From Sphyrna mokarran (lineage: Eukaryota): a stretch of DNA of 64,000 nt. Below are positions 1 to 64,000 of this stretch, piece after piece; position 1 is the first letter of the stretch; the number at the start of each line of letters is the position of its first letter. The stretch spans positions 22,816,001-22,880,000 of the forward strand of contig JAGIQG010000022.1 of the NCBI GenBank assembly GCA_024679065.1, given 5' to 3'. The translations under genes and the position numbers were made by a program. The notes beneath the pieces were generated by a model. The model was not told where the DNA came from and ran no database searches. It was given only the letters and a program-made list of their open reading frames with translations.

Positions 1-343
1 CAATTGAATAGGAAAGTGTAAATCGATGAGTATTAGGCTGAGGCGATGCCAAACAACACTCAAAATTAAAGTAGAAAAACAGTCATCTAAAGAAGGAAAA
101 ATACAAATGAAGGCAGGAGCCTTTGTACAGATGCTGTTTAACCTAAAAGTATGGAAGAAATTGTTACAGCAGTGAACGATTTGGGATTAGTAAACTTTCT
201 CCCTCACAACTTGTTCTCTACCACTATGTCAATTCTGAATATGTGTTGTATTTGAAATGTTGCTTCTCAACAAACCACTTTAAACTACTTGTCTCGACCT
301 CCGCTCGCTCCCTCTCCTTAGGTAATCTGTGACTCTTGATCAA

Positions 344-633
344 AAAGTTTTATAATGTTTATTTATTAGTGTCACAAGTAGGCTTACATTAGCACTGCAA
401 TGAAGTGAAAATCCCTTATTCTGGCACCAGTTCAGCTGCAGGGAGAATTTAGCATGGCCAATGCACCTAACCAGCACGTCTTTCGGACTGTGGGAGGAAA
501 CTGGAGCACCTTGAGGAAAGCCATGCAGACACAGGGAGAATGTAAAGACTCCAAGAGTCAGTGACCAAGCACGAGAATCGAACCTGACTTCCTGGCTCTG
601 TGAGGCAGCAGTGCTAATCACCGTGCCATTGTG
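344..633 (-). mobile_element. V-SINE (HE1-like head and core) with alternative Rex1-like tail
   Basis: Minus strand has a tRNA-like head (GGCACGGTGATTAGCACTGCTGCCTCACA...GGTTCGATTC), V core (GGTTTCCTC...CCAGTTTCCTCCCACAGTCC) and tail ...CCTACTTGTGACACTAATAAATAAAC. Confidence 0.85.
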
Positions 634-2309
634 CAATTCCTAAATCTTATGCTTTAGATCTATCCTTTTTATTGTCTTGCGTCCTTATGAGCTTCATTTT
701 TATTTTGCATGAGCTTGTCAAATATTACTGAATTTGCATTTCATGTGGGTGCACAATACTCCTGTGATCTCTTAGCATGGGGTCAAAATTGACGATTGGA
801 TCCATATTGGAGACGCGGCCTCTCGTGGGTTGTCCCCACACTGAGATTTATTCAACTCCTGGAACAATGTACGAGCTTTCATTTTGTACAACTTTCAAAA
901 GCATTTTGGTAAAACTGTATTCCAATTACCGATTCTTAGTTTCCCTGCCAGCAATCCAGTTTCCATGGCAACATTTATTAGCATTGCGACTGAACATGGA
1001 GTTTTGGCTGTAAACCTCATTTAAAAAAAAGGCTAAATGACCAGAGGGGCACGTAAGCTGCTCTTGTTGAAAACATTAAGCCACGATTCACTACACCTTA
1101 CTTTTTCATTCTTCTGTTCACGAGATTAACCTACCTTGATTTTAATCACATTTTCCCCCACCAGCATGTACAAATGGGTTTATTGATTCTTTTTACTTCT
1201 GGTTCTTCACTTCATTAGCCAGAGTGTGAAAAGCTAGGTTCAAAAGATTATTATCCACTGCTCTGGGTCTTTCTTTCATGTTTTTGCGATAGCTGTAACT
1301 TGGTGTGATCATCAAAGACTCTGACTTAAGTGTCACACATACTTTTTTTTCAACTTGACACTTGATCAAAATGTCACATTATGTTAGGCCATGCAGATGA
1401 CTGAAGTCGATGGGTTGCAAAGTCGATAAAAGACAATCAAGTACTTGAAGATGAGATTTTGAGGAATGGGTCTAAAAGGAATATACACAGTTGAATGCAA
1501 TAAAGTGAACTAATTAGAAGATGCAGACTTAAATAAAATGATTGTTGCATAAATGTTTTTAGACCATGGACATTTGCTTCCAAGAAAAAGTTTGGTGTTC
1601 CATTTTAGTACACCATAGACTTTGCAAAAAGATTCATTTTGTGTTTTCATACTTTAAAAATATTTCATTCTTTGGCCATGATACATGAACTAATACATTA
1701 ACAATAGATTTCTCCTCCACTGCACACAACTTATGATTAAAGCAGGCTCATGAACTTGTGCAAATTAGGGTGCCATATGTCAGGAGGGGTCGAATGGCAT
1801 TTTAACTGGGTCCTGAGCAGGGAAAATCCCTATGGCATTCTCACCAGTTTGAGGCAGTTTTGTGTTGATCTTCAAACAGGTTAAGTGCAAAATGCTCCTT
1901 CTGTGGTGCAAAGAGGAGCAGAAGTAGTTCTCCAGGCAAAGTGGAGAAAGATGCAGCCCTCTCTTCCAGTTAACTCTTCTTTTCAACATGTTTGGAAACT
2001 GCTTCCTGATAATTGTCTGCTGAGGGCTTCTCAAAATCCTGGTCCTCACTGGAAGTGGACTAGAGGCATTTAAACGAAGCACAAGAGGTGAAAGATCTTG
2101 AGCTCAAAACCAATGCCTACATTTGGCATTCACCTGAAGCTGTCCCTGCTAGCCAGGAATCCACACAGGTTAAATTCAGTCTCTAAGTCTCTGCAGCATC
2201 TCTCTGAGGTGACGTGATCTCTGAGATCATGAGGGGTACTTTATAGATGCCGATCCCTCCAACCTTGTCTTCCTCTCAAATGAACCCAATATTAATTGGC
2301 ATTTATACA

Positions 2310-2460
2310 TATTTTTATTCATTGGTTGGACATGGGTTCACTGGCTGGATAGCATTTATTGCCCATCTGTAATTGCCCTTGAGAAAATGATGGTGAACTG
2401 CTTACTTAAACGGTGCAGTCCATATGCTGTGAATTGACCCGTGATGCCATCAAGGAGAGA
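2310..2460 (-). mobile_element. 3' end of CR1/L2-group LINE (tail shared with tRNA-SINE family 2)
   Basis: Minus strand CTCAAGGGCAATTACAGATGGGCAATAAATGC...AATGAATAAAA; same tail at 27650-27805 and on family-2 SINEs. Confidence 0.6.
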
Positions 2461-3654
2461 ATTATGGTGCTGATTTAGAGGGCACAGAAGGTATGACCAT
2501 GTGTGGGAAATAACATCCTCTCAGCTCATGTAGAAGTTTGTTACATGGCATCAGCACCCTGCAATCAGGCATGGAGCATAAAAGATATTGAGGCAGGAGT
2601 CTGAGACATCAGCAGCTCTGAGGGTTGGATACATTGAGGCTTGTACATTGAGGCCTCAGTTATTTCAAAGATCTTCTCCAGCTTTCTCTCCTGTAGATTG
2701 GAGATGCACTAAGCTGCAGCCCTACAGCAGGAGTGGTGATGTATGGGTCATCACTCTCAAGATGAAGGCAACATCATACAAATCTTTCAGCAGATCCTGG
2801 GTCGATACTGCTGACAGTGAAATAGGACTATTGAGCTTCAAGCACCCTCTCCTCAGGTCCATATCCTCTCCTTTAATAAGCGGTTGAACTGTTGTACATT
2901 TGCCCTCCCAGATGTTGAGCTACCTAACAGCAGTGTAATTAATGCTCACCTCACCAATTGTAAAGTAGTGAAGTCTGGTTATGAATATTCATAATACTCC
3001 GTGTTGATGTGCAGCCAAGACCTTCCCGATCTGGGCCAGAACCCAAAAGCAAATCTACAATATTTCACCAGCAAAGCAAATTTCAAACTGACTTTCTTCA
3101 GAAAGACACTTCTGGCTAATTTTCAAAATTATTCTTCCCCTCCACCCCCGCACCCCTCTGCAGAAAGGGAAATATCCCACCGATAGTTATATGGACACAA
3201 GGAAAGTCAGAAAGAGTTTACAACTTATATTGTATACAAACCTTAACAACTTTTCTACTTTTGAAATTTCTGATTCTCAACTAAAGCCCAATATACACAT
3301 GATACCTGATGCTGTGATGCATGACTTTTTCTAACTGAAAGGTTAGCAGTAGAAATTGGATTCATTGTGCTGATCTCCAGAATCCTTTGGATGCTTTTCA
3401 AGCTCAAATAAAACGATGGCATTTCTTTGTTTCATAAGCCAACTTTTTATTGATTTCAGTTTCTGCTTATCCCTCCCAGTATCCTCAGGGCACAATAGAC
3501 TGATTCAGAACTCTCTGCACTCCCACTGCAGCTACCAAACATTCTCACAAAAAGTATCCATCAGTTTTTCATCTTTATCGTTGATCACCTTGCTGGTAAC
3601 CTTGCTTTTCTCTTTTTACCTCTCTCTCTCTCACTTCCCATGAGGAACTGCTGA

Positions 3655-4040
3655 AGTTGATTCGATTTATTACTGTCACATGCACAGTGAAAAGTATTAT
3701 TTCTTGTGCAGACAAAGCACACCGTTCGTAGAGAAGGAAAGGAGAGAGTGCAAAATGTAGCATTACAGTTATAGTTAAGATGTAGGGAAAAACCAACTTA
3801 ATGCAAGATAGGTCCATTCAAAAGTTTGACAGCACTAGGAAAGATGCTGTTCTTGAGTTGATTGGTGCATGACCTCAGACTTTTGTACCTTTTTCCCAAT
3901 AGAAGAGACAATGTCCAAGGTGCGTGGGTTTCTTAATTATGCTGGCTGCTTTTCCAAGGCAGCTGGAAGTGCAGACAGAGTCGATGGATAGGAGGCTGGT
4001 TTGCCTGATGGATTGGGCTATATTCTCAACCATTTGTGGT
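3655..4040 (-). mobile_element. Rex1/Babar-like LINE 3' fragment
   Basis: Reverse complement of the 3' part of 60870-61610 (GAAAAGCAGCCAGCATAATTAAG...CTTTTCACTGTGCATGTGACAGTAATAAATC). Confidence 0.7.
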
Positions 4041-4457
4041 TTCTTTTTGTAGATCTTGGCTGCACTTCAATTTCTTGTAATTTCCTCTCAGTCTGAAGTT
4101 TGTGATGTTGCTTAGGGAGGAAAAACAAATGTTACACTTGGATATCAGGATCCTGAATTTCCTCAACGTTTAATGCACCAGAATGTTATGCTGCACTCCA
4201 AAATGGTGAAATTCCAGGAAAAGTTCATTTGAAACCAAAGTGCCATATGATCTGACGTCATTACATTTTAAAAGTACCATGAGCACGGTAAATGTATTTC
4301 AACATAGAAAAAGGGAGGCGTTATATTTTGTTCAGAAAAATAGGGTGGTCACCTATGAAAGGTTAAAACGTATACAGGGAGGTGGCGCGAAGAAATCTGG
4401 GACTTACAGATGCACAAATCACCTAAAGTAGCAGACAGATAAAGACTATTACAACAA

Positions 4458-4772
4458 ATGGTGGCACAGTGGTTAGCACTGCTGCCTCACAGCACCAAGG
4501 ACCGGGGTTCGATTCTAGCCTTGGGTGATGTCTTTGTGGAGTTTGCATATTTTCTCCGTGTCTGCATGGATTTCCTTTGGGTGCTCCAGTTTCCTCTCTC
4601 TCAAACCAAAGATGTGCAGGTTAGGTGGATTGGCCATGCTAAATTGCCCCTTAGTGTCCCCAGATGTCTAGTTAAGTGGAATTAGCAGGGCCTGGATGGG
4701 AAGGTCTGTCGGCGAGTCACACAAACTCGATGGGCTGTATGGCCTTTTTCTGCATAATAAGGATTCTATGAA
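4458..4772 (+). mobile_element. HE1-type V-SINE, near full length
   Basis: A-box TGGCACAGTGG, B-box GGTTCGATTC, V core GTGGAGTTTGCATATTTTCTCCGTG, CR1-like tail GGCCTTTTTCTGCA...GGATTCTATG. Confidence 0.9.
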
Positions 4773-4789
4773 ACCAAGCACAAAAAATT

Positions 4790-5195
4790 ATTTCTAGAGG
4801 GCTAGGAATGATAAGAGAGATTATGCTAAACTTGTATCAAACACTTGGAGCACTGTATACATTTCTGGTTACCATTATCATAGAATAGCCTGCATTGACA
4901 ACAATCCCATTCAGGCCCTATCTCCCTAACCCCACGTATTTATCCTGCTAGTCCCCCTGACTCAAAGGTCAATTTAGCATAGCCAATCAACCTAACCCAC
5001 ACATCTTTGGACTTTTATCCCAGAAAAAATATAGAGGCATTGGAGAAGGTTGAAAAAAGATTTATGAGGATTATAATATCATAGCAGTGAGGTTACACAT
5101 ATCAGGAGAGGATAAACAAACTGAGTCTCTTCCCAAGAGAAGGCTGAAGGGGTATACCCAACGGATGTCTTTAAAACAATGAAAGGTTTTGATAG
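4790..5195 (+). mobile_element. Old CR1 ORF2 3' fragment, interrupted by a partial minus-strand HE1 (4878-5012); resumes ~6190-6305
   Basis: Degenerate LYxxL..LEHCIHFW and IEALEKVxKRF coding traces. Confidence 0.6.
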
Positions 5196-5286
5196 AGAGG
5201 GGGTGGAACAGCAGGGTCTTCTTGTCGTGTCGATGGCAACCTCCTGTGGACGGCCTCTCTGGCAGTGCAGCCAACAAAGAACACAA

Positions 5287-6085
5287 AATACTGTACACAT
5301 TGCTGGGACCAGAAGCCAAAAGAGAAAATGCTGGAAAATCTCAGCAGGTCTGGCAGCATCTGTAAGCATCAAATCCAGATGACCCTTTGTCAAAACTAAA
5401 AGGCATAGAAAGTGGGAGATATTTATACTGCAGGGTGAGGGAATGAAAGATTAGTCATAACCACAGAAACCAGGGGGAAAAAGCTGCTAATAGCTGTCCA
5501 CAGAATAAAGACTGTGAATGGCCTAATGGCAGAGAAGCAGTAGGCTGTGACAGATGAAGATATTGGAGGGGGTGGGGGTAGGAAGGAATAAGAGGTAGAA
5601 TGTAGAAAAGGGGAATTGGGGGGAGAAAAGTAAGGGAAAGAAGATGAAGTTGGTGGAAATAGTGGGGGAGAAGAAAAATGAAGAAAGACAATAAAGTAAT
5701 AAAGGTAGAGAAAAAATTGAATAAAATAGACAAAAACAAAGGGGCTGAGGTGAGAGAGAGCAAATTATCTGAATTTGTTGAATTTGATATTAAGACTGGA
5801 AGGCTGTAAAGTATCTAGCCTGAAGATGAGATGATCTTCCTCCAGTTTGTGTTGAGCTTCACTGGAACATTGCAGCAAACCAAGGACAGACATGTGGGCA
5901 GGGGAGCAGGATCATGTGTTAAAATGGCAAGCAACCGGAAGGTCAGGGTCCTGATTGCGCACAGACCAAAGGTGCTCGGCAAAGTGATCACCCATTCTAC
6001 AATTGGTCCCTTCAATATAGAGGAGACCACATTGGGAGCAGTGAATGCAATACACCAAATTGAAAGGGTTGCAAGTGGGACTAGA
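5287..6085 (-). mobile_element. Penelope-like element 3' part (GIY-YIG endonuclease remnant, pyrimidine-rich tract, terminal repeat)
   Basis: ORF 5912-6118(-) TCNPFNLVYCIHCSQCGLLYIEG..RMGDHFAEHL..PVACHFN is a PLE GIY-YIG signature; paralogous to 61872-62472. Confidence 0.85.
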
Positions 6086-7241
6086 AGATCCCGCTGCTAG
6101 CCAATGGTGAGCTGACACTGGTGTTGCAAAACATGCTATGGAGGAGGCCCACCCAGAGTGTTTAACTTACGGAAAAGTGCATACCAGAGGCCATCAAAAT
6201 GAGATAGTCATCAAGAAATTAAACAGGGAACTCAGAAGAAATCTCTTTTCACAGTGAGAATGTAGAGCTCACTACCTCAAAGAACAATTGAGACAAATAG
6301 TACAGATCCTGTGGGTGCAATCTGACCAGCCATTTGCATCATGCTCTTGCTGAGGTGAGCTCAGATAACTTGATGCCCAGCCAAACCTTCATTCATTGGA
6401 GAGAGGTGGGAAAATCCCGTCAACATGAACATTCTGGCCACAGAGAGACAAACTAGATAGTATGTAAGGAAGACAGAAATAAAAAGTTATATTAATAGAC
6501 CTGAATGAGGAAGTATGGAAAGAGACTTGAATGGGAGCATAAAAGTCACATGCTTCTTTTTGTGTTGAATATTCTTGGCAATTTTGCAGAAGTGATGCTG
6601 CCTTGGTAAAGACTTCCTTTGGACAGAAAGGAAACAATGAAAAATTATCGCCTCAATCCTTACGTATTTTACAAATGCATGGTATCATCACTCCTTTTCT
6701 CAAATATCTTTTTCCAGTAACACAAGCAGTCAGAGGCTTGTTGTGCTAATGGGCACCAAAGAGGGCAGTATCTCAACAGAAGATACACAGAAGATAGCAA
6801 GGTCTGCCTTGTGGCTAACGTTGCCCATCACCAGCGTGAAAGGATTCAGAGTTAAAAATGCATTTAAGGCAATGGTCTCTTTCCTAATAACATCTAAATT
6901 TGTGTTGAAATTAAGAAGTTTGCACAGATATGCAATGGCAGCCTTGTGCAAGCACCTTTTGAACATAGATCTTTCATGTGATGTGCTTGAACAATCTTTG
7001 TTGCCTTCGGACCCTTCAAAGCTCTCAAGTATCTTCACGTGCCCACTCTGGATCAGCTGACTAGGAAGAGCAGCTTCATTGGTTCAATTTTTTTCACTAC
7101 AGTCATGGTGTAAGCATGCTGAAAATTCCTGAACTCAGCATCAGCAAGGTCGTCCTCCAGTGTAAATTAGCTTGGCAGATTGTTAGATATATTGGTGCAA
7201 CAAGTTAAATATCAGCTGTCTCTAGTTTTTGGCATGGTAAA

Positions 7242-7487
7242 GGCGGCATGGTGACACAGTGGTTAGCATTGCTGCCTCACAGCGTCAGGGACCCGGGTTG
7301 ATTCTGGTTTTGGGTAACTCTTTGGCCATGATAAGTTGTCTGTTAGTGTTCCAAGATCCCTAGGTTAAAGGGGCTACAGGGCAAATATGAGGCTGCAAAG
7401 ATAGGGCATGGTTGACATAGTCTTTGGAAAGTTGATGTAGGCTCAATGGGCCAAATGGCCTCCTTTCCCATGGTAGGGATTCAATGA
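7242..7487 (+). mobile_element. HE1-type V-SINE with internal deletion
   Basis: Head GGCGGCATGGTGACACAGTGGTTAGC and CR1-like tail are present; most of the V core is missing. Confidence 0.8.
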
Positions 7488-7885
7488 AGTGCTGAGCATA
7501 GTGAGGAAATTCAGACTTTGATTTTCCAATCTGGTGGAAACTAAATTATCAATTTGGATTATTCAAATCATGAGTGATCTGCCCTCACATCCATGAAATA
7601 TAAGTGAGAGTCAGAAACATTACAGGAACTTTGTAGAAATAAATTGTTTAAACTAAAACAGCAGGATTTTTAATGTGAAATCTTTTTTTCTTAGGTTTTT
7701 TACATTGACAGATTTATTTTACAGCACTTTTTGGTTATGTTTGCTGTTAATATTTAGGAAATAGAACTGCTTTTTGCTGTTCCTTCCTATTTGAGCTTGT
7801 TGAATGTGGTTGAAGGGAAAAAGGAAATATGTGCTTGCTATGCATGTCCATCTTTATTGCTCACAAGCACTGTGGCACCTACCTG

Positions 7886-8236
7886 TTTTTTATTTATTTG
7901 TGGGGCATGAGTGTTGCTGGCTGGCTAGCATTTATTGCCAATCTCTAGCTGCCTTAGGGCAGTTGAGAGTCAACCACATTGCTGTGGCTCTGGAGTCACA
8001 TGTAGGCCAGACCTGGTAAGTTCAGCAGATTTTCTTCGCTAAAGAACATTAGTGAACCAGATGGGTTTTTCTGACAACAAAGAATAGTTTCATGGTCATC
8101 ATTAGACACTTTAATTCCAATATTTTAAATTGAATTTAAACTCCACTATTAGCTGTGGTGGGATTTGAACTCGGGTCTGCAGAACATTAGTTGAGTTTAA
8201 TTGTCTAACAATAATACCACTAGGCCATTGCCTCCT
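7886..8236 (-). mobile_element. tRNA-derived SINE family 2
   Basis: Minus strand GGAGGCAATGGCCTAGTGG...GAGTTCAAATCCC...AACCCATCTGGTTCACTAATG...GCAATAAATGC; homologous to 24289-24632. Confidence 0.85.
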
Positions 8237-8824
8237 CTGAGGATAATTGTCATCATAACCCTGTTTCTCCAGGAAGACAGTGACATAATTTTCTACCTGC
8301 TGCAGTCTGGTACTTAGACAATGCCAACCACAAAGAGAGCTCTGCGGTTCCTCTTCAAGTTAAGGAATCATGACTTGTGCCCCAGGCTCAATGCATCTAC
8401 AGGGAACATCAGCAACATTAGTGCACAGCTACACCAAGCAAGCAGAACACACAGCTTTATCATTCTTAGAATCTCAGCATCAAAATGAAAGGTGAATTTT
8501 CTGCATCCCACCGTTCCTTTCTCTCCAACCAGGGGCCAGTAGATAATGATCGTGCAGCTCCATCCCCATCTCCCAGAGAAAACTATTGATGCTTTCATTT
8601 TAAGAAAATAGATCAACTGAAAGCAAAAGAAGCTGCTTCAACCTTAACTTTTCACGCTTTTCTGACAACTGCATGGACACAAACGTTTTTAATGCAGCTG
8701 CCGGTTTAATAATTGAGCCAGCACTCAGATACTTGGATTTATCAGTCGATGAACTGAAACACAGTTCTACCAGTATATTTGATGTTATACCCTGCATGCT
8801 GCCTCCTGCATCCACCATTTTAGT

Positions 8825-9120
8825 TCATAGAATTCCTACAGTGCAGAAGAAGGCCTTTTGGCCCATCGAGTCTGCATCAACAACAATCCCACCCTATCCC
8901 CGTAATCCCACATATTTGCCTTGCTAATCCTCCTGACACAAAGGAGCAATTTACCTTAGCCAATCCATCTAACCTTCACATCTTTGGACTTTGGAAGGAA
9001 ACCAGAGCACGCAGAGGAAACCCACGCAGACACGAGGAGAATGTGCAAATTCCTCACAGACAGTCACCCAAGGCTGGAATCGAACCTGGATCCTTGGCAC
9101 TGTGTGCCATCATGCTGCCC
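8825..9120 (-). mobile_element. HE1-type V-SINE
   Basis: Reverse-complement head, core and CR1-like tail. Confidence 0.88.
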
Positions 9121-9707
9121 ATGATGATGTGGCTATAGAAAGGGTCATGCGTCGGGAGTGCAGGTGTTCTTCCTAGGGGTATAGGCGGAGTACAAGTCTG
9201 GAGTAGCCACTCAGCTGGTGAATAAAGTGGTGTTTGTTGTAAGTCCTTATTGTCAGTGTTTGGGAGCCCAGCACTTTTATATAGAGGGGAAAAAAATTAC
9301 CGAAAACATAAAGAGATCATAAAGATTCATGGTCACTACAGGAAACTGTTGGGTATCAAGATGTTTCACCATATGTTCCCGCACTTATGCAGTCGGCCCA
9401 TCTGTCTTCAGGGAACTTTAAAGATTTTGATGATCTTTTCTGTGGTTATTAAACCAACAGCTGTTGTCATTAATGGAGAATACGCTTTTTTGCAGTTCAC
9501 AAACTCTTATGATAAATCCAACCTTGCCTTCTAATATTTTTCCTTAATTGCCATTTATTAAAAAAAACCTACAGTAAGCCTTATGTAGATTAATTACCAG
9601 TGTCCTTGTAGAAGATGACACTGCAATTAACCCAGGTTTATTGTTGGTACATCTCAACAATGCTTCAAGCTTGGTCAATTTACACCTAAATTGTTTTGGT
9701 TGAATTG

Positions 9708-9955
9708 GGTGGCATGGTGGCACAGTGTGTAAACACTACTGCCCCTCAACACTATGGATCTGGGTTCAATTCCCAAATTGGGTCACTCTGCAGAGTTTGC
9801 GCATTCTCCCCATATCTGCATGAGTTTCCTTTGAGTGCTCTGGTTTTCTCCCACAGTCTGAAACTCGTGCTGGTTAGGTGTATTGGTCATGTTGAATTCT
9901 TTGTCAGTGTACCTGAACAGGAGCCAGAGTGCGGCAATTAGGAGATTTTCACAAG
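9708..9955 (+). mobile_element. V-SINE, alternative-tail subfamily
   Basis: Head and core followed by CAGTGTACCTGAACAGG...GGAGATTTTCACA. Confidence 0.8.
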
Positions 9956-10028
9956 CTATAAAATATGGCAATGGATGGCACCTTTGCCATGGATGGAGAC
10001 CTAATTCCTGTATTTAAGATATCAGCAT

Positions 10029-10155
10029 TGGCTTAGTGATACTATTTTCACTTCTGACTTGACAAAGGATATTCCCGATGTGGTGCACATCATCTGACTT
10101 GTCCCTATCGAGGGACCCCTTCACTGGTCAGAGGTTCTGTCTTCGAGATGAGACA
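10029..10155 (+). mobile_element. Old Deu-domain SINE fragment (SacSINE1/AmnSINE1-like)
   Basis: GAGGGA....CACTG.TCAGAGGTTCTGTCTTCGAGATGAGAC resembles the Deu domain; other probable pieces near 32150, 40620, 45945 and 52585. Confidence 0.45.
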
Positions 10156-10224
10156 ATGGCTGAAAGAAATTTGACTTTGGATCTCATTTATATGTGAGTG
10201 TGATGCAGGTGACCCAGTATAAAT

Positions 10225-10562
10225 TTGAATTATAAGGAGAAGCTGGATAGACTGAGATTTTTTTCCCCTGGTGTATGAGGGGATGAGGGGCTGACCTTAT
10301 AGAGGTCTAATAAATCATTAGGGGCATAGATAAGGTGAATAGCCAAAGCCACTTCCTCCAAGTAGGAGAGTCCAAAACTAGAAGGCATAGGTTTAAGGTG
10401 AGAGGGGAAAGATTTAAAAGGGACCTGTGGGGCAACAATTTCACACAGAGGGTGGCATGTATATGCGATGAGTTGCCGGAGGAGATGGTACAGTTACAAC
10501 ATTTAAAAAATATTTGGACAGGTACAATGATGGGAAGGGTTTAGAAGGATATGGGTCAAATG
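10225..10562 (+). mobile_element. Old CR1 ORF2 3' end
   Basis: ORF 10335-10544 SKTRRHRFKVRGERFKRDLWGNNFTQRV matches the CR1 C-terminus. Confidence 0.85.
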
Positions 10563-10739
10563 AAACTAGTTAAAATCATGGAATCATAAAATCGTATCTT
10601 GGCCAACATTTGTCTCTCGACCAACAGCATTTCCAATTAAATGATTGGATCATTTAGCTCACTGCTGTTTTTATTCTGGTACTTTAATTCTAATCAAAAA
10701 AATCAATTCAAATGAAGTACAAGCATGTTCCTAACGGTT

Positions 10740-11021
10740 GGCATGGTGATACAATTGTTAGCACTGCTGCCTCACAGTGCCAGGGATCCAGGTCACTGTC
10801 TGTGTGGAGTTTGTACATCCACTCTGTGTCTGTGTGAGTTTCCTCCCATAGTCCAAAGATGTGTGAGTTAACTTGATTGGGTATGCTAAATTGACCCTAA
10901 TGTCAAGGAGGATTTGCAGGGTAAATATGTGGGGTTTTGGAAATAGGGCCTGTGTGGTATTGCAGTCAGTACAAACTCGATGGGTCAAATGGCCTCCTTT
11001 TGTACTGTAGAGATTCTATGA
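10740..11021 (+). mobile_element. HE1-type V-SINE
   Basis: Head, core and CR1-like tail ending GATTCTATG. Confidence 0.88.
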
Positions 11022-11387
11022 GAGATTTTTATGAAGGACAAACAAGATCCAAGCTGACATGATGAGGCATTGCAACCTCCCCCAAGTTTGATCAAATTTT
11101 CAACTTAGCCAAAAGGGCAAAATGGCTTTGAAAGAATATATAAGGTAATGCTTTTTTGTCCACCCTGATTAATTACTCTGCCCTAGTTTAGGCAAATCAC
11201 CATTGCAGGCATCAGCATAGTGCAATGGGCTAGTAAAATTGACCAGTAAAGCCCTTTGTTGTTTGCAGAGGTCATTAAGGGTGCTACATAGATGTAAATT
11301 TGTTACATCAATTGAGACCTGATTTGGACTAATGATAGTGGGCAAAGACCACACTTTCTTAGCAGTAGCTTTTTGTTAGTTTTATTT

Positions 11388-11650
11388 TTTAACATGTGCA
11401 ATGAGCACCAAGCCAGGCGATAGCTTCCGTAATGGCTAAATGGTGCTGTGTGAACGCTTGACTGAAATTTGCCAGGGAACAGTCTTCAATGATGTGAATC
11501 ATTGACTGGAAAGCACTATGGCTGCATCCAGCTTCCCAGCAAAGCCCCATTGTGCCAATTTGCTGCACAAGTCTTTGGCCAGTGCGAGAACAAGTGAGAA
11601 TGACCAATGTTGGACACTTGAAATGAATTCAACTAATGTCAACCCATTTT
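11388..11650 (-). mobile_element. Decayed Vingi/Ingi-like LINE C-terminal (CCHC) fragment
   Basis: Frameshifted peptides VIL..SRTGQ / CAANWH.WG / C...QSMIHIIEDCSL..F......H.A..EAIAWL match the W..LNR.RTG..C...HKWG..C.CG..QT..HI..CP pattern. Confidence 0.55.
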
Positions 11651-11905
11651 CTTGGGAGGGTGCAGCATGAAATATGCTTACCCTTAGACAATGTTGAGCA
11701 GTATTTGTTCTTAAAAGATAAAAGGAAATACTTCCCAGTATGTTCATGGAGAGAGTCATTTATGATTTGAAATGAAATGGTGGAGGAATATAATGGCCCA
11801 GATTTTGTAATCGTGTTGAAGGCAAAACTCTTGGTGATCACCATCAATACACTTGCAATACTAACAACAGCTTCTCATATCCACTGTTCAGTGCAAAAAT
11901 TCAGA

Positions 11906-12226
11906 AATGGCACAATGGTTAGCACCACTGCCTCATGGTGCCGGGGACTGGGGTTCAATTCTGTGTGGAGTTTGCACATTTTCCCTAGGCCTGTGTGGGT
12001 TTCTTCCAGGTCCTCAAGTTTCCTCCCATAATCCAAAGATGTGTAGGTTAGGTGGATTGGCTATGCTGAATTGTCCGTTAGTGTTCCATGATATGTAGGT
12101 TACATGGATTAGCCATGGTAAATTTGTGGGTTATAGAGATGGAAGGAGAAAGGGCATGGGTAAGATACTCTGTCAGAATTAGTGCAGAAGCGATGGACTG
12201 AGTGGCCTATTCTGCACTCTCAGGAT
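11906..12226 (+). mobile_element. HE1-type V-SINE
   Basis: Head, core and tail all recognisable. Confidence 0.85.
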
Positions 12227-12393
12227 TGAAAAAAAATGCTGTCAAATATTCCCTGTTCCTCACAGAGTGCATTGTTAAGGAGCTTGTGGATAAAATCTTT
12301 ACAAATCACTTAAATTGGCGTGAACTTCCATTTTTTACAGTCCAATTGCATTCCAAATATCTCCTTCCAAAAAAGTCATGCTTCATTGAATGA

Positions 12394-12570
12394 ACACAGT
12401 AACAAGTCTCACAACCCAGGTGAAGTCTTACAACACCAGATCACTTACCTGATGAAGGAGCGGTGCTCCAAAAACTCACGATTCCAAAAAAAATGTTGGA
12501 TTTTAACCTGTTGTTGTCAGACTACTTACTGTGCCCACCCCAATCCAATGCCGGCATCTCCACAGCATTG
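12394..12570 (+). mobile_element. Short PLE-derived inverted-repeat element (family A) with decayed hammerhead; 8-bp TSD
   Basis: GTAACAAGTCTCACAAC...CTGATGAAGGAGCGGTGCTCCAAAA...GTTGTCAGACTACTTAC plus tail TGTGCCCACCCC; TTGAATGA at 12386-12393 and 12571-12578. Confidence 0.75.
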
Positions 12571-13791
12571 TTGAATGAGGTGTAACTAGGTTCTTAATGG
12601 TGTACCAAGTTGCAATTACTGTTGGAAAAACTCCCCTGACCCTAAAATGCCCATTTTATATTTATGGGAGGACAAATGTCTCCATGAGTTTATAATTGTT
12701 AAAAAATTTGTTGATGATATTTCAGTATCTACCCTCAATTTGGCAAAGGTTCCAATCTTTATTTTGCCTTCTGCACTATATAATTAAAATGTGAAGGATA
12801 ATAGTTGTAATTTCCTTCCTGGGTTGCTGTAGGTGAGAATTTTTTAATACTTAGTTTCCTTAATCACATCGCTAGATTTTTAGAGATTCACTTTAGTTGC
12901 TGGCAGAGTTAAAGTAAGTGAAATACACTGCACGCAGAGATGATTAGATTTTTGTGGGCAGCTTTCTTCGAGGTCAGTGGAGAACAAAGTCACTTTGCCA
13001 CTGATTGCAAGAATTTCGGCCAAGAGGGAAATAATAGAAATGTAATTGCGCTTTGTCTGACCTTATGTATGCTGAGAAATGTCTCTGACCTAATCAAGGG
13101 GAGTTGGGAAAGGGGTCTCCCCCACATCTTTCTGCCTGATTGCTTCTGAGGGAGCATTAAATTCTGTCCTAAGGCACTATTCCAAATATAGGTAAGTCTA
13201 TTTTCTGTCCACTCATAACATAACTTGATGAAGTAAATCTCTGAAGAATCATTTGTGCTCCTGCAATTCATTTCATTTTGTTGGGGATATATTGCTTTGA
13301 AAGCAGAGATCTGTAAAACAACTAAAACATATCAAATAATAACTGAATAGGCATTTCAAATTTGTACCAAATAGCAATGAGTTCAAGGGCAATATATGTT
13401 ATACAATCTTGTTCATTTGTAGGTTGTGGATCAATTGATATTGAATCTAAGCACAAAAATCCATGGTGGGATTTAATAGCAGAAAGATGGTTGCAGCACC
13501 TCTCCGGCCATTCTTGGTGACCTCTGACTTGATTTGATGCCACCTGGACTCTTACATGGTTGGCAATGGGAGCCTCGTCACCCTCATGGTTGGCGTCCCA
13601 CCTCTGAGAGCTGCCAACAAATCAGATGTCAGCAGTTCTCCAATACAAACAGTTGGATTCTCTCAGTTTTGCTGTAAGGCCCAGGCTGCTGATCACCAAT
13701 TTATGAAACAAGGTGAGATGAAGGATCAGATCATAGAATACCGATAAATGAAAAAGTGCCACATGATTTAAAGGAATTACAAGGAAGGGTT

Positions 13792-14085
13792 AGAACCTAC
13801 AGTGCAGAAGAAGGCCATTTGACCTATCAAGCTTGCACTGACAACAATCCCATCCAAGTCATATCCCCGTAACCCCACATATTTACCCTTCTCATCAGCC
13901 TGACACTAATTTATCATGGCTAATCAACCTAACAAATCTTTGGACTGAGAGGAAACCGGAGCACCCAAAGGAAACCCACGCAGACATGGAGAGAATGTGC
14001 AAGTTCCACACAGACAGTCTTCGGAATTGAACTTGAACCTCTGGCACAGTGAGGTGGCAGTGCCACCACTGTGCCACTGTGCTGC
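13792..14085 (-). mobile_element. HE1-type V-SINE
   Basis: Reverse-complement head, core and tail. Confidence 0.85.
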
Positions 14086-14129
14086 TCAGAAACATGATTA
14101 AAATAAATTTGTTAAAGATACAGTAGTGT

Positions 14130-14325
14130 CACAGCTTAGCCTTCGCTGCTCTAAGGAAAACAAATCCAACTTAACCAACCTTCTTCATAGCTGAAACATT
14201 CCAGCCCAGGCAACAGATTGATGAATCTCCTCTGCACCCTTTCTAGTGCAATCACATCCTTCCTATGGTGTGTTGACTAATACTGAACAGGGTACGCTGG
14301 CTGTGACCTAACGAGCATTTGCAAA
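14130..14325 (-). mobile_element. Old CR1 ORF2 fragment
   Basis: Minus-strand LVRSQ...YRKDVIALERVQRRF..L.G trace. Confidence 0.7.
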
Positions 14326-14600
14326 GTCCGGCACAAGAGATTGTCATGCAAGATTAAAACACATGGGTCTGGAGGAAGGGTATTGAGATGGACAGAAAAC
14401 TGGTTGGCAGAGACAAAGAGTAGGAATTAATGATTTCTTTTCAAATTGGTAGGCAGTAACTAGTGGAGTGCCACAGAGATCGATACTGGGACCTCAACTA
14501 TTCACAATACACATTGATGATTTGGATGAGGATACAAAATGTAACATATTAAAGTTTGCAGGTGATACCAAGTTGGATGGGAGGGTGAACAATGATGAGG

Positions 14601-15832
14601 TAGGTCGTGCCTCACAAACCTTATTGAGTTTTTTGAGGAGGTGACCAAAGAGGTAGATAAGGGTAAGGCAGTTGATGTTGTGTATATGGATTTTAGCAAA
14701 GCGTTTGATAAGGTTCCCCATGGTAGGCTACTGCAGAAAGCGCAGATGCATGGGATTGAAGGTGATTTAGCAGTTTGGATTAGGAATTGGTTAGCTGATA
14801 GAAGACAGAAGGTGGTGGTTGGTGGGAAATATTCAACCTGGAGTGCAGTTACAAGTGGTGTACCTCAAGGATCTGTTTTAGGGCCACTGCTGTTGGTCAT
14901 TTTTATAAATGACCTAGATGAGGGTGTAGAGGGTTGGATTAGTAAATTTGCTGATGATACCAAAGTGGGGGGAGTTGTAGACAGCGAGGATGGATGTTAC
15001 AGTTTGCAGAGGGACATAGGTTGCAGAGCTGGGCCATGAGGTGGCAAATGGAATTCAATACGGATAAGTGTGAGGTGATTCACTTTGGTAGGAATAACAG
15101 GCATATGAAATATAGGGCTAATGGAAGGACCCTTAATAGTGTTGTCGAGCAGAGGGATCTTGGGGTACAAGTACATAGCTCTTTGAAAGTTGGCACTCAG
15201 GTTGATAAAGTTGTTAAGAAGGCGTACGGTGTGTTAGCTTTTATTGGTAGAGGGATTGAATTTAGGAGCAGTGAGGTTATGTTACAACTGTACAAAACTC
15301 TGGTGCGGCCGCACTTGGAGTATTGCGTACAGTTCTGGTCGCCGCATTATAAGAAAGATGTGGAAGCATTGGAAAGGGTGCAGAGGAGGTTTACCAGGAT
15401 GTTGCCTGGTATGGTGGGAAGGCCTTATGAGGAAAGGCTGAGGGACCTGAGGTTATTTTCATTAGAGAGAAGAAGGTTACGCGGTGACCTAATTGAGGCG
15501 TATAAGATGATCAAGGGATTGGATAGGGTGGATAGTGAGAGCCTTTTTCCTCGGATGGTGATGACCAACACGAGGGGACATAACTTTAAATTAAGAGGTG
15601 GTAGTTATAGGACGGATGTCAGAGGCAGGTTCTTTACACAGAGGGTGGTGAGGGCGTGGAATGCCCTGCCTGCAGCAGTTGTGGACTCGCCTACTTTGGG
15701 GACATTCAAATGTTTGGTGGATAGGCATATGGATGATATTGGAGTAGTTTAGGTTAGAGGGTCCACTGGCTGGCGCAACATCGAGGGCCGAAGGGCCTGT
15801 ACTGCGCTGTAATGTTCTATGTTCTATGTTCT
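14601..15832 (+). mobile_element. Young 5'-truncated CR1 LINE (HER1-like) with (TATGTTC)n tail
   Basis: RT motifs [24 protein letters not shown]; 3' end GGGCCGAAGGGCCTG...AATGTTCTATGTTCTATGTTCT; only AGG is shared at the junctions. Confidence 0.95.
14641..15752 (+). pseudogene. CR1 ORF2 reverse transcriptase (partial), one frameshift near 15015
   Basis: ORFs 14641-15039 and 14994-15752 join if 4 nt (ATAG) are restored in GACATAG^GTTG, giving DIDRLQSW. Confidence 0.9.
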
Positions 15833-16254
15833 AGGATGCAGAGATGCTTCAGAATGTCCTGACAGGTTGGGTGAGTGGGCTAATCAATAGTGGATGCAGT
15901 ATAATTTGGATAAATGTGAGGTTATTTACTTTGGAAGCAAAAACAAGAAGACAGATTACTACCTGAATAGTTATGAATTGTGAGAGGGAAGTGTGTAGCA
16001 GGACTTGGGTATCCTTGTGCATCATTCACTGAAAGTAAGCATGGAAGTGCAGCAGGTGGTAAAGAAGGTAACTGGCCTTCATTATGAGAGATTTTGAATA
16101 CAGTAGCAAGGATGTGTTGCAATTATACGGGGCCTTAGTGGGGTCACACCTAGAGTATTGTGTGCAGTTTTGATCTTCTTTTCTGAGGAAGGATGTTCTT
16201 GCTTTCAAGGGAGTGCAGCAAAGGTCTACCAGGCAGGGATGGCGGGACTGATGT

Positions 16255-16578
16255 GTGACACATGACAGCGCAGAGTCACTGAGCAGAGACTGATAGCCAA
16301 ATTTCGCACACATAAGGACTGCCTCAACCGGGATCTTGGGTTCATGTCACAGTATCTGTAAACCCCATGACTTGCCTGGGCTTGCAAAATCTCACTAACT
16401 GTCCTAGCTGGAGACAATACATAGAACATAGAACATAGAACACTACAGCACAAACAGGCCCTTCGGCCCACAAGTTGTGCCGAACACATCAAAACCTACC
16501 CAGCCATAGACCTATCTATAACCCCCAATCCCATTGGATCCCATATACTCATCCAGAGTACACATCTCTTCAACCTGT
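16255..16578 (+). mobile_element. Penelope-like element ORF C-terminus and 3' region
   Basis: Translates QRRVTEQRLIAKFRTHKDCLNRDLGFMSQYL*, a typical PLE C-terminus; split by the 16422-16558 insert. Confidence 0.75.
16422..16558 (-). mobile_element. Short young CR1 3' tail insertion
   Basis: (CATAGAA)n followed by CAGGCCCTTCGGCCC; TACA duplicated at 16418-16421 and 16559-16562. Confidence 0.85.
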
Positions 16579-16618
16579 ACTACCAGGAGGTTAGCCTTTA
16601 ACCTCCTGGTGGTACAGG
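16574..16618. repeat. 20-bp inverted repeat with 5-nt loop
   Basis: CCTGTACTACCAGGAGGTTA gcctt TAACCTCCTGGTGGTACAGG; one T/G mismatch. Confidence 0.95.
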
Positions 16619-17379
16619 GGTCACTCCTGAGTTTTTTGCTCTGGGGGGGGGGGGGCGGGGTGGATTAGTGTCAGACACCAAAAAATTCAGCCCTTTACTC
16701 CTCAGTAAGGTTGGACCATCATTAAGCAGTAGAATTTGACATCTGATTACAGCATGTCCAACACAAAACATGATTTAATACGTACTGTAAAAGTATTTCC
16801 ATTTAATGTCCTCAGAGGCCACAAACAAGGGGTCACTCTAAGGTTTCTCGATACTGAGTCGAGATGACAGGTGTCAGAATGACTAAACTGCGTTGGAGGA
16901 AAACAATTCAAGTCAGAATATTGTCAGCCCACGGGGCACTGAGATTAGGAAATGCAGAAGAGGTGCACAGTATTCGATGCTTCGGCAGGGAGAATTGCTA
17001 AGAGCAATTTCAACAAATCAAAATGATAAATTAAGTGCATTACTAAAACATGAGTATTGCACTCGGAGTTAATTGCAAGAAAGACAGAACAAAATATATC
17101 AGTGAAGTGAAGAAGCTTGAAGTGAAGAATGTACATGCAATCGCGACTGAGACAAGAGTTATCTGCAGATGTAGAAGGGGCACGGAAGGTCATCGAACGC
17201 ATTAGAAACTAATCAGAGTTCTAACTTAGAAATCTAATTATGCTGGAATCTCCTTCCAAATGCAGAAGGAAGTGAGGATTAAAAAGAAACAAACCACTGA
17301 TGGCCAAAAAGGGAAAGAAATTGAATAATTTTTCAAAGTCAAAACCTTACTTAAGTGAGGATTTGAGAAATATAGATCA

Positions 17380-18119
17380 GAGAATCCTACAGTATGGAAG
17401 GATGCCATTCAGCCCATCAAATCTCCACTGACCACAATCCCACCCAAACCCTATCCCCATAACACCATGTATTTACCCTAAGTAAGCTCTCTGACATTAA
17501 AGGGCAATTTAACATGGCCAATCCCCTTAACCTGCACATCTTTGGACTGGGCCAAAGAATATACAGCAACAATATTTATCTAATGCAACAATTTTAAATA
17601 TTATGGCTTTGAAATTTCAATTTCTGTATCAGTGTGCATTCTTGGTGCATTGCAAAATATTTCAGTTTATTCCAGGATGAGTTTTTGCTATAACCTCAAT
17701 AACTTCTTCCACCTGGAATGCAAAAACAGAAAAGGCAATGGAGGCATTGTTAAGGCTTTCACATGATACAGGGAAATAAAACAGGAGTCAGCTGCTAACA
17801 CAACAGAAGGTTTAACATTTGGACTGGCCAATAAAAAAAATCATAAAGCACCCCAGGATTTTTTATTTTTAAAAAGAATTGTAAGAAGTCTCACAATGCC
17901 AAGTTAAAGTCCAACAGGTTTATTTGGTAACACAAGCTTTCAGAGTGCTGCTCCCTCATCAGGTGGGCTGTGGGAGGAAACCAGAGGATCCGGAGGAAAC
18001 CCATGCAGACATGGGTAGAATGTGCAAATTCCACACACATAGTGAGCTAAGGACGGAATAAACTTGCGTCCCTAGCGATGTGAGGCAGCAGTGTTAACCA
18101 CTGTGCCAATGTGTCGCCC
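17380..18119 (-). mobile_element. HE1-type V-SINE split into 17380-17548 and 17966-18119
   Basis: The halves join at CATCTTTGGACTG|TGGGAGGAAACC. Confidence 0.75.
17931..17965 (-). ncRNA. Minimal type I hammerhead ribozyme motif in a PLE family A repeat arm (17881-17965)
   Basis: Minus strand CAC CUGAUGA g GGAG cagca CUCU GAA AGCU U GUG: stem I CAC/GUG, both core boxes, palindromic AGCU. Confidence 0.7.
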
Positions 18120-19173
18120 AAGAGCCCTGATATCTGGTAGCTCTTTAGAAATGGCATGCACCCGAGCCCCATTTTGCCCTTGAATTCCTGCTTAAGGGAT
18201 TGATACTAACATTTAAGCGATAACGTATCATCTTGGGGCACCTAAGTTGCATTCCTTGGTTTGCATTACTTCTAGCACCATCCACCCTCCTCGAGGCCAA
18301 GACATCTCATCTGATTCAGCATTCTGGCCTCCATTTTGACCAAAGAAGTGCAAATGAACAGGTTTGAGATTCCCAGCCCCACTTGACTTGCCCTCTCTGA
18401 CATGCCTGGTCCTGTAAGGAATGGATAGACATTTCACCCCTGACAATGCCAGCTGGAAATTGTCAACAAGGGTTGGAAACTGGCATGCCACGATCTCTTT
18501 GCAGATGGCTCCACTGGGACTTCCATAGAACCCCATAGAGTCCGTACGGTGCAGAAAGAGACCATTTGGTCCATTGAGTGAAATTGTGGGAAGAACCCAA
18601 GGAAACTGTCAAGGAAATTTGGCTCCATTGTATGTATTTTGGAAATCCAAAATCCAAATGCTCTCAGTGATCTTTTATGAGGAAGGAATTGCTGCATTCT
18701 CAGTTGAGCATTATTTTGAATACATTCCTTTTTTGTGCAAGCTTTGCGTGAATTGCAAAACAGCAGAAATAATTCTTTTTGTATGATTCCATATCCTTCT
18801 ACTGAAATCTCTCAGTGCCAGGGATCAGGGTTCAATTCCCGGTTGGGTCACTGTCTATGTGGAGTTTTCACATTCTCCCTGTGGCTGTGTGGGTTTCATC
18901 CAGGTGCTGCAGTTTCCTCCCATTGTCCAAAGATGTGTGGGATAGATAGATAGATCAGCCATGCTAGATTGTTCCTTAGTGTCAGGGGGACTAGCTAGGA
19001 TAAACGCATGGGGTTGTTAGGGTGGGCATGGGTGGGATTCATAGCAGTGCATAGAAACCTTACGGTATAGAAAGAGGCCACTTCATCTGCACTAACTACA
19101 ATCCCACAAGGCCTTACGCCATATCCTTACATATTTACTGACTAATTCTTCTAATCTACATATCTACATATCT

Positions 19174-21038
19174 GACGCAAATCTTTGTCTCTTCCTTGGA
19201 CACAGGTGAGGTCCCAGAGGACTGGAGGATAGCAAACGTAGTACCGTTGTTTAAAAAAGGTCAGAGGGATCACCCAGGGAACTATAGGCCGGTGAGCTTG
19301 ACTTCAGTTATAGGTAAGCTAATGGAGAGGATCCTTAGGGACAGGATGTATGAGCATCTGGAGCGCTGCAATCTGATCAGGGATACGCAGCATGGCTTCG
19401 TCAAGGGGAAGTCTTGTCTTACGAATCTGGTGGAATTTTTTGAAGAAGTGACAAAAACAGTTGATGAAGGACAGGCTGTTGATGTCGTCTACATGGATTT
19501 CAGTAAGGCGTTTGACAAGGTTCCTCATGGTAGACTGATAGAGAAGGTGAAGGCGCATGGGATACAGGGTCGGGTATGTAGATGGGTCGAAAACTGGCTC
19601 GGGAGGAGGAGACAGAGGGTAGTAGTGGAAGGCTCTTTTTCCGGCTGGAAGCCTGTCACTAGTGGAGTGCCACAAGGCTCAGTACTAGGTCCTCTTCTAT
19701 TTGTGGTCTACATAAACGACTTGGAAGTAGGGGTAGGTGGTGAGATCAGCAAATTTGCTGATGACACCAAGATGCTTGGATTGGCGGGTACAGAAGAGCA
19801 GTGTCAGGCAATACAACAGGACATAGACAGGTTGGTAGATTGGGCAGATAGATGGCAAATGGAATTTAATCCGGAAAAATGCGAGGTGATGCATTTTGGC
19901 CGGAAAAATGTAGAAGAGAATTATAGGATAAAAGGTAAAACTATAAGGAGCATAGAGACGCAGAGAGACTTGGGGGTGCAGGTTCACAAGTCTCTGAAGG
20001 TGTCCTCACAGGTGGAGAAGGTGACAAAGAAGGCGTATAGTATGTTAGCTTTCATAGAAAAGGGTATAGAATATAAGAGTAGGAGTTTGATGTTGCAGTT
20101 GTATACAACTTTGGTTAGGCCTCACTTGGAATACTGCGCCCAGTTCTGGTCTCCGTACTATCGGAAGGATGTGGAGTCCTTGGAGAGAGTGCAGAGGAGG
20201 TTTACCAGGATGCTGCCTGGTATGGAAGGACTGTCTTATGAGGAACGATTAAATAGACTGGGGTTGTTTTCCCTTGAAAGACGTCGGCTTAGAGGGGATC
20301 TCATAGAGGTGTATAAGATTATAAGGGGTATAGATAGAGTAAATGGAGGTAAACTTTTTCCACCTTTAGAAATGGATAGGACGAGAGGTCATGGCCATAG
20401 GGTGAGGGGGGCTATGTATAGGACGAATATTAGAGGGCAGTTTTTCACACAAAGGGTAGTGGGGGTGTGGAATGCACTGCCGAGTAAGGTGGTGGGAGCA
20501 GGCACGCTGGGGCTGTTTAAGGGTCTCTTGGACAGCCACATGAGCGGTATGCAGATAGAGGGATATATTAGGACTGTTTAACTACGGCTTTTTTCCACAG
20601 GTAATTCGGTCCATAATTTGAGCACGCATTCGGCAGGTGGTGCGGGTACAGCTCTTGGATGTTGATTCATGGGTTGCCTGGTACCTCATGTCGTATATGA
20701 GTGCTTTATGTGGACCACCTGAAGGGCACCATGACAGCTCAGAGACTATCGATGTGGCTGTGCAGACACTTGGAATTGGGCCGGTGTCTGCGGGAGTTTG
20801 CGCGTTCTCCCCGTGGTTGCGTGGGTTTTCTCCGGGCACTCCGGTTTCCTCCCACAACCCAAAAATTCGCTCTTAGGCTGATTGGGTAACAAATTGTCCC
20901 TATGGTGAAAATTTTCCAAATTAGGATTAATATATATTATTATATAGGACTATTAAAATAGGATAATGATTTGGTATTACGGTGGCGCGGGCTCGTTGGG
21001 CCGAAGGGCCTGTTTCCCGTGCTGTGCTGTGTTGCTTA
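19174..21038 (+). mobile_element. Young 5'-truncated CR1 LINE with ~455-nt 3' UTR; 8-bp TSD
   Basis: TSD ACATATCT at 19166-19173 and 21039-21046; open ORF2 segment; 3' end GGGCCGAAGGGCCTGTTTCCCGTGCTGTGCTGTG. Confidence 0.95.
19196..20581 (+). CDS. CR1 ORF2 reverse transcriptase domain (5'-truncated, no endonuclease, no true start)
   Basis: 461 uninterrupted codons with [44 protein letters not shown] and FFTQRV..WN.LP. Confidence 0.92.
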   Translation: MDTGEVPEDWRIANVVPLFKKGQRDHPGNYRPVSLTSVIGKLMERILRDRMYEHLERCNLIRDTQHGFVKGKSCLTNLVEFFEEVTKTVDEGQAVDVVYMDFSKAFDKVPHGRLIEKVKAHGIQGRVCRWVENWLGRRRQRVVVEGSFSGWKPVTSGVPQGSVLGPLLFVVYINDLEVGVGGEISKFADDTKMLGLAGTEEQCQAIQQDIDRLVDWADRWQMEFNPEKCEVMHFGRKNVEENYRIKGKTIRSIETQRDLGVQVHKSLKVSSQVEKVTKKAYSMLAFIEKGIEYKSRSLMLQLYTTLVRPHLEYCAQFWSPYYRKDVESLERVQRRFTRMLPGMEGLSYEERLNRLGLFSLERRRLRGDLIEVYKIIRGIDRVNGGKLFPPLEMDRTRGHGHRVRGAMYRTNIRGQFFTQRVVGVWNALPSKVVGAGTLGLFKGLLDSHMSGMQIEGYIRTV

Positions 21039-22010
21039 ACATATCTCAGTATACTAAGGGACATTTTAACATGGCCAATCAACCTAACCTGCACATCTTT
21101 GGACTGTGGGAGGAAACAGGAGCACCCGGAGGTACGTATACAAACACAAGACGAATGTGCAAACTCCACACAGACAGTGACCCAAGCCGCGAATCAAACC
21201 CAGGTCCCTAGAGCTGTGAAGCAGCAGTGCTAACCATTGTGCTATCGTAGTGGGATTGTGGTTGGTGCAGACTCAATGGGCCAAATGGACTTCTTGTGCA
21301 CTGCAGGATTCTATGAATCAAACATTAGCTGAGAATTACATAACATAGACTATTCATCAAGTTTTAGTAGAGTTTGTGCTAATCTTGGGAAAAATTTTTC
21401 TTGTTATTCTTACTTACAATTTGAGGTGCAATGCAACTCAACTAGAAAAGAATGCAGTAAATGAGGAAGATAATTGCAGCGTAACAAAATCTGTTCATCA
21501 GATTAAAATATGGCTAATATTTTACGTTCCATAATGCAAAGTACATCAAAATATTTTTAATTTTAATTTTGTGTTTGATTCCAGTTAGTGTGTAGGTTGA
21601 ATATTTACAGATCAACTATTGTAAGTCGTAAAGAGTCTCCTAGAGTGTTGTGGAGTGGGAGCCCCCACTGTATGGTACTTCAATGTCCTGATCTTGGTAA
21701 CTGGCACTTTGTTAGATTTCACAGTTTTCCACCGGGGAATTTCCACACTGAATGCAGTTGATGATCACATTAATTTTGAAAGCTCAATGAATTTTTCTAT
21801 GATTTCTGAGAATTCATTCAAGAGGTTAAGGTTTGTGGCCAGTTGTTTCAGTCCATAATTGTTCTTGGGGCGAGCAGGGGGATATGAGGAGTTAGCAGCT
21901 TCAGCATATATACAACTGGCTGTGAATTCTTTGAACACTGTCACTTCAGGTATTGAATTGTCCATTGAAAATGTTACAGAAGCATGTCAACCCATGGGCC
22001 TCTTTGTCAT

Positions 22011-22337
22011 TAGAATAGAATAGAATAGAATAGGATCCCAACATTGCAGAAGGAGGCCATTCGGCCCATTGAGCCTGCACTGGCATCAATTCTACCCAGA
22101 TCCTATCCCTGAAATCCCATGACATACTCTGCTAATCCCCTTTACTCTATGGGGCAATTTAGCATAGCCAATCCACTTAATCAGCACATCTTTGGGGTGT
22201 CGGAGGCAACCCGAGCATCCGAGGGTAGCCCTTGCAGACATGGGGAGAACGTGCGAACTCCACATAGACAGTGAACTAAGGCCAGAATCCAACCTGAGTC
22301 CCTGGAGCTATGAGGCAGTGCGAACCACTGTGCCACC
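22011..22337 (-). mobile_element. HE1-type V-SINE with (TAGAA)n end
   Basis: Reverse-complement head, core and tail. Confidence 0.88.
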
Positions 22338-22410
22338 TGGAGACTGTGCCAACCGAGTGGTGTTATCAACTGGAAGAAACAAGTAATTTTTTTGTAGTAA
22401 AGCAAAATAC

Positions 22411-22620
22411 CTAATGTTGAACTTTCTCAAGGAGGATAATGATTGTTGCAGTACTTAGGTCCCAAGTGGCTATGCCGTACTCACGTTGTGGTCTGATTAT
22501 TGATTGGAACAGTATTTTCTTTATGCTTGGTGAAGAATGATCGAAATTTCTTTTCATGAACCCAAGCACCCAACCCAAATTTGGAAGCTGCTTGTGGACT
22601 CCACATTCCACTGTGATGTA
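22411..22620 (-). mobile_element. Ancient CR1-group LINE ORF2 fragment (divergent lineage)
   Basis: LGFMKRNF...IKKILFQSIIRPQREYG..TWD....I.LLEKVQ. Confidence 0.65.
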
Positions 22621-22646
22621 CACTGCCTGTGAGGCCAGCGCACATG

Positions 22647-23201
22647 GGGCAGAACTAATCCATGTGAAATTCTAGACTTCTTAATCTGCAAGCTACATGT
22701 GAGTATTGAAATGGAAATGAAACATGAACTCTCACAGACTTGTGGTGGTCAACTGTATCACGTATTCTACTGCTACCTCACAGCACCAGGAGCCAGCGTT
22801 CAATTTCTATCTTATGTGACTCTCTGTGTGCAATTTACATGCTCCCCTTGTATCCGCATAGGTTTCCTCCAGGTACTCCGGTTTCCCCTCTCAGTGCAAA
22901 AATGTGCAAGTTAAGTGGATTGGCCATGCTAAATTGCCCCTTAGTGTCAGGGGAGTTAACAGGATAAACATGTGGGGTTATTGGGATAGGACCTAGGAAG
23001 GAATATTGTCAGTGCAGGAATAGGACTGAGTTAACCAAGGCAATGCAATTGCGGTAATGGGATAATTGGAAGGAATTAAGCAGGGCAGAACTAATCCTGA
23101 TGAAACCTATGAAATTTGAGACCTTTTTACTCTGCAAGCTACATGTGAGCATTGAAATGAAAATAAAACATGGACTCTCACAAACTTGTGGCAGTCATCT
23201 G
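22647..23201. repeat. Diverged ~110-bp direct repeat (22647-22755 and 23083-23201) flanking a plus-strand HE1 (~22760-23020)
   Basis: GGGCAGAACTAATCC...TCTGCAAGCTACATGTGAG.ATTGAAATG.AAAT.AAACATG.ACTCTCACA.ACTTGTGG occurs twice. Confidence 0.85.
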
Positions 23202-24288
23202 AATCATGTATTCCATAGAGATTGGAGCCAAGGCCATTCTGTTCATCATCTACATAAATGACTTGGGCTTGCGGATTTGAAAATATGACTTTTTCTTGCA
23301 CTCTCTCCCTAGATTGTGGAGGGCATGCTCCCCCACCCCCCTAGCGCCGAACCCTCTGGGTGTCGTAGGAGGGCCTGGATGGCCTTCCCTTCACTCCAAA
23401 GGATCAGACCATCAGCTCCTTGCAAGTGGGGAGCTATATTAAATCCTGCTGGAGTGAAATACTCCTGGCGGGGTGGGGGAAGTGTGGGGAGGGTGATGGC
23501 TAGCGGACCTGGAGATTTCAGTCCTAGACCTGCTAATGGGATTTTTTAATTATATGGAAATGAGGTCTGTATACATTTTGCAGCTCCGTGCCTAGTTCCA
23601 AGGAGGCTGTAGCATCCAACAGGGAACAAACTCTGCCAGAGTCTACTATCCCGCTGCACTACAAAAGCAGCACAGTGGGCTGGGAGTATAGCTCCCCATT
23701 AAGTTTGCTTTTGGATTTTGGTCTCGCTGATCTAATCCTGCTGAAAAATAGGCAGTAGAGAGCTCAAAATCACCACCGATACCTCTCCATGATTTGGCTT
23801 CTTCAGATCGCTGCTTCTTTCCATTCAAATTTAAGTCCCATTTACTGCTGGGCTGTTGATTGTGATCAAAACTGATTCGACACATTAGACTGCCTGCTCT
23901 AATGTTTAAGGTGATGTGCAAATAGGGACTGCCAAAGTCAATTTAAACCAAGCTTATGAAAAGGGCTATTCAAGAAGTAATGAAACCACTTTGAATAAAA
24001 TAAAATGTATCATATGAAAATTAAAATGTTTGATTCATTCTCATTCTTGAGTCAATGTGCCAGAGCATCCCTCTTGTATTTATGAACTTGAATTTTGCAA
24101 AGCTTATCTAAGTCAAAAGTGTGTGGAATGAATGCACGTTGAATTCGAATGAAAGAGGTAAGCAATATGCTTCATCCAAGTTAATTTGAATCCAAGCCCC
24201 CTTCATTTGTACAGTGAGCTTTCTCTGTACTTTCTCCCTGCAGTTCAGTTGGCAAGTTGATTATAACAGATGACATATATTGTTAGAG

Positions 24289-24632
24289 GGAGGTGATGGT
24301 CTGGAGGTACTATTGCTAGATCATAAATCCAGAAACTCAGCTAAGGTTCTGGGGACCTGGATTCGAATCCCGCCACAGTAGCGGGGGTAATTTGAATTTG
24401 ATAAAAAGTGAGCACTTATGAATCTACTGATGACCATGAAACCATTGTAGTTTATTGGAAAAACCCATCTGGTTCACTAATGCCCTTTTAAGGAGGCAAA
24501 TGCTGTCCTTAGCTAGTCTCTAGAGCCATGGCAATGTGATTGAATCTCAACTGCCCTCTGAACAAAGGCAGCAAGGGATGGGCAATAAAGGCTGGCTAGC
24601 CAGCGACTCCCATGTCCCGTGAATGAATAAAA
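24289..24632 (+). mobile_element. tRNA-derived SINE family 2, full length
   Basis: B-box GGATTCGAATCCC; body AACCCATCTGGTTCACTAATG; tail GGGATGGGCAATAAA...GAATGAATAAAA. Confidence 0.88.
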
Positions 24633-26244
24633 ATAATTTTGTGTGCCGGTGATAAATCAAGATGTAGTTGAGAATTCTGATTACTTCTAAATGCTCAACA
24701 TGAGGATAATGAGCATTTAATGTTTTACTATATGGTTTAAGAATATTACAAAATATTTAAGTAACATATTAATAATGTCTCTAAGAAATTAATTTATAAT
24801 ATGCCTGTAAAATGAAAGATGTATTCATGAAACATATCAGCACAAGTCAGGCACAAATTATGTGACAAAGCAAATTACCCATACGTATCCAGGCCAGGGG
24901 ATAATGCTAAAAGACCTTCATTTGGTATTTGAGCCAATTTAAACTGGTTAGAAAAGTGCTGAATCATGAGAAGCCATTTTTGAGAGAGAACTTTCATATA
25001 ACAAATGACAGATCAATATTTAAAGGTGTCAAACTATAATTGAATGAAGGACATGCCACTGTTAGATTGACAGAACAGTGAATGATTGAAATTGCTTTTA
25101 ATCATGTGCTGGGCTGAATAATCTGCTAACAAAAAGTATAACCACTCTGCTTTTTGGCATGAAATCTGAGATCTTCTGAGAATGTTTCATGGCTAATTTA
25201 CTGCATCGATGAAATTAGGGACCTTCCTTTCGGCCCAAGTCTACCTATCTACCTGACAACGGCTCAAGTCTACCTGTCATTTGAGATGTCACAACAAATA
25301 CACAAACTTTGGTTTGACGTTATGTGGTAAGGAGACATGGAGATAACTTTACTCAAGTGAAATTTGTCTTATCTTAATTGTATGTTTGTCTGAATATTTT
25401 TAATTTGTAATCTTTTGAATTCTAACATTTCAATAAAATCTAGTTTAACTGCAGAATTTTAATTGAACTGAATAAACATTTTTTTGCCTTTGTGAAATGA
25501 AAAGCTTAATGAAAAGTCTTCAAATTAATCAGGCCACCTGGAAGAATTTCCCACTACACAAGATGTTGGGTCTGATCTGTGCGAGAAATGGTTAAGAAAT
25601 TTAGAATATTTTCCGTCCACGGTGATTAACTAGAAGTAGATTGTTTATAAAGTGGTTTTCGACGTCATATTGAATGAGAAACAAGGGAGAAAAATGTTAC
25701 CTTGGGAAATCTTTGGCTGCATCAGTTTGCCATCTTAGTCTTTCAGAAGAAAAGAGGAACCATAAAGATCAGCAATTAACTTTATTTCATTAAATGTCAG
25801 GACAGGCAGGAAGCAGAGTTTCACATTAACTTTCTGTTGACAGTGTTGACACTTTGACTACAGGTGTTTATTCAGAGTTGGCGCTGTGTAATCATTTTTT
25901 CTTCCTCCTCATTTTAGGATTTCTTTTTTGAAAATGAGTAAAGTGAAAAGACATGGCAGTTTCAATAACATGTAACCGAAAATATTTTCCAAAAGCTTAT
26001 AATATTCTACTGTTATACTTCAGGGAGTCGATGAAGAATCTTTATTCATCAAGTTGGTAAAATTATGCTCAATGTCTGCCATACTATTGCAGTAAGTAAA
26101 AAATAACTTTCTGCTCATTTTCCTTGTTGGAGTGTGGTGGGGAGAAGTTCCCAACATGTATGTGGTCTTAATTTCCATGTATTATTTTATGGTTGCGTGT
26201 AAGGGAAGGATGATTGGTTAGACAGAGTGGTTTCAGAAAAGATG

Positions 26245-26560
26245 TTCCCAATGGAAGGAAAATCCAAAACTAGGGGAGTCACAGTTTGAGGATAAGAGGT
26301 AAACCTTTTAGAACAGAGGTGAGGAGAAATTTCTACATTCAAAGGCTGGTGAATGTGCGGAATTCACTACCACAGAATGTAGTTGAAGCCAAAACATGCC
26401 CGATTTCAAAAAGAAATTAGATATAGCCCTTGGGGCTAAAGGGATCAAGGGATATGGAGAAAAGGAGGGTATCAGAATATTGCATTCGATGATCAATCAG
26501 GATCAAAATGAATGGTGGAGCAGGCTCAAAGGGCCAAATAACCTGCTTCTAGTTTCCATG
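26245..26560 (+). mobile_element. Old CR1 3' end
   Basis: SKTRG..LRIRGKPFRTEVRRNF trace; UTR GAATGGTGGAGCAGGCTCAAAGGGCC. Confidence 0.8.
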
Positions 26561-27649
26561 CATGCCCTATTGTAAAATCATGCATCATAAATCAAAAGTA
26601 ACTTAATATATTTATTGACCAATAATTGAAACAATATCCTGGTGAGTTGATACAGCAGTTCCTAAGATGCTTGAACATTTGCATAATTTTGAACCAGAAA
26701 TTCCAATCCCATTATGTAGAGAAAACCGCATCAAGGAGCATGAATAAGCCATATCTTAACCCATTCACAAAGCTACCAGACAATTGCCTGGTACTTAATT
26801 AGGCGGGGACAAATCATTGGATCTTATCACCTCAGATAATAAACGGTGGCTGCGAAAATAACTCACCCAGCTATAATCTAATGTAAACTGAAATCTACTG
26901 GTCATGACCATGTTTAGGTAAGTGGTCAGTTGGAGAATAAGGATCATGTAACAAGCCAACTAACCCTCTTTGTGTTAAAGAAATTGTTTTTCTCTAGGCC
27001 GTGCACAGTTGCAGAAGAAATCTCGAAAAGACAGGACACTGAATGGGACACATCCTTTCTCTCTCTCTCTCTCTCTCTGTCACCATCCAGCCTGAGTCAT
27101 GGCTGCTGTTTGACAATCCACAAATTTTGGGCAACATTTTAAGAATCAACATGGCAGCTGCTGACTTCATCAGAACAGATACAAGTCGTCTGTCAACGTA
27201 TTTGAATTTCTTGATACCGAATCCAGAGTAACTTTTGAGCTAGCTGAAACCATCCCAGTCACCAATCTTTAATTCTAACTGGGTTTTAAAAAAATGCTTA
27301 AACAATTTTCCTACTTTGTAACATACTTATATGTCTGCTTGAACCTTTGAGTGCGAGTGTGTGAAAGTCAGCATATTTTTATTATTTCACTTATATTGGA
27401 TTAGATTCAACAAATATTATTCTCTTTTCTTTTTAAAAACCTATGTGGAAACCTACCTGTTCATATTTTTTATAGGCACAGCGTACAAACAATTAAACAC
27501 TCACTGAATTGACAAACATTCTTTAAAAAAAAACCATCGCAGTCAAACAAGGCATGTGAAAAGAGGGGAATCACTTTCTATCTTTTTTTCACCCTAATTG
27601 TAACAGCCAGTGGCAGGATTTGTGACTTTATTATCGCCTCCGACGTTGT

Positions 27650-27805
27650 TTTCACCGTCGCTGGATCAAAATCCTGCAACGCCTTTCCTAAAAGCATTGT
27701 GGGTGTCCCTGCATCACATGGACCACAACAGCTCACTACCACCCTCTCAAGGACAATTAGGGATGGACAACAAATGCTGCCTTTGCCAGTGGTACCCATA
27801 TTTCT
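27650..27805 (+). mobile_element. 3' end of CR1/L2-group LINE (likely partner of SINE family 2)
   Basis: FTVAGSKS.N..P.SIVG trace followed by CTCAAGGACAATTAGGGATGG.CAA.AAATGC. Confidence 0.7.
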
Positions 27806-28618
27806 TGAAATTTTTTTTAAAAATTATCAAAATGTATAATATCAGCTAATTGATTTAAGCCTAGATGCTTTAAATTGATCAATGTCCACCATAGAATGAT
27901 AGGTAGATAGATGGATATTGTATGGATGCACTAAATAATTGCAGCATAGTATCGCCAACAGTAATAGGCCTTCATTTCATAAACTGCACTGATTCTTTTT
28001 GAGGTTTCTGCATGAATTAGTTTTCTATCCATGCATAATATTGTACTGCTTTACTTTTGACTGGTTTCAGAGCTTAACACATCTGCCAATTGTCAAAAAC
28101 ATCTCAAGAATTATTTGATTTGGTTCAAATTCCAGCAGGAAGCCAAACAATTTATCCCTTCGATACTTCTGATAACCAGATGGGAACATTGGCCACAGGA
28201 TCAGGCCTAAAGTGTTATATACCACACTTAAATCTTGTTGGTGAGCAAATAAGATATTTTAAAAGTAGCACACCAATATAAATGTAACTACTCAACTGGG
28301 ATCACATAAGTTTCTTTCCAGTTTTCAAGTGGAACACATTTGATTATATAGAGAAAACTCTGCTTGCTGCTTGAAAGCTTTTTTTTTTAATCCCAAGTCA
28401 TGAAGGAGAATTAAGTACATTAGAGCAGATCAACATGGAACAACTGAACTAATGCCAGATGCATTCTACAACCCAATTTTCCATCAATATAGGGGAAGAA
28501 TATCTGACTCCACATAGTTGGTGTTAGTCGTTGCTCCCAGGGAGTGCATGTTTGTAGCTCTGGGATGTGGGTAAGGCAACATGCAGGATTCTTTTTATTC
28601 ATTCGTAAGATGTTTGAC

Positions 28619-28885
28619 ATTGTGGCACAGCGGTTAGCTCTGCTGTCTCACCGTGTCAGGGGTCCGGGTTCAATTCCTGGGTCACTGTTTGTGCAGAGTC
28701 TGCACATTCTCCCCATGTCTGCATGGGTTTCTTCGGGTGCTCCGGTTTGTTTCTGCAGTCTGTAAGACATGCTGGTTAGATGGATTGGCCATGCTAAATT
28801 CTCCCTCTGTATCCGAACAGATGGCGGATGGGGGATTTTCATTGTAGCTTCATTTCAGTAGGCTTACTTGTAACAGTAATAAATT
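28619..28885 (+). mobile_element. V-SINE, alternative-tail subfamily
   Basis: Core followed by AAATTCTCCCTC...GGGGATTTTCA...TACTTGTAACAGTAATAAA. Confidence 0.85.
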
Positions 28886-28904
28886 AATTTTAAACTTCTG
28901 TGAG

Positions 28905-29214
28905 TGTCACTGACTGCGTATTGCCCATCCATAATTGCCCTTGGACTGAATGCCTTATGAGGACATTTAAACATGACCCACATTGCTGTGAATCTGGAAT
29001 CATGTGTAGGCTGGACCAGAACCAGGTAAGGATGGCAGGTTTCCTTCTCTGAGTGAGCCAGGTGAGGTTTTATTACAATCAAAAATGGTTGCATCAGTAG
29101 ACCTTTAATTCCAGATTTTTATTGCAATTCAAATTTCATTATCTGCCTAAGGGATGTAAGCCTAGGTTTCAGTGTTACTAATACTAACACAATATCACTA
29201 CACCGCTGTCTCCT
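28905..29214 (-). mobile_element. tRNA-derived SINE family 2
   Basis: Homologous to 7886-8236. Confidence 0.75.
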
Positions 29215-29296
29215 CTTGATTCCCCCCACCCCCAAAGTGAACAGACCTTCCTGTCCAATTTCTTAACCTAGAAAGCAAAACCTTCACTAAGAGAAA

Positions 29297-29472
29297 GACA
29301 AAATACTGCAGATATTGAAATCTTAACCAAGCACAGAAAATGCTGGAAAATCTCAGCAGGCCTGGCAGCATCTATGGAGGGAAAATAAAACTGACATTTT
29401 GAATCTGGATGACCCTTGACCTGAAACATGAACTCAATTCTCCCCACGGATGCTGTCAGACCTACTGAGAAT
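29297..29472. mobile_element. Short PLE-derived fold-back element (family C)
   Basis: TCTCAGCAGGCCTGGCAGCATC...GATGCTGTCAGACCTACTGAGA inverted arms; same terminal sequence as 5325-5360 and 61885-61920. Confidence 0.7.
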
Positions 29473-29700
29473 ATGGCTGTTCTGACTGTAACCTCAACCC
29501 CACATTCGCCCGTACCTCCGATAACATTTCACCCCCTTGCTAATCAAGAATCTATCCAACTCTGCCTTATAAATATTCAAAGACTCTGCTTCCACTTTTG
29601 AGGAAGTGACTTCCAGAGACTTACTACCCTCTGAGAGAAAACATTTCTTCTCATCTCTGTCTTAAATGAACAATCCCTTATTTTTAAACAGTGGTCCGTA
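29473..29700 (-). mobile_element. Old CR1 3' end
   Basis: Minus-strand FKTEMRRN.FSQRVV.LW.SL trace. Confidence 0.7.
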
Positions 29701-29807
29701 ATTCTGGAAATTTGTTGTGATCTAGTTTTTAGTAATGGAGATTAATTGCCTATTTGAAGAATAAAGTTTGATTGAACTCTACTAAATCTGACTGCTTAAA
29801 AAAAGGA

Positions 29808-30056
29808 GGAGATGCTGGCGTTGGACTGGGGTGGGCACAGTAAGAAATCTCACAATACCAGGTTAAAGTCCAACAGGTTTATTTGAAATCATGAGTTTTT
29901 TGGAGCTCTGCCCCTTCATTATGTGAGTGGAGGTTAGTTAGTGAGTGGAGACTAGCCTCCAATCACCTCCACTCATCTGATGAAATAGCAATGCTCTGAA
30001 AGCTCATGATTCCAAATAAACCTATGGCCTTTAACCTGGTGCATGAGACTTCTTAC
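29808..30056. mobile_element. PLE-derived fold-back element (family A) with two opposed hammerhead motifs
   Basis: Arms GTAAGAAATCTCA...AGGTTAAAG...TTTATTTG / CAAATAAA...CTTTAACCT...TGAGACTTCTTAC; plus-strand motif CAT CTGATGA..GAAAGCTC ATG at 29974-30008. Confidence 0.8.
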
Positions 30057-30403
30057 TTGCCCAAAAAGACATTTGGACGGTTAATGAAATTTGAAAAGTA
30101 TGATGCAGAATAGACAGGACTAGGCTGCAGATAATAAGGCCATGAGAAACCATTGCAAACACCAGGAAAAGTGTTTGTTAACATCAATCTGTAGTCATGA
30201 AGGACAGAGAAAGTGAGAAGTTAAAACATGTTCATTGCAGCAAGAATGGTAGAAAACTGACATTCTGAAGTGTAACAGAAAACAGTTCAGGAGATGGAGT
30301 CTGGAGAAACTCTGCAGTGATGGATTGTTAACCTTAGTCTCCTGGTAAAGAACATTCAGCCATTGAGGTGTGAGTTACACTTCTAATGATGACTGTATGA
30401 ATT

Positions 30404-30700
30404 TAGAATCCCTAGAATACAGAGGGAGACTATTCGGCCCTTCGAGTCTGCACTGACCACAATCCCATCCAGGCCCTATCCCTGCAACCCTACCCTACTA
30501 ATCCCCCTTACACTCGGGTCAATCAAGCATGGCCAATCCAGCTAACCTGCACATCTTTGGTTCGTAGGAGGAAACCGAAGAACCCAGAGAAAACCCACAC
30601 AGACACAGGGAGAATGTGCAAATTCCATATAGATAGTGGCCTGAGGCTGGAATTGAACCTGGGTCCTTGGTACTGTGAGGCAGCAGTACAAACCACTGGG
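30404..30700 (-). mobile_element. HE1-type V-SINE
   Basis: Reverse-complement head, core and tail. Confidence 0.88.
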
Positions 30701-31474
30701 CTCCCAATTTCTATCCAAGTCACTTCTGATCTTACCAAAGAGTGTCTATAAAAACCCATCGCCGAACCTCTCCTTCAGCTCATAATTAAGCACAGACTGA
30801 ACTTCTTACCCTTGTGACGAGTTGTGTATTTGCTTGTCGGTCACGTCACATTCTCAGAATCATCGGTTGATGTTGTGAAGCAAGAGTAAGCCATCCTATT
30901 ACTAAACAAGACTGTGATATAATTCAATTATTTCCCTTTGACATACAATCTACCTTGTAAATCTTATCATTGGAGCAGGGGAACAGATTGCTATTTGCCG
31001 CAGAGTGTGTGGTTCAAGTGGAAGAAATATGAAAGAGAGCCTTGCGGCCCTCCATGTACATGTTGTCTAAACATCATCTTAATGGTAATGGTCAGACCAC
31101 GAGATACTTGTAAAAGCAGCTGCAGTTGTTTTAAATAGCTTTCTCTGCAAAATGCTTTTATCGTATGCTGCAGGATTGTGGTGTCTTTCTCACCTAGGTC
31201 AAGGAAATATATGCATCAATTTATCACTGTAACACTAACATACCTGTGTTCAGTATTCTCTAACAGTGGTGAAATGCATTAGAAGATCTTTCATAAAATC
31301 ACTCACCATGTGCTTTTCCAATTTTTTGCAATTAGTGCTTTAGCTCCACAATTCTTGGAGTTTTCAATGTCGCTATGAGGGCAGGACTTGTTTAACATTT
31401 GGAAATGACTGTTAGACAATTTCAACTCTTAATTGGAAGCCGTTTTCCTTGAGTTACTTGCTTGTTTAAATGGA

Positions 31475-31682
31475 CGGTAAGTAGTCTCACAACACTAGCT
31501 TAAAGTCCAACAGGTTTATTTGGTGACAAGCTTTTGGAGCGCTGCTCTTTCATCAGGTAAGTTGCCTGATGAAGGAGCAGCACTCTGAAAGCTTGTGCTA
31601 TCAAATAAACTGGACTTTAACCTCGTGTTGTGAGCCTACTTACTGCGCCCACCCCAATCCAATTACAGGCAATTCTACATCA
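31475..31682. mobile_element. PLE-derived fold-back element (family A), two opposed hammerhead motifs, 12-bp TSD
   Basis: TGTTTAAATGGA at 31463-31474 and 31683-31694; ACAAGCTTTTGGAGCGCTGCTCTTTCATCAGG taagttg CCTGATGAAGGAGCAGCACTCTGAAAGCTTGT. Confidence 0.88.
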
Positions 31683-32211
31683 TGTTTAAATGGAAATCTT
31701 GCTTCCCATATTGCTTAACTCAGATTGCTTCATTCATAAAACTGTTGGACAATTGAAGTATCAAGCCCAAATCTCTCCGGGGGAGTTGGATTAGATGATA
31801 GACCTTTATTCCATATGTCCATTGTGGAAGTTTCTCATTACAAGAGAGAATGAATCGTTGGGGTAAGCTTTGAAAAATGAATTCAGTCTATCTTTATCGA
31901 AATGAATAGAAAAGTGCTAAAAAAAACTCCTTAATTTTCACTAAGCTGCAAGAAATGAAAGGAAAATTGGAAATGACTAGTGCTGGTGTGTTGCGCATGA
32001 TTTTAAAATGTTACCTTGCATGAGCAAATAATTTGCATTTGATTTGCAGAACAGCTGATGGAGGTATTTGTTAGCTACTGAATCAGATGGGATGACCATC
32101 GGTCTACACTCTAATTACATCCATTTCTGGGCTAACCCTTAAGAGAGTCAGCTGTGGCATCGTTGTAGCTATCTAATCTCTAAGTCAGAGGGTTGTGGGT
32201 TCAAATCTTAA

Positions 32212-32310
32212 AGGGGAGTTAGTTAGCTCATTTGGCTGGACAGCTGGTTTGTGATGCAGAATGACGCCAATAACGCTGGTTCAATTCCCGTACCAACTGA
32301 GGTTATTCAA
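32212..32310 (+). mobile_element. 5' part of tRNA-SINE family 3; fuller copy at 38757-38958 (-)
   Basis: TAGCTCA.TTGG...GGTTTGTGATGCAGA...GGTTCAATTCC; the reverse complement matches 38890-38958. Confidence 0.65.
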
Positions 32311-32469
32311 TCTCAATATTGCCTCTTTCCACTGGTGAGTGGAACTAGGGGGCATGGCCTCAAAATAAATGTTATCAGATTTAGGACTGGATTGAGGAGG
32401 AATTTCTTCACACAAAGAGTCGTGATTCTGTGGAATTCCTTGTCCAGTGAAGCAGTTGAATGTTTCTAA

Positions 32470-32645
32470 ATGTGGCTAATCCATCTAGTCTGCAAATCTT
32501 TGGACTATGGGAGTAACCTGGAACACCCAGGAAAAACCAGCGAGCAGACATGGGGACAATGTGCAAACTCTACATAGGCAGTTACTCAAATTGGAATTGA
32601 ATCTGTATCCTGGGTGCTGTGAGGCAGCAGCGCTAACCACTGCCA
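32470..32645 (-). mobile_element. HE1-type V-SINE, 5' portion
   Basis: Reverse-complement head and core. Confidence 0.75.
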
Positions 32646-35600
32646 AGACAGGGGAATGAGTAAATGCAGAATGATTCACTTTGTGTACAAGACCAGGAAC
32701 CCCAAATAGATTGTATTTATGTGTTCTGGCCCATTCCTATAGGCATCCAACCTACGTGTAGTTTTGTCATGCTGGAAAGCACTGATCCAGATTCTGATGA
32801 ACCTAATAATACCACACAGCATATTTGCCCAAATTATGCACATCCATCATTGTCAGTCCTAATGAAGCACATCTGTTCAGAGGGCAGTAAAACAGCTGTA
32901 GGGAACCCAGATTAGTATGGGTGCTGATAGAAACTGATGGCTTATTGTGCATTAAGTGGTGCAACACAGAACCTCATGACAGAAGGGTCATGGGTAGGGG
33001 TATAATGGTATTCAACTGGTTAGTGCATTAGTAGACAAATAAATAGCTAGGAAGCAACAGTAGTCAGGCCAACAGAACTAAATGGTGCTTGACTAGCTGA
33101 TGCTACAAGATGGCAAATGCATTGTGCTGAATAATCTGGCTAATTTTCCTATAAGTAAGAATCAATGTCATCTGTAAGGACTACATCTATCTGAATAGTC
33201 AAGCATCATTTGGTAATGATATCAGTTGTCAATTCCATAATCAGAAAAGCTGCAGAGACCAGCGAATGATCGTTCTCAACTCACTGGAGTAAAACAGTAC
33301 ACGACTTGAAGCCCAGATATGGAATCTTCTTAAAGATACAGCGTCATAACTTTCAACCAATCTTTTTGTCAAAACAAGTAAACTAACTCAAATTAACAAG
33401 ACAATAAATTAAAAAGGGCAGCTCCTAAAAAAGGGAACAATCCGAAACAAAAGACAAAGCAGAAAGATATGGGGCAATAATACACTCCAATCACTGTGGT
33501 GCCCAGCAGGCACAGTGTTAATGGTGCCCTCAGACACTGCATGCTCCCTCTCCAGGGACACCTGGTTGTGAATATAGCGGCAGTAGAGGGGCAGATAGTT
33601 AGGTCAAAAGACACCTTTGGTCGCCCACTGCCTGGACTTGTAGTTGGCAAGTTTTGCCATGTTTAGGAGGAGGTTTAGCCATAACTTTCAACCAGAGCCA
33701 GAAATTGATGTTCCAGTGTAATGACTTCAAGAAGGCCTGTGAGGTGGGCTCTTGGAGTATGAGCTCCTTGATTGAACTAATGATTGCCTGCCCAATCAGG
33801 GAAACTCATCTGTATGTATATTTAGGAGTGTCTGGGATACTGACACTCTGGATTCTGGCTGTGTAGCCAAAGCACTTTTAGGAATGAAGGTAAGCTTATA
33901 AATAAAGGGAATCAGAGGAGCTATTTCATTCATTAGAATTAGAAGACCTTAAAGACTTACTTGCTCTTGAAAATTGTACCGAATCTACAATGGTCAGACC
34001 TGCTTGGGGCTGCATCAAAAGAGTCCATGCGAGCCCCAGTGTTGACAATCAGCATCAGATTCAGGGAGGCCACCTCCTTTCTTTACTACACTGGCTGTCA
34101 TAAAACCGATAAGCTTAAAGGGCTCAGTGAAACTGACAGATCAGCAAGAAGATAAATGGATGGGATTTGTGTGGTTAGGAGGTGTTGGAGATCGAGGAGT
34201 AGGTTGGGGAGGAGTCAGAGGTGAGAGGATTCAGAAGTTTGGAGGTTGGGCGGATCAGCTTGGAAGATCTAGTCAGATCAAGAACTGGTTTGAGAATCAG
34301 CTTGGGAAGGTGGAGAGGAGCAGAGTGTGGTCATAGAATAGGGAGATTCCCATGGGTGGGGCTGGGATGGGAAGAATATGGTTGGAGGGGTGAGTGACAA
34401 TTCAATGGGAGATTCCTGTGCAAGGATTTGCCCGAATACTTAAAATATGCATAAATTAGAAGAGGTCTTATTTCTTTTAACTTTTTGAGTGCCTGTTAGT
34501 ATAACACTGGCAAAACCACCTGATGATTTAAATCATTTTATTGGATGGTTCCCAGCCCAATTGTCCAGGAAAAGTTAGCATTTACGGACAATTACTGTGT
34601 AAACCATTCTCTGGGAAATTCCGAGAGGAAATCCCCAGTATCTCTGGGGTACTGTCAAATCTGACACTGGGAAGTCATGAGCTACAGTGTCCTCCTTTTA
34701 AAGTTTATTTAAGCGGAGTAACTTAAGCAATTTTGATTTCAATAATGTCTCTGCTAATTCACGAGCATCACAATAACTGGGAGCAGCTTAGGATGGCCGA
34801 ATGGGTACCACTCCCAGCAAGGCCATAATGGCAAATGAACCCAGAAGATTCTGTGCTGAGCATATTAGTGCCATTTAAATTAGCATTAAAATATATGCAC
34901 ATGATATATTCAGCTCACCGGAAATCCAGCTCTTGTAAGATCGCAACAGCAGAGGAAATCGGATGTGATCCTGATTTTTTTTGACTCTCACACACTGGGT
35001 GTTGTGAATCAGTAAAATCCCGGCCCTTGGGAAATGCCAGCAATGAACTCCATTGAAACTGTAGGAATTGTCTACCAATTACAGCAGTCCAGCGGCTGTG
35101 GTATTTCAAACTATGACTGCTTCTGCCTGTCCTCTTTTTTTTTTAACATCGTTTAAAGGGTTTGGAGTTTAAATAACTTAATATCAGCACAGAAAGCTAG
35201 CAAGTTTACTATCAAATAAATTGGTTGGATTTAAAGTTGGTGTTGTCAGACCTCTTACTTTGTGTTTCCTGCCAGTGTGAGTCACAGTTCACTCCTTCCC
35301 ATTGCCCAGCCCTTGGTAAATGGGGTGGGACTATCTCATCCAGGTCCCATCCACCATTTTTTAAAGATTTATAGAGCCATTAAATCTACTGACCTTAATT
35401 CACTCAGTTTGTAGATACCAGAAGTACCAACTCAATTTCCAAGTATCAATTTGACTGGTGGCTAAATGGCAATGTTAGAAGGTCATGAGTAGGCATCTTT
35501 GCAATTCCTGGGTGCTTGTGCCAGAATTGCACTAAGCTACATCTCTGCTCATAGAAAACGGGCATCCAAGGCTGCTCTAAGTGAATGTGTATACGAAGGA

Positions 35601-35904
35601 GTGCCCACAAGAAGATTTATTCCTATCTTTCCAGGCCTTCTTTCCCTATTTGCATTTCCTGCAGCACCACTTCCGTTTCACCGGCTTTCAACAGGGAGCT
35701 TAACTTTTAGACAGCAGCAGAAAATTTTACATCTTTCAGCTCCGAGCAACGTGGAGAACATGTTAGGAGGTTTCGTAAAGTCCATTAATGTTTCTCGCAC
35801 ACTGTTTCCGCCCCCCGTCGTTATTTACAGATAATTTAACAATCGACCATTGAAGATGCTTCTTAAAAGTTTAATTGCATCCGATTTCCTGTCCTTAGTG
35901 TAAA

Positions 35905-36155
35905 GTTTATTTCTTAATTAGTCATAAGTAGGCTTACATTCACATCATAATGAAGTGACAGTGAAAATCCCCTACTCGCCACTCTCCAGCACACTACACT
36001 GAGGGAGAATTTAGCACAGCCAATGGACCTAACCAGTACGTCTTTTGGACTGTGGGAGGAAACCGGAGCACTCAGAGGAAACCCACACAGATACGGGGGG
36101 GAATCGTGCAAATTCCACACAGACAGTGAATCAAGCCGGGAATTTAACCCAGTCC
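35905..36155 (-). mobile_element. V-SINE, alternative-tail subfamily
   Basis: Same structure as 344-633. Confidence 0.85.
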
Positions 36156-37314
36156 ATACACTTTAATGTCAGAGGGAGGAGATTCTTATTATCATTTTAA
36201 TATTATTCTCCAAAATCAGGCAAGTAAATCACACTAAGAGCAATGCTATCCATCCTTTCTTTAATAATACCTTGCAAAATAATGTATTAATTATTAATAG
36301 TTAATTGTGTTTTTTGCAGTAATTGTAATTTATTTAACAATATTTCCTGAGCAATACTTTTTGTAATCAGGAATTAGTTGCATCAACTTGCCTCAGAATC
36401 GTTACCAATGACTGTTTAGAAAGTGTTGCTTGAGACAATTGAAACTGACTGATTGCTTCACATGTTATCTACAAAAAAAATGCACAAGCAATTAATTTCT
36501 CTTTTACAAGAAGAATATGCATCCAAATGTTAGTCAGCATGGCCTTCCCTTTAAAAGAAGTAGCACTGTTTCGTATTGAAGCTATTAATTATTACACATA
36601 GATTAGATGTCACATTGATGAGAAAACTACAATTTAATGTGCAGTTTTTGGAATTTTACATATTGTGCAATTTTAATTTTATCACCATCTGCAAAATGAA
36701 GTGAACATTTAACTACTTCATGTCTAATAGTTTTTCTAAAGATTGTTGGAACTACTTGTTAATCCTACTTGTCCAATGGATACTGGGTTGGTGTTTAGCA
36801 CCTATCTTGGAATTGCTCGGAGTGAGTGATCCCAGTTTAAACCTGTTCCACAGAGCTGATAGTAAGGGTATCTGTTTAAAACGAATAGAGTTTGGGAGAA
36901 AATACAACTTCCTGAAACGTATGTGTCTCTAATTTTGATCAGATGAAATGGAATGACATCTATTTAAAATGCATCCTCACTCTGTTCCGGACTCGAAACT
37001 CTTCCCAAATCATCCGACACACACTTTAGACTTAGTTCCGTAACCAATATAGTATTATTTGAGCCAATTTTCTGGGGTTACAAACAGACCAAAACTTATG
37101 TTCATTTCCGTGTTTGCATTGCAAAATAATCCTTTGTTGGAATGAAGAAAAAGATTGGCTTTGTTTCCCAGAGGAATGCTGTCAAAACTAATCTTTTCTA
37201 ATGAGTTCTGCCATGGTGGCCCATGGAGGAATCGTCAATAGATCTCTCTATGGGCTGTAGAATACAAATTCCCCAATTAGACGAGTGAAGGCTCTCCAAT
37301 AAGGAGGAAGCAGT

Positions 37315-38060
37315 GTGACAGTGGGAGGTATGGGAGGGTAGTGTTAAAACCAGCTGGCTCTATTCAGGCCGACAGTGAACATACTTGAGGCTTGATCTGT
37401 ATACTGTGGGCTGCTGAACTGCGTTCTGAACACACTATAAATAAAAGGTGATTAGAGGCAGAAGATTGCCCACGGTAACGTCATCACATTAGTGCTGAGG
37501 AGTAAAGCCAATTTATTTCCTTCTCTCCCAGACAAGAAATCCTCCAGAAAATGAAATGCTTCTTTTTGGTAAAATTAAAGCCTAATAATGCAAGACTGGA
37601 TCCCTGTGGGAAGAGTACATGTATTACTTTTTCAGGCTAACAATATTGACGGGGATGAGAAGCAGAACCTGATCCTGTCGGCGGCATGAGAATTCCTGAC
37701 CTTCGATACAACAAAAAACCTGAACCACCCAAAACCATAAATCATACTCTGGCGATACTGCTTTAACAAGACAAGGAGAACCCCTGGGGAGCCCGTCACC
37801 GAATTCCTGACTACATTGCAAAAGTTATCAGAACACTGTGAATTCAGGCTACTCCTGAATGACATGTTGCAAGATAGACTGGTCTGTGTATTTTACAATA
37901 TGACAGTCCAAAAAAAAAATTGTTAAGCTCAATTTGGATCTAAGGAAGGCCATTGAGGTACTTCTATCACTGGAGAATGCAGTGAAAGGAGGCCAGGAAT
38001 TAGAAGGGATGTCAGACAGTAGTGTCATCTGATTGGGGGGATGGACCTCAAGCAATGTCC
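37315..38060 (+). mobile_element. Gypsy-type LTR retrotransposon remnant: LTR 3' part plus decayed gag
   Basis: AATAAA at ~37440, ...CATCACA followed by a PBS-like site, then MLLFGKI..DW..YFF.ANNIDGDEKQ..PKP.II..RYCFNK.RR.PGEPVTEFL..LQKLSEHCEF...LNDMLQDRLVC across frameshifts. Confidence 0.75.
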
Positions 38061-38069
38061 ATCCCTTTT

Positions 38070-38185
38070 ATTTGATTTATTGCCACATGTGTACGTATAC
38101 AGTGAAAAGTATTGTTTCTTGCACACTATACAGACAAAACATTCCATTTAGGAGTGCACAAGGGAGAAGAAAATGAAAGGTTGCT
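38070..38185 (-). mobile_element. Rex1-like LINE 3' tail
   Basis: GATTTATTGCCACATGT...ACAGTGAAAAGTATTGTTTCTTG; another tail copy at 49980-50113 (+). Confidence 0.7.
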
Positions 38186-38756
38186 CTGAGCAGAGGATTT
38201 CCTATCTATCACTCAATACGTGTAATATCCTAACAATGTTAGGGGTTTTGAGTTTCACACACAAAAAAAGATGTGGTAACCACACGTAGATTCAAACTAT
38301 CAACAACAGGTTTATGCTGGGGTCCTTGCCTATGCAGAGCACAAATTGAAAGTAAAATAGAGGCCTGTGACAGCACCCTAATGACATCACCATCGAATCG
38401 TGATCAGCTCTTAAAGCAATCTTCAGCTCCTTCAAATATATAACAGCATGCTAGAAGGGAAGTCAGACCGACTCTTTAAATGCTTCCTTGCCTAAAACTC
38501 TTCAGATAAATATTTGGATTAAATTAATGTTTGATACATGATGTTGGATCTGGGCATCTAGAAGAGTATAAGATGTTTTAAGTCACTCCTTTCATTATGC
38601 TGAAGGTAGATTTTATTGTGTCACTGACGGGGAAACTGTTTTAGGATACAATTGCTTTTACTGTACACTTAGATGTCACTTCTTTAAACATGACAGAAGA
38701 TAGTTAGATCGGAACTTCTCCCTCCGAAATCTTGATGGTTGATATTTATGAGATCA

Positions 38757-38958
38757 TTAATGTAAAGTCACCATAGTCCCAGCTGGCCATAGGCTGCTCT
38801 CCACTTTGAGGAGAAGAGCTGATTTAACCTGAGAATCGCCACACGTCAGCAAGGGACAAAGTTGAGAAGGCAGGGCTTTCATGAACAATGTCAGCTGGTA
38901 CAGGAATTTAATCCATGCTATTGGCATTGCTCTGCACCACAAACCAGCCAACTGGCCC
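38757..38958 (-). mobile_element. tRNA-SINE family 3
   Basis: Homologous to 32212-32310; minus-strand tail GGGACTATGGTGACTTTACATT. Confidence 0.65.
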
Positions 38959-39547
38959 CCACATGATCATATAAGTGACCAGCAATATTGCTCCTGAGGA
39001 TTGACTCAATAACTTGATCCAGAATCAGCAACAAATCCTTTATGATCAGGTTTAGATCAAACCTAATGCACAACAAGTTCCTTTGTGTTCTTGCCTCTGT
39101 AATCCATTTAAACCTCAGACTTGGAAGATTCTCTGGTTGCCTTGAATCCTCTATCAAATTTGAATTTACTTGGCACAAAGATACCCTGGCCCATGGCACG
39201 TCTGAGTGAGATTGCCAAATCACATTTCATTCTGTACTTTTCTTTTCAATGCCTTGGATCTGTGCCCGTTAGTCTTTAAGTGCAAGTTGCCAAACTCATT
39301 TCATGTAGAATCCTCATTGCTGCCAGAGAAGCAGTTTATTCTAATAGACTGGACTAGATCCCAGGTCTCAGAGGTGAACGGAAAGTGCATCTAGCCCACG
39401 CTTCTAACTAGTTCTATTGAAAATATTAGCACTGTGTTCTTAGTAGTGTTTTAGAGAGTCAATAAATGTACACAGCAAGTTGATGTACACAGCAGAGGTA
39501 AACCACTATTATGTTTACCTGTGTTCTTGGTTCCAATTCTGTATAAT

Positions 39548-40070
39548 AAGACTACAAGATTTAGGAGCAGAATTAAACTGTTCAGCTCATCAAGTCTGTC
39601 ATTCATGGTTGGTTTAGATTTCTAACACCTTTCTTCCACCTTTTTCCTGTAACCTTCAATCCTTTACCCAATCAAGACCCTATCTATCTCCTCCTTAGAT
39701 ACATTCAATGACCTGGCCTCCACAGCCTTCTGTGGCAACAAATTTCATCGATTCACCATCCTCTGGCTGAAGAAATTCCTCCTCATTTTGATTTTTAAGG
39801 GTTGTCCCTTTATTCTAAAGCTGTGCCCTGGGATCCTAATCTCTCATATTAATGGAAATGTCTTACCCGTGTCCACTCTATCCAGGTCTTTCAATATTCT
39901 ATAAATTTCAATGAGATTCCTTCCAAACTTCAAGTACAAACCCACAGTGCCTAAACTCTCCTCATACATCAGATTTTTCATTCCTGGGATTGTGAACCTT
40001 CTCTGGCACCTCTCCAGGACAAACACATCCTTAGGTAATGGACCCAAAATTGTTCACAATACTCCAAATC
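39548..40070 (-). mobile_element. Old CR1 3' end
   Basis: ORF 39844-40047(-) KDVFVLERCQRRF..PGM...LIEIYRILKDLDRVD. Confidence 0.85.
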
Positions 40071-40307
40071 TGCAATAATCTCCCTGCACTTCTGTTAGAG
40101 GAAAGATATCGCATAATGATTCATGGAACAAAAGCATCAGCATAATTCAATATGATTTTACAAATATGTAATAACTAAGATTTGCATTTATTTTGGTGCC
40201 ACTAAAAGGCCATAACAATAGTGATCGTTTATAAAGCATCTTTAGCATGAAAAAAGGACAGCAACGTTCTTCCTGTAATAAACTACCATTTTAATCTTCT
40301 AATTAAA

Positions 40308-40607
40308 AAATGCAGAAGGAGGGCATTCCGCCCCATTGAGTCTGCACCAACTCTTGGCCAGCCAGCCCTAACCTCCTCATTTCCTCCACTAATCCTCACC
40401 TAACCTACACACCTGAGACACTAAGGGAAACGTAGCATGATGAATCCATCTCACCTGCACATCTTTGGACTGCAGGAGGAAGCCGGAATGCCCAGAGAAA
40501 CTCTCTCAGACATGTGAAGAATGCATGGAATTTGCACAGATAGTCCCACGTGGTTGGAATCGAACCTGGGTCCCGGGTTTTGTGAGGGGCTGACCATTGT
40601 GCCACCC
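40308..40607 (-). mobile_element. HE1-type V-SINE (diverged)
   Basis: Reverse-complement head, core and tail. Confidence 0.8.
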
Positions 40608-41885
40608 AACTCAGCTTCTACTGTAGCTCAGTTGGTAGTAGCTGGGTTCAAGGCTTTCTCAAGGACTTGAATGTAAAAATCTAGACTGACACTTAGTCCT
40701 ACTCCCAAACACAGCACCTACTATTTTTTGGATGCAGGAATGGGACAGGATTTGCATACATACATTTTGAGGAGGCAGCTGTCCACATAAAACAAAAACT
40801 TCTGCCAGTCACGTCTCATTTTCATTAACCAGGAGGCAGGAAACAAAAAGTGTGCTAGCTCGAGCAGGCCCAAACTCTGAAGTGTCCTTGGGAGAGATGG
40901 AGTGCTCCTCTGATTGTGGTCCCAGGACTCTTTTGGTGAGATCAGGTTCACGTTGGGAGAGTAAGGTGTCTTTAGAATTTTTCAAAGTAACATGGCTCTG
41001 CGTAAAACGTAAGTATGTACATGAACTTACTTGACTTGTCAAGTCACTTGTCAAGAGGAACATGAAAGCTGTCAAAAGTATTAAAGCAACTGTCAAGACC
41101 AACTATCAAAAGTGTCAGAAGCAACTATTGTGAGGAACTGTCAATGCATGTAAGACTCTGGACTTTAAATCTTTGAAGAAACTGTCTGGGCTTTAAAAAA
41201 GAGCATTACTTGCTATTTCACTCTGTCTCTGGCACAAGACTGAGTGTTATCATTATTAGAATTGTTCTTCATGACTGATTTCACAGTAGGGTGTATTTCA
41301 TTGCACAGTTTATTAAGAGTTCTAAGTGGTAAGAGACTTTTTGAAGTGGGACTATGCTTGTTTTTATGTTGCATTAAGCACTCAAATGAAATATTTGTTC
41401 TTATAAGGGATTATTTAGTTGAAGGAATGCAAATGTAATGAATGGGTTTTTATTCATGTGAGTGCTTTCAAAGAAGTAAAGTTTGCAACACATACTTGAG
41501 CCTGATTTTCAAGCCTGTTGGATTCACTAGGTCAGCAGGCCCGAAAACAAATGTAGAATCCACTCCCTGACAAAATTGTCATTTTCAAGCCAAGATCATG
41601 CTGGTTGGCTAACAAAGACCCACACAGCCTGAAACATATCTTTATACTGGCAGGGAGGGCAGTGCAGAGGTGGAGCTGTCAGATGTTAGTCCAATGGTGA
41701 CCTGGTGGAGGACTCAAAACAGCAAAAGCAGATCCCTGAAGGTTGCCAGGGGACACAGAGGGAGTGGTCAAGTTCCAAGAAGAAAGATTTGTGCAGAATA
41801 GCAATAGCATCCACACCTGCTGGGAACTCCAGGTGAGCGGGCAAGTTCAGTGTTTGCTTGCCAATACATCCTCTGCTCCATCTCC

Positions 41886-42106
41886 GCCTCCAATTCTCAG
41901 GTGAGTGCCTAAGAAACCTTGTGGAGGAGGTTGGTGCCTCCGTGCCAGTTGGGACATTGTGATGACCAATGATATCAAGAGGAGACCACTTCACTTCACT
42001 AAGTAGGTATGGGCAGAGGCAGCAGCCCAGGTCAATGGCCATGATGTGTGTGGCACTCATGGGTGTAGAGCATAAAAGGTTCAATGATCTGCTGCACTCA
42101 GCAAGG
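41886..42106 (+). pseudogene. Decayed Myb/SANT-like ORF, probably from a PIF/Harbinger transposon
   Basis: Across frameshifts: QFSGECLRNLVEEV..DIV...KRRPLHFTK*VWAEAAAQVN....SWV*S..KRFNDL, matching F....L..LV.EV...W..VA..VN...R.W.QC.K.F.DL. Confidence 0.6.
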
Positions 42107-44306
42107 CTGAATACCGAGTCGGCATCGATTTGTTTGAAGCTGGTATTTGTACTCAATCCCACCCATTGATGCTCAGAGACCTAACAGCCTGAGTGCTAAC
42201 AGTCACCAATATCAGTGCCAGCCAAGGCAATGAGCTCTGTCCACTTGCTCTGGAGGTTGAGGGTTATGACTCTGTCGTGCCCTGCAAAGAGTTCCTTAGG
42301 TGAATTTGGCCAGATGCAGTAATGCTGCAGATAGAGGGTGGAGTCCTCAATGCTGCGCTGTGCTTTCAGGGGAAAAGAAGCCATTGAAAATGGGCAGTGG
42401 TCCCTCAAACTTGATGATTCTGATGAGGTACCAGATAGATCCCCTGAGTGTTGACACCCGACTCAGTCCAGTGGTTTTGGAGAGCAGGGTCTCTGACTAG
42501 GTAAAAGTGCAGATCGCAGCAGTATTAGAGTCAGGGTTGGACACATTGTTGTGTTGTCTCTTCTGAAATGGCAACCTCAAACCTGGAGTCACCATTTTTC
42601 CCATGAATGATGATGGTACCATGATGCAGATCTCCATTAGCTCTCCAGTCCGCCTAGCATGCACAGCGACAGTGTGATGACTGATACTTCTGCCATATTG
42701 CTTTTCTTCCCTAGAATCACCTTCCAGCAGATAATTTCAGGACCCCAAGTAGCTGTCATCATCTCTGGAGGATTGTCATCTGTCAAATGCCCTTGTGTCA
42801 CACCACTCTCTCTGCACCAGCGCAAATACAAGCACCTTAGTGGACATTTCATCTTTGGCTACAATGTCAGGGAGTAGAGTGTGGCACATTTGCATGAGGA
42901 GCTTGTGGAAACAGGGAGTGCCCAGGGTGAAGGCGGTTAGAGGACTGCTGAAAAACAGCACTATGCTGAGTCTGAGACAGATGATAAGTCTCTGGAACTG
43001 TCAATTAGGCAGTGGGTGCTCAATGTCCAGCGGAATGCATAGGAGGATCTGATGAAGATCTTGAGGGTTTGCATGCCATGGAGGACTTGAGATGGGGCAT
43101 AAGCACTATATTGACCTGAACACTGAGCTTACTCCATTAAAGAATGGTGAATCTTACAGAGAGCCAGTTCCTGCAACAGAATCTGGGGTCTCTGAACTTA
43201 TGCCTGGATTGGCAAACCCTCAAACAGGAAGCAACATCAGGCAATCACTGCCAGTATGAGAGAAGGATGAGGCACCTAGTAGCTCTGTAAGGTGCCTGGC
43301 CATCAATGGCGAGCAGTTAGATCCGGACCAACCTTGTGCTGTCTCTCCTCTTTGGAGTGCTCTGGACAGCAGCCGTAACTCCTCTGGCCCTCTGCCAGTG
43401 ACTATGCCATTTGATGAAACTGCGATTTAAATACAGCACTCACAAACATAAGTTCAAATCACTAAGAGGGCATGAAGGACTTTTCACGGGCAATATTCTG
43501 TTCTGCCATTATTTGCTAAACTGTTTACTGGTGTTAACACCTAATAAATTTATGTACATTGTCTGTAAGTGCCAAGAACAAATATATATTGCCTTTGTGT
43601 TAATGGCCTGAGGATGCTTGACTTGTTTTATAGGAGTAGGGCACGTCAATGCTTCACACCGGATATGAGGAGCTATAAATTTTATTGCATTGATATTGAG
43701 TAGTTTTTGGGTGCAATGGAATGGCTCATTATAAACATCTGGTAAGGAAACAGCACCCTGGCACAAGGTAGAAGCATTGCCCTTGAGCCTTGTTGAAGGT
43801 CATTGAATCAAGGGCCCCTTGGTGATCCTGCCTCCATGAGAATCTCAGTCATGTCTTCTTCATATCTTCACCATGTTCTTCCCTGGAATCCACTTCTGAC
43901 CCAATGCTGAAGTTATCATCTCTGGCCTCTGGAATTGCTCCAGTATCCTCATCCTCCAGTGTTTACCATTTAATATTTTAATGACCTTGCTTTCTATTGT
44001 AATTGTCCACAGATGTGTTGCTGACTCCTATGCATGCCCCACTGATTAATATGGCTCCAGTGTGAAATGACATCAGGACGCAAGTTTTCATATAATGTTA
44101 GGTCAGGTGCACCTGACTGTATTTACAGTGTAGAATTCTGGCCTTCCAGCTTTCTTATATAATTATAAGAAGACTACTGATGCACCCATGGTGCATATTG
44201 GGCGAGTTGACACAGTAGGTATAAGGGCCAAGGATGATGGGTGGGGAAGCATGAGTTGGCATGGAGGGTATGAATCATTATAAGTTGATATACAGGGTGT
44301 GAGAGG

Positions 44307-45255
44307 TGTGACATTAGTGTACATTTAAGAATTTTTTTAAAATCATGTTCTCTGCAGTCGTAACAGGCATTTTTGGTTTCAGCGTTGCTAAAAGTCCTTT
44401 TATTGATATTTCAATGGCTTAAATGTGGTTTTGTTTATTTTTGCAATGGACTTCAGGTACTTTTTGGGATTAGGTTTATGATTAATTTTTAGGAGGAAGA
44501 CAGGTTGGCAGTTCATGTTTTGGACAGTTTTGTTTCCTCATAGGGATTTCAAAGTTTCACTTTTAATTCAGCTGACAATTTAGAAGGGAATGGACATCAG
44601 ACTGAAAGCAGTGTTATTCTCTCTTTCTCCCTGATATTGGAAATCCTGCTGGTTAGCTGAAAGCAAGTCTTCTTATTTTCTTAGAGTAGGAAATCTGTTA
44701 GTGGTTAGCTGGCCTAGATTCTCTCTCAGTCCCCAGTTGGGAAACTGCTCTGATTTCAAACTTTTCTGGGTGTATTCAGAGGGCTGCTAAATGTTACAAG
44801 GCTGAGTAGTCAGAATTTCATTTCTTTAACCAAACGACTGAAGCTGGTCTGACTCCAAAATTGTCTGTGTGCGCCTCAAGAGAATTGTAGCATTCAATCA
44901 GAAGGCTAAATTCCATATCATCTGAGCATTAGTCTTTGCTGTGTTAAACCTGTGAAAAAAATTTGATTTATGGAATTGGTTTAGTTGGAATCGTGTTTAG
45001 CTGTTAAGGTTGATACTATACCATGATTGCTTTTTCTCTTATTTGTAATTGGTTAAAGGTATTGCTAATTTTCTTTCTATACATGTTAGTTGCATTCTTA
45101 ATTAGCTTTCTTTGATAAAAACAAACTTTCTAGTGTGTCATTTGAATCATGTCCAAAGTGAGACACGTCATATTCACTCTAGCCAAATTCAAAGTGCAAA
45201 ACTTATGATCCAGGTAGACTTCTTAAAACACGAGTTCCTGACTTGAATTATAACA
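44307..45255 (+). mobile_element. Candidate solo LTR (~950 bp)
   Basis: TGTGACA...TATAACA termini; near-TSD GAGG/GATG; interrupts a G-rich GGCATG-type repeat that continues on both sides. Confidence 0.5.
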
Positions 45256-45484
45256 GATGCCATGACATGGCATAGGTTGGCATAAATGGAACATGGGGTA
45301 GGTGTGATGGTGAGTGGCATGTAAGGGTGAGGGCTAAAGGGTTGTTTTATATTTTAATGCTTTTTCAAAATCTTAGAAGAAATGCCTCTACATCCAACAA
45401 CCTTTGATTTTGTTCTAGGTCACCCTACCCAACCATTTATTCCCACCATTTTAGAATAAAAATCCCAACTTTTATAAAAATCTT

Positions 45485-45844
45485 TGGGATATGGGTATCA
45501 GTGAAAAGGTCAGTATTTGTTACCCATCCTTAATTGCCCTTAAAACATTTGCTAGGCCATTCAGAGGGCTGTTAAGAATCAATCACACTGGTGTGGATCT
45601 GGAGTCACATGCAGGCCAGATCAGGTAAAGATGGTGGATTTTCTTTCCCAAAAGCATATTAGTGAGCCAGATGGGGTTTTACCACAATTGATTATAGTTT
45701 CATGCTTATTTTTACTGCGAGTGACTTTCAATTCCAGACTTTTATCAATTGAAGTTAAATTCTACCAGCTGCCACATTATGCTCCAATATCATAAACCAA
45801 TGATTGCTAGTCCAGTGACATTATCTCTATCCCACTGTCTCCCC
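45485..45844 (-). mobile_element. tRNA-derived SINE family 2 (older variant)
   Basis: CTGGAGTCACATGCAGGCCAGA...TTAGTGAGCCAGATGGG, homologous to other copies. Confidence 0.8.
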
Positions 45845-48609
45845 TCTCTTCCAGGATGCTTTCTCTTGGGCTGCATTTGTGGAGCTGGGAAATGTCTAGA
45901 TTTTGTGCTCCCAACCTAAAAGCAATAATTCAAGGCTTACAGCACAGCACCAAGGGAGTGCTGCATTGTCACAAGTAGCATTGTGCATTTTGTCCATTTC
46001 AGACTGCTGTGCACACATATACCAGCAGATGGAGTCTGGTAAGAGGAACAATAAACTGAGTCCATATTTAACAGCACATGCATTCAATGGCATGTGGCTG
46101 AATCTTACACTTTCTTCCTAAGCACTTTGCATTACCTGCCCTTGCAGGTGAAGACTAGAAATCGAATGGCATTATTTGAAAAAATTACTCAATTAAATTT
46201 GAATCCATCTCGTTTGAGTGATTTTTGATTTGAAAGAGCTAAATCATTTCTTAAGTTTGTCTAAATTGCACTTAAGCCACTAATAAAGTAATGTTGGTCA
46301 TTTTTGGGGGTCATTTTGAAATTCATTGATTCATTTCTATGCTGTAGATATCTATTAGCAATAATGTGATGATTTCTTGCTGCAAAGAATTTGCTCAAGA
46401 ATAGTTTGTTCTAAATGGATCCATGATATTGGACTGTTAATCCCTAGTTTAAGTGAGTTCCTTCGGCACATGTCACAGAATACACTTGATGCAGAAATAG
46501 AGAGTATTGGGGATTATTGACTAATGTTCATTCTTTCCTGCACGACAAAACTATGAGAACCTTACCTGGGCATTTACACTTACTCAGTACGCCCAGTTTA
46601 TTGAAACAAAATGTTAAAATGGGATAATATTCATCATTTAATTTGATTAAATTGAACATCAGTTCTTCTTCCTCTCTCATTATCAGTCTTCAGCATGAGC
46701 ACTGAAATTATTCAGCAAACTTTTGTTGGTGTGAATTATCTGTGACTTTAATGATCTTTGATCAGTTGATATTTCAATTCTTCATGGCATGTTCTTGGTC
46801 TTGAGTGAAGAGTTGAATTGAACAGTAAAGAGAGATGCTTTTTTTTTGGTGTGAGATGGGAACAAATTAAGGTGGCCTTGCTTGTTTCTTTTATACACAC
46901 ATTAGCTGACATCAATACATTTATGAAAGGAATGTTGCCTGGTTTAGGGAACTGTATTCCACAGTGGCCAATTATGAGCTTTTTTGAGAAAGTGGTTGGT
47001 AATTCATCCCCTAGAGGCTAATGATCAAATATCTTTAGCACTGGATGTAAAAAGCTAAGTCAATGTGTGTGGAGGTGCTTATTCTGCATATAGATAGGCT
47101 TCAAAGTGAAGTTGTCTCAGTAACTTGTACTGAAGTTAAAACCTTTCACCAACTACTTATTGTGTAGCTAATCAGAATTGACATCACAATGACACATTGT
47201 ACTAAACTAGAAGGAAATGCTGAAATCTCTAGTGCGATTCAAAATGGGTAAATAATTGTTATATTTTTAGTGGCTTCACGATTTTGATTTTCCTTCATTA
47301 GTATGACTTTCTAGCTGCCTCTGGCATTGAGGTACAAAAGACAGCAATGCACAGGAAACCACATGCTGAGTCCTTCTCCGGACTGTTCTCTGAAAACCTG
47401 ATGGAATACACCATAGTTGAGATCTTGTGAAATTGATTTAGAAGCGGCGAAATTTTAATAAACCTAAGACCCGAATCATTGCACGTAGCTTTACTCATCT
47501 AACTATAGCTGGGATAACTGCATTAGGCCTCTCTTCATTAAATGTCTCTAGCACTGAAAACAGTCATCAGTTCGGACAAAGGTGAAAGACATTGGTGTCT
47601 GATCTACTTTGGTTCCGTAAATGGACGATCTTTCCAACAGTGTCCTTGGTAACTGATGTCAACCTCGGTTAAAATCAAGACACTTACTCAGCTGCACATT
47701 TGATCTTGGGCTGCACAAAAAGCTTGCTACTGACAATGGGCTGTTATTTTTTTGGAAGTACAAAATTCAGAGTAGATCAGAAAAAGGAAAATAGTTAAAC
47801 AGTCACCTCCTTAAGGTTTTAGACAACAGCTGATGTAGTTTTTAGAAGACAATTTCGGAAAGAGTTGATATTTTGTGTGACACTTGCCTAATACCTTTCT
47901 GGACAAGGATCTGGAAATGATGTGTTTCACCTACACTGTGTTTGCTGCCTCCTCAATGTAATACATTTCATTTGACTATGTTACTTCAGTACAGATATAA
48001 GATGGGTGAACTAACCTAAGAATTTTGGAAAACCATCAAACTGCTCCTCAGATGCCTTGCAATTTGACAAAACAGTGTGAACTATTTAAAAGAAATCACC
48101 CATGCAGGCCATTAAAATTGTTCCGTCTTTTGTATGCCATGGAACAAATATTTTTAAATATTAATTTACATTCTATTACATAGTATCTAATAGAGAATTA
48201 AGTAATTCTGCCCAATCAGACCATGCTGGCATTTATAATTTACATGAAACTCCTACAACCATTCGTCATCTCTCTCTATCAATATTACCTTCTATTCCTT
48301 TCTCCCTCGTGTAGATAGATAACTTCTTTTTAAGTGCACATATGCTATTTACCTCAACTACTTTAAGGACCTTCAGTATCATGTTCCACGTTCTGATTGC
48401 TCTGAGAGAGTAATCTTCTCCTGAATTCCTAAGTGGATTTATTGGTGACTCCATATTTTGTGGCCCCAAGTTATGAATTCCCACAAATGGAAAGGTAAGC
48501 CCTGGGCTACCATTGGGAGTGATAAAGCACCCTTTCAGAGAGTTAAAACATTCTTTTGGGATTGTTAAAATTTGGGATGTTGCATTTTTTTTTAAGCACA
48601 AATTCATTG

Positions 48610-48965
48610 GAACTGTCAAACTGTAAAAACTCTCTGGTTGTCAAATGGTTTTCACAAACTATCCAGCTGTCAAAGAAATATTCAGCCATCAAAGAACTGT
48701 CCAGCTATCAACAAAATGTCCAGCTCTTAAAAAAAGGTTAAGGGGCTTCCCAGCTTTCAAGGAAATGTTCAGCTGTCAAGAAAATGTGAAGGAGCTAACC
48801 AACTGTAAAAGAAATGTTAAGGAGTTGTCCAGCTGTCAAGGAAATGTCCAGATGTTAATGCACTGCCCGGCTATCATGGAGTTTTCAAGGAAATGTCCAG
48901 CTGTCAAGGAAATACCAGAGAACTGACCTACTGTTTAAGCTGTCCAGAAAGTGTCAAAGATGTTC
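48610..48965. repeat. Degenerate ~19-bp tandem array, consensus CCAGCTGTCAAGGAAATGT
   Basis: About ten imperfect units visible, e.g. at 48663, 48750, 48770, 48829 and 48897. Confidence 0.8.
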
Positions 48966-49704
48966 ACAAACTGGCCCGGGATACTAAGTTAGTTTGCATG
49001 GAGGCCGAGAGCAGAGGACAATGGGGGGGACATGGGTTGGCATGAATTGGCACTGAGATATCATGAGGTTAATGAGGTGGGTATGAATTTGCACAATTGA
49101 CATAGGGATATAAGGGGCTATGGAGATGGGCAGTGGGACATTAATTTGATACAAGGGCTTGGGGGCTGTGGGAAGTTTCAATTAGCATTGGTTGGTATGG
49201 ATGAGACGTAGTTTGTATGTGTGTGTGTGTGTTAGGGTGAGCCAGGAGGGCTGGAGGGATGTTTTTGTTTTATGTTTCGTTTATTTAAATACAGCATTGT
49301 GACACAGTAGCTAGTCTTTGCATCTGATTGTTCTGTGTCTCTTGTCCTCATTCTTGTTTCAGCCCATTCCCCCGCACCTCACACCAATCAAAAGTCCCAC
49401 CTGCAGGTATCCATTTTAAAATGTTGGGTTTAGTGAACCCAACCCAGGGATAGAAATCTGGGTCATATTCCCAGTATCAGCCCAATTGAACACCTGTATG
49501 TCAATTCCTTCATAGTTTTAATTCCCAATTAAGTCTCGACCTTGTTTCTGAGCACCTCAATGCTTTGAGTTTCTGACCTGTAGAGAATATAGCATTTTAC
49601 ATTCCCACATGCTTTGATGAATTTCTGAAATTACTGTCTGTGTCAGGGATGGGGGAGGGTGACTTTCTTCATTGGATTGGCACCAGGCTGTATGTCACCA
49701 CCCG

Positions 49705-49735
<31 letters not shown>
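49705..49735. repeat. Poly-C tract
   Basis: About 30 consecutive C. Confidence 0.95.
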
Positions 49736-49736
<1 letters not shown>

Positions 49737-51582
49737 CCGCCCTCTCAGTAATATTAACAGGAGGCCCAAACAATTTTGTTTTAAAGAATGGCAAGATATC
49801 TGCACTTAAAGATTGCACTGGAGCGAGGTGACTTCTTGCAAACTGTGCCCGGCGTATCTTCTAATCCTACCTCTTGCTATCGTTCTGTGCTTCTAAAACT
49901 TTATTCTAACTCTTTTAAACTCTCTAACAAGGCTTGAATGCCATTGCTTACAGATTTGGCAATCCTTAGGATTCTGGCTACACCTTAACTATGACTGTAA
50001 CACTACATTCTGCAGTTTTCTGTTTCCTTCTCTATGAACAGTATGCTCTGTCTATATCGCACACAAGAAACAATATTTTTCACTGTATACATATACATGT
50101 GACAATAAATCAAATTAATCCCATCACTTGCTGTTTGGGAAAGCAGAAAAGCTGAAGGGTCTGTTGCTCACTAACGTGGCCTTGCAACCTCTCAAGAGGG
50201 TGGGTTTTGGAAAACACCCTGTTGTCCACAATGTCAATGGCTGGTAGCATCATCCCTTGGACCTGGTTTTCATGCATTGTCAACGTATGATTTCTTTTGC
50301 AATGCCTGTTACTCTGTACCCAGTCTTGCGACATCATACCCATCCCCAGCCTGACCGTCCCTCTCCTGTTGAACAAACCCCCCCTTTCAAATGCGCTTTC
50401 TCTATACAACTCCCTCTGCTTATATTCACACAATCAGCACCTGCCACTGCCTCAACATTGGCACAGGAACAACCTGTTTTTATTTTGTTTGGACTTGGAA
50501 TTATTCCCACATTTTTGTTAAGTTCTTTGATAGTTCACACTGCATAAATTTCTTTCATCTACAGACTTTGCATTCTTACTGTTTCTTCCTCTCAGCATGC
50601 GTGTTATGTTCAGCTCCCTCACATCCCTTTTGCACGTCATGCACTAACCGAGTCCGCTTTCCTGGTGATACAAACTTGCACTCAATTTGAGGATGATTCA
50701 GGACTGGGTGAGGTGCAACATCATAGTGAGAACACTTTCATCTATATCATTGGCAGATAGAGGGCTCAAATACACAGAAGACACTCAGCACTTTTGCTTT
50801 AACTAAACTCACCACACACAGCATTGCATCTAGCCATTAAGGATGGGATTTTACAGAAGCACTTGCCCCAAGGCTAAAAAATTCTGCCGGAGATCAATGG
50901 ACATTTGCATTGTGCGTGTCCTACCTGCCATGATTTCCATGGTGAGCAAATGGGAAAATTCTACCCTATGTTTGAAGACATTCTCCCCATGCTCTGTTTC
51001 TATCTGCAAATCAATATTCCTGATGTCTGGATTGCTACTGCAGTAACATAACCTGTATGATATTGTAAACAACTGGTTCTCTAAGTGCTGCGGATTGTAA
51101 GTTGGAGGGATCCACACAGAAACTTGTGGCACCAATTATTAGCATCATGGTGGTGCTAAGTAGATTCTTTGCTCCATCATCTACTTTGCATTAGACATGC
51201 TAGCAGGTTATAGAGTAGGATCTTCAGTCCCATCATGGATCTCCTAGTGTCTAACTTCCCACAGATTGAAAGAAGATTTGATCCATTGCCCCATAATAGG
51301 GGCAATCATGCAATGGGCATGGAGCATGTTCTCTCGAGTTAGTAGCATTTCCACATATTCAACACCTCCTCAAACAATGCTTTTTTCAGAACCAGCAGTG
51401 GCAGACTACTCCAAAACCCTCCGAAATGCTGGGAATGAGCAGATTGGCAGAACTCATCTGAGTCAAGCCAGGCTTCTATCTCCCATGCCGAAACTATCGA
51501 GGGAGCACCTCATGAGAGTAATAGGGTAGGACCTCATAATATAGGAGACTGCTTAAGAAATCATGATGGGATGAATCCCGGG

Positions 51583-51649
51583 TGATAATCAATTTGTCGA
51601 TATTTTTGTAAAAAATTTGCTTACAAAAATATCGACAAATTGATTATCA
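51583..51649. repeat. Perfect 29-bp inverted repeat with 9-nt spacer
   Basis: TGATAATCAATTTGTCGATATTTTTGTAA aaaatttgc TTACAAAAATATCGACAAATTGATTATCA. Confidence 0.97.
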
Positions 51650-51904
51650 TTATGATCTTTATGAAATCTTTATAAGTCAAATGTTTCTATTGTAGTTGAT
51701 TTTTTTGTACCTATTGATAACTATATCAATGTTGGCTTTGGGTTGAAAAGGTTTTCTTTAGGATGGAAGGACTGGGACAGATGTTGAATATTGCTGCTGT
51801 TGTGAGGCAGGAACCAGTCTTGTTCCCATGAAGAGATTTTAATTGATGCCGTGCTGGAGGGATCTGGCTGCAAGCAGGCGTTTGATCCTGTAACGAACTG
51901 GCTT

Positions 51905-52203
51905 GGGCGGCACGGTAGCACCATGGTTAGAACTGCTGCCTCACAGTGCCAGGGATCTGGGTTCAATTCCCAGCTTGGGTCACTGTCTGTGTGCAGTTTG
52001 CATGTTCTCCGTGTCTGTGTGGGTTTCTTCCGGGTGCTCTGGTTTCCTCCCATTCTCCAAAGATGTATGGGTTAGGTTGATTGGCTAATCAGGGGATTAG
52101 CAGGTTAATGGGTAATGGGTAATGGGGATAGGATAGATGGGACTGTGGTTGGTGCAGACTTGATGGGCTGAATGGCCTTCTTCTGCACTGTAGGATTATA
52201 TGA
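51905..52203 (+). mobile_element. HE1-type V-SINE
   Basis: GGGCGGCACGGTAGCAC head, core and CR1-like tail. Confidence 0.9.
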
Positions 52204-53250
52204 TCCTATTAACGCTTACAAATTTTGTCAGGAACACAAAGGATATTTATTAGTAAGAAAAAGCTGTGCAGAGCCCGGCAGCCTCTTAGCTACCCCGGAG
52301 CAGCCCATTGGCTGCCCCAGTCCCTACATGTCTTCAGGCTGTCTTCTGCCTAAGATAGGACTCCACCCTCTGGGGTGATTACCCACACAGTTCCAATTAA
52401 TCCCTCATGACAGGTTTTGCTGTGTTGCCCTCAAATTTCCTCCCTGCTTCTTTGAAATTGCCAATGTCACTTGGATGACCGTCTTCAATTCATGGCAACT
52501 CCATATGTTATTTCTGTTGCCGAGCCTATTCGTGTATTATTGAAAGCTCCCTAATAAATTCATTTTGCAAATGAAACTGATAGACTTGCATTTACACAGC
52601 ACATCCCAAAGTCCATTACACACAATGGAGTATTTTTTTGTCAGATTGGAAACACATCAGCCAATTTGCACGTAGCCCATAATACACAAAGCAATCAGAA
52701 TTCTTCTTTTTGTTTGTTTTTCTTTTTCCACAATAAATTATTGACTAAATTGTTTTGCCTTAGGCCAAGTCTACAATAGAAGGTCACAAGTGTGAGGGCT
52801 CTGCTTGTAATCTGTTGAGAAAAATTGTACCAGTATATTTGGCTGCCTTGGGGGTGCAAATAAAGAACAATGTGACTCCTACATCTCTTTGTTTTTTTGC
52901 AACCTAAGTGAAATAAGAGCTTTAGGGCACCTAATGATTGTTATTGAAAGTGAACACTTCTTGAGTGCTTTAGTGTTATTTTGTTTCACTAACATGGGTG
53001 ACAAGAAAATGACTTACTCGGTGACCTGAGTTTCTTTACAAGATCTGGCACAGCGTTTCAGGGATTAGTATCCCAGAAACTAATTATGATTCATTAGCAT
53101 TGTGTCTCCTTGGCTGTTTTATTTATCGATCGCTTGGCTCTTAAATAGTATGCTTGGAAGAAAAAAATGTATCTGATTTATTTTAAGAGAAAAAAAAATT
53201 CCAAGGGATATTGAGAAAAATCTTTGGCCCTTACTTTGTTAGCCTTTATA

Positions 53251-53584
53251 GGAGAGGCAATGGCTTAATGGTATTATCGCCAGACTATTAATGCAGAAAC
53301 TCAACAAATGTTCTGGAGACCCGGATTTGAATCCCACCACTGCAGATAGTGGAAATTGAACTCAATAAAAATAACTGGAATTAACAATCTACTGATTGTG
53401 AAACCACTGTTGATTGTTAGGAAAAACTCGTCCAGTTCATTCATGTCCTTTCGGGAAAGAAATCTGCTATCCTACCTGGTCTGGCCTACACATGATTCTA
53501 CAGTCACAGCAATGCTCTCAGGCAACTAAGCAGGTTAACAAATGCTGACCAGCTCGTGACACCCATGTCCCATGGGTTAATAAA
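53251..53584 (+). mobile_element. tRNA-derived SINE family 2
   Basis: A-box TGGCTTAATGG, B-box GATTTGAATCCC; body homologous to 24289-24632. Confidence 0.85.
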
Positions 53585-53869
53585 GCAAAACCACAGACAT
53601 AGAAACATAGAAAATAGGAGGGTTAAGTCATTTGGCCCTTCGAGCCTGCTCTGCCATTTGATCATGGCTGGTCATCAAATTCAATATCCCGATCCCACCT
53701 TCTCTCTCCATGTCCCTTGATCCCTCATTTGTCCAGCTGTGTTGCAGTGGGTAATCTTTTACTCCTTGTGCATCTGCTTCCAAACCTTCTCTTTTTCAAA
53801 CTGATATCATTATAATCTGGAGTCTGATTGTAAGGAGCGATGGAGCGTTAAAGAAGAAAAATATTGATA

Positions 53870-54720
53870 AAACTACGCAGAGCATTGGTGAGACCACATC
53901 TAGATTACTGTGTGCACCTTTGGTCTCCTTATTTATAGGGATATTTTGCCTGCATTGGAGGAAGCTCATGAAAAGTTTCATTTGGGTGATTGCTGGGATA
54001 AAAGGGTGAGCAGGTTGGAGTTCAGAGAATGAGAGGTGATGGTATTAGGTGGCATGGTGACACAATGGTTAGCACTGCTACCTCATAGCGCAGGGACCCG
54101 AGTTCAATTCCTGGCATGGGTCACTGCCTACATAGTGTCGACACATTCTTCCCATGTTTGCATGGGTTTCCTCCAGGTGCTCTGGTTTCCCCTGTCAGTC
54201 CAAAGGATGTGCTGGTTAGGCATATTTGACCATACTAAATTCTCCTTCAGTGTATCTAAGCAGGTGCAGTAATATGATGACTAGGGGATTTTCACAGTAA
54301 CATCTTTGCAATGTTAATATAAGTCTACTTGTGACACTGATAAATAAACTTACAAAAAAATTATTGAAACATAAAGGATTCTGAGGTTACTTGAAAGAGT
54401 GAATGCTGAGAGAAAGTTTGTTCTTGTGGGGGAATCTAGAACCAAGGAGTACAGTTTCTATTTAAGGCAACAGTGAGAAGAAATTTCTTGTCTCAGGGTT
54501 GGTAATCTGGAATCCCCTATCTCTGCGACTAGTGGAGACTGGGTTATTGAAAATATTCAAGACTGAGTTGGACAAATTTGTGATCTACAGTGGAGTTGAA
54601 AATTATGGGGATAGGCATGGAAGTGGATTTATAGCTGCAATCAGTTCAGCCATAATATTATTAGATTGAGAGCCTTTTGGCCAATTCCTGCTGCTATTTC
54701 TTTTGATCGCATGTTCTTGT
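53870..54720 (+). mobile_element. Old CR1 3' end interrupted by an alternative-tail V-SINE (54048-54352)
   Basis: ALVRPHLDYC..LWSPYL trace; resumes LIET*RIL..LERV..E after the SINE. Confidence 0.75.
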
Positions 54721-54870
54721 GATTTCCTGCACTTCATTTCAGAATTGTGCTAAGACAAATTTGAAACAACAGTTATCACTTTTACCGCCCGTCCCTGCTC
54801 CTCCCAACTGCATAGTTGGAGTCTTGTCAATAGTCATTTGGTAACACATAACTTGAACATTATTGGAAAA

Positions 54871-55396
54871 AAAAAGAGACATGCTGTCAAAGCTTTTCAT
54901 GTTGCACTCATCAGGACATTTTCAAGTGTACCAATTGTAAAGGGAACAACAATTCCTACTTCAAAGTAAAGTTTGTTTACTTATTAGTCAAAGTAGACTT
55001 ACATTCAACTGCAATGAGGTTCCTGTGAAAATCCCCATTTTTCATGAGAAGAAAGTGCTGATTGGTTGGCAAGTAGCCTCTTATTTGTTGAGGCGATACC
55101 ACGGGGTGATTTTTTTTTATTATTCATTCATAGGACATGGGCATCACTGGCTGGCCAGCATTTATTGCACATACCTGGTTGCCCGAGGGCAATTGAGAAT
55201 CAACCACATTGCTGTGGCTTTAAAGTTGCATGTAGCCCAGACAAGGTAAGGACAGCAGATTTCCTTCCCTAACTGACATGAGTGAACCAGATGGGGTTTT
55301 CCACCAATCAGCACAGTTAACTGATCCCTTTTACATTTGATAATCATTCAAACGTCCTGAGGAGTGCAAGGCAAAATGCTTCGACGTGTCTCTTTT
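54871..55396. mobile_element. PLE-type fold-back element (family B) with opposed hammerhead motifs and internal SINE fragments
   Basis: AAAAGAGACATGCTGTCAAAGCTTTTCATGTTGCACTCATCAGGAC ... GTCCTGAGGAGTGCAAGGCAAAATGCTTCGACGTGTCTCTTTT. Confidence 0.7.
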
Positions 55397-56163
55397 ACCT
55401 TGATCTGAGTTAGGTGGCAGGTGCCTATACTGGGGCATACACTCTCCATTTATTCAGGCAGCCTAATTTCCCAGGCAAATTACTGAACACTGCAGCAATT
55501 TGTTCTCATCTGCCAAACACAAATAGGCCAGAGAACTTCACTAAATCTTTGTAGCTGGTAATAGGATTCCGACTTATCCAAGTATTTGGCCCAATGGGGC
55601 TTTGCCAGTTGCTAGATGAATAATTGTCAGGGCCAGCTTTTCAGCGGTGAGCTTGAGGAGCGGCAGCTTGTGTTGCCGACAGAATTGAGAAGCTGGGCCT
55701 CGGGGCACTCCGGGCCACGCTCCTGAATTTAAAAAGGTTTGCAGACACGCTGTGTGCATACGGGCCTCATTACGAATGATAAATTTATGTAAATGGATGT
55801 AAACTGCTGCCATTTTGCATTCCCTGTCCCGTTTTGTCGGAAGATTCTTTATTTGCCAAGGCACTGGGAAGGCTGGTGGTCAGTGAAATCCACTGTTTAA
55901 AGCTGTGCTAGTGTTACTAATGAGTTTGCATTCTGACTGACTTTGGGCTTGACAACATGTTAAATGTTTCACTTTTGCCTGCTGTGCTCCTCAAACCCAC
56001 CCATCATTTGTTGCCCATCATTAACTCCAGTGTTCCAATTCACCTCTGTGATTACAAGCAGTGGGCATTATGCACGTTCCATTCAGCCTGCCAATAACCA
56101 TCCTGGATTTCAATTTGGAAGAAGAATTTTTAAGGGTTGGGGGGTGAATGAAGTTATTGTGTT

Positions 56164-56514
56164 CTTTATTTATGAGGGACATGGACGTCACTGGTTGGCC
56201 AGCATTTATTGCTCATCCCTTGTTGCCCAAGAGCAGTTGAGAGTCAACCACATTGCCATGGCTCTGGAGTCACATGTAGCCCAGACCAGGTAAGAATGGC
56301 AGATTTCCTTCCCAGAAGGACATTAGTGACCTCGATGGAATTTTCTGATAAACAGTTAACGGTTTCATGGTTATCAGTAGATTCTTAATTCCAGATATTT
56401 TTTATTGAATTCAAATTTCACCATCTGCTGTGATGGGATTCGAACCTGGATGGCCAGAAAATTTTCTGAGTTTCTGGATGAATAGTCTAGGAACAATGCC
56501 ATTAGGCCACTGCC
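56164..56514 (-). mobile_element. tRNA-derived SINE family 2
   Basis: Full reverse-complement copy with B-box GGTTCGAATCCC. Confidence 0.88.
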
Positions 56515-57384
56515 AAATGTGTTGGCATGGCAGATGCCTGGCGCCTATCTGCAGCTTTCCCAGCAATTATAGCATAACCAGTCGTAATGATTTGGGCGCA
56601 TTGTAAGATACATTTCTGTAATGTCGCCAAGTCAACAGGCAGACAACAGATTGCCCCAAGTACTGGTGCCTGAACTTCTGGAGACCTCCAGCACAAAGAC
56701 AGCTCTACATTCTGTGGTTAAATCACTACTGCATTGACTTAAATGTCAGCAGTTCATTTGAAACATCCATTTTATTGAGGTAATCATTTGCCTGGATACA
56801 AGAGTAACCAATTGGTCAGTCGTGGAGTTTGGTTGCCCAGGCAACTTTCTCGGCAAATTGGAAGAAACTATTGGAGGGGGTGTGAAACTTCTAGTGGGAG
56901 GTGGGGAGACTGAGTTCCCAGAAGCACAGGATGGCGTTGATGACACAAAACTCTTAGGGTCCCAGAGTTTAACAACCCAATCGCCATTTGATCAACATAC
57001 TGCTCAATTCAGTAACCACAGCCGAATAATGGAGATAACTGCAAGATACTTTAGCAAGAATTGTCATCCTTCCATTATGAAGCAGTCAATTTTGCCATAA
57101 TTTGGCCATCTTCTGCCCTATAAGGATTCTGTGGACTCTTTGAGGTGGTAAGGTAGAATGGATGAGTGAGCTATTGCCACCAGTTTGATCATAGATCAGG
57201 GAAGGTCTTACCCTACAGCTGTGAAAAAATCTCAGGGATTATTTATATTTTTAGTTTTGAACTTTGACAGAATAGCTTCCATTGCTTCATGAAACCCTTC
57301 TGCATGTTGACATGGATACTTAGGCACACTTGTTATGCTGTTTTGATATCCCACACAGGGACTTTGCAAAGAACTCATTGAAAA

Positions 57385-57715
57385 TAGAACCATAGAATTC
57401 TGACAGTGCAGAAGGAGATCATTTGGCCCATCAAGTCATCAGAAATTCACAGAATAACAGCTTATTCAAGCCTATGCATATCCCTGTAACTCACTAATCA
57501 TTGCTAATCTACCTGACACACACATCTTTGGACACTAATGGTAATTTAGCAAGGCCAATCCACTTAACCTGCACATCTTTGGTCTGTGGGAGGAAATTGG
57601 ACCACCGGGCGGAAACCCACACAGACAAGGGGAGAATGTGCAAACAGAGTCACCCAAGGCTGGAAATAAACGCGGGTCCGTGGTGCTGTGAGGCAGCAGT
57701 GCTAACTATGTGCCG
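57385..57715 (-). mobile_element. HE1-type V-SINE
   Basis: Reverse-complement head, core and tail. Confidence 0.85.
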
Positions 57716-58549
57716 AGGTGAACCTTAAAGACAAGTACAACTCCCACAAAATATAAATGTGTAGATTTTCCAACAGCTATCCATGTAGCTATAACCCTAT
57801 CTTCCTTCTATAATACTTCATCCGTTGCTATCGCTACTTTGTCCCATTGGTAATTGGTACTTCAGCTGGTATTTCCTCCTGACTCCCTCCAGCTATTCTT
57901 CAATACACCTGAGCTAGTGTGTCTGGAATCTGGAAAACTTGATGGGGACTGATGTGATGAGTTGCTTCTTGTTCTGGATGACGGCTTCCTGACCTTAGGA
58001 GATCTTTACACAAAGAGAAATGGGGCATGGACAAGCATAGCAAGTGCAGCCAATTGCAGCAGGCTGCCTCATTGATCATAAGGTGCCAGCAAGATAAAAG
58101 TTTGACGAATTCCTAAACTTCCTCACTCAGTTGCCCAGTGGAGCAAACTTCTGAAATCTCTCTCCCAATGATGTACATTTTACACAGCAAGCTTTTCATC
58201 AACTGACTGCCCTCTGTGCACAGCACACTATGTATTAGTTATTTATAAATATGTACCACCTCGTCTCCTTTAGTGTACAAACAATGGAGAAATGATGAGG
58301 GTTGTAAAAAAAACATAATGGATTCTGTTGGATCCCAACCTACAGCCAGAGAACGAAGTACATATAGACTTCAAACAAAAGAACAACATCAGTTGTTTCT
58401 TATTTCTTGCAGGCATCAACTTAGTTCTGTTTGTAACATTTCATGAGATTTTGTGTTCAATTTTCAGTCCAGGATTTGAGCTTTTTATCTAGATTCATAT
58501 TATAAACCATCATTAGTGGTGACAGTCTTCAGAGAAGATGTTTATATAA

Positions 58550-59285
58550 TCATCAAGACACACAGTATGGAATCAGACCCTTCTGCCCTAAACTGAACCA
58601 GTCCCCTATCCCTCTAAAGCTTTCCTTTCCATGTGCCTGCACAAATTTATTTTAAACGTTGTAAGTGTACCCAACTTCACCATCTTCTCTGGTAGCTCAC
58701 TTGACGTATGTACCACTCTCTACTTGAAAAGATGGCCCCCTCAATTCCCTTCCAAATATTTCTCTTTTCATCTTAAACCCATACCCACCTTAAACCTATG
58801 GACTCCCCAGTCCTGGGGAAAATAACTTGGCTATTTACCTTATCCATGCTCCTCATGATTTTGTAAACTTTTCTATATGCTCACTTCTCTTCCTCCTACA
58901 CTCCAGGATAAAAATCATTGAATCTACAGTGCAGAAGGAGGCCATTTGATCCATCAAGCCTGTACTGACAACAATCCTACCCATGTCCTATCACCGTAAC
59001 CCTACAAATTTATCCTCCTAATCCCGCTGACAATAAGGAGCAATTTATCATGGCCATTCAACCTAATTTGCACATCTTTGGACTGTGGGAAGAAACTGGG
59101 GCACCCAAAGGGAACCCACGCAGACACAGGGAGAATATGCAAACTCCACACAGATAGTGACCTGAGGCCAGAATTGAACCTGGCTCCCTGGCGCTGTGAG
59201 GTAGCAATGCTAACCACTGTGCCACCTATAAAAATCCCAGCCTATCCAACCACTTCTTATAATTCAAACCTTCTAGCCCAATAAC
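58550..59285 (-). mobile_element. Old CR1 3' end with a minus-strand HE1 inserted (58915-59227)
   Basis: Minus-strand VYKIMRSMDKVNSQ..FP trace on the left; CR1 resumes at 59228. Confidence 0.75.
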
Positions 59286-60869
59286 ATGTTAAGAAAGTAG
59301 ATTCTGCTGACCTGTTTCAGTAGTTCAGGAGGATGTTCAGTGTCCGGCAGCAAGATTTGAAGGGCAGAAATACTCACTTTCTCCTGTTCAAAAGCCCTTC
59401 TTCATACATCCCCATGCACATCTTAACTGTTTGCTCACCTTTATGCTGATTAGTTGTGTTCACTCACCACTTGAAGCAAAATGGAAGCAGTTGAAATTGA
59501 AGTCCTCGAATTTTAAATAATTAAGAGGCCTGCTTATACCAGAAATGATGCAAGCTCACACACTCTCGTTAATTAAATTAATGCTATGTTGCTGAATGGG
59601 ATAGTAGCCCTTGGCCTCCGTTGGCGGAATGAAAAATTCAAAGAACATTTCAGTTTCTATAGATGTTTTTAAAGCTAACCTGCCAGGATGGTGACAGAAA
59701 ATCTATTGAGGCTGTGCTCTGTTCCTGAAATATCTTTACCAGCCGGAGTACTAGAAGGTGGCTTCAGGAAAAATGAAAATGGGAAAAGAACAAAAAAGGA
59801 CATTCCATTCATTTCCATTACTTGTGACCAGGTTATTAGAGAGAGAGTGGGTGATTCTCCCATTCTAACCTGCTGATTTTTTGGTGTGTTGGGAGACACA
59901 CTGATTTTTGGGATTCACACATGCGTTCCTGAAGGCAGGAAACTGGCAGGAAGACCAGGTAAGTAATTTAAATCTATTCTTAATGTTATTTGAATGTCAC
60001 TACTGGGCTCAGGATTGAATTCTCTGGGTCCCATAGCATCTCCCATCCTGCCAGTACATATTCATTCTGGTGAGGTTTAGAGTAGCTCCCCACTTTTGGG
60101 GAACTGCCTGGGGGCCCTGCTGGAGCAAAGGGAGGGAGGCAATCAGGGTCAGACAATGGAGAGAGTGATGCCCCCTGGGCATGGATACTCTGGCAGTGTC
60201 AGCCTGTGGCACTGCCCAAGGGGCAAAGTGCTCATGCCCCAGGGAGCAACTGCCCACTGAACATTGGGTGGAGCTTATTGGGGTGGGGCTTGGGGGGGGG
60301 TTGGGCTCAATGGAGGTGGGGCTTAGGGGCAATCGGTAGGGTTGGGGAGTCCCACTGTCCCTTTTAATTGGATCGATCCGGCCTGGAGGGAAGCCAATGA
60401 TCGAGGGCAGGAAGAGAGGGTCGGCCATGAGTTTCTGCCTCCCATGGGGGGGATCATCACTAATGATGGGGCACTGCTAGAGATCTGGACTCTCCAGTAT
60501 GGAAAGGAAGTCGGGGCTGGCCCAGCAATGCTTGCGGGGGTGGGTAACAATCGAATCATGGGGTGATGGTAGGAGAGCAGCATCGTGAGGGTCCCAGGCT
60601 GACTGGTGATTGAGCTGATCAGCAAATCAGAGGCTGACAGGTTAGGGCTACTGTGCACGCACAGAGTTCTGAAACTGTCAGTTTCTGGCATGAAGAAGAC
60701 CCAACTCCCAAGCCTTAAATGATATTCCTGATTGTGACCTCTGCATTGTACAAAAGTGGGAGATTCGAGTCTGAAGTCCCACTAAAAAAAAAATTGTGAT
60801 TTAAACCATTTTTCCTACAAATTCAGCATTTAAAATTTTTTTGGGAGAATCGCCTCCAGAGAATCTGGT

Positions 60870-61610
60870 AAACTGGGGTGATGACAACAATCCTTCCCTT
60901 AATGTCAGTAAAATGAAGGATAGTCATCAAATTCAGGAAATGTAATGGAGGACATACCTCTGTCTATATCAACAGGGATCAAGTCAAAATGGTCCAGAGC
61001 TTCAAGTTTCTAGGTTTTTAGATCACCTAAAACCTGCCCTACTTCGGCCACACTGACACAATTATTGAGAAAGCCCACCAATGCCTCTACTTTCTCAAGA
61101 GGCTAAAGGAATTTGACTCTCTAACTTGAAAAGATGCACCATAAAAAGCATCCTTTCTGGATGTACCACAGCCTGGAATGGCTCCTGCTCTGACCAAGGC
61201 TGGAAGAAACTACAAAGGGTGAACATAGCCCAGTCCATCATGCAAACCGACTTCTCATCCACTGACTTTGCTTACACTTCCCACTGCCTTGAAAAAGCAG
61301 CCGGCATAATTTAGGACCCCAAACACCCCAGACATAATCTCTAACACTTTCTTCAGTTAGAAAAAAGATACAAAGGTCTGAGGTCACGTACCAACAGACT
61401 CAAGAACATCATCTTCCATGCTGCCATCAGATTTTTGAATTGACCTATCTCATATTAAGTTGATTTTCTCTACGCCCTAGCTATGACTGTAATACATTCT
61501 GCACCCTCTTCCCTATGTAATCTATGAACAGTAATTTCTCTGTATAGCTAACAAGAAACAATACTTTTCACTGCATCCCAATACATGTGACAAAAAAAAA
61601 TCAAATCAAA
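60870..61610 (+). mobile_element. Rex1/Babar-like LINE 3' fragment
   Basis: W.DDNN.SLNVSK..FRK..VYIN...V.MVQSFKFLG..KAHQCLYFL.RLK.F..SILSGCTTAWNGSCS...KKLQRV; tail ACATGTGACAA..(AATCA)n. Confidence 0.85.
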
Positions 61611-61871
61611 GTTTTTATAGCTTGTATGGCTGACTCATGGTTTAGGAAAAATGCGATGTATAGGGATTGCAAAGTGAAAGCTGTTTTATTGTTGCAGAAG
61701 TTTTTGCGATGATTATTGACTACAGTCAATTTGTGGCCACTTTACAGTGTTCACATTCTCTCTTCACCTTTTGATCAAATGCAATGGCACTGAACTATTT
61801 GGTCAGCTCCACCTGAGTGTTTGGATATCTCATGTAGAAATTGGAATGACCATGGTAACCTAGAATCCTTG

Positions 61872-62472
61872 TACCCAAACAAGGAAATGCTGGAAAATCT
61901 CAGCAGGGCTGGCAGCATCTGTAAGGAGGGAAAGGAGCTGATGTTTTGATTCCAGACAACCCTTTGTCAAAGCTAAAAGGCATCAAAAGTGGGAGATATT
62001 TGTACTGCGGTGGCGGGAATGAAAGATGAGTCATAGCCAGGGGAAAAGACTGCAGATAGTTATCCACAGAGAGTGTAAAGGGTGTGAATAGCCAAATGGC
62101 AGAGAAGCCGTGATTGATGAAGATATAGGGGATGGAAGGAGGGGTGGGAAATGGAATAGAGGTAGAAAATAGAAAAGGGGAAGCAGGAGGGGAGAAAAGG
62201 TAAGGGAAGGGGGATGAAGTAGGGGAAAAATGGAAGGAAGAAAAATGAAAAAAGACAATAAAAGGTAGAGAACAGTAAAAATTAAATAAAATAGAATGAA
62301 AATAAAGGAGGCCAAGATGGGGTTGAGCAAATCGTCTGAAGTTGTTGGATTCGATGTTGAGATCAGAAGGCTGTAAAGTGCCTAGCCGGAAGATGAGATG
62401 CTCTTCCTTCAGTTTGCATTGAGCTTCACCAGAATGTTGCAGCGAGCTAAGGACAGCCATGGGGGCAAGGGA
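61872..62472 (-). mobile_element. Penelope-like element 3' part (same family as 5287-6085)
   Basis: ORF 61900-62460(-) begins ..EAQCKLKEEHLIFRLGTLQPSDLNIE.NNF (PLE C-terminus), then a pyrimidine-rich tract and a hammerhead-like repeat. Confidence 0.85.
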
Positions 62473-62994
62473 AATCCTTGTAACTGAGCAAAATAAGCAT
62501 TCATCTACATATTTTGTGCAATTTAAAATATCCTCACTCTGCTGTGAAATATCAAGTTGACTTCCGATAAAGAAGAAATCAAGGATAGCATGGATATATT
62601 TTCACTGTCTGATAGAAGGAAGCTGGCCACTGAGGAATCAAGGGTATATTAATAACAGAACACAACATCTTCTGCAACATCAGATGAGATCAGTAATAAG
62701 ACTTTGAGATTTTATCATCGAGGAACAAAATTTTGAGGTGATTTGTGTTGTGGGAAATGCATAAACTGTTCTTGAGAAATTGCATCATTATAAAAGAAAA
62801 CAGACTACTTTTTCCCTGTCAGTGTTGATATATTGAATTGTATAACATTTGATTTTATGATACCTGCAATGCTCACAGTTTCTTGTTATGAACTATATAT
62901 GGCTGAAGGCAATCTTCAAGTTGAGTCCAAGATTCTCAAACCTCCATCCTCTCTTCCTCTTTATACGTCAGTTCTTTGGGACTGAGGATGTATC

Positions 62995-63345
62995 ATAGAA
63001 TCACAGATTCCCTAAGGTACAGAAAGAGGGCCATTTGGCCCATCAAGTCTGCATGCACTCTTATACAGGCTTATCCCGTAACCGCACGTGTTTACTCCTT
63101 GATCTACATATATTTTGGCGCACCTTAGCATGGCCAATCAACCTAACCCGCACATCTTTGGACTGAAACCCGGAGAGCCAGGAGGAAACCCACACATGTA
63201 TGGGGAGGATGTGCAAACTCCACGTAGACAGTCACCCAAGGTGGGAATCCTGGTCCCTGGTCTCTGACGCTGTGAAGCAGCAGTGCTAACCACGGTGCAA
63301 CTGTGACAAAGAGGAAGATCAAAGTGCTAACGACTGTGCCACCCC
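62995..63345 (-). mobile_element. HE1-type V-SINE
   Basis: Reverse-complement head, core and tail; the head end (AGTGCTAAC..C.GTGC) is duplicated at 63282 and 63323. Confidence 0.8.
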
Positions 63346-63824
63346 AAATGTACCATTTAAACATACCATTTAAAGTTTTATGTCTTTTGGTGCAAGATTT
63401 GCTCTTTATTTTGTTTTATAATTTTCTTCTATTTTTCTTTGGGGTGTCTTTTAAAAATGAGTCAAGTGTTGGTTTGGGTCAGTTCTTAAAACATTAAAAA
63501 TCTGGAATCCAATTCTAACACACTTCCAGGGTTTAAGGAGGAGGGACAAGAAATGGACACCTAATTCTCCACTTGATCTTATGGCCAGCTGAAATGTTAA
63601 TCTATTAATCAGGACAAACTGTGAAGATACACACTGTGGATCTAAATCTTTCTTTTAATATGGAACTGACACAGTGGGAGGATTTTCCCATCACACATAC
63701 CAAGGGAATAGTAGAGGGCAAGGGGTGGGCCACACAAAGGTCTATTGACCTCGGGCTGGATTTTCTGGTCTTGGGGCAAGCATAGCTGGAAAATCCTATC
63801 CAGTATCTAACATGTGGCTGGCCC

Positions 63825-64000
63825 GGTGGCACAATGATTAGCATTGCTGCCTCTCAATGCCAGGGACACCAGTTCAATTCCCAGTTTGGGTGACTGTCTG
63901 TGTGGAATATGCACATTCTCCCCATGTCTGTCTGGGTTTCTTCCAGGTGCCCTGGTTTCCTCCCATAGTCCACAGATATACAGGTTAGGTGGATTGACTA
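63825..64000 (+). mobile_element. V-SINE running off the window end
   Basis: GGTGGCACAATGATTAGC head, CAGTTCAATTCC, core to GGTTAGGTGGATTG. Confidence 0.85.

What the first reader, a model, noticed from the sequence alone, without database searches (positions are those of the whole stretch)
20582..21038. Young CR1 LINE carries the V-SINE core domain in its own 3' UTR
Seen: after the ORF2 stop (20581) come ~200 nt of unique sequence. Then 20785-20900 (TGTCTGCGGGAGTTTGCGCGTTCTCCCCGTGGTTGCGTGGGTTTTCTCCGGGCACTCCGGTTTCCTCCCACAACCCAAA...TTAGGCTGATTGG...AAATTGTCCC) aligns with the core of the HE1 SINEs. An AT-rich spacer unlike HE1 follows, then the CR1 stem-loop tail. There is no tRNA A/B-box head, the CpGs are intact (young), the sequence differs from local HE1 copies, and everything lies inside one TSD pair (ACATATCT), so it inserted as one unit. 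The other young CR1 (14601) has only an ~80-nt UTR. Established: the V domain is the conserved central part of V-SINEs, its origin and function are unclear, and SINEs usually share only tails with LINEs. Inference: this CR1 lineage either captured a SINE core and kept it, or reflects a LINE source of the V domain.
Basis: partly seen in the sequence, partly recalled or inferred. Interest (0 to 1): 0.8.

Follow-up and report, generated by a model that had tools for sequence, protein, structure and literature searches.

The report
Retrotransposon that swallowed its parasite SINE
A young shark-type jumping gene carries at its end what looks like the remains of a whole parasitic short element, of which only the long-mysterious conserved core is still well preserved, hinting that this core helps the RNA itself to jump.

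Summary
A 5'-truncated CR1-type LINE (19174-21038, ORF2 open for 469 codons, 8-bp target duplication) carries a V-SINE core at 20785-20900; 38 nt of it are letter-identical to a published fish V-SINE consensus.

A faint tRNA-head relic (20724-20784; 33/60 identical, B box deleted) and a decayed spacer flank the core, so the last 315 nt look like a whole V-SINE. The 'unique' part is a 124-nt hairpin (z -4.9).

Against the local SINE consensus the V core is 89% identical, head and spacer 51-55%; ordinary copies decay evenly (80-83%). The core keeps 5 of 6 ancestral CpGs (local copies 25/139) and all 9 hairpin pairs. The head and spacer therefore decayed before this insertion.

Best reading: an old SINE-to-LINE capture, inherited by a CR1 lineage, with selection keeping V. 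A LINE origin of V is unlikely. Four ORF2 relatives form a supported clade with it, but no second 3' UTR could be seen, so family status is inferred from one copy; the head signal depends on scoring scheme. Repbase/Dfam unchecked.

The parts
19166..19173 (+). Left target-site duplication ACATATCT (an extra copy at 19158-19165; the last 2 nt may overlap the element's first codon)
19174..20581 (+). 5'-truncated ORF2 of a CR1-type LINE: RT domain and C-terminal region, open to the stop; CpG o/e 0.49 (old fragments 0.07-0.13)
20582..20723 (+). Unique 3' UTR segment; 20598-20721 folds into one long imperfect hairpin (-56.9 kcal/mol, z -4.89)
   Evidence: no second copy in the window
20724..20784 (+). 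Probable decayed tRNA-derived SINE head: starts at SINE position 1, 33/60 identical (18 transitions, 9 transversions), 19-nt deletion over the B box, A box broken
   Evidence: significance depends on scoring scheme; not significant
20785..20900 (+). V domain. First 80 consensus positions (to about 20863) are 70/79 identical to the local consensus; the rest 25/37
20821..20855 (+). Central V hairpin with internal loops (9 pairs, pairing probability 0.85-1.0 in four contexts); probably the Vhc stem-loop of PMC4758252 (match inferred from the description, figure not seen)
20901..20979 (+). AT-rich spacer, colinear with the local SINE spacer at about 50% identity, 14 G>A against 1 A>G; weak support for homology
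20980..21038 (+). Stem-loop tail of the type shared by local CR1s and SINEs (GGGCCGAAGGGCCTGT also at 15785 and 16470)
21039..21046 (+). Right target-site duplication ACATATCT
21047..21250 (-). Older host SINE copy, head and V core (approximate 5' end), interrupted by the LINE
19040..19165 (-). Older host SINE copy, spacer and decayed tail, continuing on the other side of the insertion (approximate end)

Best explanation
An ancestor of this CR1 lineage acquired a complete V-SINE in sense orientation at its 3' end. The route was either SINE insertion into or just behind the 3' UTR, or a reverse-transcriptase template switch from full-length SINE RNA to LINE RNA. Because that SINE type ends in a CR1-type stem-loop, its tail could serve as the LINE's own ORF2p recognition site, so the chimera stayed mobile. 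Over many rounds of copying as a Pol II transcript, the Pol III head became useless (or harmful, by spawning competing short RNAs) and decayed, losing its B box; the spacer drifted to AT-rich. The V hairpin stayed under purifying selection as a cis-acting RNA element. The most likely benefit is RNA stability or assembly/delivery of the ORF2p-RNA particle. This copy is a recent, 5'-truncated TPRT product of that lineage that landed in an old antisense SINE. SHOWN: layout, target duplication, open ORF, V identity, uneven divergence, CpG retention, predicted folds, an ORF2 clade. PARTLY SHOWN: head relic, spacer homology. INFERRED: family-wide inheritance, selection, the route of capture, and the nature of the benefit.
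For: Segment identities to the local consensus are head 33/60, V1-80 70/79, V81-120 25/37, spacer 34/67, tail 31/44, whereas local copies average 80-83% in all four segments; V against head+spacer Fisher p=6e-8. CpGs: 5/6 intact and 0 deaminated against 25/139; this bounds post-insertion divergence at about 5%, far below the 45-49% in head and spacer. Seven substitutions in the 45-nt hairpin region leave all 9 ancestral pairs intact (chance 0.02). By eye, they fall at positions that also vary among published V-SINE families. Head relic: the best ungapped match in the 203-nt UTR starts at head position 1 and ends 2 nt before V; anchored alignment reached by 0-20 of 2000 shuffles and 1-10 of 2000 background windows, and by 0 of 482 ORF2 windows. 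By eye, 16 of 16 published fish V-SINE heads keep the A-box region and 15 of 16 a B-box-like motif, so a 55% head without boxes is outside the range of active families. ORF2 relatives P0121 (90%), P0125 (82%), P0122 and P0127 form a clade with the window protein (99/93); P0121 ends at the same position.
Against: Only one 3' UTR was seen. No second copy of the unique UTR was found in the window, in 9 loci from genome contigs (none closer than 65% aa, so not a test), among 78 protein hits to the antisense UTR frame, in a sense-frame search, or in plasmids and phages. The head signal is weak and was tested after being noticed: p=0.72 in the first gapped test and no nhmmer hit; significant at 5% in 32 of 54 scoring schemes (32 of 36 that allow one long gap cheaply, 0 of 18 that do not). 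Spacer homology: 26-142 of 2000 controls reach the score. The V segment as a whole folds no better than shuffles (z -0.68). The apparent compensatory outer pairs have near-zero probability in context, and a competing helix is preferred. One published head consensus (Ac1_MA) also lacks a B box. No functional data.
Confidence: 0.68

Rival explanations
1. One-off chimera made at this insertion: reverse transcription began on the RNA of a separate non-autonomous element (hairpin + head relic + V + spacer + tail) and switched to a CR1 mRNA just behind the stop codon. The V-bearing unit would be its own family and ordinary copies of this CR1 would have a short UTR.
For: Template-switch chimeras are an established route (discussed in PMC5499810). 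The unique segment shows no relic of a normal CR1 tail (169-525 of 1000 shuffles score as well). The other CR1 3' ends in the window and in the fetched vertebrate loci have short UTRs without V.
Against: It needs an unseen element family with a dead Pol III head; none occurs in 64 kb holding about 25 SINE copies. The switch would have to fall within about 16 nt after the stop. Selection on V without a Pol III head would still need explaining.
Confidence: 0.13
2. 3' transduction: a CR1 source copy sat upstream of an old genomic SINE, read through it and used its tail. The V part was later refreshed by gene conversion from a younger V-SINE. No selection on V is needed.
For: Explains the decayed head and spacer as neutral genomic decay. 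V domains have been proposed as recombination hot spots.
Against: Conversion from local SINEs would make V look like them, but it is 18% different at non-CpG sites and groups with no local copy (tree poorly supported). The tail is also CpG-rich and intact. Local neutral copies are no lower than 68% in any segment.
Confidence: 0.08
3. LINE source: the V domain is native to the 3' UTR of this CR1 lineage, and V-SINEs arose by adding a tRNA head to such an end.
For: SINE and LINE share V, spacer and tail in the same order and spacing. PMC5786205 proposes that SINE bodies come from LINE UTRs. The head relic is weak and could be chance.
Against: The probable tRNA-head relic upstream of V points from SINE to LINE. 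V-SINEs reach molluscs and cnidarians, far older than a shallow clade among shark/ray-type CR1s. Sister CR1s have short UTRs without V.
Confidence: 0.05
4. Whole-SINE capture happened and was inherited, but V is kept for no benefit to mobility: mutations are tolerated less there only because misfolding would disturb the neighbouring tail, or because of repeated conversion.
For: No assay exists. The second CR1 in the window is mobile without V.
Against: Head and spacer flank V and lie equally near the tail, yet decayed to about 50%.
Confidence: 0.05
5. A SINE inserted into this LINE copy after it integrated.
For: SINEs cover about 10% of the window.
Against: The V part is continuous with the only tail, inside the one target duplication. 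A later insert would be younger than the LINE, yet head and spacer are the most diverged parts.
Confidence: 0.01

Closest known systems
CR1-clade LINEs of cartilaginous fish (HER1, partner of HE1; listed in PMC3747384 Table 1)
   Same: RT domain; nearest named proteins from shark, ray, turtle and bird assemblies; stem-loop tail shared with local SINEs; 5' truncation; short target duplication.
   Different: 457-nt 3' UTR instead of about 80 nt, holding a long hairpin, a head relic and a V domain. Best full-length protein relatives are only 63-70% identical. The CR1 and HER1/HE1 labels are my inference; no reference sequence of either was available.
V-SINEs (HE1, DANA, Ac1, Racla; V and Vhc domains; PMC4824008, PMC4758252, PMC6887750)
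   Same: V core, central hairpin, order head-V-spacer-tail, about 315 nt in total.
   Different: No working A or B box; sits downstream of an ORF2 inside an autonomous-type element.
MER6/MER6A MITE (PMC6887750)
   Same: A V-SINE captured by another transposon and spread without its Pol III head.
   Different: The carrier is a non-autonomous DNA transposon with no RNA intermediate, and the authors found no sign of selection on it. Here the carrier is the retrotransposon that the SINE parasitises, the SINE tail seems to have become the LINE tail, and V is preferentially kept.
SINE- or tRNA-like pieces in other retroelements: RTE-1_DAn, Ingi-3_AC (PMC5786205); Cassandra/Helenus/Ajax TRIMs (PMC10886601)
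   Same: SINE-derived or small-RNA-derived sequence fixed in a retroelement family.
   Different: Those keep the promoter or lie in a 5' UTR or LTR. Here the promoter is lost and the body is kept in a 3' UTR. PMC5786205 states that no LINE sequence like a conserved SINE body had been found, apart from its RTE/Ceph case.

Membership tests
CR1-clade LINE | ORF2 with reverse-transcriptase domain | tested here: met
   Pfam RVT_1 E=3e-35
CR1-clade LINE | RT groups with vertebrate CR1 ORF2 proteins | tested here: inconclusive
   Top hits are bird, turtle, shark and ray RT proteins at 43-70%. None is labelled CR1 and no tree with named clade references was built; the label is recalled.
CR1-clade LINE | APE endonuclease and ORF1 | not testable with these tools
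   The copy is 5'-truncated inside ORF2
CR1-clade LINE | 3' stem-loop tail, 5' truncation, short target duplication | tested here: met
CR1-clade LINE | Multi-copy family with this 3' UTR | tested here: inconclusive
   ORF2 clade of 5, but no second UTR visible
V domain | Similarity to the about 80-bp vertebrate V core | tested here: met
   38-nt exact match to Ac1_SA; 70/79 to the local consensus
V domain | Vhc hairpin with internal loop | tested here: met
   9 pairs at probability 0.85-1.0. Prediction only; PMC4758252 reports that this hairpin was not predicted in whole fish V-SINEs.
V-SINE (as an element) | tRNA-derived head with working A and B boxes | tested here: not met
   No exact A or B box and no B box within 2 mismatches, against 19 of 23 local heads (box patterns recalled). 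Only a relic remains.
V-SINE (as an element) | Non-autonomous, own target duplication | tested here: not met
   Shares one target duplication with ORF2
HE1 subfamily of this genome | V groups with local copies | tested here: inconclusive
   Own branch of 0.22 in a tree with no well-supported forks; no HE1 reference sequence seen

The most novel reading that the evidence does not exclude
An autonomous CR1 lineage domesticated its own parasite: it absorbed a full V-SINE, disabled the Pol III promoter, took over the tail, and has kept the V hairpin by selection because V raises retrotransposition of any RNA that carries it. The V domain would then be a portable cis-acting mobility element rather than a host-exapted or Pol III-linked sequence.
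Probability: 0.45. Interest if true: 0.85.

Novelty: new variant of a known kind. Interest (0 to 1): 0.67.

Why it matters
Why SINE central domains stay conserved for hundreds of millions of years is open. The papers read list three ideas: help with the partner LINE, recombination hot spot, or benefit to the host. If this layout is a family trait, it is a natural experiment. V survived while the promoter beside it decayed, in an element that needs no partner and no tail exchange, which favours a cis role in the RNA's own mobility. It also offers a single self-contained reporter in which V can be deleted. It reverses the usual direction of exchange (LINE to SINE), and it warns that repeat annotators will split such LINEs into a LINE plus a false SINE.

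Tried and rejected
Looking for a second 3' UTR failed by every route available. In the window, none. The single genome-contig scan gave 9 loci; 8 are vertebrate-type CR1 pieces in bacterial assemblies, none above 65% aa, none with V behind the stop. phmmer with the antisense UTR frame gave 78 hits, all anchored on V, none matching the unique part beyond weak head-region similarity; some of these may derive from primate MER6 and nothing is drawn from those. A sense-frame search found no candidate. Plasmids and phages gave no match. Four motifs were absent from paper main texts, and the supplement of the 2026 CR1 survey held none of five sequence motifs. Rfam gave nothing real: the MIR7533 hit (36 bits against a cut-off of 230) reflects the inverted V pair of LINE and host SINE. 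ARAGORN found no tRNA. A relic of an original CR1 tail in the unique segment was tested and rejected. 'Compensatory' outer pairs of the V hairpin (2 of 10,000 random trials) were dropped as evidence: the structure was chosen after the fact and is not favoured in context. The V tree was uninformative. V-guided targeting into the host SINE was not pursued: one event, and SINEs cover about 10% of the window. Ogiwara 2002 was not held. The host genome, other shark genomes, Repbase, Dfam and the metagenome and viral contig collections stayed unchecked.

Full report
Verdict. The finding is real and somewhat richer than described. The last 315 nt of this young LINE look like a whole V-SINE in which only the V core and the tail are well preserved. 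That favours an old capture from SINE to LINE with selective retention of V. It rests on one copy.

Setting. The window looks like cartilaginous-fish DNA. This is inferred from the SINE type and from shark and ray proteins among the named relatives. The names CR1 and HE1 are my labels: no call returned a reference sequence for either, and PMC3747384 only lists HE1/HER1 as the shark and ray pair.

The element. It runs from 19174 to 21038 on the plus strand. ORF2 is open for 469 codons to the stop at 20579-20581 and has an RVT_1 domain. ACATATCT flanks it at 19166-19173 and 21039-21046, with an extra copy at 19158-19165. It interrupts an older minus-strand SINE just after that SINE's V core, and the two halves read on correctly. 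CpG o/e in ORF2 is 0.49, against 0.07 and 0.13 in two old CR1 fragments. So it inserted recently and as one unit.

The V segment. 20785-20900 hits 20 local SINE copies at 71-80%. It scores 147 against the local consensus, with a shuffle maximum of 66 in 2000. Thirty-eight nt (20819-20856) occur letter for letter in the pipefish V-SINE consensus in the supplement of PMC6887750. It is a V domain by an outside reference, not only by local likeness.

It is not a decayed genomic copy. I built the comparison set from 25 of the 46 merged hit intervals, leaving out short fragments, opposite-strand duplicates and the LINE's own V. Of these, 24 covered V, 23 the head, 16 the spacer and 15 the tail, after removing copies with another tail or an interruption. 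The LINE's V differs at 18% of non-CpG sites (copies: mean 15%), yet keeps 5 of 6 ancestral CpGs with none deaminated, against 25 of 139 in the copies (p about 0.001). This bounds divergence since insertion at roughly 5% (a rough estimate from five sites).

Structure. Seven substitutions fall in the 45 nt around the central hairpin; none hits the 9 ancestral pairs (chance 0.02). These pairs have probability 0.85-1.0 in four sequence contexts. By eye, the seven sites also vary among the 18 fish consensus sequences, so the LINE's V changes like a V-SINE family, not like a dead copy. Against this: the whole V folds no better than shuffles (z -0.68), and the outer 'compensatory' pairs are not favoured in context, so I do not count them. 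PMC4758252 describes a conserved Vhc hairpin in invertebrates but says it was not predicted within whole fish V-SINEs.

A first gapped test found nothing (p=0.72) and nhmmer gave no hit. Weak peptide similarity beyond V in fish-type hits prompted a transition-aware test. The best ungapped match of the local head in the 203-nt UTR starts at head position 1 (20724) and ends 2 nt before V: 29 of 59 identical, 17 transitions, 13 transversions; 2-111 of 1000 shuffles reach it, by scheme. Anchored at V, it is 33 of 60 identical with one 19-nt deletion over the B box; 0-20 of 2000 shuffles and 1-10 of 2000 background windows reach the score. Over 54 scoring schemes it is significant at 5% in 32: 32 of 36 with cheap long gaps, 0 of 18 without. 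No ORF2 window of 482 reaches it. I rate the relic likely (about 0.8), not proven, as the test followed the observation. No B box within 2 mismatches remains, against 19 of 23 local heads (patterns recalled). By eye, 16 of 16 published fish heads keep the A-box region and 15 of 16 a B-box-like motif.

Spacer, tail and unique segment. The spacer is colinear at about 50% with 14 G>A against 1 A>G; support is weak (26-142 of 2000 controls; p=0.002). The tail is 31/44 identical and folds as a stem-loop. The unique segment 20582-20723 folds into one long hairpin ending 2 nt before the relic (z -4.89, 0 of 200 shuffles; 0 of 200 background windows below z -4). It shows no relic of a normal CR1 tail.

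The key contrast. Identity to the local consensus is head 55%, V1-80 89%, V81-120 68%, spacer 51%, tail 70%. Neutral local copies average 80-83% in every segment. V against head plus spacer gives Fisher p=6e-8. A copy under about 5% old cannot have lost half its head and spacer in place, so this happened in the source lineage.

Is there a lineage? Full-length relatives reach only 63-70% (best 120 of 4036 shown). A C-terminal search among short proteins found P0121 (90%), P0125 (82%), P0122 (77%) and P0127 (71%). In a tree of 65 rows (hits with at least 110 aligned residues and 58% identity, out of 228 fetched, plus the two window proteins) they form a clade with the window protein at 99/93, apart from the second CR1. 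Their UTRs cannot be seen. All searches for a second UTR were blank, but none covered a shark genome, so this is not evidence of absence.

Mechanism. Most likely (0.68): a full V-SINE was joined behind ORF2, its CR1-type tail became the LINE's recognition site, the Pol III head decayed in a Pol II transcript, and V was kept by selection as a cis RNA element. Rivals: one-off template switch from an unseen non-autonomous family (0.13); transduction plus conversion (0.08); LINE source of V (0.05); capture without benefit (0.05); later SINE insertion (0.01).

Literature. PMC5786205 (parts 1-4 of 5 read) compared all Repbase LINEs and SINEs and found only RTE and Vingi 5' regions in SINE middles; it states that no sequence similar to conserved bodies had been found. 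PMC6887750 (parts 1-3 of 5; supplement searched and part 17 of 17 read) shows a headless V-SINE captured by the DNA MITE MER6, the closest precedent. Seen as passages only: PMC4824008 (supplement file 2 searched and part 2 of 4 read, file 1 not searchable), PMC11481361, PMC5499810, PMC3747384, PMC4758252 (first part of section 11, 48), PMC13343379 (supplement searched), PMC10886601, PMC7245038. Nine searches showed no report of a V domain in a LINE 3' UTR. Ogiwara 2002 was not held; Ogiwara 1999, Repbase, Dfam, subscription papers and bioRxiv supplements were not seen and could hold the layout.

Score. Interest 0.67; new variant of a known kind. One copy and a scheme-dependent head signal hold it back. 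A single BLAST against a shark genome would decide it.

Noticed in passing
window 20785-20900 (+) and 21075-21185 (-): The LINE's V and the host SINE's V form an inverted pair about 175 nt apart that could fold back in a read-through transcript; this caused the spurious MIR7533 Rfam hit.
   Followed up: partly
window 20598-20721: Long imperfect hairpin of unknown origin in the unique UTR (z -4.89); no Rfam family.
   Followed up: partly
window 440-634 (-), 9705-9896, 28616-28812, 35995-36152 (-), 54045-54254: Five local V-SINE copies share head and V with the rest but carry a different 3' tail, i.e. a tail-swapped subfamily.
   Followed up: no
window 19158-19173: The target-duplication octamer occurs twice in tandem at the 5' junction, perhaps from slippage during second-strand joining.
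   Followed up: no
window 20901-20979: The spacer differs from the SINE consensus by 14 G>A and 1 A>G, a strongly one-sided drift.
   Followed up: no
window 20857-20862 with 20882-20887: A second V helix has 6 Watson-Crick pairs in the LINE against 5 plus a mismatch in the SINE consensus; the same strand can also pair upstream, so two folds may compete.
   Followed up: partly
P0008, P0060; loci L001-L008: Vertebrate-type CR1 sequence filed under bacterial names in public protein and genome records, most likely contamination.
   Followed up: partly
window 14599-15833 and 16420-16500 (-): The second CR1 has a frameshift near 15018 and sits inside an older CR1 fragment; a third CR1-type tail lies at 16420-16500 on the minus strand.
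   Followed up: partly
window 61900-62601 (-): A 233-codon open frame contains a stretch that I recall as Penelope-like retroelement C-terminus; not tested.
   Followed up: no

Follow-up and report, generated by a model that had tools for sequence, protein, structure and literature searches.

The insertion at positions 31463-31694 of the window (the whole 64,000-nucleotide stretch of Sphyrna mokarran DNA that was analysed) likely arose in a single event, in which two 5′-truncated ends of a Neptune/Nematis-type Penelope-like element (PLE) were set head to head between 12-bp repeats, with no palindromic master copy involved. Its identity as a truncated, inverted PLE insertion is almost beyond doubt, and the head-to-head junction was very probably made at the time of insertion. 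As to how the junction was made, priming from both sides is slightly favoured over self-priming of a folded-back strand. The locus itself is an old, dead insertion of a described type, ordinary in kind: an inverted pLTR with a one-sided 30-40-bp tail and a target-site duplication (TSD) has already been described in the available text of PMC3846280 and PMC8557442. The population to which it belongs serves as a test set for a question that PMC8557442, in its available text, leaves open, namely how PLEs form inverted structures and tails.

Architecture of the Insertion

Positions within the arms are counted from the C of CTGATGA. The features of the insertion are as follows.

31463..31474, plus strand: left TSD, 12 bp, exact repeat of 31683-31694
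31475-31682: insert of 208 bp between two copies of TGTTTAAATGGA
31475..31561, minus strand: inverted pLTR arm without tail, -6 to +90 in the profile of natural pLTR copies
31522..31561, minus strand: left minimal hammerhead remnant, GAAA changed to AAAA at 31535-31532 (G12>A), predicted inactive
31557..31565, no strand: head-to-head junction, 9 nt separating the two CTGATGA cores, a common spacer class
31560..31643, plus strand: sense pLTR arm; arm and tail together 86% identical to copies L044, L048 and L049
31562..31598, plus strand: minimal type I hammerhead of the right arm, with an intact core and decay in both stems I and II; cleavage predicted after 31594
31644..31682, plus strand: one-sided PLE tail, 39 nt, right side only, stopping where the ATG of the parent ORF begins
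31683..31694, plus strand: right TSD, 12 bp, whose initial TG may alternatively be part of the element's ATG

The overall layout proposed in the earlier note is borne out. The repeat TGTTTAAATGGA, claimed as a 12-bp TSD, is found at 31463 and 31683 and nowhere else in the window, and its length falls within the 11-14-bp range of young relatives. The inverted arms, put at about 85 bp, are 81% alike (80.9% alignment identity over 173 columns), and the tail, put at about 40 nt on one side, measures 39 nt and lies on the right only. The centre of 7 nt holds as it was originally counted, but becomes 9 nt if measured between the CTGATGA cores. Both arms start at approximately -6 relative to the core in the profile, whose ends have a tolerance of a few nt. 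The arm without tail ends at +90, compared with +85 to +106 in the tail-less arms of young copies.

The plus-strand RNA of the insertion is predicted to fold with a minimum free energy of -112.8 kcal/mol (z = -15.1), a stability equalled by none of 200 shuffles, and silencing or double-stranded RNA effects of the fold-back may be possible in principle. No empty insertion site was seen, this genome having no relatives among those searched, and no host exon was identified in the window, where nine long frames gave a single RVT_1 match.

Parent Element

A genome search with the arm alone returned copies with a solo arm, with a close partner, or with a partner hundreds of bases away. One of these copies (L059) includes the first part of an ORF, which when used as a query gave 150 matches, 15 of them in open frames of at least 895 aa. 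Among 20 loci examined, 7 contain an ORF of 893 aa that is flanked by arm matches at either end. The arm profile stops exactly at the ATG of the full-length ORFs in every case in which the 5′ pLTR is retained. On the downstream side, 21 arms sit 201-281 nt after the ORF end; in L044, L048 and L049, arms 86% identical to the focal arm lie 206-215 nt beyond the last codons of the ORF. Because arms so similar follow the ORF end and the profile ends at the ATG, each focal arm is the 3′ part of a PLE pLTR, and the tail is its last ~40 nt up to the ATG. The PLE origin proposed earlier is thereby confirmed, the autonomous element being linked through an RT and GIY-YIG ORF that carries flanking arm matches; the description as an ORF-less retro-insertion with a TSD stands as well.

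The 893-aa ORF matches RVT_1 with E 1.5e-9, above the cut-off, and GIY-YIG with E 4e-4, just below the Pfam cut-off, and it contains the motifs DKG, YIDD, CX4CXXC and VYLIRC..C..YIG. The features ascribed to EN+ PLEs in the available text of PMC8557442 are found, with ADKG at 297, VYLIRCKKGCPEAWYIG at 793 and histidines downstream. Between RT and EN, the CX2-5CxxC linker that marks Neptune/Nematis is present as CHSNLCKTC at 755; according to the same portion of PMC8557442, this linker is absent from Penelope/Poseidon. By these motifs, the parent is classified as a Neptune- or Nematis-type EN+ PLE. The intact 893-aa ORFs belong to a younger sister subfamily and not to the focal type.

Hammerhead Ribozymes

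Two opposed minimal hammerheads had been proposed for the two arms. The opposed pair is indeed present, but an intact core is found in the right arm only. The right arm reads CTGATGA-A-GGAGC-AGC-ACTCT-GAAA-GCTT-GTG, in which stem II contains one mismatch and a closing G-U pair, and the left arm reads CTGATGA-A-AGAGC-AGC-GCTCC-AAAA-GCTT-GTC, in which the core G12 has become A. G12 is the general base of the hammerhead. In the full hairpin, the predicted probabilities of the hammerhead stems are 0.0; for the right arm alone, stem I again scores 0.0 and stem II 0.0-0.4. Both focal ribozymes are predicted to be disabled, the core of the left one being broken and both folds being blocked by the 85-bp hairpin. 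The claim of two working ribozymes in this copy is consequently not upheld.

At the level of the family, the picture is different: the hammerhead core columns are invariant in 16 copies, 89% of the stem cells are paired, and six of the eight stem pairs change on both sides between subfamilies. None of 500 shuffles reached a pairing as high and slid controls gave at most 58%, figures that do not amount to a probability, the copies being related. The invariant core and the stem covariation indicate that a minimal type I hammerhead (core CUGANGA / GAAA / UH with stems I and II) is real in the family, as the earlier note had supposed. The motif quoted there, GGAGC-agc-GCUCC-GAA-AGCU, is valid as the family pattern but not for the focal copy, both arms of which deviate from it.

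Since a transcript of either strand carries one sense ribozyme only, no intramolecular dimer is possible. In vitro, minimal hammerheads were reported to show no monomer cleavage and low dimer cleavage (PMC4209133, available text). An Rfam scan of the window gave no hammerhead family up to E = 5, with chance hairpin matches only, so Rfam is blind to this minimal form.

The antisense of hammerhead stem I at 31554-31562 reads CAG|GTAAGT, and the centres of the family read CAG|GTGAGT. Both are strongly splice-donor-like, so that many insertions would show a donor-like site at the hairpin tip.

Related Copies in the Window

Four related copies had been listed for the window, all of which were confirmed, and a further PLE fragment was found.

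12386..12578, plus strand: related insertion, one hammerhead arm with tail at 12441-12569, left arm a partial duplicated piece, 8-bp TTGAATGA repeats at 12386 and 12571
16188..16421, plus strand: further PLE fragment, last ORF codons and upstream pLTR without hammerhead, tblastn 56% to residues 837-893, profile match
17880..17967, minus strand: solo arm without tail, beginning 5 nt before the core and adjoining a SINE-like repeat
29806..30057, minus strand: palindromic insertion, tail on the left, complex centre of 57 nt, no convincing TSD
35187..35268, plus strand: fragment in which the beginning of the core is missing

Twenty unselected blocks of 50 kb, 1.0 Mb in all, contain 41 insertions, corresponding to 2.6 expected per 64 kb. 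Five insertions in the window are therefore not unusual (P = 0.13 for at least five per 64 kb against the genome background), and the high density that had been suggested is not supported. Extrapolated from the 20 blocks, about 41 insertions per Mb would amount to some 100,000 in the genome, which could make them an abundant source of hairpin RNA within introns.

Centres, Ends and Target-Site Duplications

When the whole palindrome was searched against the genome, 4,933 first-look candidates were obtained, 40 of which were scored. Taking into account that such a search favours copies with the same centre, the centre distribution was taken from arm-only matches and the 20 unselected blocks. By exact pattern, opposed cores separated by 0-30 nt are present at at least 1,399 loci (control 0), 482 of which have spacers of 5-12 nt, and opposed cores separated by 31-60 nt are present at 408 loci (control 1). 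Measured from the core, the 5′ ends in the unselected 1 Mb are spread between +58 and positions further out than -500, and the lengths of the centres form a continuous range that extends past 1 kb. Among 33 young palindromes, 28 different oriented centres (read with the tail on the right) were found. Recurrent young centres are seen facing either way relative to the tail (8-nt, 2:2; 19-nt, 2:1; 31-nt, 1:1), as are the old 9-nt centres (10:6 by our reading). Copies L238-L277 were hand-picked from the first-listed pattern matches, a choice biased towards centres that recur and spacers no longer than 60 nt. The varied centres, together with the occurrence of the same centre in both orientations, argue for mainly one-off products and not for a MITE-like family. 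The comparison of centres proposed in the earlier note thus comes out on the side of independent truncation and inversion products, with L212/L221 as the exception.

Exactly one of the two sides carries the tail in 25 of 27 unselected pairs, at least two of which (B14 7108 and B15 2325) look mis-paired, and in 92 of 98 pairs overall. Repeats of at least 8 bp flank 63 of the 98 pairs, compared with 5 of 300 mismatched-flank controls. The young copies supply sharp figures in the form of an 11-14-bp TSD, two end zones and a 5′ wall. With shared letters assigned to the target, the TSD measures 11-14 bp in 27 of 29 young copies (L224, L240, L249 and L256 left out). In 29 young copies, the tailed end lies between +127 and +139, where +131 is the A of the ATG and the top values, up to +139, are inflated by chance matches to the flank; the tail-less end lies at +85 to +106. 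The overlap at the junction is 0-4 nt in 23 of 32 junctions. L210 and L211 represent one duplicated locus.

The two arms usually share subfamily variants, which suggests that most insertions had one source template. At three variable non-CpG sites, the arms of young pairs (n = 30; L224, L240 and L256 left out) differ in 0, 0 and 2 cases against 5.4, 5.4 and 14.9 expected. In old pairs they differ in 5/43, 6/49 and 8/45 cases against about 20 expected, L260 and L265 being left out of the old-arm set. Fold-back self-priming, or conversion at a later time between arms so close together, would predict such concordance just as well. In L261, in L249 and L257, and in L213 and L218, the variants of one arm point to a different subfamily or source copy from those of the other.

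L223 and L257, which have different centres, lie in paralogous repeat sequence and share the same 13-bp TSD in opposite orientation, which suggests a preferred, symmetric cut site.

Where the Arms Begin

Of 72 unselected arms, twelve have their first position in the bin from -12 to -3, a rate of 1.2 per nt compared with 0.15-0.4 in neighbouring bins; this bin was picked after seeing the data, and 8 of its 12 arms are bounded by the partner arm. Of 21 long copies, 14 have a TATA-like motif between -31 and -46; the five that are of the young type all lack it. A hand-picked set of the young type, in which spacers of up to 60 nt were allowed, has 61 of its 64 ends no more than 22 nt away from the core, including 23 at 18-22 (L224, of another subfamily, left out of the 5′-end counts). 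The young subfamily accordingly has a 5′ wall at about -22, without the TATA motif. The positions at which old-type and young-type arms start both match an initiator-like sequence. These positions suggest that the cDNAs run off the 5′ end of an uncleaved RNA. Contigs X1, X2 and X6 cover a young full-length copy without giving start sites, and may originate from DNA.

Hammerhead cleavage as a source of 5′ ends is not supported: four of 72 arms start at +26 to +35, which is 0.4 per nt against about 0.2 nearby, a weak test. Likewise, no cut-site junction was seen by eye to dominate among the centres listed (397 and 997 loci; controls 7 and 8).

Formation of the Head-to-Head Structure

Formation of the insert during a single PLE insertion event would proceed as follows. 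The element's protein, probably a dimer, would nick both target strands 11-14 bp apart. Reverse transcription would be primed by one nick at the end of the tail (approximately +129 to +133) and by the other at a point some 35-40 nt deeper in the element (+85 to +100), both times on RNA of the same source element. Both cDNAs would then head for the 5′ end of the RNA, which in the old subfamily would lie about 6 nt before the core and about 30 nt after the TATA-like box, and they would be joined through 0-4 nt of microhomology, giving a product in the order TSD, tail-less inverted arm, arm with tail, TSD. The hammerhead would be a passenger of the pLTR and would not need to cleave. In the available text of PMC11167929, the anole Poseidon protein is reported to cut and extend both target strands in vitro, without hammerhead cleavage being needed; its reverse transcription starts at two internal sites bounding the tail, and the protein is modelled as a dimer. 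Since both of these starts lie inside the ORF and not at the ATG, the analogy is one of architecture.

It is somewhat unlikely that the mirror arm, itself of PLE origin, was produced by self-priming, with the cDNA or an antisense template folding back and copying itself. This route would fit the identity of the arms over 86 nt in most young copies (mean differences of 0.3 within versus 1.25-1.39 between) and the near symmetry of many centres, and self-priming on an antisense template has been proposed for Adineta Penelopes (PMC3846280, available text). For a cDNA primed at the tail, it predicts, however, a tailed arm at least as long in the 5′ direction as the tail-less one, whereas the 5′ reach is greater for the tailed arm in 14 copies, greater for the tail-less arm in 14 and equal in 4 (n = 32), the tail-less arm being longer by more than 100 nt in several. 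Moreover, one segregating T/A site distinguishes the arms in 2 of 30 young pairs and the arms of L261 come from different subfamilies, observations that under self-priming would both need later conversion. That the short fold-backs instead form a self-propagating non-autonomous family of MITE or retrozyme kind, in which whole palindromes are copied by the PLE machinery, is quite improbable. Centres of 8-9 nt do recur, non-autonomous PLE derivatives are known (bioRxiv 10.64898/2026.07.22.740005; PMC8557442; available text of both), and L212:1365-1632 and L221:1365-1632 hold 268-bp palindromic inserts at unrelated sites that match at 100%, down to an unusual junction and a shared mismatch between the arms, with unrelated flanks and different TSDs. 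Against such a family, the centres vary continuously to more than 1 kb and the same centres appear in both orientations, in the young as well as in the old type. The 52 old pairs show no side-specific signature (distances tail-tail 0.170, tailless-tailless 0.173, cross 0.174), although this comparison would miss a perfectly symmetric master. Retrozymes, in addition, are head-to-tail tandems and not head-to-head pairs, and with one sense hammerhead per strand no dimer would be available within one transcript. A non-LTR retrozyme was rejected on the same ground: the arms lie on opposite strands, with one core per strand and no same-strand tandem.

The probability that the element is a DNA-transposon MITE, with only a chance resemblance of its arms to hammerheads, is practically negligible. 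The inverted arms, the lack of an ORF and the narrow TSD range of 11-14 bp would suit it, but the arms are the pLTR of an RT element, the ends are unequal (one-sided tail) and ragged over about 20 nt, and the hammerhead stems covary across subfamilies. The uniform length, shared centre and equal terminal repeats of a MITE were not found either, there being 28 oriented centres among 33 palindromes and unequal, ragged ends; the link to an RT and GIY-YIG ORF refutes this origin.

Independent insertion events, which remain the preferred origin, have two cases against them, the identical inserts of L212/L221 and the pair L241/L242, which share the same centre in the same orientation. Some palindromes may therefore be copied whole or homogenised by gene conversion. 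For L212/L221, the two inserts may be re-copied palindromes, products of one source that was already inverted, or the result of gene conversion. A fuller scheme, combining a dimeric enzyme, an 11-14-bp stagger, priming on both strands and run-off at the RNA start with the transcription and whole re-insertion of some fold-backs such as L212/L221, is unlikely as a whole. If it were true, the junction would map the promoter, and re-inserted fold-backs would be the seed of a hairpin-shaped, non-autonomous class of retroelements.

Comparison with Known Systems

The closest architectural parallel is offered by the EN+ PLE Pen2a_Av of Adineta vaga (PMC3846280 and PMC8557442, available text), in which an inverted, 5′-truncated pLTR likewise stands head to head with a direct one. 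As in the focal type, its insertions have a tail of 30-40 bp on one side and a short TSD, and its pLTR has a TATA and an Inr-like TCACT. The TSD of Pen2a_Av is 8-10 bp, compared with 11-14 bp here. In contrast to Pen2a_Av, the insert described here consists of two ends of about 85-125 nt only, without an ORF, and such minimal forms are present in thousands.

The metazoan PLE minimal type I hammerheads described in the available part of PMC4209133 share with the focal ribozymes the bulged base before stem II, the short stem I and the GAAA-GC-U-H arrangement with palindromic 15.2-16.2. Dual min-HHRs on opposite strands, 100-700 bp apart and with little or no monomer cleavage, were reported there in 2014. 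Unlike these, the focal cores are 9 nt apart, with a stem II of 5 bp and the left G12 lost.

The Poseidon element of Anolis carolinensis (PAc; PMC11167929, available text) resembles the present family in that its tail is bounded by two end positions. PAc belongs to the Penelope/Poseidon clade and its ORF starts inside the hammerhead, whereas the ORF found here contains the CX4CXXC linker and begins at the end of the tail, some 125-130 nt downstream of the core.

Non-LTR retrozymes, as presented in the available text of bioRxiv 10.64898/2026.07.22.740005, are also ORF-less, contain a type I hammerhead and derive from the pLTR of PLEs, and they were found in vertebrates, including one cartilaginous fish genome. 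They are head-to-tail tandems with at least two same-strand ribozymes, in contrast to the single head-to-head pair of the focal locus with one sense ribozyme per strand. No paper on minimal palindromes in cartilaginous fish or on PLE twin priming was found in the literature searched, most subscription journals and Repbase being outside its scope.

Other Repeats in the Window

A weak match to the GIY-YIG region of the PLE ORF (30%, E 9e-5) at 5810-6076 on the minus strand is probably a remnant of a distant PLE family. LINE-like RT remnants are present at 14599-15752 and at 19142-20581, the latter with an open frame of 479 aa (RVT_1, E 3e-35). At 51571-51660, an AT-rich, near-perfect hairpin of 90 bp, unrelated to the PLE and with chance matches to miRNA families, is possibly a small DNA-transposon remnant. 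A degenerate tandem array with spacings of 19 and 30 nt occupies 48665-48939. Finally, a SINE-like repeat occurs across the window in more than 20 copies on both strands, including 20776-21242, with an inverted pair at 20831-21130; several PLE insertions outside the window sit inside this repeat.
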